Source: an uncultured Verrucomicrobiota bacterium
GTDB lineage: Bacteria; Verrucomicrobiota; Verrucomicrobiia; Palsa-1439; CAZOTB01
NCBI GenBank assembly: GCA_964582645.1
Contig: CAZOTB010000002.1
Coordinates: forward strand, 12,777-76,776
Length of the DNA stretch: 64,000 bases
Direction: 5' to 3'
How positions within the stretch are numbered: the stretch's first letter is position 1; the number at the start of each line of letters is the position of its first letter. A model generated the notes under the pieces. The model saw only the letters and a program-made list of their open reading frames with translations, was not told the DNA's origin and searched no databases. This document shows positions 1 to 64,000 of this stretch, in pieces. Made by a program: the position numbers and the translations under genes.

Positions 1-240
1 GAGGAGGGACTCAACTATCTGTGTGCCGGGTACAAGCGGTTTTTCAATCATGTGGACCCGTACATGAAAACGATGTCGGAATTGTTGCGCGCCGGTCGCG
101 CCGCAGCGGAGATCGTAGATATGGTCGCGCGACAGGAGCAGTCCCCTCGTTCCCACAGAGCCATGCTCAATGATCCGTGCCCGTGTGGGAGCGGAAGGAA
201 ATACAAGAAGTGCTGCGGCTCGGGCCAGCGGAAGCCTTGA
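1..240 (+). CDS. SEC-C motif domain protein, C-terminal fragment (5' end lies outside window)
   Basis: Frame 1 is open from base 1 to the TGA at 238-240. The C-terminus ends in the SecA-type zinc-binding motif [14 protein letters not shown]. Track ORF 52..240 is only the in-window tail. Confidence 0.5.
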
Positions 241-279
241 TTCCCCGCGCGGAATCGCTTACACGCAACATCCACCTCC

Positions 280-1797
280 ATGAAGAAGATCGCCCTCGTC
301 GGTTTCCTCCACGAAGCGCACAGCTTCGCGACGCAACTCACCAGCCTCGACCGTTTTCGCGAGCACCATTTTGCTTTCGGTCGCGAGGAGATGCGGAAGG
401 CAGCCGGCGTGTCCACGGAAACCGCCGGTGTGTTCGACACCGCGGAGAAACTCGGCTTTGAGCTCAAGCCGCTTTTCTACGCCTTTCCACTGCCCGGCGG
501 CATCATCACCGCCGATGCCTTCGAGTTTTTCCGCCAGAAGCTCGTCGAGGGACTCAAGGCAAACGCGCCGCTCGATGGCGTGATCCTGAACCTGCACGGC
601 GCCATGGTCGCCCAGAACGCGCCCGATGCAGAAGGCGAGTTTGCCCGGATCGCGCGCGCAACTGTCGGGCCGAACGTGCCGATCGTTTCCACACTTGATT
701 GCCATGGCAACGTCAGCGAGTTGATGGTGCGTTCGACCAACGCGTTGATCCCGTACGACACCAACCCGCACACCGACTGCTATCACCGTGGCGTGCAGGC
801 GGCGCAGTTGATGAAGGACATGCTCGACGGGAACGTGAAGCCGGTGACCGCGCTGGTGAAGCCGCCGCTGATCCCGATCCCGCAAAAGCAAAACTCCGCG
901 CAATCCCCGTGGCGGGACATCTGGTCGCTGGCGTTCGAGTTGGAGAAGCGACCGGGCGTGATCAACGTCGGCGTGCTGCCCGGGTTCAGTTATTCCGACG
1001 TGCCCGAGGTCGGCGTGAGCATCCTTGCAATCACGAACAACGATCCCAAACTCGCCCGCGAGATCGGCGAGGCTGTCGCGCGCAAAGCCTGGGAGTTGCG
1101 CGAGCAGTTCGTTCCGAGATTCCCAAAACCGGCCGAGGCGGTGCAGATGGCGATCCATGAGTCGAAATGGCCGGTCATTCTCGTGGACACCGGCGACAAC
1201 GTCGGCGGCGGCAGCGCGGCGGATGGAACGGTGTTGCTCTATCAATTGCTCCGCCAGAACGCCCGCGACGCGGTGATGATCATCCGCGACGCCGAGGTCG
1301 TCGAGAAATGCTTCGCGGCGGGCGTGAACGGCACCGTGAGCGCCAGTGTGGGTGCCAAGACCGACAAACTCCACGGCGAGCCTGTGTACGTGACTGGTCG
1401 CGTGAAGTTGCTGAGCGATGGCCGCTACATCAATCGCGGCCCGATGCACGGCATGGCGGAAGGGGTCGAGTGGCAGATGGGACGGTGCGCGGTGCTTGAG
1501 TGCCGGGGCGTCACGCTGCTGTTGACCGAGAACCGCGTCATGCCGATGAACATCTACCAGCTTCGCAGCCAGGGCATTCAACCCGAGTACTGCAAAATCA
1601 TCGTCGTCAAAGCCGCTGTGGCATTTCGGGCTTCATACGAGCCGGTCGCCGCGAAGATCATCGAGGTGGACACCCCCGGCCTGACCGCGGTGGATTTGGC
1701 GAAGTTCCCTTTTCGAAATCTGAAGCGCCGCTTGTTTCCGCTCCACGTGGATGCGACGTGGGAGGGTACCGAAGTTTTCGTGGAACCTGGAGCGTAA
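280..1797 (+). CDS. MlrC-family (M81) metallopeptidase-like protein, microcystinase C-like
   Basis: 505-aa ORF with an ATG start at 280. Length and sequence are typical of the DUF1485/MlrC C-terminal family. Confidence 0.75.
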   Translation: MKKIALVGFLHEAHSFATQLTSLDRFREHHFAFGREEMRKAAGVSTETAGVFDTAEKLGFELKPLFYAFPLPGGIITADAFEFFRQKLVEGLKANAPLDGVILNLHGAMVAQNAPDAEGEFARIARATVGPNVPIVSTLDCHGNVSELMVRSTNALIPYDTNPHTDCYHRGVQAAQLMKDMLDGNVKPVTALVKPPLIPIPQKQNSAQSPWRDIWSLAFELEKRPGVINVGVLPGFSYSDVPEVGVSILAITNNDPKLAREIGEAVARKAWELREQFVPRFPKPAEAVQMAIHESKWPVILVDTGDNVGGGSAADGTVLLYQLLRQNARDAVMIIRDAEVVEKCFAAGVNGTVSASVGAKTDKLHGEPVYVTGRVKLLSDGRYINRGPMHGMAEGVEWQMGRCAVLECRGVTLLLTENRVMPMNIYQLRSQGIQPEYCKIIVVKAAVAFRASYEPVAAKIIEVDTPGLTAVDLAKFPFRNLKRRLFPLHVDATWEGTEVFVEPGA

Positions 1798-1907
1798 GGC
1801 GTGGAGCCAGTGTCGCTCCGGATTCCAGATTTCACCGACACCCCGCCGCGAAAAATCGTGACGATCCGCCGGCGATTGGTGTAAGAATCCCGCGTCGAGG
1901 CGACGTC

Positions 1908-2528
1908 ATGTCTGAATCCACCGAAGACGTCAGGAAATGTCCCGATTGCGGACAGATGATCCGCAAGGAGGCCACGTTCTGTCGCCATTGCGGTTACTCG
2001 TTCGAACCAAGAAAATCCCCTCAATCTCCCCCCATGAGCACATCTACCCGCCCGGCCACCCCGGCGCCGACCGCGCAACCTGCCCGCTCCAAACAGAGCG
2101 TGATGCTCACATTGTTCATCGTCCTCTGCCTTTGCATCATCTCCGTCTTCGCGGTGTATATGGCCACGAGTCAGGGCGATCCCGGCGAACGCGCGGACAA
2201 GGAGTTTCGCAAGCAACTGGGCCACTCGCTCGGCATCGCGGGATTCGACGCCGTGGCGACCGCGTCGAACGGCGTGTGCGTGATCGAGTATCAAGAACCT
2301 TTGCCGCGGGAGATTGCCGATTCCATTGCCCGAATGAGCGCGGGGATTTACTCGCAGGTGCGGCGCCGTCATGGAAGCGAGCCATCGGTGACCGTCGAGG
2401 TCTTTGTGCGGGGCAACAAGGTGGCCGAGGCGGCCTCGGAGAGCGGCGACGTGGATTGGCGCGGCGAACTTCAGAAGCTGGGCGAAGTGGCGCGTCAGGC
2501 AGAGAAGCAGGCGACCTCACCCCGGTAG
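1908..2528 (+). CDS. zinc-ribbon membrane protein, hypothetical
   Basis: In-frame ATG at 1908 inside track ORF 1500..2528. N-terminal CPDCG...CRHCG zinc ribbon, one predicted TM helix (LTLFIVLCLCIISVFAVYMA), then a soluble C-terminal domain. Confidence 0.5.
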   Translation: MSESTEDVRKCPDCGQMIRKEATFCRHCGYSFEPRKSPQSPPMSTSTRPATPAPTAQPARSKQSVMLTLFIVLCLCIISVFAVYMATSQGDPGERADKEFRKQLGHSLGIAGFDAVATASNGVCVIEYQEPLPREIADSIARMSAGIYSQVRRRHGSEPSVTVEVFVRGNKVAEAASESGDVDWRGELQKLGEVARQAEKQATSPR

Positions 2529-2555
2529 CGGGAATGCGGGCGGATCCCGCCCGGC

Positions 2556-3461
2556 TCAGGCGGACACCACGGACGGCAGTTTCTTTCCTTTTTCCGCAAC
2601 CTTCGCCTTCGTCTCCGCCTGCAACTGGTAGAGCGATTTCGTTTTCTTGCTGATCTTGGGGACGAATGGGGGCGGCCCGCCGAATCGCGCAAATCGCGCC
2701 GGCTTGCCGCGCAGGTGATGCACGAACGATTCGTCCTGCACGATCTTCTCACCGTAATAGATCGGGAACGAATCGGCCGCGCGATACTCGAAGATCAACG
2801 TGCGGCGCGCCTTGTCCGACCGGTTCGGCAACGAGGCGTGCGGTGTCAGGCAATGCATGAAGATCGCGCTCCCTGCCGGCGCGGCAAGCGGCACCGGCTT
2901 GCCGAAGCGTCCGCCGTCGAGATCTTCGGTGATCATGCCGGCAAACTCACCGTCGTCCGTCCAGTGGCTGAAGAGATGGTAGTGATGCCGGGGGATGATT
3001 TGCAGACAGCCGTTCTGCTCGGTCGCGTCGTCGAGATACACCAGCGTGGTGACGATGTCGTCGTTGGTGTGCGGGAAATAACTGAGGTCCTGATGCCAGT
3101 CCACCACCGAACCGACCTTGGCAGGCTTCATGTTGAGCTTGCTGTGCTGGATGCCGAAGCTCGGGCCGATGAGGGATTCAATCTTGTCGAGCAAGCGCGG
3201 ATCGGTGCCGAGGGCGCGAAACGTTTCGTGTTGTTCGAACGGGTTGTAGATGCGTCGCGGGACGCGCTCGCCGTTGATGGGTTCGGGCTCCAGTTCGAGC
3301 ACTTTGCTGAAATCGCCCCCTGCGAGCGCCTGTTTCGTCAGGTCACGGATGGTCTGATCCACTTTCTTGAGGTCGCTCGGATCGTACACTCGCTCGACGA
3401 CCACGTAGCCTTCGGTTTTGTAGAACTGAACCTGTTCCGGCGTGAGAGAAAACTTGTTCAT
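2556..3461 (-). CDS. phytanoyl-CoA dioxygenase (PhyH) family Fe(II)/2OG oxygenase
   Basis: ATG at complement 3459-3461 (MNKFSLTPEQVQFY). The HQD...H motif region is typical of PhyH. The 452-aa track ORF is an R/S-rich N-terminal over-extension. Confidence 0.8.
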   Translation of the reverse strand: MNKFSLTPEQVQFYKTEGYVVVERVYDPSDLKKVDQTIRDLTKQALAGGDFSKVLELEPEPINGERVPRRIYNPFEQHETFRALGTDPRLLDKIESLIGPSFGIQHSKLNMKPAKVGSVVDWHQDLSYFPHTNDDIVTTLVYLDDATEQNGCLQIIPRHHYHLFSHWTDDGEFAGMITEDLDGGRFGKPVPLAAPAGSAIFMHCLTPHASLPNRSDKARRTLIFEYRAADSFPIYYGEKIVQDESFVHHLRGKPARFARFGGPPPFVPKISKKTKSLYQLQAETKAKVAEKGKKLPSVVSA

Positions 3462-3528
3462 GGTGTGCCCCGTTACGCAAAGACGGTAACGGATTTCTCC
3501 GCCAAGACAAGCCGCAAGATGGGTGCGA

Positions 3529-4257
3529 TCAACTGTCCCGCAACTGATACGCGATGGCGTAGGCGCACTTGTGCGCGCCGCTGCGGTTGGTCTCGGCGCG
3601 ATGCCAGGTGTAGTTGGTGAAGAACGCCGCATCGCCCGGCGACATGGGGAGCAGCACTTCCTTCGAGAAATCAATCTGGTTGCGCGGAATCCGAAACCGC
3701 TGAAACGCCACGCCGTTGCTCGCGCTGTGGAAACTCGGTTCGTCGTAATACTGCTCGTGCGGCGTGAGTGTCCACGACTTGTGCGTGCCGGGGAGGATGG
3801 CCAGCGCGATGGCATCCTTGCCCACCTCGTCGAGCGCGATCCAGGAGTTGCAGCCCAGCTCGGGTTTGATGTGCCAGTAGTATGAGTCCTGATGGTAGAA
3901 CGATTGGCCGTCAATGGCCTTGTTCTTGATTAACGCCTGGTCCGTGAACCGTTTGACCGGCCCGCCGAGTAGTTGCGACATCGCGCCTTGCAGGTTGGGA
4001 TGGTCGGCGATGTGGCGAAAGACATCTTCATTCTTTGCCGGCTGTTGTACGCCGACGGGAATCATTTGTCCCCTGGCGTTCCGATACTTTGCGGGATCGA
4101 GCACTTGGAAGTGGGTCTTGCCCCATTCCGGCGAATCCTCGAGCAACTCCATGAGCCGGTTGCGGACGCGCGCCGCTTCTTCGCGCGAAATCAGGCCCCG
4201 CACGACTGTGTAGCCTTCCTCCTTGTACTGCTGCAATTGTGCTCCAGTGAGATTCAT
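3529..4257 (-). CDS. phytanoyl-CoA dioxygenase (PhyH) family protein, paralog
   Basis: 242-aa ORF showing PhyH-family similarity (HQDSYYW...H). It is tandem to the previous gene. Confidence 0.75.
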   Translation of the reverse strand: MNLTGAQLQQYKEEGYTVVRGLISREEAARVRNRLMELLEDSPEWGKTHFQVLDPAKYRNARGQMIPVGVQQPAKNEDVFRHIADHPNLQGAMSQLLGGPVKRFTDQALIKNKAIDGQSFYHQDSYYWHIKPELGCNSWIALDEVGKDAIALAILPGTHKSWTLTPHEQYYDEPSFHSASNGVAFQRFRIPRNQIDFSKEVLLPMSPGDAAFFTNYTWHRAETNRSGAHKCAYAIAYQLRDS

Positions 4258-4330
4258 CCTGGGTGTATGCTACCGAGCGCTCGCCGAAAGAGAATGGACA
4301 GCGTCCGCTGAAAAACTGTATTTTTTCAAC

Positions 4331-5197
4331 ATGCCCAAACGCCCGCCCATTCGCCCGCCGCGATTGCTGTTCGAGACGCGGCTTGGCTTGCGCCTGTTGT
4401 ACTGCGGACGGTTCGTCTGCAAACCCGACTGGCGGATCGAGTCGGACCGTCTCCCGAGCGGCATGATCGGATTTTTCTTCCTCGAACGGAACGGGTGCTG
4501 GTCGGAGGTCAACGGTCGGCGGTTGACCTTGAACGAGGGCGACCTGCAGGTGTTGCGCGCGGGCGACCTGCTCCGCATGGGGCACAACCCCGCCCGTCCA
4601 ATCACCGCATTGAGTCTCTCGCTCGCAGTCGAACAGGGAGTCGTGCCGAACATTCTGCTCCAGCGGAAGTTTGCCCGTCGTTACCGGATTCGCAATCGGC
4701 GCCGGTACGTGGAGTTGTTCGATGCGGTTCTGACCTCCTTGCAAAGTCCGCTCACCGTCCGCGATTGGGCCGTGTCGGGCGCCGTGCTGCAGTGGTTGGC
4801 GTACCTGCTCGACGAAACCGGCGCGCCGCTCTCCCCGCACACGGACCTGGCGGAGGGCACGATGGATCGGGTGTTGTTGGCCCAAGCCTGGGCCAGTGCC
4901 CGGCTTGCCGAGGTGCTGACTCTTGACGCGTGGGCGAAATCAGTCGGCTGGCATCCCGTTCACTTCGAGCGCGTGTTCAAACAGGAGACCGGCCTCACCC
5001 CGATGCGCTGGATCGAGGAGCGGCGCATGGAAGCGGCAAGACAATACCTCAGCGGTACCGCCAAGACCGTTGCCGAAATCGCCGAGGCGGTCGGATATCC
5101 CGATCCATTCTACTTCTCTCGCGTGTTCCGCAAACACTATGGTCACCCCCCGCTGCGGTACCGCAAGCTGGGCTTCGGTCTCAAGACGATGCCGTGA
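4331..5197 (+). CDS. AraC-family transcriptional regulator
   Basis: ATG at 4331 (MPKRPPIRPP). C-terminal AraC HTH (...AEIAEAVGYPDPFYFSRVFRKHYGHPPLRYR). Divergent from the PhyH pair. Confidence 0.7.
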   Translation: MPKRPPIRPPRLLFETRLGLRLLYCGRFVCKPDWRIESDRLPSGMIGFFFLERNGCWSEVNGRRLTLNEGDLQVLRAGDLLRMGHNPARPITALSLSLAVEQGVVPNILLQRKFARRYRIRNRRRYVELFDAVLTSLQSPLTVRDWAVSGAVLQWLAYLLDETGAPLSPHTDLAEGTMDRVLLAQAWASARLAEVLTLDAWAKSVGWHPVHFERVFKQETGLTPMRWIEERRMEAARQYLSGTAKTVAEIAEAVGYPDPFYFSRVFRKHYGHPPLRYRKLGFGLKTMP

Positions 5198-5873
5198 TTC
5201 GGCGCGCCCGATCCCGCAGGCGTTGAGGCACGGTTTCATCCAGCCAGAAGTAGTGCGCGGGAACGAATAGCTCGACATCAAAACCGACCAGCTTGCAGAG
5301 CGAGACTCTTACTTGCGCGGAGTCGTCGTTGAAAATCGGCGGCGGAAGCGCGATCCGCCATGAAACGGCAAAGACATCGCCGATGAAGAATACGCGTTTG
5401 GACTTCGAGTAGTAACCGATGTGCCCGTTGGTGTGGCCGGGGAGGGAAACGACGCGCAAGCCGCCCCAGAACGGAAGCTCGTCCCCGTCGCGCAGCCAGA
5501 CATCCACCTGGGGTACACGATAGCGCAGAGCGGCCCGACCCACTGCCTCCATCGCGTCGCACACGCGCGCAACGCCCCGGTAAGGATGGCGTCCCGCAAG
5601 ATGCAATTCATCGCCAACAGGCGCGTAGAGCTTCGCGCCGCTCCATTGTTGGAGGCGTGATGCGTTGAGAGTGTGATCAAGATGACCGTGGGTCAGGAGG
5701 ATGGCCTTGAGATCGGACGGGCTTCGACCGAGCGAGGTGATGGCGCGTTGAACGCGGCGGAAATCACCTATCAACCCGGTGTCCACCAACACCAGCTCGC
5801 TGTCGCTGACCAACAAATGCGTCAACACGCCCCAGCCGCGCACGGCGAAGAGATCAGGACGAAGCTGTTTCAC
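5181..5873 (-). CDS. MBL-fold metallo-hydrolase
   Basis: THGHLDHT (HxHxDH) motif. Confidence 0.75.
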   Translation of the reverse strand: MKQLRPDLFAVRGWGVLTHLLVSDSELVLVDTGLIGDFRRVQRAITSLGRSPSDLKAILLTHGHLDHTLNASRLQQWSGAKLYAPVGDELHLAGRHPYRGVARVCDAMEAVGRAALRYRVPQVDVWLRDGDELPFWGGLRVVSLPGHTNGHIGYYSKSKRVFFIGDVFAVSWRIALPPPIFNDDSAQVRVSLCKLVGFDVELFVPAHYFWLDETVPQRLRDRARRITASS

Positions 5874-6786
5874 GATGCGCTCGAATCACAGCGCCGTGAC
5901 GAAGGTTGCGGGCGCTGACGGTGATCTCGGAACTGCCAAGCGCCTGAATCCCTGTCACCAGAATGATCGTGCCCGCGACGATGATATCGGCGCGGCTGGG
6001 CGGAAGGCCGCGGAGTTGTTTGCGTTCGGCGAGCGGCATGGCGGCAAGCCGATCACGAAATTCGACTAGACGCTCCAGGCTGAAACGATGGCCGTCAATC
6101 GCCTTCGGTGCCGGCAACTCCAGTTTGAGATCCATCGAAGCGAGACAACTGATCGTGCCACCGGTGCCGAGGAGAGGAAATAAAGTGCTTGAGTGCCGAA
6201 GTGCTTGAGTGTTTGAGTGCAACGCTTGCAGCACGTGTTTTGTCATCGCAGACAGTTCGGCGTGCGAAGGCGGGTCGGATTTCATGAACAGTTCCGTCAT
6301 CCGCACGGCGCCGCAGTTGAGGCTCACCTTGAACTCGATGTGGCCGTGTCTGCCTCGGATGAACTCCATGCTGCCGCCGCCGATGTCGAATACGATTACC
6401 TCTCGGTCACGAAGTCCGGGATGGCTGGTGGCGCCGGTAAAGATCAGATCGGCTTCCTCGTTGCCGGAAAGAACACGGCAGTCGAAGCCCATCCGCTGGC
6501 GAAACGCGTCGAGGAAGGCGTCGCGATTCGACGCGTCGCGGACGGCGCTGGTGGCGAACGCGAGGAAACGCTCGGCCTTACGCTTCCGTGCTTGATCGCA
6601 GAAATCCTCGATCACTGCCAGCGTGCGTGAGATCGCTTCGGGGAGCAGATGCCCGTTGCTCGATACGCCCTGGCCGATGCGCGTGGTCTCGCTTGTTTCG
6701 AGCACCGGTCGCAGATCATTGCCGGCGCAGTCGGCCACCAGCAGTTTGACGGTGTTGGTGCCGATGTCGAGGACGGCGTAACGCAC
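5854..6786 (-). CDS. Ppx/GppA-family exopolyphosphatase / guanosine pentaphosphate phosphohydrolase
   Basis: N-terminal AVLDIGTNTVKLLV plus DIGGGS actin-like ATPase motifs of the Ppx/GppA family. Confidence 0.8.
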   Translation of the reverse strand: MRYAVLDIGTNTVKLLVADCAGNDLRPVLETSETTRIGQGVSSNGHLLPEAISRTLAVIEDFCDQARKRKAERFLAFATSAVRDASNRDAFLDAFRQRMGFDCRVLSGNEEADLIFTGATSHPGLRDREVIVFDIGGGSMEFIRGRHGHIEFKVSLNCGAVRMTELFMKSDPPSHAELSAMTKHVLQALHSNTQALRHSSTLFPLLGTGGTISCLASMDLKLELPAPKAIDGHRFSLERLVEFRDRLAAMPLAERKQLRGLPPSRADIIVAGTIILVTGIQALGSSEITVSARNLRHGAVIRAHRETASS

Positions 6787-6788
6787 GA

Positions 6789-7187
6789 TTAGCGACGCGC
6801 TTTGAGCACCTTCTGCGCTTTGTGGTTGTCGGACGTGCGCAACACGACCAGCGCCTGACCGCCCGCGTGACCGCCCGTGGCGTAGAGATACTCAATGTTG
6901 ATGCCCGCTTGGCCCAGGGCAGTCGCCGCCCGCCCGATCGCGCCCGGCTTGTCGGAGAGTTTCACGCACAACACATTGTGCGTGCCCACGTCGAGCCGGT
7001 GTTTCTTCAACACTGCCATCGCCTTGTTCGCGTCGGACGGGACAAGGCGGACGATGTTGTGGTCGAGTCCGCCCCCGGCATCGAGCGAGAGCAGGTTGAC
7101 GCCCTTGGCCGCCATGGCGGAGGTCACTTTGCCAAGCGTCCCGGGTCGGTTTGGCAGAACAAACGACAATTCTTTCTGAATGCTCAT
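6789..7187 (-). CDS. ACT domain-containing protein
   Basis: ATG at complement 7185-7187 (MSIQKELSF) with an AAGGA element upstream. Two ACT-like halves. Immediately upstream of ppx, so probably an operon. Confidence 0.6.
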   Translation of the reverse strand: MSIQKELSFVLPNRPGTLGKVTSAMAAKGVNLLSLDAGGGLDHNIVRLVPSDANKAMAVLKKHRLDVGTHNVLCVKLSDKPGAIGRAATALGQAGINIEYLYATGGHAGGQALVVLRTSDNHKAQKVLKARR

Positions 7188-7320
7188 GATGGATTCCTTC
7201 CTCTGAATGTCACCCGGGGCGACTGTAGTGAGGGTGACCGGCTGGGGCAAGCGCGAATCCATTGAGCGAGTGGGGTTGAGTTTTGTCCAATTTGGTGTCA
7301 TAAGTGACCACCAAATTCCG

Positions 7321-9477
7321 ATGAGCAGAAGTCTGGGACGAATCTTCAGTGCGGGGGTGGCGGTTTTCCTCTGGATTGCCATCCTGCCGCTCCATGCCGA
7401 AATCGGGCCGACGGTCGAGTCGGGCCAGGTCGCGCAGGCGGTGGCGGCGCTTCTTGAGAAGAACCACTACAGCGGGCAAGCTTTGAACGACGAGGTCTCG
7501 CGACAGGTGTTCACAAACTACCTCGATGCGCTCGATCGCGACCATCTGATCTTCCTGCAGTCGGACGTGGATCGGTTCAGCGAGTTTGCGACCACCCTCG
7601 ATGACCACCTGATGGTGGGCAACCTGCGACCCGCGTTCGAGATTTTTGGCGTTTATACCAATCGCGTCGAGCAGTTCGTCGAGGCAGCCAAGGAGTTGGT
7701 GAAGGAAGAATTTCGGTTTGATGAGAACGATTCGATCCTGATTGACCGCAAGGAAGCGCCGCGGCCGAAGGACGAAGCCGAGGCGCGCCGGCTCCTGCGC
7801 CAACGTGTGAAGTTCCAGTTGCTCGAGGAACGGCTTGGGAAGGAAAAACCCGAGGAAGCGAAATCCATCGTGACCCGCCGGTACGAGCGCCTGGCGCGGA
7901 CAGTGCGCGAGGCGGACACGGAGTTCGTGCTCGATGTGTATCTGAACGCGTTCAGCCAGGCGTACGATCCGCATTCGCAGTACATGACGCCGTCGTCGCT
8001 CGACAATTTCACCATCAACATGCGGCTGTCGCTGACAGGCATCGGCGCGGTGCTGCGTTCGGATGACGGTTACGCCAAGATCGTCGAAATCATCCCGGGA
8101 GGTCCGGCCGACCTCGACAAGAAGCTGAAGCCCAACGATCGCATCTGCGCCGTGGCGCAGGGCGACGGCGAGTGGGTGGACGTGGTGGACATGAAGTTGA
8201 ACAAGGTGGTCGAGATGATCCGAGGGCCGAAGGGAACGGTTGTCCGGCTCAAACTCATCCCGGCGGACGCGTCGGATTCGTCGGTGCGTTCCGAACTGCG
8301 GCTGACGCGCGATGAGATCAAGCTCACCGAGCAGGAGGCGAAGGCGAAGATCGTCGAGAAAGCGGACGGAAACGGGAGGCTGCTGCGGTTGGGTTACATC
8401 GATTTGCCGTCGTTCTACGTGGACACGAAAAAGGGGCCGAACGCGAAGAGTTCGACGCGGGACGTGGCGAGGCTGCTGGAGAAGTTGAAGGCGGAGAAGG
8501 TGGACGGATTGGTGATGGACTTGCGCCGGAACAACGGCGGGTCGCTCACGGAGGCGATCTCGCTGACGGGCTTGTTCATCAAGGAGGGGCCGGTCGTGCA
8601 GGTCAAGGACTCGCATGGCAGGCAGATCACGCAACGCGACGACGACAGCGGGATCGCGTATGAAGGGCCGATGGTGGTGCTGGTGAGCCATCTCAGCGCG
8701 TCGGCGGCGGAGATTTTCTCGGCGGCATTGCAGGATTACGCGCGCGCGTTGATCGTGGGCGCGCAGAGCACGTTCGGCAAGGGAACGGTGCAACAGATTT
8801 TCGAACTGGATCGGGTGGTGGGATTTCGGAAGCCCACGAAAGATTCGAGCGGGGCGCTGAAATTGACGATCCAGAAGTTCTATCGCATCTCCGGCGGCTC
8901 CACGCAGGTGCGCGGCGTCGTTCCCGACATCCAGTTGCCCTCGGTGTTGGACAGCAGTCCCGTGGGCGAAGCGACGCTTCCGCATGCGTTGCCGTACGAC
9001 GAGGTGAAACGATCCGATTATCGTTCGTGGGGACTCGTGGGCGAGCATCTGTCGGAACTGCGGTTGCGTTGTGCGAAGCGGATTCTGAACAACGTGGAGT
9101 TCCGGTACGTGCGCGAGGACATGGATCTCGTGAAGAAGCGGCTCGAGGAAAAGACGGTTTCCCTGAACGAATCCAAGCGCGAGGCGGAGAAGAAAGCAAA
9201 CCTCGAGCGAAGGGAAGCGCGAAAGAAAGAACGACTAACGCGCAAGGATGAGCCATTGAAGGCCACCGAGATCACGCTGGCCACGCTCGACGGAAAGACA
9301 AATATGGTATCGGTGGCCAGGCGCCCGGCCCCCCAATCAGCCGCGAGCGAGGATGGGAGCGCAGAGGAAGCAGAAGTCAATGAGCCGGACATGGATCCGG
9401 TCTTCCGGGAAAGCTTTGAGATTTTGACGGACTACATTACCCTGAGTTCCGTCATGACCGCACGAGTGGAGAACTGA
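7321..9477 (+). CDS. carboxy-terminal processing protease (S41 family, Prc/Tsp-like) with PDZ domain
   Basis: ATG at 7321 followed by a signal peptide. PDZ region, S41 catalytic region (GAQSTFGKGTVQ), and a long charged C-terminal tail. Confidence 0.85.
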   Translation: MSRSLGRIFSAGVAVFLWIAILPLHAEIGPTVESGQVAQAVAALLEKNHYSGQALNDEVSRQVFTNYLDALDRDHLIFLQSDVDRFSEFATTLDDHLMVGNLRPAFEIFGVYTNRVEQFVEAAKELVKEEFRFDENDSILIDRKEAPRPKDEAEARRLLRQRVKFQLLEERLGKEKPEEAKSIVTRRYERLARTVREADTEFVLDVYLNAFSQAYDPHSQYMTPSSLDNFTINMRLSLTGIGAVLRSDDGYAKIVEIIPGGPADLDKKLKPNDRICAVAQGDGEWVDVVDMKLNKVVEMIRGPKGTVVRLKLIPADASDSSVRSELRLTRDEIKLTEQEAKAKIVEKADGNGRLLRLGYIDLPSFYVDTKKGPNAKSSTRDVARLLEKLKAEKVDGLVMDLRRNNGGSLTEAISLTGLFIKEGPVVQVKDSHGRQITQRDDDSGIAYEGPMVVLVSHLSASAAEIFSAALQDYARALIVGAQSTFGKGTVQQIFELDRVVGFRKPTKDSSGALKLTIQKFYRISGGSTQVRGVVPDIQLPSVLDSSPVGEATLPHALPYDEVKRSDYRSWGLVGEHLSELRLRCAKRILNNVEFRYVREDMDLVKKRLEEKTVSLNESKREAEKKANLERREARKKERLTRKDEPLKATEITLATLDGKTNMVSVARRPAPQSAASEDGSAEEAEVNEPDMDPVFRESFEILTDYITLSSVMTARVEN

Positions 9478-9490
9478 GGAGAATACGACC

Positions 9491-10129
9491 ATGAACCAAC
9501 CAAAGATCATGTGGTGCTGCATCCTTGCCGTGGGCGTGGCGCTGACCGGGGCCTGCTCGAAACGAGAGTCTGAGCCGCCAGCGGATTCGAAAACACCGAC
9601 CACATTGGAGAAACCTGCCACACCGCCGAAGACGACCACGACCAAAGCACCTACGAGCATGCCAAAAACGACCCAGTCGGGATCAACCAAGTCCCCGATC
9701 GCGCCACCCAAGACCTCTGCAACACCACAGAAGGCATCGTCCCTCGAAAAGGCCTATCACGAAGCGCCCGATGTACGGCAGAAGACGGACATCGTATACC
9801 GGCTGGGCGATATGGGTTCGCCCGAAGCCATCCTCGCGCTGGGGCGCATCTTCGAGACGGAAGGAGACGCGGAGTTGAAGGAGAACCTTCTCACGGCGCT
9901 CTGGGTGGTGGACGGTTACGACAAGGAGAAGATCCCGATCTACGCGATGGCAGTCCAGGCGAACCAGCCCGAGGAAGTGCGCAAGGAAGCGATTGACGGG
10001 CTGGGCGACCTCGAAGTGGTGGAGGCAATTCCGGTTCTGCAGTCGTTGATAAACGACCCCAACAAGGAAATCAGCGAAGCCGCCAAGGATGCAATCGAGA
10101 CGGTTCGATCGTCCTTAAGCGACAACTGA
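9491..10129 (+). CDS. lipoprotein with HEAT/PBS-lyase-type repeats
   Basis: Signal peptide with a lipobox (LTGAC), a P/T/K-rich linker, and C-terminal HEAT-like repeats. GAGGA Shine-Dalgarno upstream. Confidence 0.6.
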   Translation: MNQPKIMWCCILAVGVALTGACSKRESEPPADSKTPTTLEKPATPPKTTTTKAPTSMPKTTQSGSTKSPIAPPKTSATPQKASSLEKAYHEAPDVRQKTDIVYRLGDMGSPEAILALGRIFETEGDAELKENLLTALWVVDGYDKEKIPIYAMAVQANQPEEVRKEAIDGLGDLEVVEAIPVLQSLINDPNKEISEAAKDAIETVRSSLSDN

Positions 10130-10277
10130 CCCGCCAAAAGACAGCGAGTAGGCCGGAATCGTCTCCGGGCTGCTCGCGCAAATGTCACTCTTCCTGACCG
10201 GTCACGGCAGTTCTGGGGAGAAGCGTCCATGCCTCGCGGCGTCGTCCATCGCCTGGCGTACCGGGGGATTCCATTTC

Positions 10278-10517
10278 TCAGCGCCAGTCGTGTTCGGCGC
10301 GAATGATCCATTGCGGGTGCATGTTGTGGACGGTGAGGAAGGCTTCGAGCAATTCCCGGCTGGGGGCTTCGAACTCGCAGAGCAGTTTCCCTTCGACGGA
10401 GTCGGCGACAAACCGCACGGACGTGACTGTTTCGTCCCGCTTCAACTCCTCCGTGAGCGCGTGCAATTGTTGGCGGGTTAAACACGCAACCGTGTGTAGG
10501 CTGAAATATCGTGGCAT
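10278..10517 (-). CDS. DUF4242 domain protein
   Basis: 79 aa, MPRYFSLHTV...FEAPSRELLEAF, matching the DUF4242 consensus pattern (MPxYLVxHT...FCVFEAPS). ATG at complement 10515-10517. Confidence 0.55.
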   Translation of the reverse strand: MPRYFSLHTVACLTRQQLHALTEELKRDETVTSVRFVADSVEGKLLCEFEAPSRELLEAFLTVHNMHPQWIIRAEHDWR

Positions 10518-10757
10518 ATGCGCTCCGAGACTGGCGGCGTCTTATCTCCTGATTCTCACCGCTGTGCAACGAGAAACTCCATACTTTCAATAGGATTCTC
10601 CACCGTCTGCCGCTGGGTGTTCGTGGCATCGGAAACGCTATTCCAGATGTGAGGATGTGTCGCAGAAATTCGCAGAACGCATGGAGATGGCGTGGCGTTC
10701 TTGGTGGCACAACCGTTGCTAAAACGGCAGGGACACTTTGTGGGAACGGGCGTAGCC

Positions 10758-11681
10758 ATGGAGACAAAAACCCAGGACAACGAGAAATTGCAACTGCTTC
10801 AGACCGTCGAAATGTTTGAAGCGGTCACGCAGGCGAATCCGGACGACTATCAGTCCCTCGAAATCCTCAAGGAAGCCTATGTCAAACTGGGACGCGACGA
10901 CGACAGCCACCGCGTTGCAAAGCAGGTCGCGCTGGCCCATTACAGCCTCGGTCAGTTCGCCAAGGCCATTCAGGAACACGAAGCCATTCTCAAGAAATGG
11001 CCGAATGATTCTGAGAGCAAGAAAGCCCTCAAGGAGCTTCGCGAGCGATCAAAAGACGGCGATGCGGTCACGCAGGCAGCAACGCCCGATGCCATCGAGC
11101 ATCTTCCAACCAACCGTTCTACCGGCAAGGATAGTGAAGAGCTGCTCTGTGATCTGATCGTCAAACGAGCTTCCCGTCTCAAACAGAATTTGGGCGATCC
11201 CGACGGCGACGAAGTGCTGTGCGAACTCATCGTCAAACACAACCTTCTGAAGGAAAAAGACGTCATGGATGTTCTCCATGGCGTGCAGGGCCAAAACGCG
11301 CAGATGAATTCGGACTCGATTCGGGTTCATCTGGTGCAGGGGTTCAGCGACCGCGGGTTGCTGTCGCCGGAACAGTTGCTGGCTTTTATCACGGAGAAAA
11401 CCACGTTGGCGTATATTCCTCTCACGATTTACGACGTGGTGCCCGATATCGTGCGGTTGCTGCCACGCGACATCGCGTTCAGGCACTGCATCATTCCGTT
11501 CGATCGGATCAGCCGCACCCTGTTGATGGCCTCGGCGAATCCATTCGACGAACCCGCCAAAAAAGCCGCGGAGAAGGCGCTCGATTACAACCTGCAATGG
11601 TACGTCTGTAACCCCGCCGAGATCACCCAGGTACTCAAGGACGTGTACCTGATCGGCAAAGCCAGCACGAAAGACGACTAA
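10758..11681 (+). CDS. TPR-like plus GspE_N (T2SSE N-terminal / MshEN-like) domain protein
   Basis: ATG at 10758 (METKTQDN). N-terminal TPR-like helical repeats. C-terminal region (...LCDLIVKRASRL...LCELIVKHNLLKEKDVMDVL...IPFDRISRTLLMASANPFDE...) resembles the N-terminal domain of GspE/PilB/MshE ATPases. Lies 13 nt upstream of the ATPase gene. Confidence 0.6.
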   Translation: METKTQDNEKLQLLQTVEMFEAVTQANPDDYQSLEILKEAYVKLGRDDDSHRVAKQVALAHYSLGQFAKAIQEHEAILKKWPNDSESKKALKELRERSKDGDAVTQAATPDAIEHLPTNRSTGKDSEELLCDLIVKRASRLKQNLGDPDGDEVLCELIVKHNLLKEKDVMDVLHGVQGQNAQMNSDSIRVHLVQGFSDRGLLSPEQLLAFITEKTTLAYIPLTIYDVVPDIVRLLPRDIAFRHCIIPFDRISRTLLMASANPFDEPAKKAAEKALDYNLQWYVCNPAEITQVLKDVYLIGKASTKDD

Positions 11682-11693
11682 TAGACGCTTGTC

Positions 11694-13403
11694 ATGAAAT
11701 CTTTTGGCGAACGCATCGCAGACCTGCTGATCGAAGAGGGATTCCTCCTGGCGGAGCAACTCCAGGAAGCAATCACCATCCAGAAAAAGGAGGGCGGCCG
11801 TCTGCTCAAGATCCTCCAGGAGAAGAAGTACGTCTCCGAAGAGGACATGATGATCAGCATCGGCCGTTGCCTTGGCTGTTCGCCGGTGAATCTCGCGCGC
11901 ATGCGCATCCCGCCCGAGACGCTGCAGATCATCTCGAAAGAGATGGCGAAAAATTACAATCTCGTGCCCGTGGCCAAGATCGGCAACCGTCTGTTCGTGG
12001 CCATGGCCGACCCGATGAACGTCATCGCGCTTGACGATTTGCGTCAGGCGACCGGTCTGAACATCGTGCCGATGATCAGCACCGAAAAGGCGGTGTCGGA
12101 CTGCTTGAACAACATCCATGCTCAGATGAAGGGGAGCATGGAGGAAATTCTCAAAGACACCGACGTGCCCGATCTCGAACTGACCAAGGACAGCCAGGAT
12201 GAGATCAACCTGGACAAGCTTGTCGAGGGATCCGAGGAAGGCCCGGTCATCAAGATCGTCAACCTGCTGCTCGTCCAGGCCATCAAGGACCGGGCGAGCG
12301 ATATCCACATCGAGCCATTCGAGAAGAAAGTCCGACTGCGCTACCGCATTGACGGCGTGTTGTACGACAGCACCGCGCCGCCGAAGTTCATGCAGCACTC
12401 GATTTCGTCGCGCATCAAGATCATGGCCAACCTCGACATTGCGGAACGCCGTCTGCCACAGGACGGTCGCTTCCGCATCAAGATCGCGGGACGCGAGGTG
12501 GATCTCCGTGTTTCCTTGCTGCCGACGGTCCACGGAGAGAAGATCGTCATGCGTGTGCTCGACAAAGGCTGCCTGGCGTCGAGCCTCGAAAGCCTGGGCA
12601 TGGACGAACACACCCTGGGGCGGTTCCGCGATGCGATTGATTCGCCGCACGGCATGTTGCTGGTCACGGGACCGACCGGTAGCGGCAAGACCACCACGCT
12701 TTACTCGGTGCTGCAGGAGCTGAATTCACCCGAGTACAACATCGTCACCGTCGAAGACCCGGTCGAGTATCAGCTCAACGGCATCAACCAGGTCCAGGTC
12801 AAACCCGAGATCGGTCTGACTTTCGCCAGCGGTCTGCGTTCGATTCTGCGCCAGGACCCCGACATCGTGATGGTGGGCGAAATCCGTGACAACGAAACCG
12901 CCGACATCGCGGTCAAGGCGGCCCTCACCGGCCACCAGGTGCTCTCCACGTTGCACACAAACGATGCCGCGGGTGCCATCGCGCGTTTGATTGACATGGG
13001 TATCGAGCCGTTCCTGGTTTCCTCCTCCATCATCATGACGTGTGCGCAACGACTTCTCCGCAAGATTTGTCCGCACTGCAAGGAGCCGGTCGTGGCTCCG
13101 AAGTCGTTGCTCGATCGCCTCAAGCTCAAGATCGAGCCCGGCGAAAAGGTCGAATTCTACCGTGGGCGCGGATGCGATCGCTGCAAAAAGACCGGCTTTC
13201 TCGGACGTGCCGCCATCATCGAAGTGCTGCGTTGCAGCGAAGGCATCCGTCAACTCATCGTCAACGATGGCAAGGCGTTCGAGATCAAGAAACTCGCGCT
13301 CGAGGAGGGTATGAGGACGTTGCGCATGGCCGGGATCCTCAAGGCCCGCGAAGGCATCACCTCACTCGAGGAAGTTTTCCGCGTCACTGCTGCGGATGAA
13401 TGA
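11694..13403 (+). CDS. GspE/PilB-family secretion/pilus-assembly ATPase
   Basis: 569 aa with Walker A GPTGSGKTTT, Asp box, His box, tetracysteine CPHC...CDRC, and an N-terminal GspE_N domain. Confidence 0.9.
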   Translation: MKSFGERIADLLIEEGFLLAEQLQEAITIQKKEGGRLLKILQEKKYVSEEDMMISIGRCLGCSPVNLARMRIPPETLQIISKEMAKNYNLVPVAKIGNRLFVAMADPMNVIALDDLRQATGLNIVPMISTEKAVSDCLNNIHAQMKGSMEEILKDTDVPDLELTKDSQDEINLDKLVEGSEEGPVIKIVNLLLVQAIKDRASDIHIEPFEKKVRLRYRIDGVLYDSTAPPKFMQHSISSRIKIMANLDIAERRLPQDGRFRIKIAGREVDLRVSLLPTVHGEKIVMRVLDKGCLASSLESLGMDEHTLGRFRDAIDSPHGMLLVTGPTGSGKTTTLYSVLQELNSPEYNIVTVEDPVEYQLNGINQVQVKPEIGLTFASGLRSILRQDPDIVMVGEIRDNETADIAVKAALTGHQVLSTLHTNDAAGAIARLIDMGIEPFLVSSSIIMTCAQRLLRKICPHCKEPVVAPKSLLDRLKLKIEPGEKVEFYRGRGCDRCKKTGFLGRAAIIEVLRCSEGIRQLIVNDGKAFEIKKLALEEGMRTLRMAGILKAREGITSLEEVFRVTAADE

Positions 13404-13543
13404 TCGTCCCCGCAGCAGCCTGCGCGGATCCGGTCCCAGTGAATCTCCATTGTGCTGATCCCTCTTGGTGTGCGCGAGCGGCAGCCGCGCTCGTGGCATA
13501 ACGGCTGCTAAAAATACATCATCGAACGCAGAAGCAACTGTCT

Positions 13544-15622
13544 ATGAACCTCTCATTTTTCAGGCGATGGAAGACCCAGCCAGCCGCAGCGTCACCCGCA
13601 GTCACCGAAAAGTCTGCCTGTGCCACGAGTGCCACGGAAACAGCGACCGCCACCTTGGCTGGTGACGCGGACACCACTGTTGAGTGCCTGGAGATGCCGT
13701 GGGAGACGGTGCTGCCGTTGTTGCCGCAGTCCGCGGTGCGCACCACCGGGAACACAGACCTCACCACGCGCGTCCGTCTGCCGCTCAAGCAGATTCTTCC
13801 GCAATTGTCCAAGGGACGGGTTGTTGTTCCACTGAGCGATCTGCTTTCGCAGTTACCCGCGGAACTGCGTACCACGACGGGACCGCACTCGGGCACGGAA
13901 AAGATCTCACTTCCGATCGAACAGGTCGTGGCAAATCTGTCGCCCGAGGCGTTGCAGGCGCGTTCCGACCAGCGCGAGATTGAGATCGAGGAAAGCGAAA
14001 TCCCGGTACCATTCACCGAAGAACCGCGCCACGCCAGTCTGCTGGACGGGGAAGGGCCTCTCGTTCTCGATCCCCCGGCAACACGAACTGCCCAAGTAGC
14101 CGAGCCCGTTCCGCAGGCGCGGCAGGTGGAGCCTCCAACGACAACGGACGCTGCGGAAATGCCATCCATCCGAATTCCTCTGATCGAACCGGCTGCCATC
14201 CGTGATGTTGCGCCGCCGACTCCGACGCCTGCGCAGCCGTCCGCTCAGGGCGGGGAGGCGGTCAAACCATGGATATACCTCACGCTTGCGAGCGTGCTGG
14301 ACAGCATTCCCAACAACGCGCTGGCCGCCGACCGTGAACTGATCCGGTCGCAGGTGGACGGGAGCTACCAGATTCCCGTGCAGGCAGACCAGATCATCGG
14401 TCAGCTCAGCAAAGGTCGTATCGAACTCGACCTCGGCAAGCTGGCGAGCAAATTCCCCGAAGGCGTGCTCATTCCGAACGCGAACGGGCAGATCACGCTC
14501 GGCGTGGACAAAGTGATTGATCAACTCCCCGCGAACGTGTTTTCGCAGGACACAGAAGCCGAGGCACCTGGTCCGACGTTCCAAGACATTCCCGATCCAT
14601 TCCGCGAGACCAACCGGGCGACGCAGCCCGCGACACCGACCGTCAAGGAAACGCCGCCGCCGGCTTGTATCGAAGCACCGCCGGCACCACAAGCAACGGA
14701 AGCGATCGCCGAGCAGGATATTCCGCAGATACTATTTGCGCCCGTGACACCACCTCCCGCTGCAGAGCCGGTCTCCGAGACCACACCGGTGCCCAGCGAA
14801 CCGCGCGTTGAATTGCCATGTCAGACTGTGCCGGTGGTCGGGCCCGTGGCATCTGCGCCGGTCGAGCCGCCTGCGGCCGAATCGCCTGCAGAGCCGGTGG
14901 CCGAGCAAGAACTCGACGATCTGGATTCCATCGAGACGACGACCGAGCCGGTAGCGAGCGCTACGGAGCCGCCCCAACGTCGCGTGTCCGCCGAGGAGAT
15001 TGCCAGGGCGTTGAACGATGTCAACGCGTGGACCGCGGAGGACTTCCATCGCCACACGCTTGGACCGACTTTGAGCCAGCGCATCATCGCCTATCGCACG
15101 CAGCGTGGTGGATTCCAGAGCCTGCGTGAGCTGCTGCAAATCGGCGGCATCGGCCCACGCGTGTTCGAGAAGGTTCTCGGCTTCAGTCCAAGCGCGCTCG
15201 AAGACGAAGCGCATGCAATCAATCGCCTCTTGGGCGTTCCGTGCGACCACGAGATGTCGCTGCAGGAAATCGTCAAGTGCGCGAGCCAGTTGCCGGGCGT
15301 CGAAGGCTGCATCGTGGCGATGGGCGACGGACTCTACATGACGGGCGAGCTGCCCGGACACATGGATTCACAGCGCGTCAGCGCGTTCGCGCCGCAATTG
15401 TTTGGACGCGTGGCGCAGTACGTCCGCGAACTCAACGTCGGCACCGCACGCCGGTTGACGATCTTCACCGACGCCCAGCCGATCACGATTTTCAAGGCGA
15501 ACGATCTGTTCTTCATCGTCATTCACAAGGCCAACCGGTTCTCGAAGGTCTTGTTGAACAAGTGCGAACGGATCAGCCAGGAAATTTCCCGAATTTGCTC
15601 CAAGGAGACTGCGAAAGAATAG
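13544..15622 (+). CDS. large proline/threonine-rich protein with ComEA-type helix-hairpin-helix and C-terminal Roadblock/LC7-like domain
   Basis: 692-aa ORF. Long low-complexity P/T/E/A-rich region with two copies of a QLSKGR(V/I) motif. HhH near aa 480-540 (VNAWTAEDF...LLQIGGIGPRVFEKV). C-terminal approx. 120 aa match the Roadblock pattern (QLPGVEGCIVAMGDGLYMTGELPG...ITIFKANDLFFIVIH). Start choice is uncertain (no clear Shine-Dalgarno). Confidence 0.55.
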   Translation: MNLSFFRRWKTQPAAASPAVTEKSACATSATETATATLAGDADTTVECLEMPWETVLPLLPQSAVRTTGNTDLTTRVRLPLKQILPQLSKGRVVVPLSDLLSQLPAELRTTTGPHSGTEKISLPIEQVVANLSPEALQARSDQREIEIEESEIPVPFTEEPRHASLLDGEGPLVLDPPATRTAQVAEPVPQARQVEPPTTTDAAEMPSIRIPLIEPAAIRDVAPPTPTPAQPSAQGGEAVKPWIYLTLASVLDSIPNNALAADRELIRSQVDGSYQIPVQADQIIGQLSKGRIELDLGKLASKFPEGVLIPNANGQITLGVDKVIDQLPANVFSQDTEAEAPGPTFQDIPDPFRETNRATQPATPTVKETPPPACIEAPPAPQATEAIAEQDIPQILFAPVTPPPAAEPVSETTPVPSEPRVELPCQTVPVVGPVASAPVEPPAAESPAEPVAEQELDDLDSIETTTEPVASATEPPQRRVSAEEIARALNDVNAWTAEDFHRHTLGPTLSQRIIAYRTQRGGFQSLRELLQIGGIGPRVFEKVLGFSPSALEDEAHAINRLLGVPCDHEMSLQEIVKCASQLPGVEGCIVAMGDGLYMTGELPGHMDSQRVSAFAPQLFGRVAQYVRELNVGTARRLTIFTDAQPITIFKANDLFFIVIHKANRFSKVLLNKCERISQEISRICSKETAKE

Positions 15623-15631
15623 AAGGAAGCC

Positions 15632-16288
15632 ATGTCCATCATCAACTACGCCAGCAAGGAAATTCAATTCAAGATCGTCTTCTACGGTCCCGCGCTCTGC
15701 GGCAAGACGACCAACCTCTCGTACATTCACTCCCAGATCAATCCCGACAACCGCGGCGATCTCGTGTCGCTGGCGACGGCGGCGGACCGGACGTTGTTCT
15801 TCGACTTCCTTCCGCTGCACGCGATCACGATCAAGAACTTCAAGACCAAGTTCCAGCTCTACACCGTGCCCGGGCAGGTCATCTACAACACGACGCGCCA
15901 GCTCGTGCTGCGGAGCGTGGACGGCATCGTGTTCGTCGCCGACTCGCAGTGGGACAAGATGGAGGAGAACATCGAGAGCTTCCGCAACCTCGAAGACAAC
16001 CTGGCGAAACAGAACCTGAAAATTGACGATGTGCCGTACGTGTTGCAGTTCAACAAACGCGACCTGCCGCGGATCGCGCCGACGCACTACCTGAATTACC
16101 TGCTCAACAACCGCAAAGTGCGCGTGCCCAGCTTCGAGGCGTGCGCCACCTCCGGCAAGGGCGTGTTCGACACGCTCAACATGATCTCGCGTCTGGTGCT
16201 GCTCAAGTTCACCAAGGAAAGCGACCAGCAATCCGCCGCCGCCGCCAAACGTCCAGCGCCCAAGCCGCTGGCGACCACGCACGTCTGA
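15632..16288 (+). CDS. mglA: Ras-like small GTPase MglA
   Basis: 218 aa. [29 protein letters not shown]... closely matches Myxococcus MglA ([29 protein letters not shown]). Arginine finger DRTLFFDF and VPGQ present. GAAGGA Shine-Dalgarno upstream. Confidence 0.9.
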   Translation: [218 protein letters not shown]

Positions 16289-16318
16289 TCGCACCGCACT
16301 CCAGGAAGCACGCATCAC

Positions 16319-16792
16319 ATGGACGCCATCCCGGTTCTCGGCCTGGAAGAAGTCGCGCAGATTGACGCGGTGCTCAACGAGTACCTCGACAAGTCGGAGG
16401 CCGACCTCGCCGTGGTGCTCGACAAGGGCGGCAACATCATCTCCCAGCAGGGCGAACGCAACACCGCCCATCTGGCGATTGTGGCCGCGTTGGCCGCAGG
16501 ATCGTTTGCCGCAACCAAGGAACTCGCCAGCCGCATCGGCGAGCCGGAGTTCAGCGCGCTGTACCACCAGGGCAAGAATGGGCACGTGTTCATGAACGCC
16601 GTGGACGAGAATACCGTCCTGCTCACGGTGTTCTCCGGCAAGACCACGGTGGGGCTGATTCGGTTCTACTCGGTCAGTTGTGCCCGCAAGCTTCAGCAAA
16701 TCCTCGATCGACTCCGCACCCAGCCGCAACGCAGCCGCTTCACGCTCACCGTCGCCGACATTCAGAAAGCCGGCTCGCTGTTCCAGAGCTGA
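16319..16792 (+). CDS. mglB: MglB, Roadblock/LC7 GTPase-activating protein for MglA
   Basis: 157-aa Roadblock/LC7 protein immediately downstream of mglA. VVLDKGGNIISQQG...VLLTVFSGKTTVGLIRF resembles M. xanthus MglB (VFLVDKNGQLISSAG...VVLVVIFDNRTSLGLVRL). Confidence 0.85.
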   Translation: MDAIPVLGLEEVAQIDAVLNEYLDKSEADLAVVLDKGGNIISQQGERNTAHLAIVAALAAGSFAATKELASRIGEPEFSALYHQGKNGHVFMNAVDENTVLLTVFSGKTTVGLIRFYSVSCARKLQQILDRLRTQPQRSRFTLTVADIQKAGSLFQS

Positions 16793-16889
16793 GTCGCCCG
16801 CGCGGCAGTGAATTCCCTGGAGTCTGCCACGTCGTAAAGGCAGGGCACCTGTGCTGCCATTTGCAAACCCGGCATCTGTTTGCTACAGA

Positions 16890-17693
16890 ATGTCCAATCG
16901 AACCATGACGCTCAGACCTATATTGACCTTACTGGCTGCCGGCATTGGCCTGCAGGCTCCCATCGGATGCGCCGACAACACCAACAGTCCGCCTCCGGCG
17001 AAAGTCGCCGCGGAGCAGCCGGGGACGGCCGCCGCTACAACTACCACCGCGCCTCCTGCGACAGTTGCTGACACGAACCTGCCCACAATGGAAGTCGCCC
17101 AAGCGGTCATGGTGACAGTCGAACTCGATTTCGGGACGAACGTTCCGTCCATTGCCGAAGGACTGCGCGAGGTCGAACGCAAGTATCAGCCCGACGACGG
17201 CAAGGGACGCACGTTCGCCATTCTCGACGCCTACGGCCAACCGACGCCCGATGGGAAGAAACTCCACATGTCCATGCACGTCAGCACCGAGAAGCCGGGG
17301 ATTGGCGAACTGGTCTTCAAGCGCACGGGCGAAGTGTTGTGGAAGAATCGCATCCTCCCCGCGACCAAACCGCCTTCGTCCTCGTTCGCGGGCAAGGGCT
17401 TGACCATCATGGTCGCCGACGACAAGGGCAAGGCGCGTGTGTTGAACGGCACCAAGGTGAAAAACTCGATCTTCGAAGCCACGCTCAACGACAGCGGCGA
17501 ACCGCTCGACGTGTTCTGGCCCGAGGGCGAGGAGCGCGAGGTGACCATGATCTACAGCTCATGCGGTTGTCCCGTGAAAGCGATGGCCCGCCGACAGGGA
17601 GACAAGACCGTCCGCACGAAGGACACGCCCGTAATCTTCCCCGACGACCTCGCCGTGGCCGCCACGATCAACAAGCTGATGGGATGGAAGTAG
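16890..17693 (+). CDS. hypothetical secreted/lipoprotein
   Basis: ATG at 16890 (MSNRTMTLRPILTLLAAGIGLQAPIGC) gives a signal peptide with cysteine. Confidence 0.5.
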   Translation: MSNRTMTLRPILTLLAAGIGLQAPIGCADNTNSPPPAKVAAEQPGTAAATTTTAPPATVADTNLPTMEVAQAVMVTVELDFGTNVPSIAEGLREVERKYQPDDGKGRTFAILDAYGQPTPDGKKLHMSMHVSTEKPGIGELVFKRTGEVLWKNRILPATKPPSSSFAGKGLTIMVADDKGKARVLNGTKVKNSIFEATLNDSGEPLDVFWPEGEEREVTMIYSSCGCPVKAMARRQGDKTVRTKDTPVIFPDDLAVAATINKLMGWK

Positions 17694-17906
17694 GCGGGCT
17701 CACCGTTCCCGGTTCACGGTCCAGGGTTGGCGGTTGTCGGGTTGGCCATGGATGGACACAGATTTTCACGGATACAGAATGCGTTGGTCCGTGTTCCATC
17801 CGTGCCAATCTGTGGCTCCCTTGCTTGACCCGCTGCATCTCGCTCGTTACTGTCACCGCCTCTTTCGTTGGAACTGAATCGCAAGCTGGATCATCAAAGG
17901 AACGAC

Positions 17907-18839
17907 ATGGAAAACGTAGTCATCATCGGCTCGGGATGCGCGGGTTGGACGGCGGCGTTGTACACGGCGCGGGCGAACTTGAACCCGGTCGTGGTCACGG
18001 GCGCGCAGCCGGGCGGGTTGCTCACCACCACCAGCATCGTCGAGAACTATCCCGGCTTCCCCGAAGGCGTGGACGGGACCGAGCTGATGATGCGGATGCA
18101 GAAACAGGCGGAACGGTTCGGCGCCAAGACGCAGTACGGCACGACGATCACGAAGGTGGATTTTTCCAAGCGACCATTTCGACTTTGGGCGGACGAGGAT
18201 TTGATTGAAACCAAGACGGTCATCATCGCGGTGGGCGCGTCGCACCGGCATCTCGGGTTGAAGAACGAGAACCTGCTGGAGAAGAAAGGCGTGACCTATT
18301 GCGCGACGTGCGACGGCGCGTTGCCGATGTTCCGCAACCAACCGCTTGTGGTAGTCGGCGGGGGCGATTCGGCCTGCGAGGAGGCAACCTACCTGACGCG
18401 GTTCGCGTCGAAGGTGTATCTGATCCACCGTCGCGACCAGCTTCGAGCGTCGAAGATCATGGCCGACCGGGCATTGGGCAATCCGAAGATCCAACCGGTG
18501 TGGGACAGCGTGGTCGAGGACGTGTACGACGTGAAGCAGGACAAGGTTACCGGCGTGAAGGTGAAGAATGTGAAGACGGGCGCGACCAAGGATCTGGCGT
18601 GCGCGGGGGTGTTTGTGGCCATCGGTCACTCGCCGAGCACCCAGGTGTTCCGGGGCCAGATCGAGATGGATGCCGACGGTTACATTCTCTGCAAGCAGGG
18701 CAGCTACTCGAGCGTGGAGGGCGTGTTCGCCGCGGGCGACTGCGTGGATCGCGTCTATCGTCAGGCGATCACCGCTGCCGGCATGGGTTGCGCCGCGGCA
18801 ATTGATGCGGAACGGTTCCTGGCGCATCACGGCGGGTGA
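17907..18839 (+). CDS. trxB: thioredoxin-disulfide reductase
   Basis: ATG at 17907 with an AAAGGA Shine-Dalgarno. GSGCAG FAD motif, redox CATC motif and GGGDSA NADPH motif. Confidence 0.9.
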   Translation: MENVVIIGSGCAGWTAALYTARANLNPVVVTGAQPGGLLTTTSIVENYPGFPEGVDGTELMMRMQKQAERFGAKTQYGTTITKVDFSKRPFRLWADEDLIETKTVIIAVGASHRHLGLKNENLLEKKGVTYCATCDGALPMFRNQPLVVVGGGDSACEEATYLTRFASKVYLIHRRDQLRASKIMADRALGNPKIQPVWDSVVEDVYDVKQDKVTGVKVKNVKTGATKDLACAGVFVAIGHSPSTQVFRGQIEMDADGYILCKQGSYSSVEGVFAAGDCVDRVYRQAITAAGMGCAAAIDAERFLAHHGG

Positions 18840-18859
18840 GTAAATCCCTCGCGGATTGT

Positions 18860-18940
18860 TTGTGGTCGAGCGCTTCAGCGCGGTCATGGCGAATCTGGCC
18901 TGTCCCTTCAAGCCCGCGCTGAAGCGCTCGACTACAAGCA
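18860..18940. repeat. palindromic repeat element, copy A (19-bp perfect inverted repeat gtcgagcgcttcagcgcgg / ccgcgctgaagcgctcgac), terminator-like between convergent genes
   Basis: Perfect inverted repeat seen directly in the sequence. A second diverged copy is at 60085-60165, sharing aagcccgcgctgaaNcgctcgactaca. Confidence 0.6.
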
Positions 18941-18950
18941 GTGCCGCTTT

Positions 18951-19652
18951 TCACAAGCACTGCACCAGTTCTCGCAGATCGCCGATGACTGCCCGTTGCC
19001 GGTCGGCCTCCAACTTCCGATCCAGCCTCACCGCATTCAAACCCGCTGCATTTGCTCCCTCAACGTCCTCGCGTGCGTGATCGCCGACGTGCAGCGCTTC
19101 GTGGGGCTGGATGCCGAGCCGCTCGCAGGTGAGTTGGAAGATGCGCGGGTCGGGTTTCTCGATGCCGACCTCGGTGGAGATGAGCACGGTGTCGAACAAG
19201 GATGCGATGCCCATGCCTTCGATGAGCCGACGTAATCGAACATCCCAGTTGGAGATCAAGGCGGTCTTGAGTCCCCGGCCTCGCGTTTCGAGCAACGCGG
19301 GAAACGCGTCGGGATAAAGCCGCCACACGTCGGTTTCGGCAAATCGCCAGTAGAGTTCGGCGAAGAACCTCTCTGGCTCACGGACGGAGATGTGGAGCGA
19401 ATCGAGCACGTCGAACACGAGCGCCTTCCACCAATCGTAGCCTTCGTTGACGAGGGGTGACGGGCAACCGAGAACCGAGAACCGAGAACCGCGCCGTTCC
19501 GCGAACGCTTTGCGGAATGCGGTCTCCATTGTTTGCGGTTCGACCTTCGGGCCGTGACGGGACACAGCCTCTGCATACACGTGTCCCACGCTCGGATGCG
19601 CATGCAGCAACGTGCCGGCGGCGTCGAAGAAAATGGCTTTGATTTGAGGCAT
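18951..19652 (-). CDS. HAD-family hydrolase (haloacid dehalogenase-like)
   Basis: ATG at complement 19650-19652 (MPQIKAIFFDAAGTL: the HAD motif I DxDGT variant FFDAAGT). The upstream part of the track ORF is a spurious extension. Confidence 0.75.
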   Translation of the reverse strand: MPQIKAIFFDAAGTLLHAHPSVGHVYAEAVSRHGPKVEPQTMETAFRKAFAERRGSRFSVLGCPSPLVNEGYDWWKALVFDVLDSLHISVREPERFFAELYWRFAETDVWRLYPDAFPALLETRGRGLKTALISNWDVRLRRLIEGMGIASLFDTVLISTEVGIEKPDPRIFQLTCERLGIQPHEALHVGDHAREDVEGANAAGLNAVRLDRKLEADRQRAVIGDLRELVQCL

Positions 19653-19673
19653 CGGTTGACTAGGTTGGGCGCG

Positions 19674-20318
19674 ATGAACCGTTTCTGGCTGCTGTTGCTC
19701 GTGCCTCAACTCTGCGCCGCCAGAATCGTTCAGGTGGACGATCTGGTCAAGAAGCACAGCAGTCATGCCCCCGGCACCGTTGTGCACGAGACCACCAGCT
19801 ACATGATCGCCCCCAGCGACGCCTGGCTGCCCTCCGGCTACAAGATCGGCCCCGCGTTCCGGTACCGCTTCGCCGGCGTGGAGCGCGAAGGCAAGCGAGT
19901 CTATATCAAGCTGCGGGTCGAGAACCTCTTCCTTGAACGGTTCATCGCGCGCAATCAGTCGGCCCAGCACAATTCGAAGACCGGCTCGGCTTCGAGTACG
20001 CGCCGTACCCAGTCCACGGAGTTCGAGTTGTTGCTGCCCGTCGAGAATGGCCGAGCGATCTTTCCATTCCCGACGCGGATTGTGAGCGACCCGCACTCCG
20101 AGCACGTCCCCGTATCGGAAGCGGTGCTGGAGGTGGTTTCGGGACGGTTGCGGGTGTTGGAAGTGGCTGGGAAGGTTTATCCTGCGACGAAATTGCCGTG
20201 GTCGCCGCCGCGCGAGTGGCCACGCGAGAACGAAACGGTGTATGTCGGCGCGAGGCCGGAGACCGAGCCAGCCCAGCCACCACCGAGCGACGTGCTGAAG
20301 ATGCCGGGCGCTCCATAG
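19674..20318 (+). CDS. hypothetical secreted protein
   Basis: ATG at 19674 (MNRFWLLLLVPQLCAA), signal peptide. No recognised domain. Confidence 0.45.
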   Translation: MNRFWLLLLVPQLCAARIVQVDDLVKKHSSHAPGTVVHETTSYMIAPSDAWLPSGYKIGPAFRYRFAGVEREGKRVYIKLRVENLFLERFIARNQSAQHNSKTGSASSTRRTQSTEFELLLPVENGRAIFPFPTRIVSDPHSEHVPVSEAVLEVVSGRLRVLEVAGKVYPATKLPWSPPREWPRENETVYVGARPETEPAQPPPSDVLKMPGAP

Positions 20319-20363
20319 CATTGGGCTCCCTCACGTTAATCAACCTTGACTGCGGTGCGTACG

Positions 20364-20378
20364 AGGCATGTAATGCCT
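20364..20378. promoter_or_regulatory. candidate operator palindrome aggcatgtaatgcct, about 20 bp upstream of the LacI-family gene
   Basis: 6-bp arms with a 3-bp spacer, seen in the sequence. Any function is pure inference. Confidence 0.2.
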
Positions 20379-20398
20379 GAAGCGATGCTGTTAGTAGC

Positions 20399-21427
20399 AT
20401 GGTAACTCTCAAGCAAATCGCGGAGACCGCAGGCGTTTCGATCATGACCGTGTCGAAGGTCATGCGCGACTATCCCGATATCGCGCCGAAGACGAAGGAA
20501 CGCATCCGCGCCATCGCCAACGAGCTCGGCTATGTGCCGGATGGGGCCGCTCGCAGTTTGCGGACGCGTTCGACGCAGACTATCGGCGTGGTCCTGCCGA
20601 GCATCAGCCATGTGTACTATCCGAGGGTGTTCGTCGGGATCGAACAGGTCGCCCGGGCGCGCGGCTACCGGCTGTTGCTGTCGCACACCAACGATGACGC
20701 CAATCAGGAGATGGCGGAAATCAAGGAAATGCTCTCGCGCAAGGTGGACGGGCTGTTGATCGTGCCCGCGAGCCGATTCGACAGCAGCTACGAGATTTAC
20801 TCGTTGATCGAAAGCCGCCGCGTGCCGACGGTGATCATGGACCGGCATCCGGCACAGCTCGGGAATTTCCTTCGTGTGGTGTCCGACGACCGGCAGGGCG
20901 GCTATCTCGCGGCGAAGCATCTGATTGACATGGGTCACCGCGACATAGCGTTGCTGAGCGGGCCGGCAGGCTGCACATCAACGCAGGAACGCACCGAGGG
21001 GTTCAAACGAGCGTTGCAAGAGAGCGGCATCGCCTATCGCGATGAGCTTGTCTTCTCCGCCGGTACCGACGTGGCCGACGGACAGAAGGCCGCATCCGAA
21101 CTCGTCAACGAGCGTGCCAGATGCACCGCCATCCTCGCCCATAACGACCTGGTGGCCATTGGCGCGGCCGAGTTTTTCTTCGCTCAAAAATGGCGTGTGC
21201 CCGAGGACATTTCGATCGTGGGTTACGGCGACGTGCAAGTGGCGTCGCTGTATCGGGTGCCGCTCACCACCGTTCGTCAGCCGCAATCGGCGCTCGGCCA
21301 AATCGCGATCCAGCTTCTCCTCGAGAAGATGGCTGGCCGTCCCACCGAGTCGCGTCGGATGCCGGTCGAAGTCATCGTGCGCGCCAGCACCGCCGGGCCG
21401 AAAGCCGCCCTTTCCTCCCGCAAATGA
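20399..21427 (+). CDS. LacI-family transcriptional regulator
   Basis: N-terminal HTH (VTLKQIAETAGVSIMTVSKVM) and a periplasmic-binding-protein-like sugar-binding core. Confidence 0.85.
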   Translation: MVTLKQIAETAGVSIMTVSKVMRDYPDIAPKTKERIRAIANELGYVPDGAARSLRTRSTQTIGVVLPSISHVYYPRVFVGIEQVARARGYRLLLSHTNDDANQEMAEIKEMLSRKVDGLLIVPASRFDSSYEIYSLIESRRVPTVIMDRHPAQLGNFLRVVSDDRQGGYLAAKHLIDMGHRDIALLSGPAGCTSTQERTEGFKRALQESGIAYRDELVFSAGTDVADGQKAASELVNERARCTAILAHNDLVAIGAAEFFFAQKWRVPEDISIVGYGDVQVASLYRVPLTTVRQPQSALGQIAIQLLLEKMAGRPTESRRMPVEVIVRASTAGPKAALSSRK

Positions 21428-22749
21428 TCCGCCGCTACTCCCGCGCTGTGATGCGCGACATCTGGGAAGAGCAGAACAAGCTCTCCATCTGGCTCAAGAT
21501 CGAAATCCTCGCCTCCGAGGCGCAGTGCGAACTGGGCATTGTCCCCAGGAAGGACCTCGAGATCATCAAGGCCAGGGCGGCGTTCACCGTCGCGGAATGC
21601 CACGAGATCGAAAAAGTCACCAACCACGACGTCATCGCGTTCCTGACGTGCGTCGCCAATCACATCCAAGACCCGGCCAGCCGGTGGGTGCATCAGGGCA
21701 TGACCAGCAGCGACGTGCTCGATACCTGCATCGCGGTGCAGATGCAGCAGGCGGCGGACATTCTCATCGACGATGTGAAGAAACTGCGTGAGACGGTGGC
21801 GAAGCGGGCGAAGGAACACAAGCTCACGCCCATGATCGGCCGCAGCCATGGCATCCACGCCGAACCGATCACGTTCGGGCTTAAGGTGGCTTTGATGTAC
21901 GACGAGTTTGGCCGTGCGCTCGAACGCCTGCAACGCGCCCGCGAGATCATCAGCGTGGGCAAGATCAGCGGCGCGGTCGGCACCCACGCGCATCTCGATC
22001 CGTTCGTCGAAAAGTATGTCTGCGAGAAGTTGGGACTCAAGCCGGCGAAGATTTCGACCCAGATTCTGCAGCGGGACCGGCACGCCGAGTACCTGAACCA
22101 CCTTGCGGTGGTGGCCTGCTCGATCGAGCGCTGGGCGACGGAGATCCGGCACTTGCAGCGCACCGAAGTCTTGGAAGCGGAAGAGTTTTTCGCCGCGGGC
22201 CAGAAAGGTTCAAGTGCGATGCCGCACAAGCGCAACCCGATCACCTGCGAGCGACTTGCCGGCCTCGCGCGCGTGATCCGCGGCAACGCGGTCGCTGCGA
22301 TGGAGAACGTGGCGCTCTGGCACGAGCGCGACATCACCCACAGCAGCGTCGAACGGATCATCCTGCCGGACTCGACGACGTTGCTCGATTACATGCTCGT
22401 GACGCTCGACAAGGTGATGGCGCAGTTGCTGGTCTATCCCGAAAGGATGGCGCAGAACCTCGCCAACAGCGCCGGGCTGATCCACAGCCAGAGCGTGTTG
22501 TTGAAGCTCACGCAGAAAGGTGTGAGCCGGGAGGATTCGTACGGGATCGTCCAGCGCAATGCGATGAAGACCTGGGAGACGGTGCGTTCGAGCAAGACGT
22601 ATCCCACCGGCGATGAGTTCAAGCACACACTGCTGGCGGATCCGGAAGTGGCGAAACACCTGACGAAGAAGGAGATCGAGGAGTTGTTCGATATCCAGCG
22701 TCACGTTCGCGACGTGGATCGGACCTTCAAACTGGTGGGCTTGGGTTAG
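21424..22749 (+). CDS. purB: adenylosuccinate lyase
   Basis: ATG at 21424 overlaps the LacI stop (ATGA). Strong PurB signature (GKISGAVGT..., SSAMPHKRNP). The 519-aa track ORF is an over-extension. Confidence 0.9.
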   Translation: MIRRYSRAVMRDIWEEQNKLSIWLKIEILASEAQCELGIVPRKDLEIIKARAAFTVAECHEIEKVTNHDVIAFLTCVANHIQDPASRWVHQGMTSSDVLDTCIAVQMQQAADILIDDVKKLRETVAKRAKEHKLTPMIGRSHGIHAEPITFGLKVALMYDEFGRALERLQRAREIISVGKISGAVGTHAHLDPFVEKYVCEKLGLKPAKISTQILQRDRHAEYLNHLAVVACSIERWATEIRHLQRTEVLEAEEFFAAGQKGSSAMPHKRNPITCERLAGLARVIRGNAVAAMENVALWHERDITHSSVERIILPDSTTLLDYMLVTLDKVMAQLLVYPERMAQNLANSAGLIHSQSVLLKLTQKGVSREDSYGIVQRNAMKTWETVRSSKTYPTGDEFKHTLLADPEVAKHLTKKEIEELFDIQRHVRDVDRTFKLVGLG

Positions 22750-23114
22750 GCCACGGCCCGCGCATCGGCGGCGGCTTGGAAGGCTTTCATGGCTTTGAAG
22801 ATGTCATCGAAGATCGTGATCTGATGATCCCTGTCGAGCAGTCGGATGACGCCGGCGAGTTCGTCGTTGAGCCCCACCCACTTGATGTCGCCTCCGTGCG
22901 ATTGGGCCTCCTGCTCGTAGCACAACAGGGACGGCAACACGGCGGCGTGGAGATAATCCAACCGGTTACAATCGAGAATCACCCGCCACCGCGCGACGCG
23001 AAAGAGGTGTGTCAGCGAAGAAGTCAGCACGGTGACATTGCCCGTCTCCAATCGCCCCGCCACGCGAATGATCACCGGATCGTAGGCATCGTCCACATTC
23101 ACGAGTAGTCCCAT
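22746..23114 (-). CDS. STAS-domain protein (anti-sigma factor antagonist-like)
   Basis: ATG at complement 23112-23114 (MGLLVNVDD). SpoIIAA-like fold pattern. Confidence 0.6.
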   Translation of the reverse strand: MGLLVNVDDAYDPVIIRVAGRLETGNVTVLTSSLTHLFRVARWRVILDCNRLDYLHAAVLPSLLCYEQEAQSHGGDIKWVGLNDELAGVIRLLDRDHQITIFDDIFKAMKAFQAAADARAVA

Positions 23115-23368
23115 AGGTGTCCCTGAGAGCAGGTAAGAAACATGAAATGTACCAAGGCAAGGACGGGACAATTCCTTGCGGAAACGTGGTGAATTCTCGC
23201 GTGGAGAAAGCCTCCGTCCGCAGTCAGGAGCGTTCGCACGACTGACACAAGACCGAGACGCACTTGTTACGTGGGTCAACCGGTTTTTCGGCGGGTTTTT
23301 CTTGCATTTCCGTGTGCAGGTGTGTCATAAGGCGCACCAGATTTGTAATGAAGTTGAGGAGTGTACTT

Positions 23369-24055
23369 ATGAAAGTCAGGATTCTTCTTATCGCAGTGGC
23401 ATTGATTGGAGTGGTTGCGGTTGGACCTGCGAACGCGACTGTTACCATCACATTTGCCAACGGTGACACGTTCGACGGGGATGTTGCTGGCAGCTTGGCG
23501 GGGCCATTCACCGACGCCGCTACACCACTCACTGCCGAGATTCTCACGAGCGCGGTCGCACCGGCTGGTTCGGTGGTGAACACGGTCGCTGGCCAGCTTG
23601 GCATCAACGATCCGGGCGCGGACACAGTGGATGCCTTTGACAATGGGGAGAGCTGGATCTTCTCATGGAGTCAGAACTCACAATTTGTGGGGATCGATCT
23701 GGGCGGGTACAGCACACTAGCAGAAGACTTCGCATTTTCAGTGCAGTCGCCCGAGTTGGTCGGGTTGGTAATCACTCCCGGCAGCGCGAACGTCGCTTTC
23801 AACAGTGGCACCGGCACATTCACTTTCGACAGCGGCACGTTAAGCGACATTTTTACCGCGACGGATCTGTACGGTTCTGGCCCCATTCCCGTGATCGCGA
23901 ATACGAGGACCATCAAGTTCAGTTTCTCCGCGGCGGGAGAGAATGCCTTTGTTCAGGGGATGTCATTCAACCTCCTCATCCCTGAGCCTTCGTCCGCAGT
24001 GGCGATGACCCTTTCGGGTGTGTTGCTTTTGCTCGCCCAGCGTCGCCGCAGCTGA
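23369..24055 (+). CDS. PEP-CTERM sorting-domain protein
   Basis: ATG at 23369 with an AGGAG Shine-Dalgarno 8 nt upstream. Signal peptide. C-terminal IPEPSSAVAMTLSGVLLLLAQRRRS (PEP motif + TM + basic tail). Confidence 0.7.
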   Translation: MKVRILLIAVALIGVVAVGPANATVTITFANGDTFDGDVAGSLAGPFTDAATPLTAEILTSAVAPAGSVVNTVAGQLGINDPGADTVDAFDNGESWIFSWSQNSQFVGIDLGGYSTLAEDFAFSVQSPELVGLVITPGSANVAFNSGTGTFTFDSGTLSDIFTATDLYGSGPIPVIANTRTIKFSFSAAGENAFVQGMSFNLLIPEPSSAVAMTLSGVLLLLAQRRRS

Positions 24056-24097
24056 AGCTCGCTCACTGCCGACTTGCAAACGGGTTCCGGCAGCTCC

Positions 24098-25795
24098 ATG
24101 CTGCGCGGCATGTCGTTTCAACGGAGCACGTTGTTTCACTTCATTCTCATCGTCTGCGCGGCGTTCTGCGTCGCCACCGGTTTGGCCCGCGAAGTCCCCA
24201 TCACGATTCTCTCCACCACCGATCTCCACGGGACAATCCTGCCGGCCACAGACTACGAAGGGAACACGAACCGCGGCGGGATCGCGCGGCTCGCCACCAA
24301 GATCGCCGAGATCCGCGCCCAGACACCGAACGTGCTGCTGCTCGATTCAGGGGACACCATTCAGGGCACAGCGGCCAGTTTTCTCGACAAGGGGCAGGTT
24401 ATTGTACGGCTCGTCAATCATCTCAAATTCGACGCATGGACACTCGGCAACCATGAGTTTGATTGGGGAACGGAAACCCTTGCTGCCTGCCTGGCGAAAG
24501 CGGAAGTCCCCGTGCTGGCTGGCAACCTGAAGACGAACTCCGACGACGCAAAAGCCAGGTTCGCCAAGGTGCAACCGTTCGTGATCAAGGAGGTGGACGG
24601 CGTGAAAGTCGCCATCATCGGGTTGACCACGCCCGGCATCCCGAATTGGAGCCGGCCGCGATTGATCCCCGGCCTCGAGTTCGAGCATTCCACCGTCGCG
24701 CTTCGGCGGATTGTGCCTGCCGTGCAAGCAGCCGGTGCGCTGGTGATCGTGCTGGCGGCGCATCAGGGGATTCGCGAAAGCGGCGATGACCACGCCAACC
24801 AGTTGAACGCCATCGCGAGCGGCTTCCCTGAGATTGACGCCATCGCGGGCGGCCACACGCATCGCAACCACCCCGAGTACAAGTTTCCCCGCTCCGACGT
24901 CCTTTACTGCCAGGCTGGCTACTGGGGAACGTGCCTCGGTCGCATTGATCTTGTGTACGACACCGAGGCCAGGAAGGTCGTCAGCCGTAAATCGAAGACG
25001 TTTCTCATGGACGACTCGGTGCCGCTCGACGCGAAGGTGCTCGAATTGGCGAAGAACGAACTCGCTGCCGCCGACAAACAGCTCTCGCGTGAGATCGGCA
25101 CCGCGCCAAAGGAGTACACGCCGGCGGGCGCGCCGCGACAGGAGACGCCGATCCACAACCTCATCTTCGAAGCCATCGCCGCCTCGCTGCAAGAACGCGG
25201 TGTGGCAGTGGACGCGGTCGTTCACGGCTTGCTCGATGATCGCGTAATGCTGCGTCAGGGAACGCTGCGTGAAGCGGACGCTTGGAAGGTCGTTCCCTAC
25301 GAGAACACCGTCGGTGTGATCGAGATCACGCCGGCCGAGCTAAAGGAGATTTTGGAGGAGAACGCCGACTCGCGCGACCGGTTCCGCGGCATCGGGGGGC
25401 TGAAGATGAAATTGCGGATGAGCGCCCCGCAGGGTGAACGCGTCGTCGCGCTGACCGACCGCGACGGCAAGCCGCTCGATGACAGCCAACGATATAAGGT
25501 CGCCTTCAACAGCTACGAGCTGGCCAGCGGCGGGCTGCGGTTCTCGAAGCTGCGCGAGATTGCTGAGCGACCGAGTTCGAAGCTCGTCGAGTACGACTTC
25601 CAGACACGCGAGTCGGTAATCCGCTACATCGAGAAGCAGAAAGAACTGAATCTCGGCGTCCACGGCTGGTGGGAGTACGTCAAGGCTAAGCCCGCGAAGA
25701 AGTCCTCCGACAACCCCCCCCTCAACTCCTCCTCCCGCACCGGTGCCGGCGGGCGCGGATTGAACCGATGGATCGCCGCATCGCGGGGCTGGTGA
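24098..25795 (+). CDS. bifunctional metallophosphatase / 5'-nucleotidase family protein
   Basis: Signal peptide. Calcineurin-like metallophosphoesterase motifs (DLHG, GDTIQG, GNHEFD, GGHTH) plus a C-terminal 5'-nucleotidase domain. Confidence 0.8.
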   Translation: MLRGMSFQRSTLFHFILIVCAAFCVATGLAREVPITILSTTDLHGTILPATDYEGNTNRGGIARLATKIAEIRAQTPNVLLLDSGDTIQGTAASFLDKGQVIVRLVNHLKFDAWTLGNHEFDWGTETLAACLAKAEVPVLAGNLKTNSDDAKARFAKVQPFVIKEVDGVKVAIIGLTTPGIPNWSRPRLIPGLEFEHSTVALRRIVPAVQAAGALVIVLAAHQGIRESGDDHANQLNAIASGFPEIDAIAGGHTHRNHPEYKFPRSDVLYCQAGYWGTCLGRIDLVYDTEARKVVSRKSKTFLMDDSVPLDAKVLELAKNELAAADKQLSREIGTAPKEYTPAGAPRQETPIHNLIFEAIAASLQERGVAVDAVVHGLLDDRVMLRQGTLREADAWKVVPYENTVGVIEITPAELKEILEENADSRDRFRGIGGLKMKLRMSAPQGERVVALTDRDGKPLDDSQRYKVAFNSYELASGGLRFSKLREIAERPSSKLVEYDFQTRESVIRYIEKQKELNLGVHGWWEYVKAKPAKKSSDNPPLNSSSRTGAGGRGLNRWIAASRGW

Positions 25796-26083
25796 GTTCA
25801 GATCAAGCTCACTTTGCTCCCATTGCTCATTGATTGCTGCAATCTTCTCGCCGCTTCGCACCCAGCGGGGAAAACCGGTGCCGACCCTGCTTATCAGACG
25901 AAACGGTTTCCTCCTGCTTCGGTAACGGGCGTGAAGCGCTTCAGGAGCGACCAGCAGATCCGCTTGAACGTCCCGATCATCTCGCAAACGCCACGTCGCA
26001 ATTGGTACATCAGCACCTCCAACGCGGGCATCACCTGGCTCAGCCCGGTGACGTGGGCCGTGGCGACGCTTCAGAGGGAATAA

Positions 26084-27256
26084 CTATTCCCGCTCGATCC
26101 GCCGCAGACTCTCGATGGCAACGATCAACGCCCGCGGCAGGTGAAACGGGTCTTTGACGGGCAACGCAACCACCGTGTCCACCTTATTGCCACGCCGATC
26201 CAAGCGCTGTGTCCATTCCCCATGCTCGGGAACAGGAAAATGACGGAAGCTCCACTCATGCACCTTCCAGTACCAATCAAGACACCACGGCTCGCGGCAG
26301 TGTTCGTGCGCGAGCAAACACGCGGCCAGCGCTTCGGCGTGCGGCCACCAGAGTTTCATCTCGGCGTTGCGCCAGTACACGGGCTGCCGGCCTTCGACAT
26401 CAATCCCCAAGAATAACCCACCATACTCTGCGTCCCAACCCTTCTCCAAGCACCAGCGGATCGGTTCGCAGGCGCGCGTGACCTGCTCCTCCATGCTTGC
26501 GTCGTTGAAAATCAGAATCTGGAAGTAACACGACTCGATCCCGTGCCCCGGCACCATCGTCCGTCCGGCGGGAGTGTCCTGCGGTTGACCATCCATGCCG
26601 AGGTATTCCAGCAAGACCTGACGATCGCGACGGACAAAATGATCCAGCACCTCCATCCCAAGCGACAGGCCATGGGAGCGAATCCTCTCGTCGCCCAGCA
26701 GCTTGCCGAGTTCGTAGAACGCCAGCGAGAACTGCATTCGTTCGCGGTGCGCCTTCATGCCCGGCGGTGTCGGATACGGCGCGGTCTTGTACGTGCCCGG
26801 GTGGGCAAGTCGTTCGCAGACGCTGCCGTAGGTCTCGAGCGCGATCAGTTTCGCCTCCTCGTTTCCCGTTGCCCGTGCGTACTCGGTCATCCCCATGATG
26901 GCGAAGGCGTCGGTCACGATGCTGTCCTCGCCCTTCGTGACGCGGCCGGATTCATCCGTGGTGAAGACCCAGTAACCCTTATTGTCGCGACCATGGGCCG
27001 TGAGGAATCGAAACAGTCCGTGGGCGGCCTCGAGCCACTCATTGCGTTTCTCGATGCGATTATACAGGGCCGAGAACGTCCACAACCCGCGCGCCTGCGA
27101 CCAGATGAACTTGTCACGGCTCTGAATCACGCCATCGTCGCCGATGCAGGAGAAGATGCCGCCCCGCTGGCGATCAATCGCATGTTTCAGCCAGAATGGA
27201 ACGATGTCCTCCCGCAGGTGCCGTTCGAGGAAGACGCGCAGCTCCGCAAGAGTCAT
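26084..27256 (-). CDS. N-acylglucosamine 2-epimerase (AGE) family protein
   Basis: (alpha/alpha)6-barrel AGE/cellobiose-2-epimerase family similarity. The start overlaps the upstream gene's stop by 4 nt. Confidence 0.75.
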   Translation of the reverse strand: MTLAELRVFLERHLREDIVPFWLKHAIDRQRGGIFSCIGDDGVIQSRDKFIWSQARGLWTFSALYNRIEKRNEWLEAAHGLFRFLTAHGRDNKGYWVFTTDESGRVTKGEDSIVTDAFAIMGMTEYARATGNEEAKLIALETYGSVCERLAHPGTYKTAPYPTPPGMKAHRERMQFSLAFYELGKLLGDERIRSHGLSLGMEVLDHFVRRDRQVLLEYLGMDGQPQDTPAGRTMVPGHGIESCYFQILIFNDASMEEQVTRACEPIRWCLEKGWDAEYGGLFLGIDVEGRQPVYWRNAEMKLWWPHAEALAACLLAHEHCREPWCLDWYWKVHEWSFRHFPVPEHGEWTQRLDRRGNKVDTVVALPVKDPFHLPRALIVAIESLRRIERE

Positions 27257-28740
27257 GGCGTGCGCTCCGTACACCAGATCGGACTGCTCCAGGCAATGTG
27301 ACCGTTCTTCTGTTGCACCTTCACCAGGTAGAAATCGTCGTTACCCGGTGCGGGATCGGTCCACTCGCCCGCGAAACGAAGCTCGCTCTCGGCGTGCGCT
27401 GGACCGAGACAGATCTTCGGGGCGGAGAATGCCTTGGCAATCGTTCCCCATGCGGTACGTTGCCTCAACTCTCCGATCCTCGTGGCGAAACCGCAACCGC
27501 ACGGCGCCCCCTTGTATCGCGCCGACGCGCTGACCCGGCATTGCGTCGAGTCGGTTCCCTCCACGCGAAGCACGACCGCACTCGTCGGACGCGAGTTCAG
27601 GCGCGAGGTGCTTGCTTCGATCGCCGCCTCGTGTGGCAACAGCGACGCAACGCGGCTGACCTTCTCGATCGAGCCGCTGCCGCCTGCAAAACACGGCACC
27701 GCCTCGATCAGTTGCCCCCCGTTCACCGAAACCTGAATGAGCCAGTCGGTGACTTCCTTCGAGTTCATGCCGTCCCAGCCGAATTCGAGCCGCGCGAGGA
27801 ACCGGTGATCTGTCGAATCGGACGGAGCCGACGGGACAGAATGGTGCGCCGGCGTTCCGTTCTTGAGGATCTGCACGTAATCCAGCGCCCCGAGCGTTTC
27901 CGTTTCCCAGCGGATGCGCCGTCGCGTTTGCGGCGGGAGGATGTCACCCATCATGCCGTCGGCGAGATGGAGCTTCAGCGCGATGCGGTCGCCCGTGACC
28001 GCGTACGTGTGACGCTGGCGAATCGCGTCGAACACGCTGGATCGGTTCAGTTTCTCCGCCCATACGGCGGCAAGCCCTTCGCCGTAACTTGCAGGATGAC
28101 CCCAATGATTGTCGGTGGATGCCACGATGCCGAAGATGCGACCGCGCTTGAGTTGTTCGAGCGCGGTCTGCGATTTCTCCGTGCCGCCCATCGAGTGCAG
28201 CACGTACGGCCAATGCGTTTCGGGCTCCATCCCGTTGCCGTGCTCGGAAAAGACATCCACCACGGGTGAAACATCGGGCCGGTACGTCTCCCAATTGATC
28301 CCGCGCCAGCCCTGCCGATACGCGATGTGGTGCGGGATGAGAAGGACGCGGCGTTGTCGTGCAAACTCCTGCAACTCCCCCAGCGTGCTCCCCCGGCAAA
28401 TCTCGCCCTCGGCGCCGGGGAACAACACGTGATTGTCGCCAAACATGCTCGAATGCCACTCGAATGCGACGAATGTCGTGAACGCGCCGTCCCGGTTTTC
28501 GTCGTTGGCCTTCCGTTGGACAGCATCCCATTTCTGCCGCACCAGTTCGAAGCCTTGCCGGTGGCCTTCCGCGATCTTCGGATCATCTTGCGGAAGATCG
28601 TGCCAGTGACCATGCGGCGTGAAGGCATAGACATCGAGCCGGCAAGCCTTCGCAATTTCGTACGAACGCTCGAGCGATCCCTTCCCGTAGCCCACGCCAT
28701 TGTGGTTGTGGAGGTCAGCCCAATATGGACGCTCGTTCAT
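27253..28740 (-). CDS. DUF3604 / PHP-like metal-dependent phosphoesterase family protein
   Basis: 495 aa. N-terminal WADLHNHN...TPHGHWHD is a PHP-like His cluster. Operon-embedded between the aldolase and the AGE epimerase. Confidence 0.55.
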   Translation of the reverse strand: MNERPYWADLHNHNGVGYGKGSLERSYEIAKACRLDVYAFTPHGHWHDLPQDDPKIAEGHRQGFELVRQKWDAVQRKANDENRDGAFTTFVAFEWHSSMFGDNHVLFPGAEGEICRGSTLGELQEFARQRRVLLIPHHIAYRQGWRGINWETYRPDVSPVVDVFSEHGNGMEPETHWPYVLHSMGGTEKSQTALEQLKRGRIFGIVASTDNHWGHPASYGEGLAAVWAEKLNRSSVFDAIRQRHTYAVTGDRIALKLHLADGMMGDILPPQTRRRIRWETETLGALDYVQILKNGTPAHHSVPSAPSDSTDHRFLARLEFGWDGMNSKEVTDWLIQVSVNGGQLIEAVPCFAGGSGSIEKVSRVASLLPHEAAIEASTSRLNSRPTSAVVLRVEGTDSTQCRVSASARYKGAPCGCGFATRIGELRQRTAWGTIAKAFSAPKICLGPAHAESELRFAGEWTDPAPGNDDFYLVKVQQKNGHIAWSSPIWCTERTP

Positions 28741-28743
28741 GGT

Positions 28744-29520
28744 CTATCGCGGCTGCTGCACAACCTCACGGGCTTCCTTGGCTGCCTTCTTGGAACCTTC
28801 GGGCAGAAAACGGATATCGCCTCCCGCAACGATCATGTTGAATCCAGCTTCGACGCAAAACCGGATCATATCGGCGTTCGTGCCACCGCTGGCGAGCGAA
28901 AACTTGCCGTGCTTGCGACACGCGGCCACGACCGCTTGCATGTCGCTGCCAAGGGTGTTTTTCGAGCGCGGAGAGTCCATCGAGAACCCCCGACGCATCA
29001 TCACGTCGTCGGGACCGAGGAACAGTACGTCCACGCCCGGCACCGCAGCGATCGCGTCTGCGTTCTCGATGGCCTGGGGCGATTCGATCTGGACGATGAG
29101 CAGCACTTCCTCGTTCGCCTTGTCCGAGAAGAGTCGCCCATGCAGATCGACCGGTCGTCGTCCCCCATAGGAACGTCCGCCGATGGGCGGGAACTTGGCC
29201 GCGTGAACGAGTTTGCGTGCTTCCTCTGAGGTGTCCACGAGCGGTACGATCACGCCCGCGGCAGCGGTATCGAGCGCGAGGCCGATGCGCCCGGTATCAT
29301 GCGATGGTGAGCGGACGAACGCGGGTTTGCCGACCGCATCGCACGCCCGCACCATGGCGAGCAGGTCCTCGTAGCCCATCTCGCCATGTTGCCCATCAAT
29401 CCACAACCAGTCCCAGTCGGGCGCGATTCGTTCCAGTTCGCCGGGGCACGGATACATGATGCACAGGCCGAACTGGGGAACCCCCGACGCGAGTGCGGCG
29501 CGAAAAGTTTTCCCGTTCAT
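28744..29520 (-). CDS. HpcH/HpaI-family 2-keto-3-deoxy-sugar-acid aldolase
   Basis: 258 aa with HpcH/HpaI aldolase family similarity throughout. Confidence 0.8.
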   Translation of the reverse strand: MNGKTFRAALASGVPQFGLCIMYPCPGELERIAPDWDWLWIDGQHGEMGYEDLLAMVRACDAVGKPAFVRSPSHDTGRIGLALDTAAAGVIVPLVDTSEEARKLVHAAKFPPIGGRSYGGRRPVDLHGRLFSDKANEEVLLIVQIESPQAIENADAIAAVPGVDVLFLGPDDVMMRRGFSMDSPRSKNTLGSDMQAVVAACRKHGKFSLASGGTNADMIRFCVEAGFNMIVAGGDIRFLPEGSKKAAKEAREVVQQPR

Positions 29521-29664
29521 GTTGCAAAATCGCCCCCGGGCTTATAGCGCGAAGCGGCGGGAATGCACGCCTGTTTTTGCGCGGAAATTTCGCTTGTCAG
29601 CCGGCGGCGTCTATGGCAAGTTGCGCGCCCTTTTACGACGGGAAACAACGAAACGAGGTCCATC

Positions 29665-29976
29665 ATGTACGCGGTAGTTCAAACGGGCAGCAAACAATAT
29701 CGGGTTCAACAAGGCGACACGCTCGAAATCGAGCTCCTTGACGCCGAACAGGGCAAGGAAGTCACCCTCGACCAGGTGCTGCTCATCGCCGACGGCGACA
29801 AAGTGCAGATCGGCAAGCCCACGCTCGCCGGCGCGAAGGTCACCGCCGAGGTCGTCAAGCACAAGCGTGGACCGAAACTGATCGCGTTCAAGATGCGTCG
29901 TACCGAAGGCTATCACCGCAAGGTGGGTCACCGGCAGGAGCTCACGGTAGTCAAGGTCAAGGCGATTCAGGGATAG
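29665..29976 (+). CDS. rplU: 50S ribosomal protein L21
   Basis: ATG at 29665 with a GAGG Shine-Dalgarno. MYAVVQTGSKQYRV... is the canonical L21 N-terminus. 103 aa. Confidence 0.9.
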   Translation: MYAVVQTGSKQYRVQQGDTLEIELLDAEQGKEVTLDQVLLIADGDKVQIGKPTLAGAKVTAEVVKHKRGPKLIAFKMRRTEGYHRKVGHRQELTVVKVKAIQG

Positions 29977-30040
29977 CGATTCGTTGGTCGCCGGGTCGTA
30001 GCCGCTTGCCAAACACTCCGGGCTTTGGCACTCTGCACTT

Positions 30041-31027
30041 GTGCAGACTGTGACCGCCAAAAAACTTCGTTCCCTCCTCGCCGCGTTCTGCAACAAACGC
30101 CTCATCGTTCTCGGCGACGCGATGGTGGACCAATACATCTGGGGCAAGGTCTCGCGCATTTCGCCCGAAGCACCGGTGCCCGTCGTCGAAGTAGCGCGGG
30201 AGACCTTCGTCCCCGGCGGTGCCGCCAATGTCAGTCGCAACATCGTCTCGCTCGGCGGCCACGCCGAACTCATTGCCGCAGTCGGCGCCGATGAGATGGG
30301 GGGAAAACTGGAGTCGCTCCTTGCCGAGGACCGAGTCGGCACGCAACACCTGATCCGTCATGGTCGCTATCCCACCACGGTCAAAACGCGCGTGATGGCG
30401 CATCAGCAACAGGTCGTCCGCATTGATCGTGAAGACCGCAGCGGACTCAACAGCGACGTGTCGGTGATGGCGCTGGAACGCGTGCAGCGCGAGCTTTCCC
30501 GTGCCGATGCCGTGGTACTGACCGACTATCACAAGGGCTTTCTCACGCAGCAATTGTTCGACGGAGCGGTGCGACTCGCGACGCGTGCGCGAAAGATCAT
30601 TACCGTGGACCCCAAACCTTCGCATGCGCTGCGGATGCGCGGCATGACGGGGATCACCCCGAACCGCGCCGAGGCGTATTTGGCCGACGCCGCGCCTGCG
30701 GACCGCCCCGTGGAGCAGGTCGGTCAATCCCTCCTCCGAAAATGGGCGGCGAAGAACGTCCTGATCACTCTCGGCGAAGAGGGGATGGCGTTGTTTCAGC
30801 CGGACAAGAAACCGTTCCGCATCCCGACGATGGCGCGTGAGGTCTATGACGTCAGCGGCGCGGGAGATACCGTAATCGCGGCCTTCACGCTGGCGTTGGC
30901 CGCGGGCGCGAGCGCCGTCGAGGCGGCCATCATTGCCAACCACGCCGCGGGCGTCGTGGTCGGCAAAATCGGCACCGCCACGGTCTCACCCGAGGAACTC
31001 GTCGCCAGCTTCGAGGCGGAACGATGA
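30041..31027 (+). CDS. D-glycero-beta-D-manno-heptose-7-phosphate kinase (HldE kinase domain / RfaE domain I, PfkB family)
   Basis: 328 aa. ...RISPEAPVPVV... and DVSGAGDT PfkB motifs. There is no adenylyltransferase domain. Confidence 0.8.
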   Translation: MQTVTAKKLRSLLAAFCNKRLIVLGDAMVDQYIWGKVSRISPEAPVPVVEVARETFVPGGAANVSRNIVSLGGHAELIAAVGADEMGGKLESLLAEDRVGTQHLIRHGRYPTTVKTRVMAHQQQVVRIDREDRSGLNSDVSVMALERVQRELSRADAVVLTDYHKGFLTQQLFDGAVRLATRARKIITVDPKPSHALRMRGMTGITPNRAEAYLADAAPADRPVEQVGQSLLRKWAAKNVLITLGEEGMALFQPDKKPFRIPTMAREVYDVSGAGDTVIAAFTLALAAGASAVEAAIIANHAAGVVVGKIGTATVSPEELVASFEAER

Positions 31028-31557
31028 ACCGCGCCGTGTTTCTCGACCGCGACGGCACGCTGATCGTCGAGAAGAACTACCTCCACAAGATCGAGGACGT
31101 GGAGTTCATTCCCGGCGTCGGCACCGCGCTGGCGAAATTGCGGAAGAAAGGGTTCCTGCTGATTCTGGTCACGAACCAATCCGGTGTCTCGCGCGGCTAT
31201 TTCACGATGGAGGACGTGCAGCGTGTCCACCGCCACATCATCGCCGTGTTGCAGAAAGACGGTGCCACGCTCGACGGCATTTACATCTGTCCGCACCAAG
31301 CCGAGGACAACTGCGAGTGCCGCAAGCCGGGGACAAAGCTCCTTCAGGATGCAAAGGAAAAATTCGGGATTGATCTGACCCGGTCCTTCATGGTCGGCGA
31401 CCGCGAACTGGACGTGCAACTTGGGCAACGAGTTGGCTGCAAGTCGGTGCTCGTGAAGACGGGCTATGGAGAGCAGGTCATCGCGCAGAAACTCGCCGTG
31501 CCCGAGCATGTCGCGGCCGATGTAACGGCGGCAGTAGAGTGGATATTGAAACAGTGA
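31024..31557 (+). CDS. gmhB: D-glycero-D-manno-heptose-1,7-bisphosphate phosphatase (HAD-IIIA)
   Basis: FLDRDGTL motif I and the Cys cluster CPH...CECRKP. Overlaps the kinase stop by 4 nt. Confidence 0.8.
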   Translation: MNRAVFLDRDGTLIVEKNYLHKIEDVEFIPGVGTALAKLRKKGFLLILVTNQSGVSRGYFTMEDVQRVHRHIIAVLQKDGATLDGIYICPHQAEDNCECRKPGTKLLQDAKEKFGIDLTRSFMVGDRELDVQLGQRVGCKSVLVKTGYGEQVIAQKLAVPEHVAADVTAAVEWILKQ

Positions 31558-31572
31558 GTGACGCCTGCCTTC

Positions 31573-32397
31573 TCACTTCGCGGCGCATCTCTTCTCGATC
31601 AGCGCTCGCAAATCCTTCAACGCCGCCTTCTCCGTCTCGTTTAGTGATTCCACCGTTTTGAGCACCGCGGAAGGATCCTGGTGGATTTTCTCCGTCACAC
31701 CCACGGGCACGCCGAGCAGTCGCGTGAACTGCCGGTCGGCCGTGCTCTTCGATTTGCTCAGGAACACCCGGCTCAGAAACGCAAAGAAGGCGCTGTCCAC
31801 CTTCACCCACACATCCAGCCGGTAGTCCAGCATCTCACTGCGATTCAGCGCCGGGTTCTTTGGTCGCACGTACTCGAGCACTACCACGCTGTGGCCGCCG
31901 ACGGTGAACAAGCCTTTCTGCGTTCCTTCCACGTGGAACACCCGTTTGCCTTCGGCGGCATGGACGAACGTCAGGTAGCCGGTCGAGGTCTCGCCGTCGT
32001 CGCCGAAGATGCGCCCGTCCTTCTCGCGGCGGGTGGTGAAGTTGGCGACCCCGAGTCTGCGTCCGGCGAGCGCGCAATGCTCGAGATTGTCGAACAGGTA
32101 CTCGAAGATCACCCGGTCACCGTGCAGTGTTCGCGGCCCGATGTTGAGTTCGAAGGTCGGGTATTGTGTCACCGCACGGACGAGCTCTCGTGATTCCCCG
32201 GACAGCTTGTCGAACGGAATTGCCTTCGGGTCGGGCGCCACATCGGCATGCGCACCCCATGCGGAGGCGAGCACCACAAGGCCGCCCAACACACCTGCCA
32301 CCACCCCGAGTCGGTTCAACGCGGGACCAGAATGGTATTTATGATTGCTGACGGAGTTGACGTTCGGCTTCGAGCCAATGCTCAATGTCCTGACCAT
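31573..32397 (-). CDS. hypothetical secreted protein
   Basis: ATG at complement 32395-32397 (MVRTLSIGS...) with a signal/TM segment LGVVAGVLGGLVVLASAWGAHA. Start is uncertain. Confidence 0.45.
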   Translation of the reverse strand: MVRTLSIGSKPNVNSVSNHKYHSGPALNRLGVVAGVLGGLVVLASAWGAHADVAPDPKAIPFDKLSGESRELVRAVTQYPTFELNIGPRTLHGDRVIFEYLFDNLEHCALAGRRLGVANFTTRREKDGRIFGDDGETSTGYLTFVHAAEGKRVFHVEGTQKGLFTVGGHSVVVLEYVRPKNPALNRSEMLDYRLDVWVKVDSAFFAFLSRVFLSKSKSTADRQFTRLLGVPVGVTEKIHQDPSAVLKTVESLNETEKAALKDLRALIEKRCAAK

Positions 32398-32569
32398 GCG
32401 GGCATCCGCGCGACTGCCAGATTTCGTAAGCGCGTCGCGCGATCTCCTCTGCACTTGCTGTCGCACTCGCAGTTGATGCGACGCTGCGAGCGGCGCGTTG
32501 GCGCGAGCGCGCAGAGGAAGTTCGGGTTTGCACTCCAAAGACACGATTTTGTCCCAAGTCTGTAGCCAT
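32339..32569 (-). CDS. DUF2934 domain protein
   Basis: EEIARRAYEIWQSRGCPHGQDIEHWLEAERQL is the DUF2934 signature. Its 3' end overlaps the predicted start of the downstream gene by about 59 nt. Confidence 0.55.
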   Translation of the reverse strand: MATDLGQNRVFGVQTRTSSARSRQRAARSVASTASATASAEEIARRAYEIWQSRGCPHGQDIEHWLEAERQLRQQS

Positions 32570-32853
32570 AGATGGCTCCTTTCGTTATGAGTCGGTTTAT
32601 CCTCGGGCACATACATTCTATCCGAGAACCGGGACTTCGCAAAGCCATTTTTGTTCCGACGCGGCGACGGACGCGTGTCGGCGGGGGCGCGAACTGTCGC
32701 GCTTGCGCGCCATCAGGCGTATTTCCTTGAAAACCATGCGCCGGCCCAATATCACTTGCCGCCGTCGCGGGCGGGCAGATTTTGCTCACGCAGCGCAACT
32801 TTAACCAGCGGACTGGCAGAGATTGCCCGTCCCACTCACGAGGGAGAATTGAC

Positions 32854-33852
32854 ATGGCACGACCAGTTACGTTGTTCACGGGACAGTGGGCCGACCTGAC
32901 GTTCGAGGTGGCTTGTCAGAAAGCGAAATCGTTTGGCTACGATGGAATCGAGTTGCCTTGTTGGGGCGACCATTTCGACGTCAGCAAGGCACACAAGGAC
33001 AAATCCTACTGCGACGGGCGACACGAGATCCTCGCCAAGCATGGACTCAAGACCTGGGCCATCAGCAGCCATCTCGTCGGCCAGGCCATTTGCGACCACA
33101 TTGATGCCCGGCACAAGGCGATCCTCCCGCCGCACGTCTGGGGCGACGGTAAACCCGATGGCGTGCGCAAGCGCGCCGCCGAGGAAATGAAGAAGACGGC
33201 CCACGCGGCAAAGAACCTCGGCGTGAAAGTCGTCAACGGCTTCACCGGCAGCAGCATCTGGCATTACCTCTACAGTTTCCCGCCCGTGTCGCAGCAGATG
33301 ATTGACGACGGCTATGCGCAGTTTGCCACAGCGTGGAATCCGATCCTCGACGAGTTCAAGAAATGCGGTGTGCGGTTCGCGCTCGAAGTGCATCCAACGG
33401 AGATCGCGTTCGACATCGCCAGCTCTGAACGCGCCATCGCTGCGCTCAAGGGCCGCAAGGAGTTCGGCTTCAACTACGATCCGTCGCACCTCGGCTATCA
33501 GGGCGTGGATTACGTGAAGTTCATCCGTCGTTTCGGCGACCGCATCTATCACGTCCACATGAAGGATGTTTGGTGGGGTCACGGCGACGGCACCGTGGGC
33601 GTGTTCGGTGGCCACACCAACTTCGGCGATGCGCGCCGCTACTGGGATTTCCGCAGCCTCGGCCACGGCGACATCAACTTCGAGGAGATCATCGTCGCGC
33701 TCAACGACGTAGGCTATCAAGGCCCGTTGAGCGTCGAGTGGGAAGACATCCGCATGGATCGCGAGTACGGTGCCGCCGAAGCCTGCGCGTTCGTCAAGAA
33801 ACTCAGCTTCAAGCCGAGCGCCGTGGCGTTCGACGCGGCGTTTGAGAAGTGA
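32854..33852 (+). CDS. sugar phosphate isomerase/epimerase (xylose-isomerase-like TIM barrel)
   Basis: ATG at 32854 with an AGGGAG Shine-Dalgarno. AP-endonuclease-2 / xylose-isomerase-like TIM barrel pattern. The antisense ORF 32836..33720 is rejected. Confidence 0.8.
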
Positions 33853-34044
33853 TCGGTGGAAGCCCGATGCTGTCCAAAGCGAGCTTTCGAGTCCGGTAGC
33901 GAACAGTTTTCACTGCGTTGGAGCGATGTCGCAAGCGACCATAATCCGATTGAACCGGAACCGAGTCTGGCTTGGGATGACGGCCGGATCATTCGCTGCG
34001 AGCGTGACTTGGTATTGCGCTTATCCGAGGGTGAGTGGCTCCGC

Positions 34045-34485
34045 TCACGCGGCTTGTTCGTTCAATGGGTCTATCCACTGCAGATCGTGAAAGCGCGCGA
34101 ATCCGCTGTCGGCGCTTGCCAGGGTTGCTTCCGCCTCGATGGCAACCGCCGCGATGAACGCATCCGTGATATCGTTGCCCGCCAGGCGAAGGTCCCGGCA
34201 GAGGCGGATGAATGTTTCCCGATGCCCCGGCGCGGTGCGGACTTCGGTCACGAGGGGGCAAGCCCTGATGGCGTTCAAGAAACTGAGCGATTCTTCCAGG
34301 CTCGAAGGCTGGGCAAACGCCCGGGGATTCGTCGTGATCCGGAGGAACGCCAGTTCGGTGAACTCATGCAAACCCAGCGGCTCTCGTTCTGCGAGCTTTT
34401 TCTCCACCCACCGCTTCGCCTTGGCGTGCTGGACGAGGTCTCGGCGGAAAGCGTAGATCAACACATTGGCGTCGAGCAGTAGCAT
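34045..34485 (-). CDS. vapC: PIN-domain toxin VapC
   Basis: MLLLDANVLIYAF...D...D acidic PIN residues. Paired with the upstream RHH antitoxin. Confidence 0.8.
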   Translation of the reverse strand: MLLLDANVLIYAFRRDLVQHAKAKRWVEKKLAEREPLGLHEFTELAFLRITTNPRAFAQPSSLEESLSFLNAIRACPLVTEVRTAPGHRETFIRLCRDLRLAGNDITDAFIAAVAIEAEATLASADSGFARFHDLQWIDPLNEQAA

Positions 34486-34532
34486 GTTGACTCAGGCGGG
34501 GCGACCGTGCAACCGATGCGCGTCCATGTCGC

Positions 34533-34808
34533 TCATTTGCGGTTGTTCAGGAGCCTGGCGGCTTCCGAGTCTTCCGCGGTCTCGCGGGCGTGCCGCAAAT
34601 CCCGAACCCCTCGTGCGAACCCGCCCTTGGCACGGCTCACCGGCAGCTTGACCCTGCGCACCCGCTGGCGCGTCCCGTTGCCGGAGCGTCCCCCCAGATA
34701 CTGGCGCAGGGCATCCTCAATATAGTGGTGGAGAGTCACGCCCTTCTTTGCCGCCTCCGCTTTGGCCTGGCGCATGATACGATCATCGAACCGCAACGTA
34801 GTTTGCAT
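34533..34808 (-). CDS. vapB: VapB-family antitoxin (ribbon-helix-helix)
   Basis: MQTTLRFDDRIMRQAKAEAAKKGVTL... is typical of RHH antitoxins. Immediately upstream of vapC. Confidence 0.65.
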   Translation of the reverse strand: MQTTLRFDDRIMRQAKAEAAKKGVTLHHYIEDALRQYLGGRSGNGTRQRVRRVKLPVSRAKGGFARGVRDLRHARETAEDSEAARLLNNRK

Positions 34809-34849
34809 GTGCCAAAATTAATAGACCGACGGGTTGGTGTCAAACCGCT

Positions 34850-35206
34850 CTACTTGCCCGCCAGCTTGACCACAACGACCTTTTCAGCGTCATCCCATGT
34901 GGCAGCGTATTGCTTCGTCTTCGGGTGCTCGAGTTCGTAGTGCCGCAGGAAGGAAATGGCGGTGATTTGAAACCCTCCGCCCTTCACGGGCCGCAGCTTG
35001 TAGCTGTGCTCCGTCTCCGGCGCAACCGGGCGAATCCCGATCCGGCGCGACTTGGCATCATAGAGTAACTGTACCGCCTCGGCTTTCGGCAGATACTGTT
35101 CCTGGCACGCTTGGTTCAGACCGAAGGTGCCGTTCTTGGTCACGCTGACCGTCGGCTCCAAGCTCCTGGGTTTCCGATTTACTCCTGTAAACGTCTCGAA
35201 TCCCAT
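34850..35206 (-). CDS. hypothetical protein
   Basis: ATG at complement 35204-35206 with a GGAG Shine-Dalgarno 9 nt upstream. 118 aa. No recognised domain. Confidence 0.4.
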   Translation of the reverse strand: MGFETFTGVNRKPRSLEPTVSVTKNGTFGLNQACQEQYLPKAEAVQLLYDAKSRRIGIRPVAPETEHSYKLRPVKGGGFQITAISFLRHYELEHPKTKQYAATWDDAEKVVVVKLAGK

Positions 35207-35383
35207 AATGTGTTCTCCATTCCTTATTGAGCAGCTATTTCCAGTCTTGTCGCCGCAGGTTTTACACCTGCGAACTGTTTGCACTACAGAAAAGTCTTCT
35301 CGAATCAGCTTTCATCACCACGATACAAACCGAAAGTCCCACTTGCGTCAATGCCGGATCCAGGCGAACCCGTTCTCACGGTG

Positions 35384-35480
35384 GCAAGCTGAAGCTTGAA
35401 CTACCTACGCAAGCAGCAACCCCGTTCTTGGGAATCGAACGATCCCGGCGCCAGCGTTCGTAGTTCAAGCTTCAGCTTGC
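35384..35480. repeat. palindromic element: perfect 21-bp inverted repeat (gcaagctgaagcttgaactac ... gtagttcaagcttcagcttgc) flanking a 55-nt core
   Basis: Seen directly. The arms are themselves near-palindromic (gaagcttc). A related hairpin containing cgcttcagcttg is at 51795-51850. Confidence 0.6.
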
Positions 35481-35585
35481 TCCTGCACATGTCGCAGTGA
35501 CCGACAACCTCGGGACACCGCTTTCCGCCCGTATGGCCCGGCCCCACAATCGCTCCTGAAAGAGCTTGACCGGGCCGGGTGCGCG

Positions 35586-36236
35586 TTGCACACTCTCGGC
35601 CAAACAAGGGAAGGCGAATCACATGCGCCGAACGATCACGCGATTGACTGGATCCCGGTTGAGCGCCAGCAGGAAAAAGCACTCCATGGCCTCGTCCGAC
35701 TCGATTGGAAAGGACACCGCTTCTTGATCGCCACTGACTGTGCCTTCAGCGACGACGCCATGGATTCCCTCGCCACCCACGACCTGCGGGCGGAGGTGCT
35801 CGTCGTCCCAGGACGACTCGGACCGTCAGATCGTCCGGCTCAAGCCAGGTACCACGACCTGCTCCGAGCGTTGATCCCCGCCGCAAACCCGGAACTCATC
35901 GTCCTGTGCGACGGTGACCCGTCCCTCTTTTCCGCCACACTCGCGGTTTGCCGGACCGCGTGCCAAGCCCCCGTGCTCTCCACCCGGCTGACGGGTGCCC
36001 TGACCTTCAGCTTGACGCCGGACCGCACACTGGTCATCAGCCCCTATCACCCGAACAGCAAACCCGTTCGGCTCTCGCCGCGCCGGTCACCTCACGACTC
36101 TTTACAACCTTCAGCCCTCGACATTAAACCCCGCCACAGTGCCGATCGCCCTGTAAACAGCCCGTTTCTCGGTCCGGTACTCACGACCCGAAACGCAGCC
36201 TCAGAACAACACGGCGGGACGCATCCAGAGGAATAG
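35586..36236 (+). pseudogene. degenerate ComEC/Rec2-like MBL-fold C-terminal remnant (TTG start in track)
   Basis: The pattern GHRFLIATDCAFSDDAMDSLATHDLRAEVLVVPGRL...ELIVLCDGDPSLF aligns to the end of the ComEC MBL domain (LltGDie..E..L....advLkvpHHGS...aviS.G..N.yghPh). The metal-binding His residues are lost (HHGS -> PGRL) and the N-terminal MBL motifs are absent. Confidence 0.3.
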
Positions 36237-36238
36237 CC

Positions 36239-37075
36239 ATGACATGTAATCATTCAAGTGGAGGTTTCTTCGGAAGAATGAAGGATAAAGTTGTTGGTGG
36301 ATATGAAGGAATTAAGAATAGATTGTTAGGAGATGGTGTATTTGATTTGGAGTATGTTGGACAAGAAAGATCTGGATTACCAGGTATTAATTATGCTGGT
36401 AATAAAGCATTTACGCTGATTGAATTACTTGTTGTTACTGGAATTATTGCTATTTTAGCTGCGATGACTTTGCCTGCTTTGAGTTCTGCTAAAGCTGCCG
36501 GGAAAAGAGCATCATGCATTAATAATTTGAATCAAATTGGAAAAGCCATGACGATGTATGCTGGAGATAATAAAGATTTTCTACCTCCAACTGGGACTCT
36601 CATGAATGATGTAACTTCAGATTGGCAGCTTAGAACTCCTTTAGGCACAAATTTTAATGCGGGCATGGTTATAGCAAATGCAGGCACAACAATCTCGACT
36701 GGAAATATTGCTAGTTATAAATCGTTTGCTTGTCCCGATGCCAGTTATTTTACACTTAAGAAATTAGATGATGATTGGTCAAATCCAAGCGGAGTACCAG
36801 AAAGTTCTTATTTGTATAGAAGTAAAATGCATGGAAGACTTGAAAAGCTTGGTGATCTAAATGGTCAAGAACCAAATAATCTTATTATGACGGACTTTAA
36901 CAAATATTATGGTAGTCCAAATGAGAATCATCGAGGGAAGTTAGTAAACGTTTTATTTGCTGATGGACATGTTGCAACAGCAAATAATATAAGTAATGAA
37001 TTGGGTATTTATGTTCCGGCTCGTTTATCAAATTATTGGAATATTCTCAAGGTAAAATTTCCTGGAGGAATTTAA
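36239..37075 (+). CDS. prepilin-type N-terminal cleavage/methylation domain protein, DUF1559 (H-X9-DG) family, in a low-GC island
   Basis: [45 protein letters not shown] is the PVC-lineage prepilin/DUF1559 N-terminus. [12 protein letters not shown] looks like the H-X9-DG motif. The gene is about 35% GC against a roughly 62% GC background. An unusual 57-aa leader precedes the FTLIE motif. Confidence 0.8.
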
Positions 37076-37324
37076 CTATTTTATAAACTTTTAAATAGAT
37101 TATTTTCTTCGATTACTTATGAGAAAAGGTTGTTTGTTAATGAGAGGGATGTGTTAGTTGTCGTAGCCGCGTGGGGTGAGAGCAGCTTCTCATGCAGAAA
37201 TGTCGGGCTTGGTGCATACCTCCGATCATTGGTGCCATTCGAGTAATTCGTGGCTACAGTCTGCTCCATGACCTCCCCATCACGATCCTTGTGAATCGGC
37301 TTCAATAGGATTAGAGTATGCCCG

Positions 37325-37950
37325 ATGAAACTCCGGACGGACCTGCTCAAGCACGCGACTCCAAAGGAAGCACTCAAGGAGGGACTGGCGAACATTCACC
37401 GTTACAAGCCCGAGCCGCGTTTCTCCAAAACTGGGACTGGGAGTCTGTCGTCCGCCACAACCGAAGAGTCTGCGAATGAGGTCGCGCGCAGTACGGCACG
37501 AATTCAGAAAGCGTTGCGAAAGTCCGGAGCCAATGGGAGGAAAAACGGCTCGTCGCCGCGTCGCTAGGCGACACCCTCGATTTCCTCCGCCGTTGTCACC
37601 GCGAGGCACCGTTCTTCTTCTTCAACGGGAACACATTCGCTGAGATCGGCCGCACATTCTCAGACTACCTCTTTGCGGAACTCCCCGCCGTCCGCCGCCG
37701 CGAAGCCACTTCCGCCGTCGCCCACTACATTGCCGGTGTGCTTGACCGGCAGTTCATGGTTGAGATTGTCGAGGAGCTTTGCCAGAGCGCAGAACTCAAG
37801 CCGGGCGACCGCGTAAAGACTCTGCGCGGCTCCTCCCGAGGCGCAGTTGTCCGCTTGCTCGATGATGGCCGGGTGGTCTGGAGAGCGGACGGCGCGCGAA
37901 TGGAGATCGTCGCTTTGCCCGAGAGCCTGCTTCTCGACAAGTCGAAGTAA
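37325..37950 (+). pseudogene. frameshifted hypothetical gene (ORF 37325..37567 in frame 2 continues as frame 1 from about 37480 to 37950)
   Basis: Frame 1 is open and protein-like (…SQWEEKRLVAASLGDTLDFLRRCHREAPFFFFNGNTFAEIGRTF…) but has no start until the GTG at 37738 / ATG at 37756. The frame switch coincides with a gcgcgc tract at 37483-37490. Confidence 0.3.
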
Positions 37951-38091
37951 TGCAGTCCCAGAGAGCCGGCAAAACCATTACCGGAACAATCATTCTGCCC
38001 GCAATCATTTTGCCGGATTCTCGGAGAAATCGGATCATCCGCAGCGCCGCCTTTGTGCATCGGGGCGCCTGAGGCGGTGTCCGTAGCTTGC

Positions 38092-38328
38092 CTACGCCGA
38101 TGCGGTCGGGGAGCTGCCAGGATTCAATTCCAGTGCGGTCACCAGAAACATGTCCACGAAGCTCGATGCGTCGTTCGGGCCGTGGAAAACACAGACGATG
38201 CGTCCGGTCTGTGACGCCGCCACGAAGTCGGGATGCGCCACGGGGATGTTGCGGCCATCCGCCAGATGCATCGTGAACGGCACGAATGGCTGAGAGTGAA
38301 CCAGTTCATGAAACTCCTCGATTGTCAT
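38092..38328 (-). CDS. hypothetical small protein
   Basis: 78-aa ORF with an AAGG-type Shine-Dalgarno upstream. No recognised domain. Confidence 0.35.
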   Translation of the reverse strand: MTIEEFHELVHSQPFVPFTMHLADGRNIPVAHPDFVAASQTGRIVCVFHGPNDASSFVDMFLVTALELNPGSSPTASA

Positions 38329-38379
38329 GGCCTACCTTTTACCCTATTTGGGGGTGTCACGCAAGCCACCCTTTCTCGG

Positions 38380-39441
38380 TTAAATCATCCGTAACGCCGC
38401 CTGCATCCAGCCGAGCGCGTACGCCATGCCGGCATGCCACGGCGCGTCGCAGCTCATCTGTGGCGTGTGGTCGGGAATCAACACGCCCTCGAACCCGTTC
38501 TTCTTGAGGATGCGCAACACACGAATCATGTCCACGTCGCCTTCGTCCACGAAAGTCTCCTCGTAGTGCGGCACCTTGCCGCGAATGTTGCGGAAGTGGA
38601 CGTACCCCAGCTTCCCCTGCTTGCTGTAGTGGTCCACGACCTCGTAAATGTCGCCTTCGGTCATCTCGGCCAGTGAACCGATGCAAAACTCCAGTGTATT
38701 CGCCTTGCTCGGCTTGAGATCGAGCAACCGCTGGTAGTAGTGCGGCTGATAGACCAAACGCGGCTGGCCACGGAGCGTCGGCAACGGCGGATCATCGGGA
38801 TGCGCCGCGAGCTTCACGCCCGCGTCCTCCGCGACGGGAACGACCTCGTCGAGGAAATCCTCCAGCCGCTTCCACAATTCCTCACGATCTACCGACGGCA
38901 CGGTGCCTTTCGGCGCGTGCGGGTCGTAGATCATGTTCCAAACCATCCCGTTTGGCATCGGTGTGTCGAGCGGGCCGTCCATGCCAACGGAGAGAGCGCC
39001 GCCGCGTGCGAACGGACCGGTCACGCGTCCGGTGACGCCGGCAAGGCTGAAGTTATAGCCCATCACGGGAACTCCCGCCTTCCCGAGCCGACGGATGATC
39101 GTCTTGACGTTCTCGATGTGCTGTTTCTTCTTCGGTCCATCGAGCAACACATCGTGCCAGTGAGCAGGATCGAAGTTCTCAAACGCCTCCAACTCGAGCC
39201 CTGCGGCGTTGATCTCCTTGCGCAACGCGACGATTTCTTCGAGCGTCCAGAGCTGGTTCGGGTCGCCCGCCAAGCCCCAGCCCGTGTCGGTGCCGGTGGG
39301 TTGATTGTCGTGCGCGCTGTGTTTGCCGCCTTGGAAGTAGTCCACGTAGTGCACGACGATGTGCGTCGCGCCCGCCTGCCGCGCGAACGCAAAGTTCTCG
39401 CGCGTCAACATGTGGCGATAGAGGCCGAGTCCGAGTTTCAT
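38380..39441 (-). CDS. uxuA: D-mannonate dehydratase
   Basis: 353 aa. ...AAHPDDPP...LPTLRGQPRLV... and GDVDM match UxuA (AVHPDDPPRPILGLPRIV, NGDVDM). Confidence 0.85.
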   Translation of the reverse strand: MKLGLGLYRHMLTRENFAFARQAGATHIVVHYVDYFQGGKHSAHDNQPTGTDTGWGLAGDPNQLWTLEEIVALRKEINAAGLELEAFENFDPAHWHDVLLDGPKKKQHIENVKTIIRRLGKAGVPVMGYNFSLAGVTGRVTGPFARGGALSVGMDGPLDTPMPNGMVWNMIYDPHAPKGTVPSVDREELWKRLEDFLDEVVPVAEDAGVKLAAHPDDPPLPTLRGQPRLVYQPHYYQRLLDLKPSKANTLEFCIGSLAEMTEGDIYEVVDHYSKQGKLGYVHFRNIRGKVPHYEETFVDEGDVDMIRVLRILKKNGFEGVLIPDHTPQMSCDAPWHAGMAYALGWMQAALRMI

Positions 39442-39538
39442 TGGAAGCGATGGAAAAGTGGAAGGATGGAAGAAAGGAAGGTTGGGATCATGCAGCGAAG
39501 ATCAGTCTTCCACTCTTCCATGCTTCCATTCATCGAGA

Positions 39539-40837
39539 TCATCTTGGTCTCTCAATCTTCAGCAGCGTGTACGGATACAAGATCGTCACCCAGATTCGTC
39601 CGTCGTGTCCGACGACCATGCCCATGTGAGAATACATCGGCGTCAGTGTGCCATCGGGCAACTTGTGGAAGCCATGCCGGTAGGGACGGGGCTTGCCGTT
39701 CCAGAGCGGAGAAAAATCGGCGAAGTCGGGATTCTTCACCGCCAGCACGCCGAGGTCTTCCATCTTGCCGGTCTTGGGAGTGAAGCGCGCGAGGTGATGC
39801 AGGTAGCCGGTGCCGAACCTGGTCGTGTTGTCCACGCGGATCACCGTATAGACGCGGCCATCCGGTGCGATGCTCAACGCGCAGCGCGAGTCGGGATTTT
39901 TGCCTTCGATCATTTTCCCGTGGTTCGCCAACTGGACCGTCTCGCCTTCACTCAACAAATCCACTGAGAACAGCCGGGTGTCCGTCATCAGGATGAGATA
40001 TGCGGTTCGCCCGTCCGCGGCGAGATTCCAGGTGTAGATGCGCTCCTGATCCTTGCGGGTGAACTTCTGTCCGTCGAGAATGAGATCGCGCGTCCGCAGT
40101 TTGCCGGTCTCGGGATCGTACTGTACGAGACGGAAATCCGCCGTGATCGAGTTCGCCCGGCCATTTGCGTCAATCAACGTCGTTGCGTACGGCGTCAATT
40201 GTAGCGCCGGGTCGGGCTCGCGGTACTTCTTCGTCTTTGTGTCATAAACCATGTAATGCTGTTCCTCGCACGTGACGACGTAGATCAATCCACGCTTCTC
40301 GTCGGCGACGACATCAATCACGCCCTCCTTCGGATAGGGCATCCCGAGACATTCCGCCTTGTCCCCCTTCGGGTCGTAGGTCATCACGTAACCGCCCGGG
40401 TACTCGGAGGTGTCGCCGGGGATCACCCGGTACCCCTGCTTGCTGCCGACGTAGATTTTTCCTGATGGCCCAACGAAGTTGCGCGTATGGATCTTCGATT
40501 GCGCCGCGTAACCCGCCGCCGTCACACCGCAGAGCCTGCGGGTATCAATCACGATCCGCTGCCGTTCCGTGCGCGGGTCGAACTCGACGAGGTACGAGTT
40601 GAACTGATACTGCGCCGTGCCGACATAGACCTTGCCGTTCCTGCCCTCGCACAACGAGAAGTAGCCCGATTCCTCTGAGGTCGTTTCCGGCAGGACATGG
40701 TAGGCCTTGGCCCAGACATAAGGAAAGGGGGGGCGGTTGGTTTGCCCGGCAGGAACGCCGGAGCTGCACAGCAGCAACATCAACAGAACAAAACAGGCCG
40801 ACGGGGGCGTCGAAAGATCCACGAGTCTCCATTTCAT
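39539..40837 (-). CDS. hypothetical secreted beta-propeller-like protein
   Basis: ATG at complement 40835-40837 (MKWRLVDLS...) followed by a signal peptide. Repeated YV/GxIYVxxx motifs suggest a beta-propeller. Sits between uxuA and galK. Confidence 0.5.
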   Translation of the reverse strand: MKWRLVDLSTPPSACFVLLMLLLCSSGVPAGQTNRPPFPYVWAKAYHVLPETTSEESGYFSLCEGRNGKVYVGTAQYQFNSYLVEFDPRTERQRIVIDTRRLCGVTAAGYAAQSKIHTRNFVGPSGKIYVGSKQGYRVIPGDTSEYPGGYVMTYDPKGDKAECLGMPYPKEGVIDVVADEKRGLIYVVTCEEQHYMVYDTKTKKYREPDPALQLTPYATTLIDANGRANSITADFRLVQYDPETGKLRTRDLILDGQKFTRKDQERIYTWNLAADGRTAYLILMTDTRLFSVDLLSEGETVQLANHGKMIEGKNPDSRCALSIAPDGRVYTVIRVDNTTRFGTGYLHHLARFTPKTGKMEDLGVLAVKNPDFADFSPLWNGKPRPYRHGFHKLPDGTLTPMYSHMGMVVGHDGRIWVTILYPYTLLKIERPR

Positions 40838-40896
40838 TCGGGGGAGATTCAAACACACGCTCGCCTTTTTTCAAAGCGAATGTTAGGCAAGGGCGC

Positions 40897-42036
<1,140 letters not shown>

Positions 42037-42118
42037 GAATCGAGGCTGCCACCACCGGCTCTTCTTACGCACCTTTTACAAGCTTTGCGTTTGCAGTTTT
42101 CAAAGGAACTGGCACAAT

Positions 42119-44482
42119 ATGCCGCCAAGGATGAGTAAACGACTTTGGATGGACATGGTTCGCCGCTGCCTCGCCGCATTCTTGTGCGTCGTGCTCGTGG
42201 CGCCGGTTTCCGTTCCCGGCCAGGATACGCCCAAGATTGAGGGGCCGACTCTGCGTCCGGCTGCCACCGATCTGCCGCCCGCACCGCCGCCGGCGACCGT
42301 TCCCACCAAGACCGGCATGCGCGTTTCGTCGAACCCCGATGAGAAACCCAGCCTGACCGTCCGCTGGGAAAGCGCGCCGGCCGCGGCTGCATTGCAGAGA
42401 TACTCCGACCTCACCGGGCGCACCGTGATCCAGAACGCCGCGCTCTCGGGCGTGGTTTCACTGGACACCAAGACCATGCTCACCACCAACGAGATGCTCC
42501 TCGCCATCGAGAGCGTGTTGTTCGCCAACGGCATCTCGCTGACACCGATGGGCGACAAGTTTGTGAAAGCCGCCGCCAACCAGGCCATCGCGCGCGAGGG
42601 CATCGCCATTGCCGGGGCGGACGCGGAGTTTCCCGAGGGCGACCGCATCACGGCGACGGTGATCCCGTTGCAGTACCTGGATGTGGGCGACGCGTCCATC
42701 GTGCAAAGCCTGTCGCAGTTCATCCATCAACCCGGAGGCACGATCCTGCCGTTGACGCGCTCGAACAGTCTGCTGATCATTGACACCACGCTCATCGTGA
42801 AACGGTTGCAGGAGATTCTCGAGCGCCTCGATCAGAAGGTCGAGAACCGCATTCAGACTTACTATCGTCCTTTGACCAACGCAGAGGCGTCGAAGGTCGC
42901 CGCGACGATCCAGGCGTTGATCACGGGATCGGCGCCGGCGACAGGGGGCGCTCCCCGACCTCCGCCCCGGCCAGGCCAGCCAGCCACAGTGGCGGCAGGT
43001 CCTACCGAGGAGTCCATCGTAGCCGGCAAGGTCATCATCCAGGCGGACGAGCGCACGAACACGCTCATCATTTTGACCCGACCATCGAACCTCGAATTCC
43101 TCGAAGGCATCATCAGCGCGCTCGATGCGAAGGTCGAACCCGAGATTCGCTTCAAGAAATTCAAGCTCGAACACGCGCGCGCGGAGGATGCCGCCGATAT
43201 CTTGCTGTCGCTGACGGGCAGCGGCAGCCAACCGACGATCCAACGCCGCGCCTCGACCACCCAGCGTGCCGACCGCAACCGGCTCGGACGCACGAGCTAC
43301 GGCTCGAGTGCCCGCGACCGCACACAGACGGGAGCGCAACAGCCGCAGCCGCAGTTGCCGCCCATCGCGCGCCAACCGACCACGCCCACCGGGACCACCG
43401 CGACCCAACCCGGGCAGGGTGTGGAGAGGCCGGATTTCGTGTTGAGCGAACGAGCGCGCGTGATCGCCGATCCCCGGCAAGGCTCGATCCTTGTGTTGGG
43501 CACGGCCAGCGATCTGGAACTGGTCGAGATGATCATCCCGGAAATTGACCTGGCCCTGGCGCAGGTCATGATCGAGTCCATCATCGTCGAGGTCACGCTC
43601 GACAACAACGCCGAGTTCGGCGTGAACATCCTCCAGCGCGAGTGGGAAAAGGGCAGCAACAAGGGCGGCGGCGCCTCCCTGCCATCGGTAGTTGCCACCA
43701 ACGCGCTGCAGAAACTTGCGTTCCTGCGCGACCCGCAACAGTTTGCCGCCTCGGGTCTGGCGGGTCTTGGGGGGCTTACCTATTTTCTCGACCTCGGCGG
43801 CCTCGATCTCGATGTCATCGTGCGCGCCGTGGCGGGTTCGTCCAACTTCAAGGTGCTGCAGCGGCCATTGCTCCAATCGTCGCAGAACGAGCCCGCGCAC
43901 ATCTTCGTGGGCGAGACGCGCCCAATCATCACCGCCACACAAACCAGTTTCACCGGTGACGATGCGCTGCGCTCCACCATCGAACAGTTCGACATCGGTG
44001 TCACCCTTGATGTGACTCCCAACATCACGCCCGGTGGATTGGTGGAACTCGAGGTCGAACAGACCGTCGAGGACGTCTCCGGCGAAGTGCGGGTGGACAA
44101 CAACCTGCAACCGATCGTCTCCCGTCGCGAGTTGACCTCCCTGGTGAGCGTACGGGACCGGGGCGTCGTCGCGCTCGGCGGTCTCATCAAGAACGGCAAG
44201 ACGAAAACGGAGAGCAAGGTGCCGATTCTGGGCGATATCCCCCTCCTCAGCTACGCCTTCAAGCAGACCTCGTGGAAGGATTCCCGTATCGAATTGATTG
44301 TGTTCCTGCGGCCCACCGTGCTGCGCAGCGCCGATGAAGCCATGAAGGAAGCGCAGAAGTTGAGGAACAAATTCAAGGGACTCGACAACATTCCGAAACA
44401 GGACGTGCCGGCTCTGCCTGAAGAACCCGGTCCTCCCGAGAAGAAACCCTGGTACGCGCCGTTGCAGCCGCCGCCGTCCTGA
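42119..44482 (+). CDS. secretin (GspD/PilQ family outer-membrane channel)
   Basis: ATG at 42119 followed by a signal peptide. N-domains and the C-terminal secretin domain (…VVALGGLIKNGKTKTESKVPILGDIPLLSYAFKQTSWKDSRIELIVFLRPTVL). Confidence 0.85.
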   Translation: MPPRMSKRLWMDMVRRCLAAFLCVVLVAPVSVPGQDTPKIEGPTLRPAATDLPPAPPPATVPTKTGMRVSSNPDEKPSLTVRWESAPAAAALQRYSDLTGRTVIQNAALSGVVSLDTKTMLTTNEMLLAIESVLFANGISLTPMGDKFVKAAANQAIAREGIAIAGADAEFPEGDRITATVIPLQYLDVGDASIVQSLSQFIHQPGGTILPLTRSNSLLIIDTTLIVKRLQEILERLDQKVENRIQTYYRPLTNAEASKVAATIQALITGSAPATGGAPRPPPRPGQPATVAAGPTEESIVAGKVIIQADERTNTLIILTRPSNLEFLEGIISALDAKVEPEIRFKKFKLEHARAEDAADILLSLTGSGSQPTIQRRASTTQRADRNRLGRTSYGSSARDRTQTGAQQPQPQLPPIARQPTTPTGTTATQPGQGVERPDFVLSERARVIADPRQGSILVLGTASDLELVEMIIPEIDLALAQVMIESIIVEVTLDNNAEFGVNILQREWEKGSNKGGGASLPSVVATNALQKLAFLRDPQQFAASGLAGLGGLTYFLDLGGLDLDVIVRAVAGSSNFKVLQRPLLQSSQNEPAHIFVGETRPIITATQTSFTGDDALRSTIEQFDIGVTLDVTPNITPGGLVELEVEQTVEDVSGEVRVDNNLQPIVSRRELTSLVSVRDRGVVALGGLIKNGKTKTESKVPILGDIPLLSYAFKQTSWKDSRIELIVFLRPTVLRSADEAMKEAQKLRNKFKGLDNIPKQDVPALPEEPGPPEKKPWYAPLQPPPS

Positions 44483-44551
44483 GCCGCGTGGGGGGCGACG
44501 CGATGTGGCCAACGCCACTTCCTGCTCTCCCGGCGATGGCGATTCCATCCG

Positions 44552-45151
44552 CTATCGGATCACCACATCGTCGGATGACCACATCTTCTGGTCGGGGCCG
44601 GCGGAGCGGATCTCGGTCTGGTTGGCAGAAAGCTGATGGAAGAAATACGGCGTACCCCAGACGTCCACCAACTCACCCTTGTCATTGATTCGGTTCCCGT
44701 CGGCGATCGAGAATCTCACATGCTTTGGGTTGTCGCCGTTGAGCGCGCGCGCGATCTCAGGGTTCGAGCCGACCGGGTTGCCGCCGTACATCGCGTTGTA
44801 TTGGCGGAACGTCGTGCGCAGGCTGTCCAGCGCAACCGTCGCGGGAGTGTGGGCTTCGAGGGGAGCCGGTGAGGGAGAAACGCCGGGGGTGCTGGTGGAA
44901 GCCGTTGCCGCCGGGAGGGCGGCCGCTACAACGTTGGTTGTCTCGACCGGCGGGGTTGCAACCCTGCCGCCGAAACGACCGCCGGTATTGGTGACAGCCG
45001 GACTGTTTTCGTCGTGAGACTGCGAGACGGGCTGGGACCGTGCGCTTCGCGAGGCGGGCTTCAGATGCGTTCCAAACCAATCGGCGCTCCACCAGAGGAA
45101 GGCGGAAATTGCGATCAGGATGAAGACCAGCAACAGCAACCGCGTCTTCAT
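44552..45151 (-). CDS. membrane-anchored protein with GspG-like pseudopilin C-terminal domain
   Basis: N-terminal TM helix LLLLVFILIAISAFLWW, no prepilin cleavage motif. C-terminal ...GELVDVWGTPYFFH...SAGPD... resembles the GspG globular domain (DPWGnpY...SlGaDg). Confidence 0.5.
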   Translation of the reverse strand: MKTRLLLLVFILIAISAFLWWSADWFGTHLKPASRSARSQPVSQSHDENSPAVTNTGGRFGGRVATPPVETTNVVAAALPAATASTSTPGVSPSPAPLEAHTPATVALDSLRTTFRQYNAMYGGNPVGSNPEIARALNGDNPKHVRFSIADGNRINDKGELVDVWGTPYFFHQLSANQTEIRSAGPDQKMWSSDDVVIR

Positions 45152-45154
45152 CGC

Positions 45155-46594
45155 TCAGAGCATGAAGCCGAGATCAGGATGGGCGAAACGGCCGATGTTC
45201 GGGAACACGGTGGCCATGTCCGAGCTGCCGACGCCGAACCATTTCGCGAGTGTCGCCGAGTATTCGTCCACGGAAGTGGTGGGAATCCAACGACCCAAGC
45301 CGGTGTCGTCGGGGCCGTTGACGGTGAGCGCGGGAAGAATTCCGAACGTGCGCCGACCATTGACGCCGCCGCCCACGATGATGTGGTGGCTGCCCCAACC
45401 ATGGTCGCTACCCTGGCCATTGGTCGGGAACGTCCTTCCGAAATCGCTCGCGGTGAACGCCGTGACCTTCGAAGGCAACGCGGCGTCCTCTCCTGCCTGC
45501 GCCGCGAGTTGCTCCATGGCGCGCTGGAAGGCGAAGAGGCTCTGACTCAACTCGCCGATCAGATTCGCGTGGCCGCCGACGGTGGTGTCGTTCGGATTCG
45601 CGGCGTTGCCCACCTGTCCCGTGTGCGTGTCGTAGCCACTGACCGAGACGAAGAAAATCTGCCGCTTCATGTTCATCGCCGAGCGTGCCGCGATGAGGCG
45701 GGCAACCATTTTAAGCTGGTTGCCGAGCGTGGTGTTCGGAAATGGCACGGTCCAGTACGTAGCCGACGCCGTGGGCGCGATCGCGGTGTTCAACACGTCT
45801 GCGGTGTTGATCGAATGGGCAGCGACGGTGGCGTAGGCCTGCTCCTGCATGTTCGGGTAGTTGAGCCCGAGGATGTCCTTTACCGCCTGCAAGCGCGGGC
45901 CCGTCACCCCGGTCAAGGACACCGCGCCCGTCGTGGAGACGGAGTATTGCGACACGATGTTGCCGACCTCGAATGTGTTCGCGCCCGCGAGCGTGACGGT
46001 GAGCGAGATTTTTCCGCCGTTGCTCGTGTTGAGCGTATCGAGCAGGTCGGCGCAACGTCCGCCCCACCCCGTCAGTGGCGGTTGATCGGGGATGGATGTC
46101 TGCCATTGTGTGACCTGGTCGGCGTGGGAAAACAACTGCGGCGGCTTGGCGACGCTCCCTGCCTGGTACTGGGCGCGGGTGATCGGATAGACGAGCGTGC
46201 CGGTGTTGAACAGGACCGCTAGTTTGTTCTCGGCGAAGAGCGTTTGCAGGCCGGTGCAACTGGGATGCAACCCATAGGTGTGCCCGTCATTATTGATCGG
46301 TGTAATCGGGAGCAGGCTGGATTGTGGCAGCGCGAGGTTCTGACGGATGGCCGCGTAGTTTTGGTATTCGGTGTCGCCGGCGGGCACGATCAGGTTGTTC
46401 GAGTCGTTGCCGCCGGCAAGGAAGACGCACACCAGCGCCTTGTAATCGGTGATTGTGCCCTGCGCCATCGCCGCGTTGATGAAACGCAGGTCCCGCAACA
46501 TGCTGGTGACCGCCCACGTGCCGACGGCGGCGCAGGAAGCCTTGCGGAGAAAATCGCGGCGGGTGATGGGCTGGGCGTAACGTTTGCGGCTCAT
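45155..46594 (-). CDS. DUF1501 domain protein (Tat signal, sulfatase-like)
   Basis: Twin-arginine signal TRRDFLRKA and DUF1501 pattern. Immediately downstream of the DUF1800 protein. Confidence 0.85.
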   Translation of the reverse strand: MSRKRYAQPITRRDFLRKASCAAVGTWAVTSMLRDLRFINAAMAQGTITDYKALVCVFLAGGNDSNNLIVPAGDTEYQNYAAIRQNLALPQSSLLPITPINNDGHTYGLHPSCTGLQTLFAENKLAVLFNTGTLVYPITRAQYQAGSVAKPPQLFSHADQVTQWQTSIPDQPPLTGWGGRCADLLDTLNTSNGGKISLTVTLAGANTFEVGNIVSQYSVSTTGAVSLTGVTGPRLQAVKDILGLNYPNMQEQAYATVAAHSINTADVLNTAIAPTASATYWTVPFPNTTLGNQLKMVARLIAARSAMNMKRQIFFVSVSGYDTHTGQVGNAANPNDTTVGGHANLIGELSQSLFAFQRAMEQLAAQAGEDAALPSKVTAFTASDFGRTFPTNGQGSDHGWGSHHIIVGGGVNGRRTFGILPALTVNGPDDTGLGRWIPTTSVDEYSATLAKWFGVGSSDMATVFPNIGRFAHPDLGFML

Positions 46595-46598
46595 AAGA

Positions 46599-49500
46599 TT
46601 ACTTCTGGATGGTGAAGTCCGGCGAGGTGACCATGAGGTGGATGGTGGCGCGAACCCGGTCGCGTTGCTGGCTGGCGGTTGGAGGAGTCGAATACGGGAA
46701 GTTGGTCGAGGTGACGTACGTCACAATCGTGTTGGACGCGCCTGTGGACAACTGACCCGCCAGCAGCAGGGAGTTCAGCGTGCCCACCAGGCTCGGGACG
46801 CCGGTGTTGCTGGTGTAATTGGTGGTCATGTACGGACCAATGTCGAGGACGATCGAGCCGTTGCCGTTCTTAAAGCTGTTCAACCCATTGGTGTTCGATC
46901 CCTGGCTGTTGATGATCGCCCCCGCGAGGAAGTTGTTTTGCAGCGCCACACCGGTGTCGGACGTGAGCTGGAACTCGGGCGTGGTCAATCCCGCCGAGGC
47001 GAGAAGCCCCGGGAACTTGTAGTCGGGGAAGAAGTAGTTGAACACCGTCGGCGACCGCAACGGCGTCTGGGTCAGGTCGAGGTCGGTCACGCCCATGTTC
47101 CACGTGCTCGACTGGACCGTGACGTTGCCCGATCGCACCAGCGGCGGCCCGGCTAGCGGCGCGACCACGTGGCTGTTCTGGTTTTGATTGGCGACCGCGC
47201 CGACGACGATGGTGAAGTGATCCTCATCCACGACCGACGCCACCGCATACTGGCCGTCCGCCGCCGTGCCGGACATGAAATCAATATAGACCTGGTCGCC
47301 CGGGTTCAGCCCGTGGTTGCCGGCCGTGCTGACGGTGATGATGTTTGTGTTCGGCTGCGAGTAGCCGCCCTTGTAGAACGCGAGCAGGCAATTGCCCGAA
47401 AGCGTCGCCGCGTCCGGGGTCGTCACGCTGAAAGCCGAATTCGACGGCACGCTCACCACTTCGTACACGCCGTTGGAGGCGCCGCCCGTGGTGAACGTGA
47501 TGTGCAGCCGGTTGCTGACGGCGAGTCCGTGGCCCGCCGAGTTGATCGAGATGAAGCCCCCGGCCTGGTTGTACGCGCCCGTCAACACGCCCGTCGCGTT
47601 GACCGTGAAAGTGTTCACGCCCGTCACCGTCACCGGGTACGCGGTGCTCGTCGGTACCGGAGTTCCCGAATCAAACTGGAGGAAAATATTGTTGCCCGTG
47701 GCCAGCCGGTGGGCGTTGGTGGTCGTCACCGTGATCGCGCGCCCGCCGTTCTGGCTGTAGGTGCCGCCATTCGGCTGCGGCGACGGGAACGCCCGCGCCA
47801 CGCCCGTCGCGCGCAGTAACGGCTCGCGCTGCTTGCCGAACGTCGAGCGGGTGATCTGCGAACTGCTCCGCGCTTCGTAATCGAGCAGGATTGCCTTGAT
47901 CACCGCCGCCATGTCGCCGCGAACGCCGGCGCCGTTGTCGTGGAACACCTTCACCACCCGGTAGAGATAGTCCCGGCTCGGGTGGCTCGTCACGAGTCGC
48001 TGGATGAGTTGCCGGCAGACGAATGGGCCGACGTTTGGATGGTTAAAGATCGCGTCCAGGCCGGTCTCGAGTTCTTGCAAACCATAGTTGTCGTACTCCG
48101 CGTTTGTGGGGTCGGCCTGGCTTCCCGCCGCAGCGGGCATGACCACGTTGTCGAGGATGCGTTTGGTGCCGAGTTCGTGGCGGGTGGGAACGAGCTTCAT
48201 CGGGTTGATGTAATCGGCAGCCGGGCTCCAGTTCGTCGGCAGCCGTCCATTGCTCTGGTTCGGCTGGTTGTAGTTCCAGCCCGTGAACAGCCGGGAGTAA
48301 CCGATCACGACATTCTGATCGTAGGTCGGCACCAGGTTGTCCTGCGAGTTGAGCACCAGCGTGCCGTCCGGCCACATGCGGTAGAGGCCGACCGAGAAGA
48401 GCTGCAGAATCTCGCGCGCGTAGTTTTCGTTCGGGATGCGTCCTGTGGCGAGGTCGCCCTTCTCGTTGCGGCGCATGTCGAGATACAACCCCATCGCGGG
48501 CGTGAGCGTGACCGCTTCGAGGATTTCGCGGAAGTTGCCGAAGGCGTTGTCGAGCAGCGTGTCGTAGAAGGCGGAGAGGGCGCGTCCGTTGTTGTCGAGT
48601 ACGCCGATCTCGGAGACGACCAGGATCTCGCTCAACGCAAACGCCACTCGCTGGCGCAATTGATCGGGCGCGGTGACAGACTGTTGCCACCACGAGTTGA
48701 AGGTCAGGTTGCGCGGATAGGGCGCGGTCGGATCGGAACTGAGGTTCGCCAGCACGAACGGCAGGTGATGCGACACGGGCCTGGCAAACTGATCGTCAAT
48801 CCACGCTTCGTATCCCATCGCCTGCACGGCCGCGATGTCGCTCTGGCTCGGTCCGAACGTCGCCTGCATGAGGAACCGCGCTGCGGCGTTGGCGTTGGCG
48901 TGGTCGTCCGTCCAGGCAGGCGGATCGGGCGGCGGCGAAAACGTTTGCGAGCCATTGGCGAGCGTGTAGTTGCCGCGAATCTCGCCGGCAGGGTAGTTGA
49001 CGGTGTGGATGTTGATGAAGGCCTTGCCCTGCTTGATGACCTCGAGGACGTCCGCCGCCGAGAGCGTTCCTACGGCTGCGATGGGCCAGATGTAACTGCC
49101 GTCCGCCTCCGGCGTGGCATCATCAATGTCGAAGATGATCTGGCTCGGGTGGTTCAGGTACGGGTCGGAGTGGATGTGGGCTGCCGTGTATGGGGAAGTG
49201 AGATTGGTGTAGGCGAACGAGAAGGTCGCCTGGGATTCATCGGCGCTCAGTCGCAACGTGGACGTGCCGATGCCCTGCGATTGGGCGGCACCCTGGGCGA
49301 GCATGGTGGTCGCGTAAAGCGTACCGGGGATGGAACTCGGCGGCGGTTCGACGTACGGCGACAACACGAACCCGGGCACGACCTCGCTCGGTCCCGTGCC
49401 GGCCTGGTCGGGACGCAGCCATCCCACGGCGACATTGTCGTTCGTGCCCGTGCCGGCCTTGTGCAGGACCTCGATGTAGTAGCGCTGCCCGGCCACCAGC

Positions 49501-51428
49501 GCGAGCCACGGTGATTTCTGGTTGGGTTGATTGGTGAAACTCAACGGGGGCGTGCCGCTCGTGACGGAGGCGCGCTTCACTTTGTTGACCGGCTCGTGGT
49601 CATTGGAAATCCAAAGCTCCGCGGTATCGCTCGCGGCGATCCAGAAGTAGTAGTTGCCAGTTACCGGCGCAGTGAGATAGCCACGAATGCGCGCGCCGTA
49701 GTCGTCGCCGAAGTTGGCGCTCGCGAGATTGGTGAGCGTGCCGGCGCCGCTCGGTAGCGAATCGACCGGGATAGCGCTGATCGCAGTGCCGCCGATGCCC
49801 GTCCAGTAATCCCGCGTGATCGAGCCGCCCGTATCCTGAATCGTCAGATTCAGCACGGCGTAGCTCACGCCAAGCGCGTTGGAAGTGGTGAGCATGACCT
49901 GATAGGCTCCCGCGGCGGTGGGCGTGCCGCTGATGAGGCCGGTAGCGGGATTGAACGTCAAACCCGGCGGCAGGTTATTCACGTCAAACCCGAGCGGCAG
50001 GTTGCTGCCCGTGACCAGATAGCTGAACGCTCCGCCGACGAGTCCGACCGCGCTCGTGGGGCTGGTGATCACGGCGGGCGCGGCAGCGGTCGGATAGAGG
50101 CGCTCCAGGGGAATGGGTTGTTTCGTCTGGCTCTCGCTGTACCAGTAGAGTTGCACCGAGGCGCTGCCGGTGTTCTCGAAATACTCGAGCTTGATGTCGT
50201 AGCGGACGCCCGCCTCCAACGGGATCTGGTTTGTCCAATCAGTCGTGCCCTGCGTCTGCCATTGATCAATCAGCAACTGACCGTTGACCCAGAGCTTCAC
50301 ACCGTCGCTGCTGCGCGTGCCGAAGATGTACGTCTCGCTGTGCTCGGGTTGTACCTGGCCGGTCCAGCGAATGGAGAATGTGTTCGTACCCATCGAAGCG
50401 ATGGGCGCGTTGGTGCCCCAATCGAAATTGATCGTCGGGTCCACCTGTGTCAGCATCAGCCCCGTGAAATTCGCGGCATTCGTGTACGTCGCGCTGGCGT
50501 TATCATAGTACTGCCCCGTGAGGCCGGTGCCGGTGGGCGTGGACGAGTCGGCGATCACCAGCGAGGCGCTGCTCGGCGCATCCACGATGTAACCGCTGTT
50601 GGTGGCCAGTGTGAGCGTGACCAACTCCGATGCCTCGACCGCCGCATCCGCCATCGGCGTGACGGCGATGGTGGCATTCGTCACGTCGGGCGGGAGCATG
50701 ACCGAGCCGCTCAGCGGTGAAAAATCAACGCCGTTGGTCGCGGTGCCGCCGAGCGTGTAGAGCACCGTCAGTGTGTTCGTGCCGCCGTTGCGACGGATCT
50801 CGAAGATGCCCGGTTGCGGCCCATCCTCGGTGGCGTTCGGATTGAGCGTCGCGACCGAAAGAACGTTCGGGACCGTGATGAACTTGCCGAATGATGTCAC
50901 CCCATTCGTGATCGTCCCGGCCACGCTGACAGTACCCGTGCCCCAACCGCCGCCCGCAGGAAGCATGGCGGTGATCTGTTCCCGGTTGACGACCACGACG
51001 TTGGAGAGCGTGACGTTAATCGGCGACCCGATGGTGATGAGGGGCGGCGTGTTCGTCGGGAAACCAATGCCGAACACCGTCACCGGCATCGGCACGGGGT
51101 TGGTGCGCGCGAAGGGAAAGATGGCAGTGGTCACGTGCGCCCGCAAACCGACCATGACCTGGTTGATCACCAACGAGTCGGCGCCCGAGACGGTGCCATT
51201 GTCGTTGACGTCGCCGTTCTCGAATCCCGTGACGGCGAAGATCGGGTGGGTGTTGCTCCTGAGACCGACCATGACCTGGTTGATGAGCAGCGAGTCGGCG
51301 CCCGTGACATGGAAATCGCCGTTGACGTCACCCGGCGGGTAAAACTCGTTGGTCTGGGCAGATGTACTCCACGCCAACGCAGAGCAAAAAAATAATGCGC
51401 CGAGGATCCGTGTTGTCATCATGGCCAT
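46599..51428 (-). CDS. giant multidomain DUF1800 protein (dockerin-like repeats, Calx-beta, PA14 x2, cadherin-like Ig, CHRD, DUF1800, T/G/N-rich C-terminal region)
   Basis: ATG at complement 51426-51428 (MAMMTTRILGALFFCSALAWSTSA signal peptide). Domains recognised by motif: DVNGDFHVTGADSLLINQ (dockerin-type), PA14 GLTGQYYDN...FSIRWTGQ, CHRD ...AAHIHSDP...NIHT..YPAGEIRGN, and DUF1800 ...FLMQATFGPS.... Confidence 0.85.
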   Translation of the reverse strand: MAMMTTRILGALFFCSALAWSTSAQTNEFYPPGDVNGDFHVTGADSLLINQVMVGLRSNTHPIFAVTGFENGDVNDNGTVSGADSLVINQVMVGLRAHVTTAIFPFARTNPVPMPVTVFGIGFPTNTPPLITIGSPINVTLSNVVVVNREQITAMLPAGGGWGTGTVSVAGTITNGVTSFGKFITVPNVLSVATLNPNATEDGPQPGIFEIRRNGGTNTLTVLYTLGGTATNGVDFSPLSGSVMLPPDVTNATIAVTPMADAAVEASELVTLTLATNSGYIVDAPSSASLVIADSSTPTGTGLTGQYYDNASATYTNAANFTGLMLTQVDPTINFDWGTNAPIASMGTNTFSIRWTGQVQPEHSETYIFGTRSSDGVKLWVNGQLLIDQWQTQGTTDWTNQIPLEAGVRYDIKLEYFENTGSASVQLYWYSESQTKQPIPLERLYPTAAAPAVITSPTSAVGLVGGAFSYLVTGSNLPLGFDVNNLPPGLTFNPATGLISGTPTAAGAYQVMLTTSNALGVSYAVLNLTIQDTGGSITRDYWTGIGGTAISAIPVDSLPSGAGTLTNLASANFGDDYGARIRGYLTAPVTGNYYFWIAASDTAELWISNDHEPVNKVKRASVTSGTPPLSFTNQPNQKSPWLALVAGQRYYIEVLHKAGTGTNDNVAVGWLRPDQAGTGPSEVVPGFVLSPYVEPPPSSIPGTLYATTMLAQGAAQSQGIGTSTLRLSADESQATFSFAYTNLTSPYTAAHIHSDPYLNHPSQIIFDIDDATPEADGSYIWPIAAVGTLSAADVLEVIKQGKAFINIHTVNYPAGEIRGNYTLANGSQTFSPPPDPPAWTDDHANANAAARFLMQATFGPSQSDIAAVQAMGYEAWIDDQFARPVSHHLPFVLANLSSDPTAPYPRNLTFNSWWQQSVTAPDQLRQRVAFALSEILVVSEIGVLDNNGRALSAFYDTLLDNAFGNFREILEAVTLTPAMGLYLDMRRNEKGDLATGRIPNENYAREILQLFSVGLYRMWPDGTLVLNSQDNLVPTYDQNVVIGYSRLFTGWNYNQPNQSNGRLPTNWSPAADYINPMKLVPTRHELGTKRILDNVVMPAAAGSQADPTNAEYDNYGLQELETGLDAIFNHPNVGPFVCRQLIQRLVTSHPSRDYLYRVVKVFHDNGAGVRGDMAAVIKAILLDYEARSSSQITRSTFGKQREPLLRATGVARAFPSPQPNGGTYSQNGGRAITVTTTNAHRLATGNNIFLQFDSGTPVPTSTAYPVTVTGVNTFTVNATGVLTGAYNQAGGFISINSAGHGLAVSNRLHITFTTGGASNGVYEVVSVPSNSAFSVTTPDAATLSGNCLLAFYKGGYSQPNTNIITVSTAGNHGLNPGDQVYIDFMSGTAADGQYAVASVVDEDHFTIVVGAVANQNQNSHVVAPLAGPPLVRSGNVTVQSSTWNMGVTDLDLTQTPLRSPTVFNYFFPDYKFPGLLASAGLTTPEFQLTSDTGVALQNNFLAGAIINSQGSNTNGLNSFKNGNGSIVLDIGPYMTTNYTSNTGVPSLVGTLNSLLLAGQLSTGASNTIVTYVTSTNFPYSTPPTASQQRDRVRATIHLMVTSPDFTIQK

Positions 51429-51794
51429 GTTCGAGTGAATCGGGTTGTCGTCGGAACGCGCCGTTTGTGTTCTGAACACCGGCCGCGCCATTTGGTTGCG
51501 GACAAGAGCGGCAAAGCGTCCGAGGTGCCACGCTCTGCTGAACCGCCATTCGGCAAGGATATCCGCGATCAACACACACCCTCCCCCGCGCGTTCAGGAC
51601 AAATCATCGTCGTGCCTGTGAAAACGGCTGCATCGTAGGGGAAAAAAGCGCGTCTTGTCAACGCGCCAGCGCCCTGCCCTTTTCGATTTCCATTCCACCT
51701 GCGGCGGATACGATACTGCCGTGTCTCGACACGCCCTGATCGGGGACCGGATCTGGGATGGGCACCCTGCCGGACGCTCGAACAGCTTGCGTCT

Positions 51795-51850
51795 GGAGTT
51801 CACGCTTCAGCTTGTCTGGGTTCGACTGCTGCACCAAGCTGAAGTGTGAG
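51795..51850. repeat. hairpin element tcacgcttcagcttg ... caagctgaagtgtga (15-bp stem with one G-T pair, 20-nt loop)
   Basis: Seen in the intergenic region upstream of panC. It shares the gcttcagcttg core with the element at 35384-35480. Confidence 0.5.
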
Positions 51851-51945
51851 CTCCAAACGAGAGCAAATGATGCGCTGAACAGGGACTCTTGGCCGCCCTA
51901 CAAACTCTTGTCATCCTTCCCGTCATCCAGTTTAGTTGTCTCGCC

Positions 51946-52788
51946 ATGGAACTGGTGACCTCGCCGAGCGCGATGCAACAGATCGCCCTTCGTCTGCGAC
52001 GCGAAGGGAAACGCATCGGCCTCGTGCCCACCATGGGCTACCTCCACGAAGGTCATCTGAGCCTCGTGCGCGAAGTGCGGAAACGCTGCAATGTCACCAT
52101 CGTCAGCATCTACGTGAACCCGACGCAGTTCGCGCCCAACGAGGACCTCAAAAAGTATCCGCGCGACCTGGAACGAGACAAGTCGCTCTGCGCCGCCGAG
52201 AACGTGGACTACCTGTTCGTCCCGACCGACGCCGACATGTACCCGGCTCACTACTCCACCTATGTCGTCGAGGAATCGCTCTCCCGTCATCTGGAAGGGG
52301 CGACGCGCCCGGCTCATTTTCGCGGTGTATGCACGGTGGTGGCGAAGCTGTTTCACATCGCGCTGCCCGACGTCGCCATCTTCGGGCAGAAGGATGCGCA
52401 GCAGGCGCTCGTAATCCAACGCATGGTGCGCGACCTGAATTTTCCCATCGAGATCCTCATCGCGCCGATCGTGCGCGAAGCCGACGGGCTCGCCATGAGC
52501 AGCCGCAATGCGTACCTTTCTCCCGCCGAACGCAAACAAGCCGGCACCCTCCGCGCGGCTTTGGATTGGGCGCTCGATGCGTTCCGCAAAGGCGAGAAGG
52601 AATCGCTGGCCTTGCGAAAGGGGATGCTCAAAATCATCCTCTACGCGCCGGATGCGAAGTTGGATTACATCGAGTTTGTGAACCCGGACACATTCGAGAT
52701 CGTGCCGACGGTGAAGAAGGGAACGCGCATCGTGATGGCGGTGTGGATCGGAAAGACGCGGCTGATTGACAACGCGGTGGTGGAATGA
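51946..52788 (+). CDS. panC: pantoate--beta-alanine ligase
   Basis: ATG at 51946. PTMGYLHEGHLSL (HIGH-like) PanC signature. Confidence 0.9.
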   Translation: MELVTSPSAMQQIALRLRREGKRIGLVPTMGYLHEGHLSLVREVRKRCNVTIVSIYVNPTQFAPNEDLKKYPRDLERDKSLCAAENVDYLFVPTDADMYPAHYSTYVVEESLSRHLEGATRPAHFRGVCTVVAKLFHIALPDVAIFGQKDAQQALVIQRMVRDLNFPIEILIAPIVREADGLAMSSRNAYLSPAERKQAGTLRAALDWALDAFRKGEKESLALRKGMLKIILYAPDAKLDYIEFVNPDTFEIVPTVKKGTRIVMAVWIGKTRLIDNAVVE

Positions 52789-52876
52789 GGCGAGATTGGT
52801 TACTCGTTATGGGTCATTGGTTTATGGTATCCGTAATCTTCCTGATAACGAATGACTGAGAACCAATAACTGCTCC

Positions 52877-54517
52877 ATGGCCGACGACCAAATCAACGTG
52901 GACTTCCTCGTTCTCGGCAGCGGGATTGCCGGGCTGACGTTCGCCCTGAAAGTCGCGCCGCGCGGGACCGTCGCGATCATCACCAAGAAAGACCGAGCCG
53001 AGTCGAATACCAACTATGCCCAGGGGGGGATCGCCGCCGTGATGGCCAAGGACGATTCGTTTGATCTGCACATCAAGGACACGCTCGAAGCGGGCGCCGG
53101 GTTGTGCAACGAGGCGGTCGTTCGCACGATCGTCGAGGAGGGACCGGCTCGCGTCCGCGAGTTGATCGAGATCGGTTTGCGTTTCGCCACGCATGAGGAA
53201 GGCGGCCACGTGGAGTTCGATCTCGGCAAGGAGGGTGGCCACTCCCGTCGTCGTGTGCTCCACGCCACGGACATCACCGGCAGGGAGGTCGAGCGGGCCT
53301 TACTCAACGCCGTCGCGAAGCAACCCAACATCCACATCTACGAAAATCATCACGCGATTGACCTGATCACAAGTCGGAAACTGGCGGCACTCAGCACTCA
53401 GCACTCAGCACTCAGCGCTCCCAATCGCTGCCTCGGCGCCTACGTTCTCGATAAAGCCGGCCACCGGGTTCTGACTTTCGCCGCCCGGGTGACGCTCCTT
53501 GCCACCGGCGGAGCCGGCAAGGTCTATCTCTACACCAGCAACCCCGACATCGCGACCGGCGACGGCATTGCGATGGGTTACCGGGCGGGCGCGACGGTCG
53601 CAAACATGGAGTTCATCCAGTTTCACCCGACCTGCCTCTACCATCCCAAGGCGAAGTCGTTCCTCATCAGCGAAGCCGTCCGCGGCGAGGGGGCGATCCT
53701 CAAGAACCTCGCGGGCGAAGCGTTCATGGGCGCGTATCACAAACTGGCCGACCTCGCTCCGCGCGACATCGTCGCCCGGGCGATTGACGCTGAGATGAAG
53801 AAACGCGGCGACCCTCACGTGCACCTCGACATCACGCACAAGCCCGCGCCGTTCGTGATGAGTCGCTTCCCGAACATCTATCAGACGTGTCTGCAATACG
53901 GCTACGACATGACGAAGCAGCCGCTGCCGGTCGTGCCCGCAGCGCATTACACCTGCGGCGGCGTCAACACCGACGTGGACGGACGCACCGACATCAAGAA
54001 TCTGCTCGCCGTGGGCGAGGTGGCATGCACCGGCTTGCACGGCGCCAATCGGCTCGCCAGCAATTCGCTGCTCGAAGCGCTCGTCGTAGCCCATCGTGCT
54101 GCCCGTGTTGCCACCGATTCACGATTCACGATTCACGATTCGCGATGTGCCATCCCCCCCTGGCAGCCCGGCAAGGCTCACGACCCGGACGAACTGGTCG
54201 TCATCTCGCACAACTGGGACGAAATCCGCCGCACCATGTGGGATTACGTCGGCATCGTTCGCACCACCAAACGTCTTGAACGAGCACGGACGCGGATCCA
54301 GAACCTGCAGCGCGAGATCCAGGGGTACTACTGGGATTTCACCGTCACGCCCGACTTGCTGGAGCTGCGCAACATCGCCACCGTGGCGGGCCTGATCATC
54401 GAATGCGCCGAGATGCGCAAGGAAAGCCGCGGACTGCATTACACCCTCGATTACCCGAACCGCGACGATGCGAACTGGAGAAAGGATACGATGGTGAAAC
54501 TGGAGCCGCAAGCGTAA
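52877..54517 (+). CDS. nadB: L-aspartate oxidase
   Basis: GSGIAGL FAD motif. Colinear with E. coli NadB over its length (…[30 protein letters not shown]…HYTCGGV…[14 protein letters not shown]…). Confidence 0.9.
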
Positions 54518-54578
54518 GCGAGTGGATCGCCCTGCCACTCGCTCACGCTCGCGGCTACGAACCCGAAAGGAAAAACCC

Positions 54579-55418
54579 ATGCCCAACCTGCTCACCGCCG
54601 ACCAAATCGAATACCTGATTCAATTCGCCCACCCGGACAAAATGCTGAAGTGGTCCACGACCGTGGACGAACGGGTGCTCGCCACCATCTACGGAGTGGA
54701 CGTGACCGACTACCGGGCCTCCCGGGCGCGATTCGCGAGCCGCGTCCGTGAGGCCGCGCTCGACCTGCTCAAGGACGACCCGTTCGCCCGGCGCGTGGAC
54801 AAGCTGCCGTTCGCCCCCAAGTCCGTCGTCGTCGGTCTCGGCGACAGCATCACCGATGACCACCAATCGTGGCTCGAAATCCTGACTGATCTGCTCCTGC
54901 TGCGTCGTCCCGAGGAGGGGATCACCGTCATCAATGCCGGCATCTCCGGAGACACAACCTCGCAGATGATCACGCGTTTCCTGGAAGTCGTGAACGCCAA
55001 GCCCGATTGGATCATTGCGATGCCGGGCACGAACGACGCACGTCTCCACGGAGAGAAACCAACGAAGACACTCGTCAGCATCGAAGAGACCAAGAAAAAC
55101 ATCGCCATGCTCCGCAATTACGCAGCCACGCAAACCAAGGCGCGCTGGGTCTGGATGACGCCCGCCACCGTCATCGAGGAGAAAATTCCAAAGCACTGGT
55201 TGTTGGGCGAGGGACAGATGATGTGGCGCAACAAAGACCTTGCCGCCATCGCCGCGGTCATTCGCCGCCAACCCGAGCCGGTGGTGGACCTGCAAAAGGT
55301 CTTCGGCAATCCCGCCAACCCAAAGCTGCTCATGGACGACGGACTGCACCCGAGCATCACCGGGCAGAAGGAGATTGTGCGGGCATTGGTGACGAAGCTG
55401 ATCTCAGTGAGACAGTGA
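54579..55418 (+). CDS. SGNH/GDSL-family hydrolase
   Basis: ATG at 54579 with an AAAGGA Shine-Dalgarno. GLGDSITDD (GDS block I) and a DGLHP block V. Confidence 0.7.
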   Translation: MPNLLTADQIEYLIQFAHPDKMLKWSTTVDERVLATIYGVDVTDYRASRARFASRVREAALDLLKDDPFARRVDKLPFAPKSVVVGLGDSITDDHQSWLEILTDLLLLRRPEEGITVINAGISGDTTSQMITRFLEVVNAKPDWIIAMPGTNDARLHGEKPTKTLVSIEETKKNIAMLRNYAATQTKARWVWMTPATVIEEKIPKHWLLGEGQMMWRNKDLAAIAAVIRRQPEPVVDLQKVFGNPANPKLLMDDGLHPSITGQKEIVRALVTKLISVRQ

Positions 55419-55542
55419 TGAGCGTGCTCGCGCTGTCCTATCTTCTCGGACTCTGGTCTGTGCTCGCACTGATCTTGAACCGATTCAGCGGCGGAGATGG
55501 CGAGACACGGAGCCGTCAATGCGTGTGAGCCTGTCGACCGGC

Positions 55543-56310
55543 TCACCGTAGGAACCGTCCCCCATTCACATCCACAATCGCGCCGTTGGTGAACGAGGAG
55601 GCGTCGCTGGCGAGGAAGAGCGCGGCCTGGCCGACTTCCTCGGCGGTGCCGTTGCGACCGAGTGGTGTTTCCTTTCGGTACTGCTCCATCCGTTCTTTTG
55701 AGCTATAGACTTCATGATGCCGCGTTTCGATGACCCCGGGACAGAGCGTGTTGGCGCGGACCTGCGGTGCCAGCTCGCGCGCGAGCGTGCGGGTGAAGAC
55801 CTGCAATGCGCCCTTGGCAGCGGCATAGGGACCGGCCCCGTTCGCGCCGCCGGTCTGCGTCGAGAGCGAGATGACGTTGATGATGCTGCCGCTGCCGGTG
55901 GCCTTGAGATGCGGGATGGCGCGCTTGGTGACGAGGAACGCGCTGGTCATGTTCACATCGAACACCTTCCGCCAGATGTCGAGTGGGCAATCCTCGATCT
56001 TCGCGCGCTGAATCGGATCGCCGGCATTGTTGACGAGAATATGCAGCTTCTTCGTCTGTGCCACGAGTTGATCCACGATGGCGTTGGCCGCGGCTTCGTT
56101 GGCGAGATCGGCCTGGAGCAACACACCGTCGCTCTTGAGCCGGCGCACTTCGGCAAGCACGGCCTCTGCCTCCTTCTTGCTGCTTCGGTAATGGATGCCC
56201 ACGAACGCTCCGGCGCCGGCCAACGCAAGCGTGATTGCGCGCCCGATTCCAACGCCGGCGCCGGTGACCAGAGCCACTCTCCCGGATAGATCAAACTTCG
56301 TCCCTTTCAT
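55543..56310 (-). CDS. SDR-family oxidoreductase (FabG-like)
   Basis: TGAGVGIGRA Rossmann motif, NNAG, and the S...Y...K catalytic triad pattern. Confidence 0.85.
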   Translation of the reverse strand: MKGTKFDLSGRVALVTGAGVGIGRAITLALAGAGAFVGIHYRSSKKEAEAVLAEVRRLKSDGVLLQADLANEAAANAIVDQLVAQTKKLHILVNNAGDPIQRAKIEDCPLDIWRKVFDVNMTSAFLVTKRAIPHLKATGSGSIINVISLSTQTGGANGAGPYAAAKGALQVFTRTLARELAPQVRANTLCPGVIETRHHEVYSSKERMEQYRKETPLGRNGTAEEVGQAALFLASDASSFTNGAIVDVNGGRFLR

Positions 56311-57218
56311 CGTCGCGGCATCCTACGAATCGGAGGCACGGTGTGACAAGAGGCGATTGGTCCAAGCGCGCGATACTCTTTCGGGCTTGCGTCGGTGATC
56401 TGCCGAAATCATCGTGAGAAATAATTCACGTCTTCGATCCCGCACTGGACGCTGACTTCCTTGATGGGCAGATTGGTGTGTTCGAGCAGCTTTTGCGCGT
56501 GCTGAATGCGGTACCGGGCGAGGTACGCCATCGGGGACAGGCCGAGGCATTTCTTGAACAACGGATACAACTTCGACCGGCTCACCCCGCTGCTGAAGAC
56601 CAGTTCTTTCAGGCTGATGTAGCGGTGGGGCGCGCCGGACAGGTTCCGGCAGGCTTTCCGTTGCGCCGTCGCTGCCGTTCCCTGCCGTGGCCGACGGGTA
56701 GCGCTTCTGGTTTTGGCAGAATCCACGAACAAGTCGGTGATCATCCCATGAATGACGAGAGATGCACGCGCCTCAAATCCGGGCGGCTTTCGTCGCATCA
56801 GACCGGGCAATCGTTCAAAATGCCGGACCCAACGCGCGCCATCGCTCTGGGCGAGGGCGCGCAGGTATGGCCGCAAATCCAGAGTGATATCGAACGCGGC
56901 ACCCTCCAACGCCAGTATCGCGGTTCGTACGCCGAGCCCTATCGGAACGCGCCGGCACCGCGCCGCGACCGGTTGCCGCATCGAGATTTTCTCACTACGA
57001 CGAGCATGATCGCCACGCGAGGCTGCCACAATCGCTGCGGATTCTCCTGTTGGTCCACCAAGGGTCTCCCCATGCCGTACCTGATGCGCGACGTTCCACA
57101 TTCTCACGCCGTACCCGGGCACGCCGTTGTTCGAGCAGATGGAACGTGAAGGCCGGTTGCTCCACCGCCACTGGGACTTGTACGACACCGCCCACGCCGT
57201 ATTTCGTCCCCGGCACAT
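56307..57218 (-). pseudogene. AraC-family regulator gene interrupted by an in-frame TGA inside the HTH (internal stop at complement 56409-56411)
   Basis: The HTH reads ...EDVNYFSR [TGA] FRQITDASPKEYRALGP... Reading through, the frame ends at a TGA overlapping the ATG of the downstream SDR gene (ATGA). The true N-terminus is uncertain because 56838-57218 is also covered, antisense, by radical-SAM remnants. Confidence 0.45.
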
Positions 57219-57552
57219 GACGCCCGAGGAACTCGAAGCCGGCTACGAGTGGTGCTACGAACGGCTGTTCACGCATGCAAGCATATGGGCTCGCCAACCC
57301 GCCGATTGGCGCGCCGTGCCGGCGTATCTCGGCATGACCTATCTCTACCGCAAGTCGAACCCGCTATGGTGGTTCTTGATCAGGCATCGGCTGACTGCCG
57401 CGGCGTGGAGGCCGCTCGTGGAACTCACCCGCCTGCGTCATCTCGCCCTGCGACGAAAGCCGGCCGCGGAAGCGCCGGCTCAGGCTTCCTTCGACTTCAC
57501 CGAGGCCAGCTCGCGAATCTTGCGCAGATCGAGCTTGCCGGTGCCGAGATAA
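56838..57552 (+). pseudogene. remnant of a B12-binding radical SAM (class B, DUF4070-containing) gene, fragmented across two frames with a large internal deletion
   Basis: Frame A: ...GEGAQ...APAPRRDRLPHRDFLTTTSMIATRGCHNRCGFSC... Frame B from 57085: ILTPYPGTPLFEQMEREGRLLHRHWDLYDTAHAVFRPRHMTPEELEAGYEWCYERLF. Only about 20 aa separate the Cys cluster from the C-terminal domain, where about 200 aa are expected. Confidence 0.35.
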
Positions 57553-58474
57553 GGCAGCTTTTCGATGTGGATGAACTGATCGGGGCGCGGCTTCCAAAGA
57601 TTGGGGAGATCCGACGCGCCGGGCTTGTCCACACAGGGCTTGAGTTTGTCGTCGGGAAGGGTGTGCAGGACGACGAGGCGTTCGCCTTTCTTCTCGTCGG
57701 GAACCCCGGTGACGGCAAAGGTCTGTTCCGTCGCTTCCGCCAGTTCGTGAAGTTTCTCCTCGATCTTGATGTGCGGCACCATCTCGCCGCCGATCTTGCT
57801 GAACCGAGTGAGACGGTCGGTGATCTGCAAGAAGCCATCCTCGTCGAGCGTGGCAACGTCACCGGTGCTGTACCAGCCATCGCGCAACACCTCGGCGGTT
57901 TTGTCGGGACGACCGAGGTGGCCTTTTATCACATTCGGACCGTGCACCCAAACGAATGAAAGAACGGCAGGATGCCGAGCAGGCAATCGCGCTTCTCGAA
58001 CGCGAAGACCTGGCCGAGCTGTTCGATGTTCGAAGCGATGTTGTAGTGCGTCAGCATCACGCCCTTGGGATCGCCGGTGCTGCCGCTGGAAAAGATGATG
58101 GTGGCGAGATCATCGAGCGGGTTGTGTGATGCGGGGAGTGTGGAGCGTGGAGCGTGGCCGACGGCCCGCTCCAACAATGGGGTGGGCAACAGCCAGGCCT
58201 TGCACGCCGAGGAGAACATCTCGCCGAGGGATGGCTTGGCGGCGATTTCCTCCAACAGAATTGTCTGCCCCGGAACCTTGAGCTTGAGTTTGTCGAGGAA
58301 CGCCTTCGAGGTGATGATCGTCTGCAGGTTGCACTGCCGGGCGCACGACGCGAGGACTTCTTCGTGGGCGGTGTAGTTGAGGTTGACGGGAACTTTGCCC
58401 ATCAGGAACGCGGCGTGATTGACGAGGGCGCCGCCCACGGACGGCGGCAGGAGAATGCCCCCAAAATCCGACAA
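57480..58474 (-). pseudogene. remnant of an AMP-binding (acyl-CoA/acyl-ACP synthetase, Aas-like) gene in two frames with an internal deletion
   Basis: Track ORFs 57929..58474 (…IIFSSGSTGDPKGVMLTH…LPFFHSFG) and 57480..57986 (…VIKGHLGRPDKTAEVLRDGWYSTGDVATLDEDGFLQITDRL…) overlap in different frames. About 200 aa of the central domain are missing. Confidence 0.45.
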
Positions 58475-58555
58475 CCAATCACCTATTACCCGCTGCTGAA
58501 GCCGCGATCACCTTTTCGTGTTCCAACGCTCTCACGCGACTTGCGTCCGCGAAAT

Positions 58556-60022
58556 CTACTCTCTCACCGTCACATTGTTCTTCGGCAGCAACGTTCCCTC
58601 GGAGCGCCACAACTCGGCCAGCGACTGGTTGTAATCCGCGATGGCGCGCATCTCCCTCGAGCGCGCCTCGCGCAAGTCGCGCTGGTGCTGGAGCACGGTG
58701 TAACTGGTGCTCGTGCCGGCCTCGAGTTTCTTCCGCTCGGCGTTCAACGTCTCCTCCGCCAATCGTCGCGAGATGCCCGTGGCTTCGACGCGCTTGAGGT
58801 TGGTCTGCACTTGCGCTGCGGCATTGTCCACCTGGAGAATGATCGTCTGCTCGATGCGCTTGAGTTGGAGGATCGCCTGTTCGAGCCGCAACTTGGCGGC
58901 GCGATAGGCGCCGCGTGCGGACGCGTTGCCGAGCGGAAACTCCACCACCACGCCGACAAACCATTGCGGGAACTCGGACGAGGTGAACGCGGTGTCGAGC
59001 GCGTCTCCGCGTGTGCCGCTCAGCCCCGACTGGCCGTATGTGCCGGTGACGTCCAACTGGGGAAAGAGCTGGTTGTGGTCAAACCGAAGCTGGATGCGGT
59101 TCTTCTCGATCACCTGTTTCTGCTGCAGATACTCGGGCCGGTTCTGGATGCCGCGCGCGACGCTTTCGTCCACGTTGACCGTGACGGGCTCGACGCTCGG
59201 AGTGTCCACGGGAATGATCCGCGTTTGGCGTTGCGAGGCGACGTCGGAACTGATCAGCCGCAGCAACAGCAAGGTCTGCGTCTTGATCGTCTGTTTGGCT
59301 TCGATGACGGCGACCTCCTGCGCGGCGACGCCGGACTCGGCCTGGGTGACGTCAATCGGCGACATCATTCCGACTTCGAGGCGCTTCTGGTTCTCGGCGA
59401 GCAAAGCGCGGGTCAGTTCGAGCGTATCCTCCTGTACTTTGAGGTCCTCGATGGCGAACACCAGATCGTAGTAGGCCTTGTACACTTCGTTGATCGTATC
59501 GGCCACCTTGGTCACAAACCCTTCGTAGGCGATGTTCTTGTTCTTGCGGGCGATGTGGAGGTTGGCGAGGTTGACGCCGAGCCCAAAATTCTTCAGCAGC
59601 GGCTGCGTCAACCCGACCGTCCAGACACTGCGGTGTTGATTCTCGAATTTGGGCGAGGTTTCCTGGAGCGTTCCGTTGTAGGAGAAATCATACTCGGTAC
59701 CCGTGGGCAGTTTTCCCGTCAGACTCGGTGTGAAGATGCTGTTGCGGGTTTCGTTGGCGGCACTGTTGGTTTGCACAACGAACAACGGCGTCTGGACTTC
59801 GGTCCAGTTGGCGTTGAGTTGCAGGCTCGGATCGAAATCGCCGTACGTGCCCAGGATGTTGGCGTCCTCGATTTTGGGATTCACGCGCTCGATGGCCACG
59901 TCGAGGTTGTTGGCGAGTGCGCGCTCGATGCATTCACGAAGAGTCAGTGAGATCGCTTCCTCCTGCGCTGCGTGCGCGATCTGAGTCAAGGCCACCATCA
60001 GTGCAACAAACCACCGTTTCAT
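58556..60022 (-). CDS. TolC-family outer-membrane efflux protein
   Basis: Signal peptide plus two TolC repeats (…LSLTLRECIERALANNLDV…). 488 aa. Confidence 0.85.
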   Translation of the reverse strand: MKRWFVALMVALTQIAHAAQEEAISLTLRECIERALANNLDVAIERVNPKIEDANILGTYGDFDPSLQLNANWTEVQTPLFVVQTNSAANETRNSIFTPSLTGKLPTGTEYDFSYNGTLQETSPKFENQHRSVWTVGLTQPLLKNFGLGVNLANLHIARKNKNIAYEGFVTKVADTINEVYKAYYDLVFAIEDLKVQEDTLELTRALLAENQKRLEVGMMSPIDVTQAESGVAAQEVAVIEAKQTIKTQTLLLLRLISSDVASQRQTRIIPVDTPSVEPVTVNVDESVARGIQNRPEYLQQKQVIEKNRIQLRFDHNQLFPQLDVTGTYGQSGLSGTRGDALDTAFTSSEFPQWFVGVVVEFPLGNASARGAYRAAKLRLEQAILQLKRIEQTIILQVDNAAAQVQTNLKRVEATGISRRLAEETLNAERKKLEAGTSTSYTVLQHQRDLREARSREMRAIADYNQSLAELWRSEGTLLPKNNVTVRE

Positions 60023-60084
60023 AATCGCCGAAGATGGACAGCGGGGATGGGAAAGTCAACGGCGGGCTTCCGATGACTGGTTTG

Positions 60085-60165
60085 CAGTCGAGCGCTACAA
60101 CGCGGGCGTGGGGGAAAGGGCATTGCACTTGAAGCCCGCGCTGAATCGCTCGACTACACGCTGCC
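60085..60165. repeat. palindromic repeat element, copy B (diverged copy of 18860-18940)
   Basis: agtcgagcgctacaacgcgg ... cttgaagcccgcgctgaatcgctcgactaca. Arms are imperfect. Lies downstream of ybaK. Confidence 0.5.
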
Positions 60166-60633
60166 CTCCTCCTTCACATCCACCACGTGCAACTTCAGAA
60201 CGCGCGACAGTTCCGCAGCCGCCACCGACACCAGTGCGTTTGACCCACCGGCGCCAAACCAGACTCGCTCTTGTTGCAGCACCAGCGGATCGCAGTAGAT
60301 CGGGACCGATTCGTCCTCGAAAAACGGGTTCACTCCGCCCACCGCAAAGCCGGTCCATGCTTCGATCTGCTCCGGCCGGGCCGTGGGCAGTTTCTTGCAG
60401 CCGGTGAGTGCTTTGAGCTTTTTCATCGAGACCCGGTTCGGCCCCGGGCAGAGAACCAGGATTGGTTTGTCGTCCGCGACGAAGCAGAGCGTCTTGATGA
60501 CCTGTGCCACGGGGATGCCGAGTTGCGCGGCGGACTCACCGGCAGTGTGAGTCGAGTGATCGAACCGCCGCAACTCAAACTGCACGCCGTGCGATTCCAG
60601 GAACGCCCTGACAGATTCCATGTCGCGTTTCAT
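60154..60633 (-). CDS. ybaK: Cys-tRNA(Pro)/Cys-tRNA(Cys) deacylase YbaK-family protein
   Basis: ATG at complement 60631-60633 (MKRDMESVRAFLESHGV...). YbaK/ProX deacylase pattern (…KTLCFVADDKPILVLCPG…). The track ORF is over-extended. Confidence 0.75.
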   Translation of the reverse strand: MKRDMESVRAFLESHGVQFELRRFDHSTHTAGESAAQLGIPVAQVIKTLCFVADDKPILVLCPGPNRVSMKKLKALTGCKKLPTARPEQIEAWTGFAVGGVNPFFEDESVPIYCDPLVLQQERVWFGAGGSNALVSVAAAELSRVLKLHVVDVKEEGSV

Positions 60634-60657
60634 GGTCAACTCAGTTCCGAAGATGCC

Positions 60658-60780
60658 AGGGCGCGAATGCCCCCGTCGTACGCCGTTTCGCGACGGGGGT
60701 TTCGCGCCGTGCCGGCAGGGCGAGGGGCCGCGGCGCGAAACCTCCGCCCCAAACAGCAGGGGCGGAGGCATTCGCGCCCT
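60658..60780. other. nested multi-hairpin element (candidate structured RNA or composite palindromic repeat)
   Basis: The outer 14-bp inverted repeat agggcgcgaatgcc / ggcattcgcgccct encloses three inner hairpins: cccccgtcg/cgacggggg, ggtttcgcgccg/cggcgcgaaacc and cctccgcccc/ggggcggagg. All were read directly from the sequence. Confidence 0.4.
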
Positions 60781-60910
60781 GCAGCAGCGACGACAACCAT
60801 TTCACGTTCGTCAAAGGTCATTGAATGCGCTGGCCGCCTTGTAGCAGCCGGGGGGTCGGGTCGGAAGTTTTTTAGTGCAAATCCGAGCGCGATTGTTACG
60901 ATGCGCCCAC

Positions 60911-61228
60911 ATGTTACCCGCAACCGACTACTCTACATTGCATCGGGTACTGGTGCTCATCGGCGCCGTCGCGGTGCTCGCGAGCGTCATCGGCAACCTC
61001 GCCTACGCGCGCCGCAACGTCACCTTAAACATCGAACTCGTCGCCGCCGCGAACAAGCTCCAGGAAGTCAACGCCACCCAGCAACAGGTCAACGCCATCG
61101 CCCAGGATCTGATCAGCTTCGCGCCGCGTTTCCCGTGGCTGGTTCCGTATCTCCAGAAATACGGATTGGTCCATGTGCAGCAGGGACCGTCCTCCGCGCC
61201 GGGCGCGGCCTCGAAGGGAGTACCATGA
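60911..61228 (+). CDS. hypothetical small membrane protein
   Basis: ATG at 60911 (MLPATDYSTLHRVLVLIGAVAVLASVIG: one TM helix). The stop overlaps the next start (ATGA). Confidence 0.45.
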   Translation: MLPATDYSTLHRVLVLIGAVAVLASVIGNLAYARRNVTLNIELVAAANKLQEVNATQQQVNAIAQDLISFAPRFPWLVPYLQKYGLVHVQQGPSSAPGAASKGVP

Positions 61229-61584
61229 GCGAACCCGATACCACGGAACACGAGTACGGCACCGAGCCGACCGCAGCCGAGGTGGACCCGATCCTGGAAT
61301 TGCGGCTGATCCTGTACGGCTTGGGATTGCTCGTGTTGCTCATGAGCCTGTCGCTGAACCTCTACATCCGAAAACAGAACCGGAACATCGAGACTCAAGT
61401 CAACCAGCTGCGTGCTCAGATTCAGCAGATCGAGGGAAGCCCATTGTACCAACAGAACAAGAACGGCATGCAGAACCTCCTCGAGGAGTTGAAGAAAGAA
61501 GCCAAGGATCGCGCGGAGGCAGCGGAGTTGCTCAAGCGGTACGGCATCGAAGTGCAGAGCCGGCCGCCACTGCCGGACCGATAA
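61225..61584 (+). CDS. hypothetical small membrane protein with coiled-coil
   Basis: ATG at 61225 with a GAAGGGAG Shine-Dalgarno. TM helix LRLILYGLGLLVLLMSLSL followed by a coiled-coil. The 437-aa track ORF 60271..61584 is rejected. Confidence 0.5.
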   Translation: MSEPDTTEHEYGTEPTAAEVDPILELRLILYGLGLLVLLMSLSLNLYIRKQNRNIETQVNQLRAQIQQIEGSPLYQQNKNGMQNLLEELKKEAKDRAEAAELLKRYGIEVQSRPPLPDR

Positions 61585-61602
61585 CGCGTTCCAGAGGAAT
61601 CC

Positions 61603-62637
61603 ATGGCGACAAACGGAAAAGTGACCCGGGTGGGCATCGTCGGGTTCGGTTGGGCGGCCGGGGCGCATGTGCATGCGTTCAACAGCCTGCCCAATGCAAA
61701 GGTGGTGGCCGTATGCTCACGCCGCGCACTGGATCGCAAGCAATTGGAGGCGCAGTTCCACGTCCCGCTCAAGATGTACGATGACTACGCAGCGATGCTG
61801 CGAGACCCCGAGATTGACGTCATTGACATCACCACCGAGCCGTCGTTGCACGCGTCGCAAGCGATCGCGGCCGCCGAGGCGAAGAAGCACGTCCTGATCG
61901 AGAAACCGCTTGCGTTGAGCTGGAAGGATTGCCTCGCCATCCAGCGAGCCGTGAAGAAGAACAAAGTGCGCGCCGCGGTTTGTTTCGAGGTGCGGTTCAG
62001 CCAGCAGTTCACCCTGCTTCGGTCCGTCGTGGATCGCGGATTGGTGGGCGATATTCACTACGCCGAGGTGGATTACTATCACGGCATCGGCCCGTGGTAT
62101 GGACAGTATCCTTGGAACATCACCCGCACGAACGGCGGCAGCAGCCTGCTCTCGGCGGGATGTCACGCGCTCGACGCGTTACTGATGCTCGTGGACGGCA
62201 AGGTCACCGAAGTGCACAGTCTCTCGACGCAGTCGAAGAACAAGGTGTTCGCCGCATACGAGTATCCGACCACGAGCGTGACGCTGTTGAAGTTCGACTC
62301 CGGCGCCGTCGCGAAGGTGGCGTCGGTCATTGACTGTCTTCAACCGTACTATTTCCACGTCCATCTCGTCGGCAGCGAAGGCAGCCTCCTCGACAACCGT
62401 CTCTACACCGACAAGCTGAAAGGATTGAAGAAGCAATGGGCGACGTTGCCGACCGCGCTGATTGATTCTGGAGACGTGAACGATCATCCCTACGCCGCGC
62501 AGTTTCAGGAATTCGTCAACGCGATCCAGCAGAACCGTCCGATGGCCTTGACCGACCTCGACATCGCGCTCGAGAGTTTCCGCGTCCTCTTCGCCGCGGA
62601 CGAATCGGCAAGGACGGGCAAACCTGTTTGGACCTGA
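61603..62637 (+). CDS. Gfo/Idh/MocA-family NAD(P)-dependent oxidoreductase
   Basis: N-terminal Rossmann VGIVGFGWAAGAHVHAF and the EKP motif. AGAGGA Shine-Dalgarno. Confidence 0.85.
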   Translation: MATNGKVTRVGIVGFGWAAGAHVHAFNSLPNAKVVAVCSRRALDRKQLEAQFHVPLKMYDDYAAMLRDPEIDVIDITTEPSLHASQAIAAAEAKKHVLIEKPLALSWKDCLAIQRAVKKNKVRAAVCFEVRFSQQFTLLRSVVDRGLVGDIHYAEVDYYHGIGPWYGQYPWNITRTNGGSSLLSAGCHALDALLMLVDGKVTEVHSLSTQSKNKVFAAYEYPTTSVTLLKFDSGAVAKVASVIDCLQPYYFHVHLVGSEGSLLDNRLYTDKLKGLKKQWATLPTALIDSGDVNDHPYAAQFQEFVNAIQQNRPMALTDLDIALESFRVLFAADESARTGKPVWT

Positions 62638-62719
62638 GACCGTGAACCGCGTCCACAGGCATCTCGCGCGTCTCAGACGCCTGTCTGCGTGGATGCTTCG
62701 GTTCTGATTGGAACGAGGC

Positions 62720-64000
62720 ATGGAAACTCCATCGGCCGAAACGCCTACCGCTAGGGAAGGCTTCCTGCACATTCTGGCGAGCAAGTATTACGCTTTGGAC
62801 TCTCATTCCCGCGTGCTGATACTTGTTCTCCTGCTCTTGCAGTTCCCGCTCCTCCACTTGGTGCTCAATCGCACGTTTCTCGAGTTTGACCTGGATCGTA
62901 CCACATACGAACACATGCACTTGATCGAACGCGTGAGGACGGGCCAGCCCGTATATGCTCCGGTCAGTCCCGAACATGTCTCGATCACCTACACGCCGAT
63001 GTACTGGTGGATTTCCGGGTTCGTGTGCAAGGTCGCCGGCTCGTCGCTCATTTGGCCACGGCTGGTCAGTTTGGCGAGTGCTGGAGTTTTTGCAGTTCTT
63101 ATTGCCGCCTTTGTCTGGAGGGGTACGAAGGGGGATCTTCTTCTGTCTCTCGCGGCGCCCTGCTTCGTGCTTTCGACAAACCTAACCGGGCCGTGGCTTA
63201 ACGCGGTGAATCTGAACGCGCTCCACTTCGCGTTTGGGATTGCCGGATTTTTCTGTCTCTCCCTTCGCTTAACACCTGCCACGGTGGTTGGCGCAGCGAT
63301 CCTTTTTTGTCTCTCAACCCTGACAAAGCAGACCGGCCTTGCATATCTGCTCGCCGCAGCGTTGTTTGTGTTCGTCAGTTCATGGAGATTGGGACTGCTG
63401 TATGCCGGCGTGAGTCTGGCGACGTTGGGTGGATTATGCCTCTGGCTTGACGCCTCGACAAGTGGTGAATTCTATCGCCAAGTGGTTAGCGGAGCCAAGG
63501 GGCCACCGTGGTTGGTCAATCGCTTGTGGAGCGAGGTCGTCTCGGGGGAGTTATTTGGCCAGTACGGATTGATGCTCGCATCGGCGTTCGTTCCCCTGCT
63601 GTTGGTTCATCGCCGAGGCCTTTGGCGGATTCTGATTTCGCCCCAGTATGTCTTGTGCGGAGCAGGGATCGCCGTGGCGTGTGTGGCTCAGCCGAAACTT
63701 GGCAGCGGCTCGAACCACGTCTTCATGGCGTTTGCAGGATTGGCAATTTGCGGATGCATAGGTCTAGCGTGGCTTTCACGGAACGTCCCTGGGTTGCTCG
63801 GTAAACGACTCAAGCTGCTGTTCGTAGCCATCCAGTTGACGGTCGTGATGATTCCCGGCCTCCGGGATTATACGGCCTATTTGGCAGACGATTTGGATCG
63901 GCGCAAGTATGAGACAATCGCAGAGATTTTTCGGGCGGGGAAAACCTGCATGTACGGCGGGTTCGTTTACTTGCCTGTGGTCTTCGGCCAACCTCCTTCG
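62720..64000 (+). CDS. polytopic membrane protein, GT-C glycosyltransferase-like (ArnT/PMT family-like), 3' end outside window
   Basis: ATG at 62720 with a GAGG upstream. The frame is open for 427 codons to the window end (verified codon by codon, no stop). It is not in the ORF track because there is no stop. Multiple TM helices. …TYTPMYWWISGFVCKVAGSS… resembles the eKPPLyyWl..s.klfG motif of ArnT/PMT-type GT-C enzymes. Confidence 0.55.
   Translation, partial: METPSAETPTAREGFLHILASKYYALDSHSRVLILVLLLLQFPLLHLVLNRTFLEFDLDRTTYEHMHLIERVRTGQPVYAPVSPEHVSITYTPMYWWISGFVCKVAGSSLIWPRLVSLASAGVFAVLIAAFVWRGTKGDLLLSLAAPCFVLSTNLTGPWLNAVNLNALHFAFGIAGFFCLSLRLTPATVVGAAILFCLSTLTKQTGLAYLLAAALFVFVSSWRLGLLYAGVSLATLGGLCLWLDASTSGEFYRQVVSGAKGPPWLVNRLWSEVVSGELFGQYGLMLASAFVPLLLVHRRGLWRILISPQYVLCGAGIAVACVAQPKLGSGSNHVFMAFAGLAICGCIGLAWLSRNVPGLLGKRLKLLFVAIQLTVVMIPGLRDYTAYLADDLDRRKYETIAEIFRAGKTCMYGGFVYLPVVFGQPPS

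Follow-up and report, generated by a model that had tools for sequence, protein, structure and literature searches.

The window analysed here is a 64-kb stretch of DNA from an uncultured Verrucomicrobiota bacterium. It carries a ybaK-type gene for a Cys-tRNA(Pro) deacylase, which is followed on the minus strand by a TolC-like gene. A small open reading frame (ORF) of 105 amino acids diverges from ybaK on the plus strand and is followed by a 119-aa ORF without Pfam match and then by a gene for a Gfo/Idh/MocA oxidoreductase. Between the two divergent genes lies a 277-nt spacer, and inside this spacer, hence outside any gene, is a compact palindromic element. Its parts are named below in the terms used for GTAG-tagged REPs, which Di Nocera, De Gregorio and Rocco (2013, PMC3733652) define as short palindromic sequences in which one end carries an unpaired GTAG.

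60154..60633, minus strand: ybaK-type Cys-tRNA(Pro) deacylase gene (YbaK/tRNA_edit, PF04073); 20 nt separate its ATG, at 60633, from the element
60654..60784, no strand assigned: whole element, 131 nt, interpreted as two REP units joined head to head, tags outermost (REPIN-like doublet)
60654..60710, plus strand: left REP unit, in which TGCCAG is a degenerate tag, GGCGCGAA/TTCGCGCC is the basal stem and the apical hairpin is CCCCCGTCG...CGACGGGGG
60711..60729, no strand assigned: inter-unit spacer of 19 nt, which the middle helix encloses as its loop when the fold is nested
60730..60784, minus strand: right REP unit, in which (in minus-strand reading) CTGCAG is the tag (GYAG type), GGCGCGAA/TTCGCGCC is the basal stem and the apical hairpin is CCTCCGCCCC...GGGGCGGAGG
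60660-60667 (+), 60701-60708 (-), 60732-60739 (+) and 60771-60778 (-): four 8-mers GGCGCGAA/TTCGCGCC in alternating orientation
60911..61228, plus strand: small ORF divergent from ybaK, with an ATG at 60911 that gives 105 aa, no Pfam match

An earlier note, made from the sequence alone, had described a perfect 14-bp outer stem at this site enclosing three perfect inner stems of 9, 12 and 10 bp. The outer stem is present (AGGGCGCGAATGCC at 60658-60671 and GGCATTCGCGCCCT at 60767-60780); each of its arms occurs once only in the window, and with their flanks they extend to 19-nt arms that are 95% complementary (60657-60675 / 60763-60781). The 9-bp stem (60670-60678 / 60691-60699) and the 10-bp stem (60741-60750 / 60759-60768) are likewise perfect. 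The middle stem is perfect over 11 bp (GTTTCGCGCCG at 60699-60709 and CGGCGCGAAAC at 60731-60741), and reaches the claimed 12 bp only if a G of the neighbouring stem is counted twice. The boundaries adopted here, 60654-60784, are slightly wider than the 60658-60780 given before, since the conserved 6-nt end tag of the repeat family described below lies outside the 14-bp outer stem.

Aligned in a common orientation, four segments of ~30 nt reduce to one unit, GGCGCGAA-(TG/A)-CC(C/T)CCG..., and the whole element consists of two imperfect palindromes of ~55 nt in inverted orientation, which have an 8-bp basal stem in common and an apical hairpin each of their own. The 8-mer GGCGCGAA/TTCGCGCC is found four times within 119 nt, against about eight occurrences expected in the whole 64 kb. 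Each palindrome is preceded by a degenerate form of the conserved TTGTAG tag; compared with GTAG, the right unit has GCAG, which fits the form GYAG, whereas the left unit has CCAG and departs at the first position.

RNA folding of 60650-60790 returned a nested four-helix structure, in agreement with the four-helix-junction-like arrangement proposed earlier, and the suggestion that the element is unusually well structured for a spacer was also borne out. On the plus strand the predicted energy is -96.1 kcal/mol (z = -6.9; 0/200 shuffles as good), and on the minus strand -94.6 kcal/mol (z = -6.3; no shuffle as good). The stems named in the earlier note contain Watson-Crick pairs only and both strands fold equally well, which argues for a palindrome at the level of DNA rather than an RNA shaped by selection on one strand. 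As the four basal half-stems are identical in sequence, two folds are possible, one nested (1:4 + 2:3) and the other a tandem of two hairpins (1:2 + 3:4). The nested fold has the lower energy, both as RNA (-95.1 vs -82.4 kcal/mol) and as DNA (-59.1 vs -48.1 kcal/mol); the hairpins of the left and right units folded singly give -40.6 and -42.1 kcal/mol. The four-way junction is an automatic by-product of two inverted palindromes, not a purpose-built RNA fold.

Comparison with known RNA families and signals was negative. No Rfam family matched the whole window at gathering score, and a search of 60400-61000 with E up to 10 gave only spurious miRNA and snoRNA matches. In 60100-61300, no promoter-like or terminator-like site, including a U-tract terminator, was found.

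The ybaK locus itself is conserved in relatives. Ten YbaK proteins from metagenomes are 66-78% identical to that of the window, and contigs were retrieved for three of them (72-77%). The whole gene order is retained in loci L005 and L006, the ybaK-tolC pair in L003 and L004, and the start of ybaK is kept as ATGAAACG. The spacer upstream of ybaK measures 149 and 91 nt in relatives, compared with 277 nt in the window. In all four relatives (L003-L006) the alignment has a gap over the element and its immediate flanks, and none of these ybaK loci contains a match to the repeat model. Judged from these alignments, the element is lineage-specific at the ybaK site. Set against its nearest relatives, the window copy would be an insertion into the spacer between ybaK and the small ORF, with an alignment that fits deletion in the relatives as well; at 72-77% protein identity, the intergenic alignment does not fix the exact junctions.

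Three further observations concern this spacer. A block at 60862-60905, just upstream of the small ORF, is conserved with L005 and L006 (CGGAAGTTTTTTAGTGCAAATC...TTGTTACGATGC); no other part of the divergent spacer is conserved, and the block is a candidate shared promoter or leader region. A 14-nt direct repeat (60775-60788 / 60835-60848) was considered as an insertion footprint and rejected as probably due to chance, its distal copy being present also in a relative that is free of the element. Finally, independent Logan assemblies from two runs (the ends of L002, L134 and L136) break at 60751-60759, in the 8-nt loop of the right hairpin, with an overlap of 9 nt. These breaks were not accepted as a sign of repetitiveness, since a typical assembly k-mer is longer than the repeated arms and an assembly or sequencing artefact is as likely; they are probably such an artefact at a strong hairpin.

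Searched with blastn against all retrieved loci, the whole element returned identical source contigs only. The method is blind to the family to which the element belongs because the apical stems diverge, and this family surfaced only through a three-motif pattern, GGCGCGAA-N20-50-TTCGCGCC-N10-40-GGCGCGAA, with which representative genomes were scanned. The pattern is permissive: of the 118 matches listed, most fall in unrelated phyla and are due to chance, and none comes from the source genome. At least seven loci among the matches listed have the complete architecture of the window element, namely TTGTAG-GGCGCGAA-nGCC..hairpin..GG-TTTCGCGCC, a spacer, and an inverted copy ending in TTCGCGCC-CTACAA. 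At least five of the loci listed are in the Verrucomicrobiia MAG SMAG_U15312 (L009, L073, L081, L095 and L109) and at least two in Verrucomicrobia AM_0936 (L032 and L061); among the named genomes in the matches listed, copies with the full architecture are confined to Verrucomicrobia MAGs. A covariance model of the repeat unit (R1) detected one more doublet, L009:7775-7878, which was absent from the set used to build it. At least six doublets are present across five 8-kb loci of SMAG_U15312, and at least two in AM_0936. The genome scan also listed unrelated repeat families with GGCGCGAA/TTCGCGCC stems (L010 6467-6566 and L107 1-1419, Proteobacteria MAG Centralia_155; L059/L084, Ilumatobacteraceae; L033/L075, Propionibacteriaceae), examples being tandem GTAGGGGGCGCGAATTCATTCGCGCCCTA units with a period of 43 nt and CATG-GGCGCGAAAACTTCAGGTATCCGTAGTCTTCGCGCC units.

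A scan for a CAG-tagged variant, in a set of metagenomes from which the source sample is absent, yielded eight loci; in seven of them the model recognises true copies. Metagenome copies are concentrated in samples Ga0187892 and Ga0187893, the former of which also contains the ybaK relative L005. Family units form a three-unit array in both L126 and L130. Four of the eight metagenome loci have their copies at a contig end, as is expected given that assemblies break at repeats.

The window element was recognised independently by a second covariance model (R2), built from 23 family units of which none comes from the window. It matched 60730-60784 with 47.7 bits (E 1e-11) and 60654-60710 with 42.9 bits (E 2.5e-10), and gave nothing above 11.3 bits in the rest of the 64-kb window. 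Searches with the outer stem, the unit motif, R1 and R2 found no second copy of the element in the 64 kb, and no further family copy was detected in the 6.2 kb by which contig L133 continues past the right end of the window. The source genome thus has one family copy in about 70 kb examined. The earlier note had named identical copies scattered as simple repeats as a finding that would speak against it; in spirit this is what is seen, the copies being scattered and related but not identical.

The genes next to other copies, as identified by Pfam, are unrelated between sites. One copy lies 15 nt after kdsB and just before pyrG, another just after pyrG, a third between convergent genes for an asparaginase and an M90 peptidase, and a fourth between hprK and ptsI. 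Such mixed contexts rule out a regulator that is tied to a single gene family.

Within the family, the tag (consensus TTGTAG) and the basal stem are almost invariant, and 98.5% of the basal-stem cells across 27 distinct units are paired. Compensatory variants of this stem are found in both units of L009:7775-7878 (GGCGCGAT/ATCGCGCC) and in L126 (GGCGGGAA/TTCCCGCC). Formal covariation counts are weak, with one compensatory pair in the basal stem and 78 of 500 shuffles doing as well, because the stem hardly varies. The apical module, by contrast with this near-invariance, has a stem of 4 to 12 bp with unrelated sequences; the first bases of the module are always GCC and the last always GG, and many of the loops resemble GTGTCGTTTC. 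The spacer measures 16-35 nt in sampled copies and differs in sequence. All eight doublets examined fold with a long outer stem, and the seven full-architecture loci fold with a long outer stem and a middle stem. Similarity between copies ends exactly at TTGTAG / CTACAA, beyond which the sequences on the two sides are unrelated, and neither a target-site duplication nor a direct repeat was found in the flanks of eight copies.

The dinucleotide that follows GGCGCGAA offers a further view of how the two units of a doublet are related. It is the same in the left and right units (TG, CG or GG) in six of eight doublets with the nGCC layout, a count that leaves out L032 and L061, which are offset by one base in the alignment. 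The second base is G throughout and three different bases occur at the first position; left and right differ in L009 and L129 (TG vs CG). In the nested fold these dinucleotides pair with each other. Their agreement fits an extended outer helix and, equally, a doublet that is copied as a unit.

REPs are associated with RAYTs (REP-associated Y1/HUH tyrosine transposases), and regex and phmmer searches for a RAYT gene in the window, in the 6.2-kb extension L133 and in all family loci found none. RAYT genes beside related repeats are present in other Verrucomicrobia. One unrelated match of the genome scan, L071 from the Verrucomicrobia MAG OH_CBrB_294, the only one of the loci searched in this way to give a positive result, has a RayT-family gene embedded in REPs of its own. 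There, at 7150-8000 (minus strand), the gene lies among several copies of another REP, TTGGAGCGCGGGCGACCCCGCC...GGCGAGGTCGCCGTGGCTCCA, and a duplicated fragment of its own 5′ end is found downstream. Six RAYT homologues were retrieved in addition (contigs L137, L140, L143, L145, L147 and L149), one of which, P0211, has named relatives from Opitutus, Lacunisphaera and "Verrucomicrobiota bacterium". All six are flanked by inverted tagged REPs, as follows.

L140 and L147: CTGTAG-GGCGGGATCGCTGATCCCGCC
L145: TTGTAG-GGCGGGATTTCCAAATCCCGCC
L149: ATGTAG-GGCGGGGTCGCCGACCCCGCC
L143: TTGTGG-GGCGGGAT...
L137: TTGGAG-GGCGCGGTTCCACCCGCGCC

A GTAG tag on a GGCGGG.. stem is thus found beside the RAYT in L140, L145, L147 and L149; L143 has a GTGG tag on an equal stem, and the REP of L137 reads GGAG-GGCGCGG... 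These repeats, sister families of the window family, score only 15-23 bits with R2. By analogy with these sister families, the window family may likewise be mobilised by a RAYT. In three of the contigs cysD-cysN (PAPS_reduct, GTP_EFTU) and a gene for an Rrf2 regulator lie upstream of the RAYT gene (L140 3470-4468; L143 2442-3486; L147 1535-3468), with an extra PqiA-domain ORF between rrf2 and the RAYT in L147. This one chromosomal position in three Verrucomicrobial lineages is consistent with a domesticated transposase that is inherited vertically.

The element upstream of ybaK is one of four tagged REP doublets in the 64 kb, the other three of which belong to other families. The doublet at 18857-18940 has its tags outside and 32-nt arms that are 88% complementary; its left unit reads TTGTGG-TCGAGCGCTTCAGCGCGG and its right unit, on the minus strand, TTGTAG-TCGAGCGCTTCAGCGCGGG. 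A further unit of that family lies at the extreme end of the JGI contig L133, ~6.2 kb past the right end of the window. The doublets at 35384-35480 and 51785-51864 have a common core, AGCTTCAGCTTG; the former (GTAG-TTCAAGCTTCAGCTTGC) has its tags inside, as a TT dimer, and the latter (GGAG-TTCACGCTTCAGCTTG) has them outside. Directly after the doublet at 35384-35480 lies a low-GC island (36001-38000; 0.477 vs about 0.61 elsewhere), which contains a DUF1559/N-methyl pseudopilin-like ORF (36239-37075) and small ORFs without Pfam match. The island may be horizontally acquired DNA. Proteins of the DUF1559/N-methyl pseudopilin-like type are common in the PVC superphylum; this ORF and the confinement of the repeat family to Verrucomicrobia MAGs among the named genomes listed both suggest an origin of the window in that superphylum, probably in Verrucomicrobiota.

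Taken together, these results make it very probable that the element is a GTAG-type REP head-to-head dimer, REPIN-like in form, which belongs to a family dispersed in Verrucomicrobia and lies as an ordinary repeat insertion in the spacer between ybaK and the small ORF. Of the candidates raised in the earlier note, the composite REP element is the one upheld, in that a dispersed family of palindromic repeats supplies both of its inverted units. The unit plan comprises a (T)TGTAG-like tag, GGCGCGAA, a variable GCC...GG apical hairpin and T-TTCGCGCC. The doublet may have spread as single-stranded DNA through a RAYT that would recognise the tag and basal hairpin, a route that has been proposed for REPINs. 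The window copy, in which both tags are degenerate (CCAG and GCAG for GTAG), may no longer be mobile. With only 20 nt between the element and the ATG of ybaK, transcription of the gene from a promoter of its own must begin upstream of or inside the element, so that the 5′ leader of ybaK probably includes the element. At this position a structure of about -95 kcal/mol could incidentally stabilise the mRNA, impede access of the ribosome, or do nothing.

This last point leads to the alternative that the REP has been exapted, so that the doublet now acts in the ybaK 5′ leader, or as a barrier between the divergent genes, by stabilising mRNA, slowing initiation or blocking read-through. Such a role is compatible with a REP origin, and is suggested by the 20-nt distance to the ybaK ATG with a promoter upstream or inside, by the great stability of the structure, and by effects of REPs on mRNA stability and termination reported by Di Nocera et al. 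(2013, PMC3733652). It is rather unlikely here, however, as the site is not conserved in relatives, neither a U-tract terminator nor a promoter-like site was found in 60100-61300, and other copies occupy every type of intergenic context. A more ambitious proposal is that the family represents a distinct composite REP/REPIN class of Verrucomicrobia, in which the basal stem is conserved and the apical hairpin can expand, and whose head-to-head dimers adopt a genuine four-way junction that is itself recognised by RAYT, junction-binding proteins or RNases, and of which this copy has been co-opted for ybaK expression; we regard it as improbable. The earlier note had also considered a dedicated cis-regulatory RNA, in the leader either of ybaK or of the operon that starts with the small ORF, and a small ncRNA gene. 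The compact, highly structured fold (z about -6 to -7) and alternative pairings (1:2/3:4 vs 1:4/2:3) that superficially recall those of an attenuator would suit a riboswitch- or attenuator-like RNA. Both the leader and the ncRNA are, however, largely refuted and very improbable: no credible Rfam family is matched even at E up to 10, the element is missing at the syntenic loci L003-L006, the two strands fold alike with named stems that are Watson-Crick only, family copies stand beside unrelated genes and in arrays, and no promoter or terminator was found in 60100-61300.

Two other explanations start from the DNA rather than from a transcript. Inverted-repeat ends of 17-19 bp, a length of 97-156 nt and dispersed copies would also characterise a conventional MITE with terminal inverted repeats moved by a DDE transposase. 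The lack of a target-site duplication in eight copies, the existence of single units and head-to-tail arrays, and the nature of each half, itself a palindrome with a tag like those found beside RAYT genes, make this highly unlikely. The four occurrences of GGCGCGAA/TTCGCGCC in 119 nt, where about eight are expected per 64 kb, could alternatively be operator half-sites for a transcription factor acting on divergent promoters, in keeping with the divergent promoter region in which they lie. An equal arrangement is found elsewhere after stop codons and between convergent genes, and it is missing in relatives with the same gene pair; this interpretation is scarcely credible.

For annotation, reading the element as a very probable REP doublet means that a striking structure upstream of a tRNA-editing gene is an inserted repeat rather than some new riboswitch or sRNA, and the structures at 18857-18940, 35384-35480 and 51785-51864 are to be read likewise as REP insertions. 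REP/REPIN-RAYT systems have been studied mostly in Proteobacteria, and here a REP family is described from uncultured Verrucomicrobia, together with a working covariance model and a presence/absence polymorphism at a syntenic site. The related REPs that flank RAYT genes, including three RAYTs at the conserved cysD-cysN-rrf2 position, provide material for the study of REPIN population dynamics in the PVC superphylum. The element is of a known kind in an under-studied phylum.

Among known systems, E. coli BIMEs are mosaics of alternating REPs, defined by linker motifs that bind IHF or gyrase and by Y and Z unit types. The units of the present family likewise alternate in orientation with short linkers, and form three-unit arrays in L126 and L130. 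Unlike those of BIMEs, their sequences are unrelated to the E. coli units, and they give no evidence of IHF or gyrase linker motifs or of Y/Z units. REPINs are inverted REP doublets with a spacer that form a hairpin in single-stranded DNA or mRNA, and their mobilisation by RAYT has been proposed (Bertels and Rainey, 2011, PMC3116915). REPINs are further characterised by a single-copy cognate RAYT which the REP in question flanks in the genome concerned, and by replication as doublets, which outnumber singlets beyond expectation and are better conserved (PMC3116915). The window element likewise has inverted units, 60654-60710 (+) and 60730-60784 (-), and a hairpin with 19-nt outer arms. Its family further resembles REPINs (PMC3116915) in being ~100-130 nt long, extragenic and dispersed, with conserved ends and a variable interior that carries compensatory changes, but the interior of the window element consists of three helices instead of a single long hairpin.

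The closest resemblance is to GTAG REPs. According to Di Nocera et al. (2013, PMC3733652), these units lie outside genes in many dispersed copies per genome and often form HH dimers, with tags outside, or TT dimers, mostly with spacers of 20-100 bp; the two units of a dimer can each make a hairpin or join in a single large fold. Degenerate tags such as GYAG or GTRG occur, and the loops are sometimes long and self-complementary. The same paper places GTAG REPs in the PVC superphylum, with abundance in the verrucomicrobium Opitutus terrae, notes that they often flank RAYT genes in "REPtrons", and reports that REPs affect mRNA stability and termination. The window element agrees with this description (PMC3733652) in its short GC-rich palindromes, its HH dimer and its alternative folds. 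Its 19-nt spacer is just below the 20-100 bp of most dimers, and of its tags the GCAG of the right unit is of the GYAG type, the CCAG of the left unit not. Its GGCGCGAA/TTCGCGCC stem with a GCC...GG apical module matched none of the 24 families of that paper as far as its text describes them. A literature search for the family motif gave nothing relevant, and as far as could be checked the family has not previously been catalogued. The REPs of the Verrucomicrobia REPtrons (L071, L137, L140, L143, L145, L147 and L149) differ from the window family in that they have simple stems of 8-9 bp, loops of 5-6 nt and no apical module, and occur in other genomes. They are exemplified by (T)TGTAG-GGCGGGAT..ATCCCGCC, with GTGG and GGAG tag variants, as against TTGTAG-GGCGCGAA in the window family, and they have in common with it the extended tag and the GGCG start of the stem.
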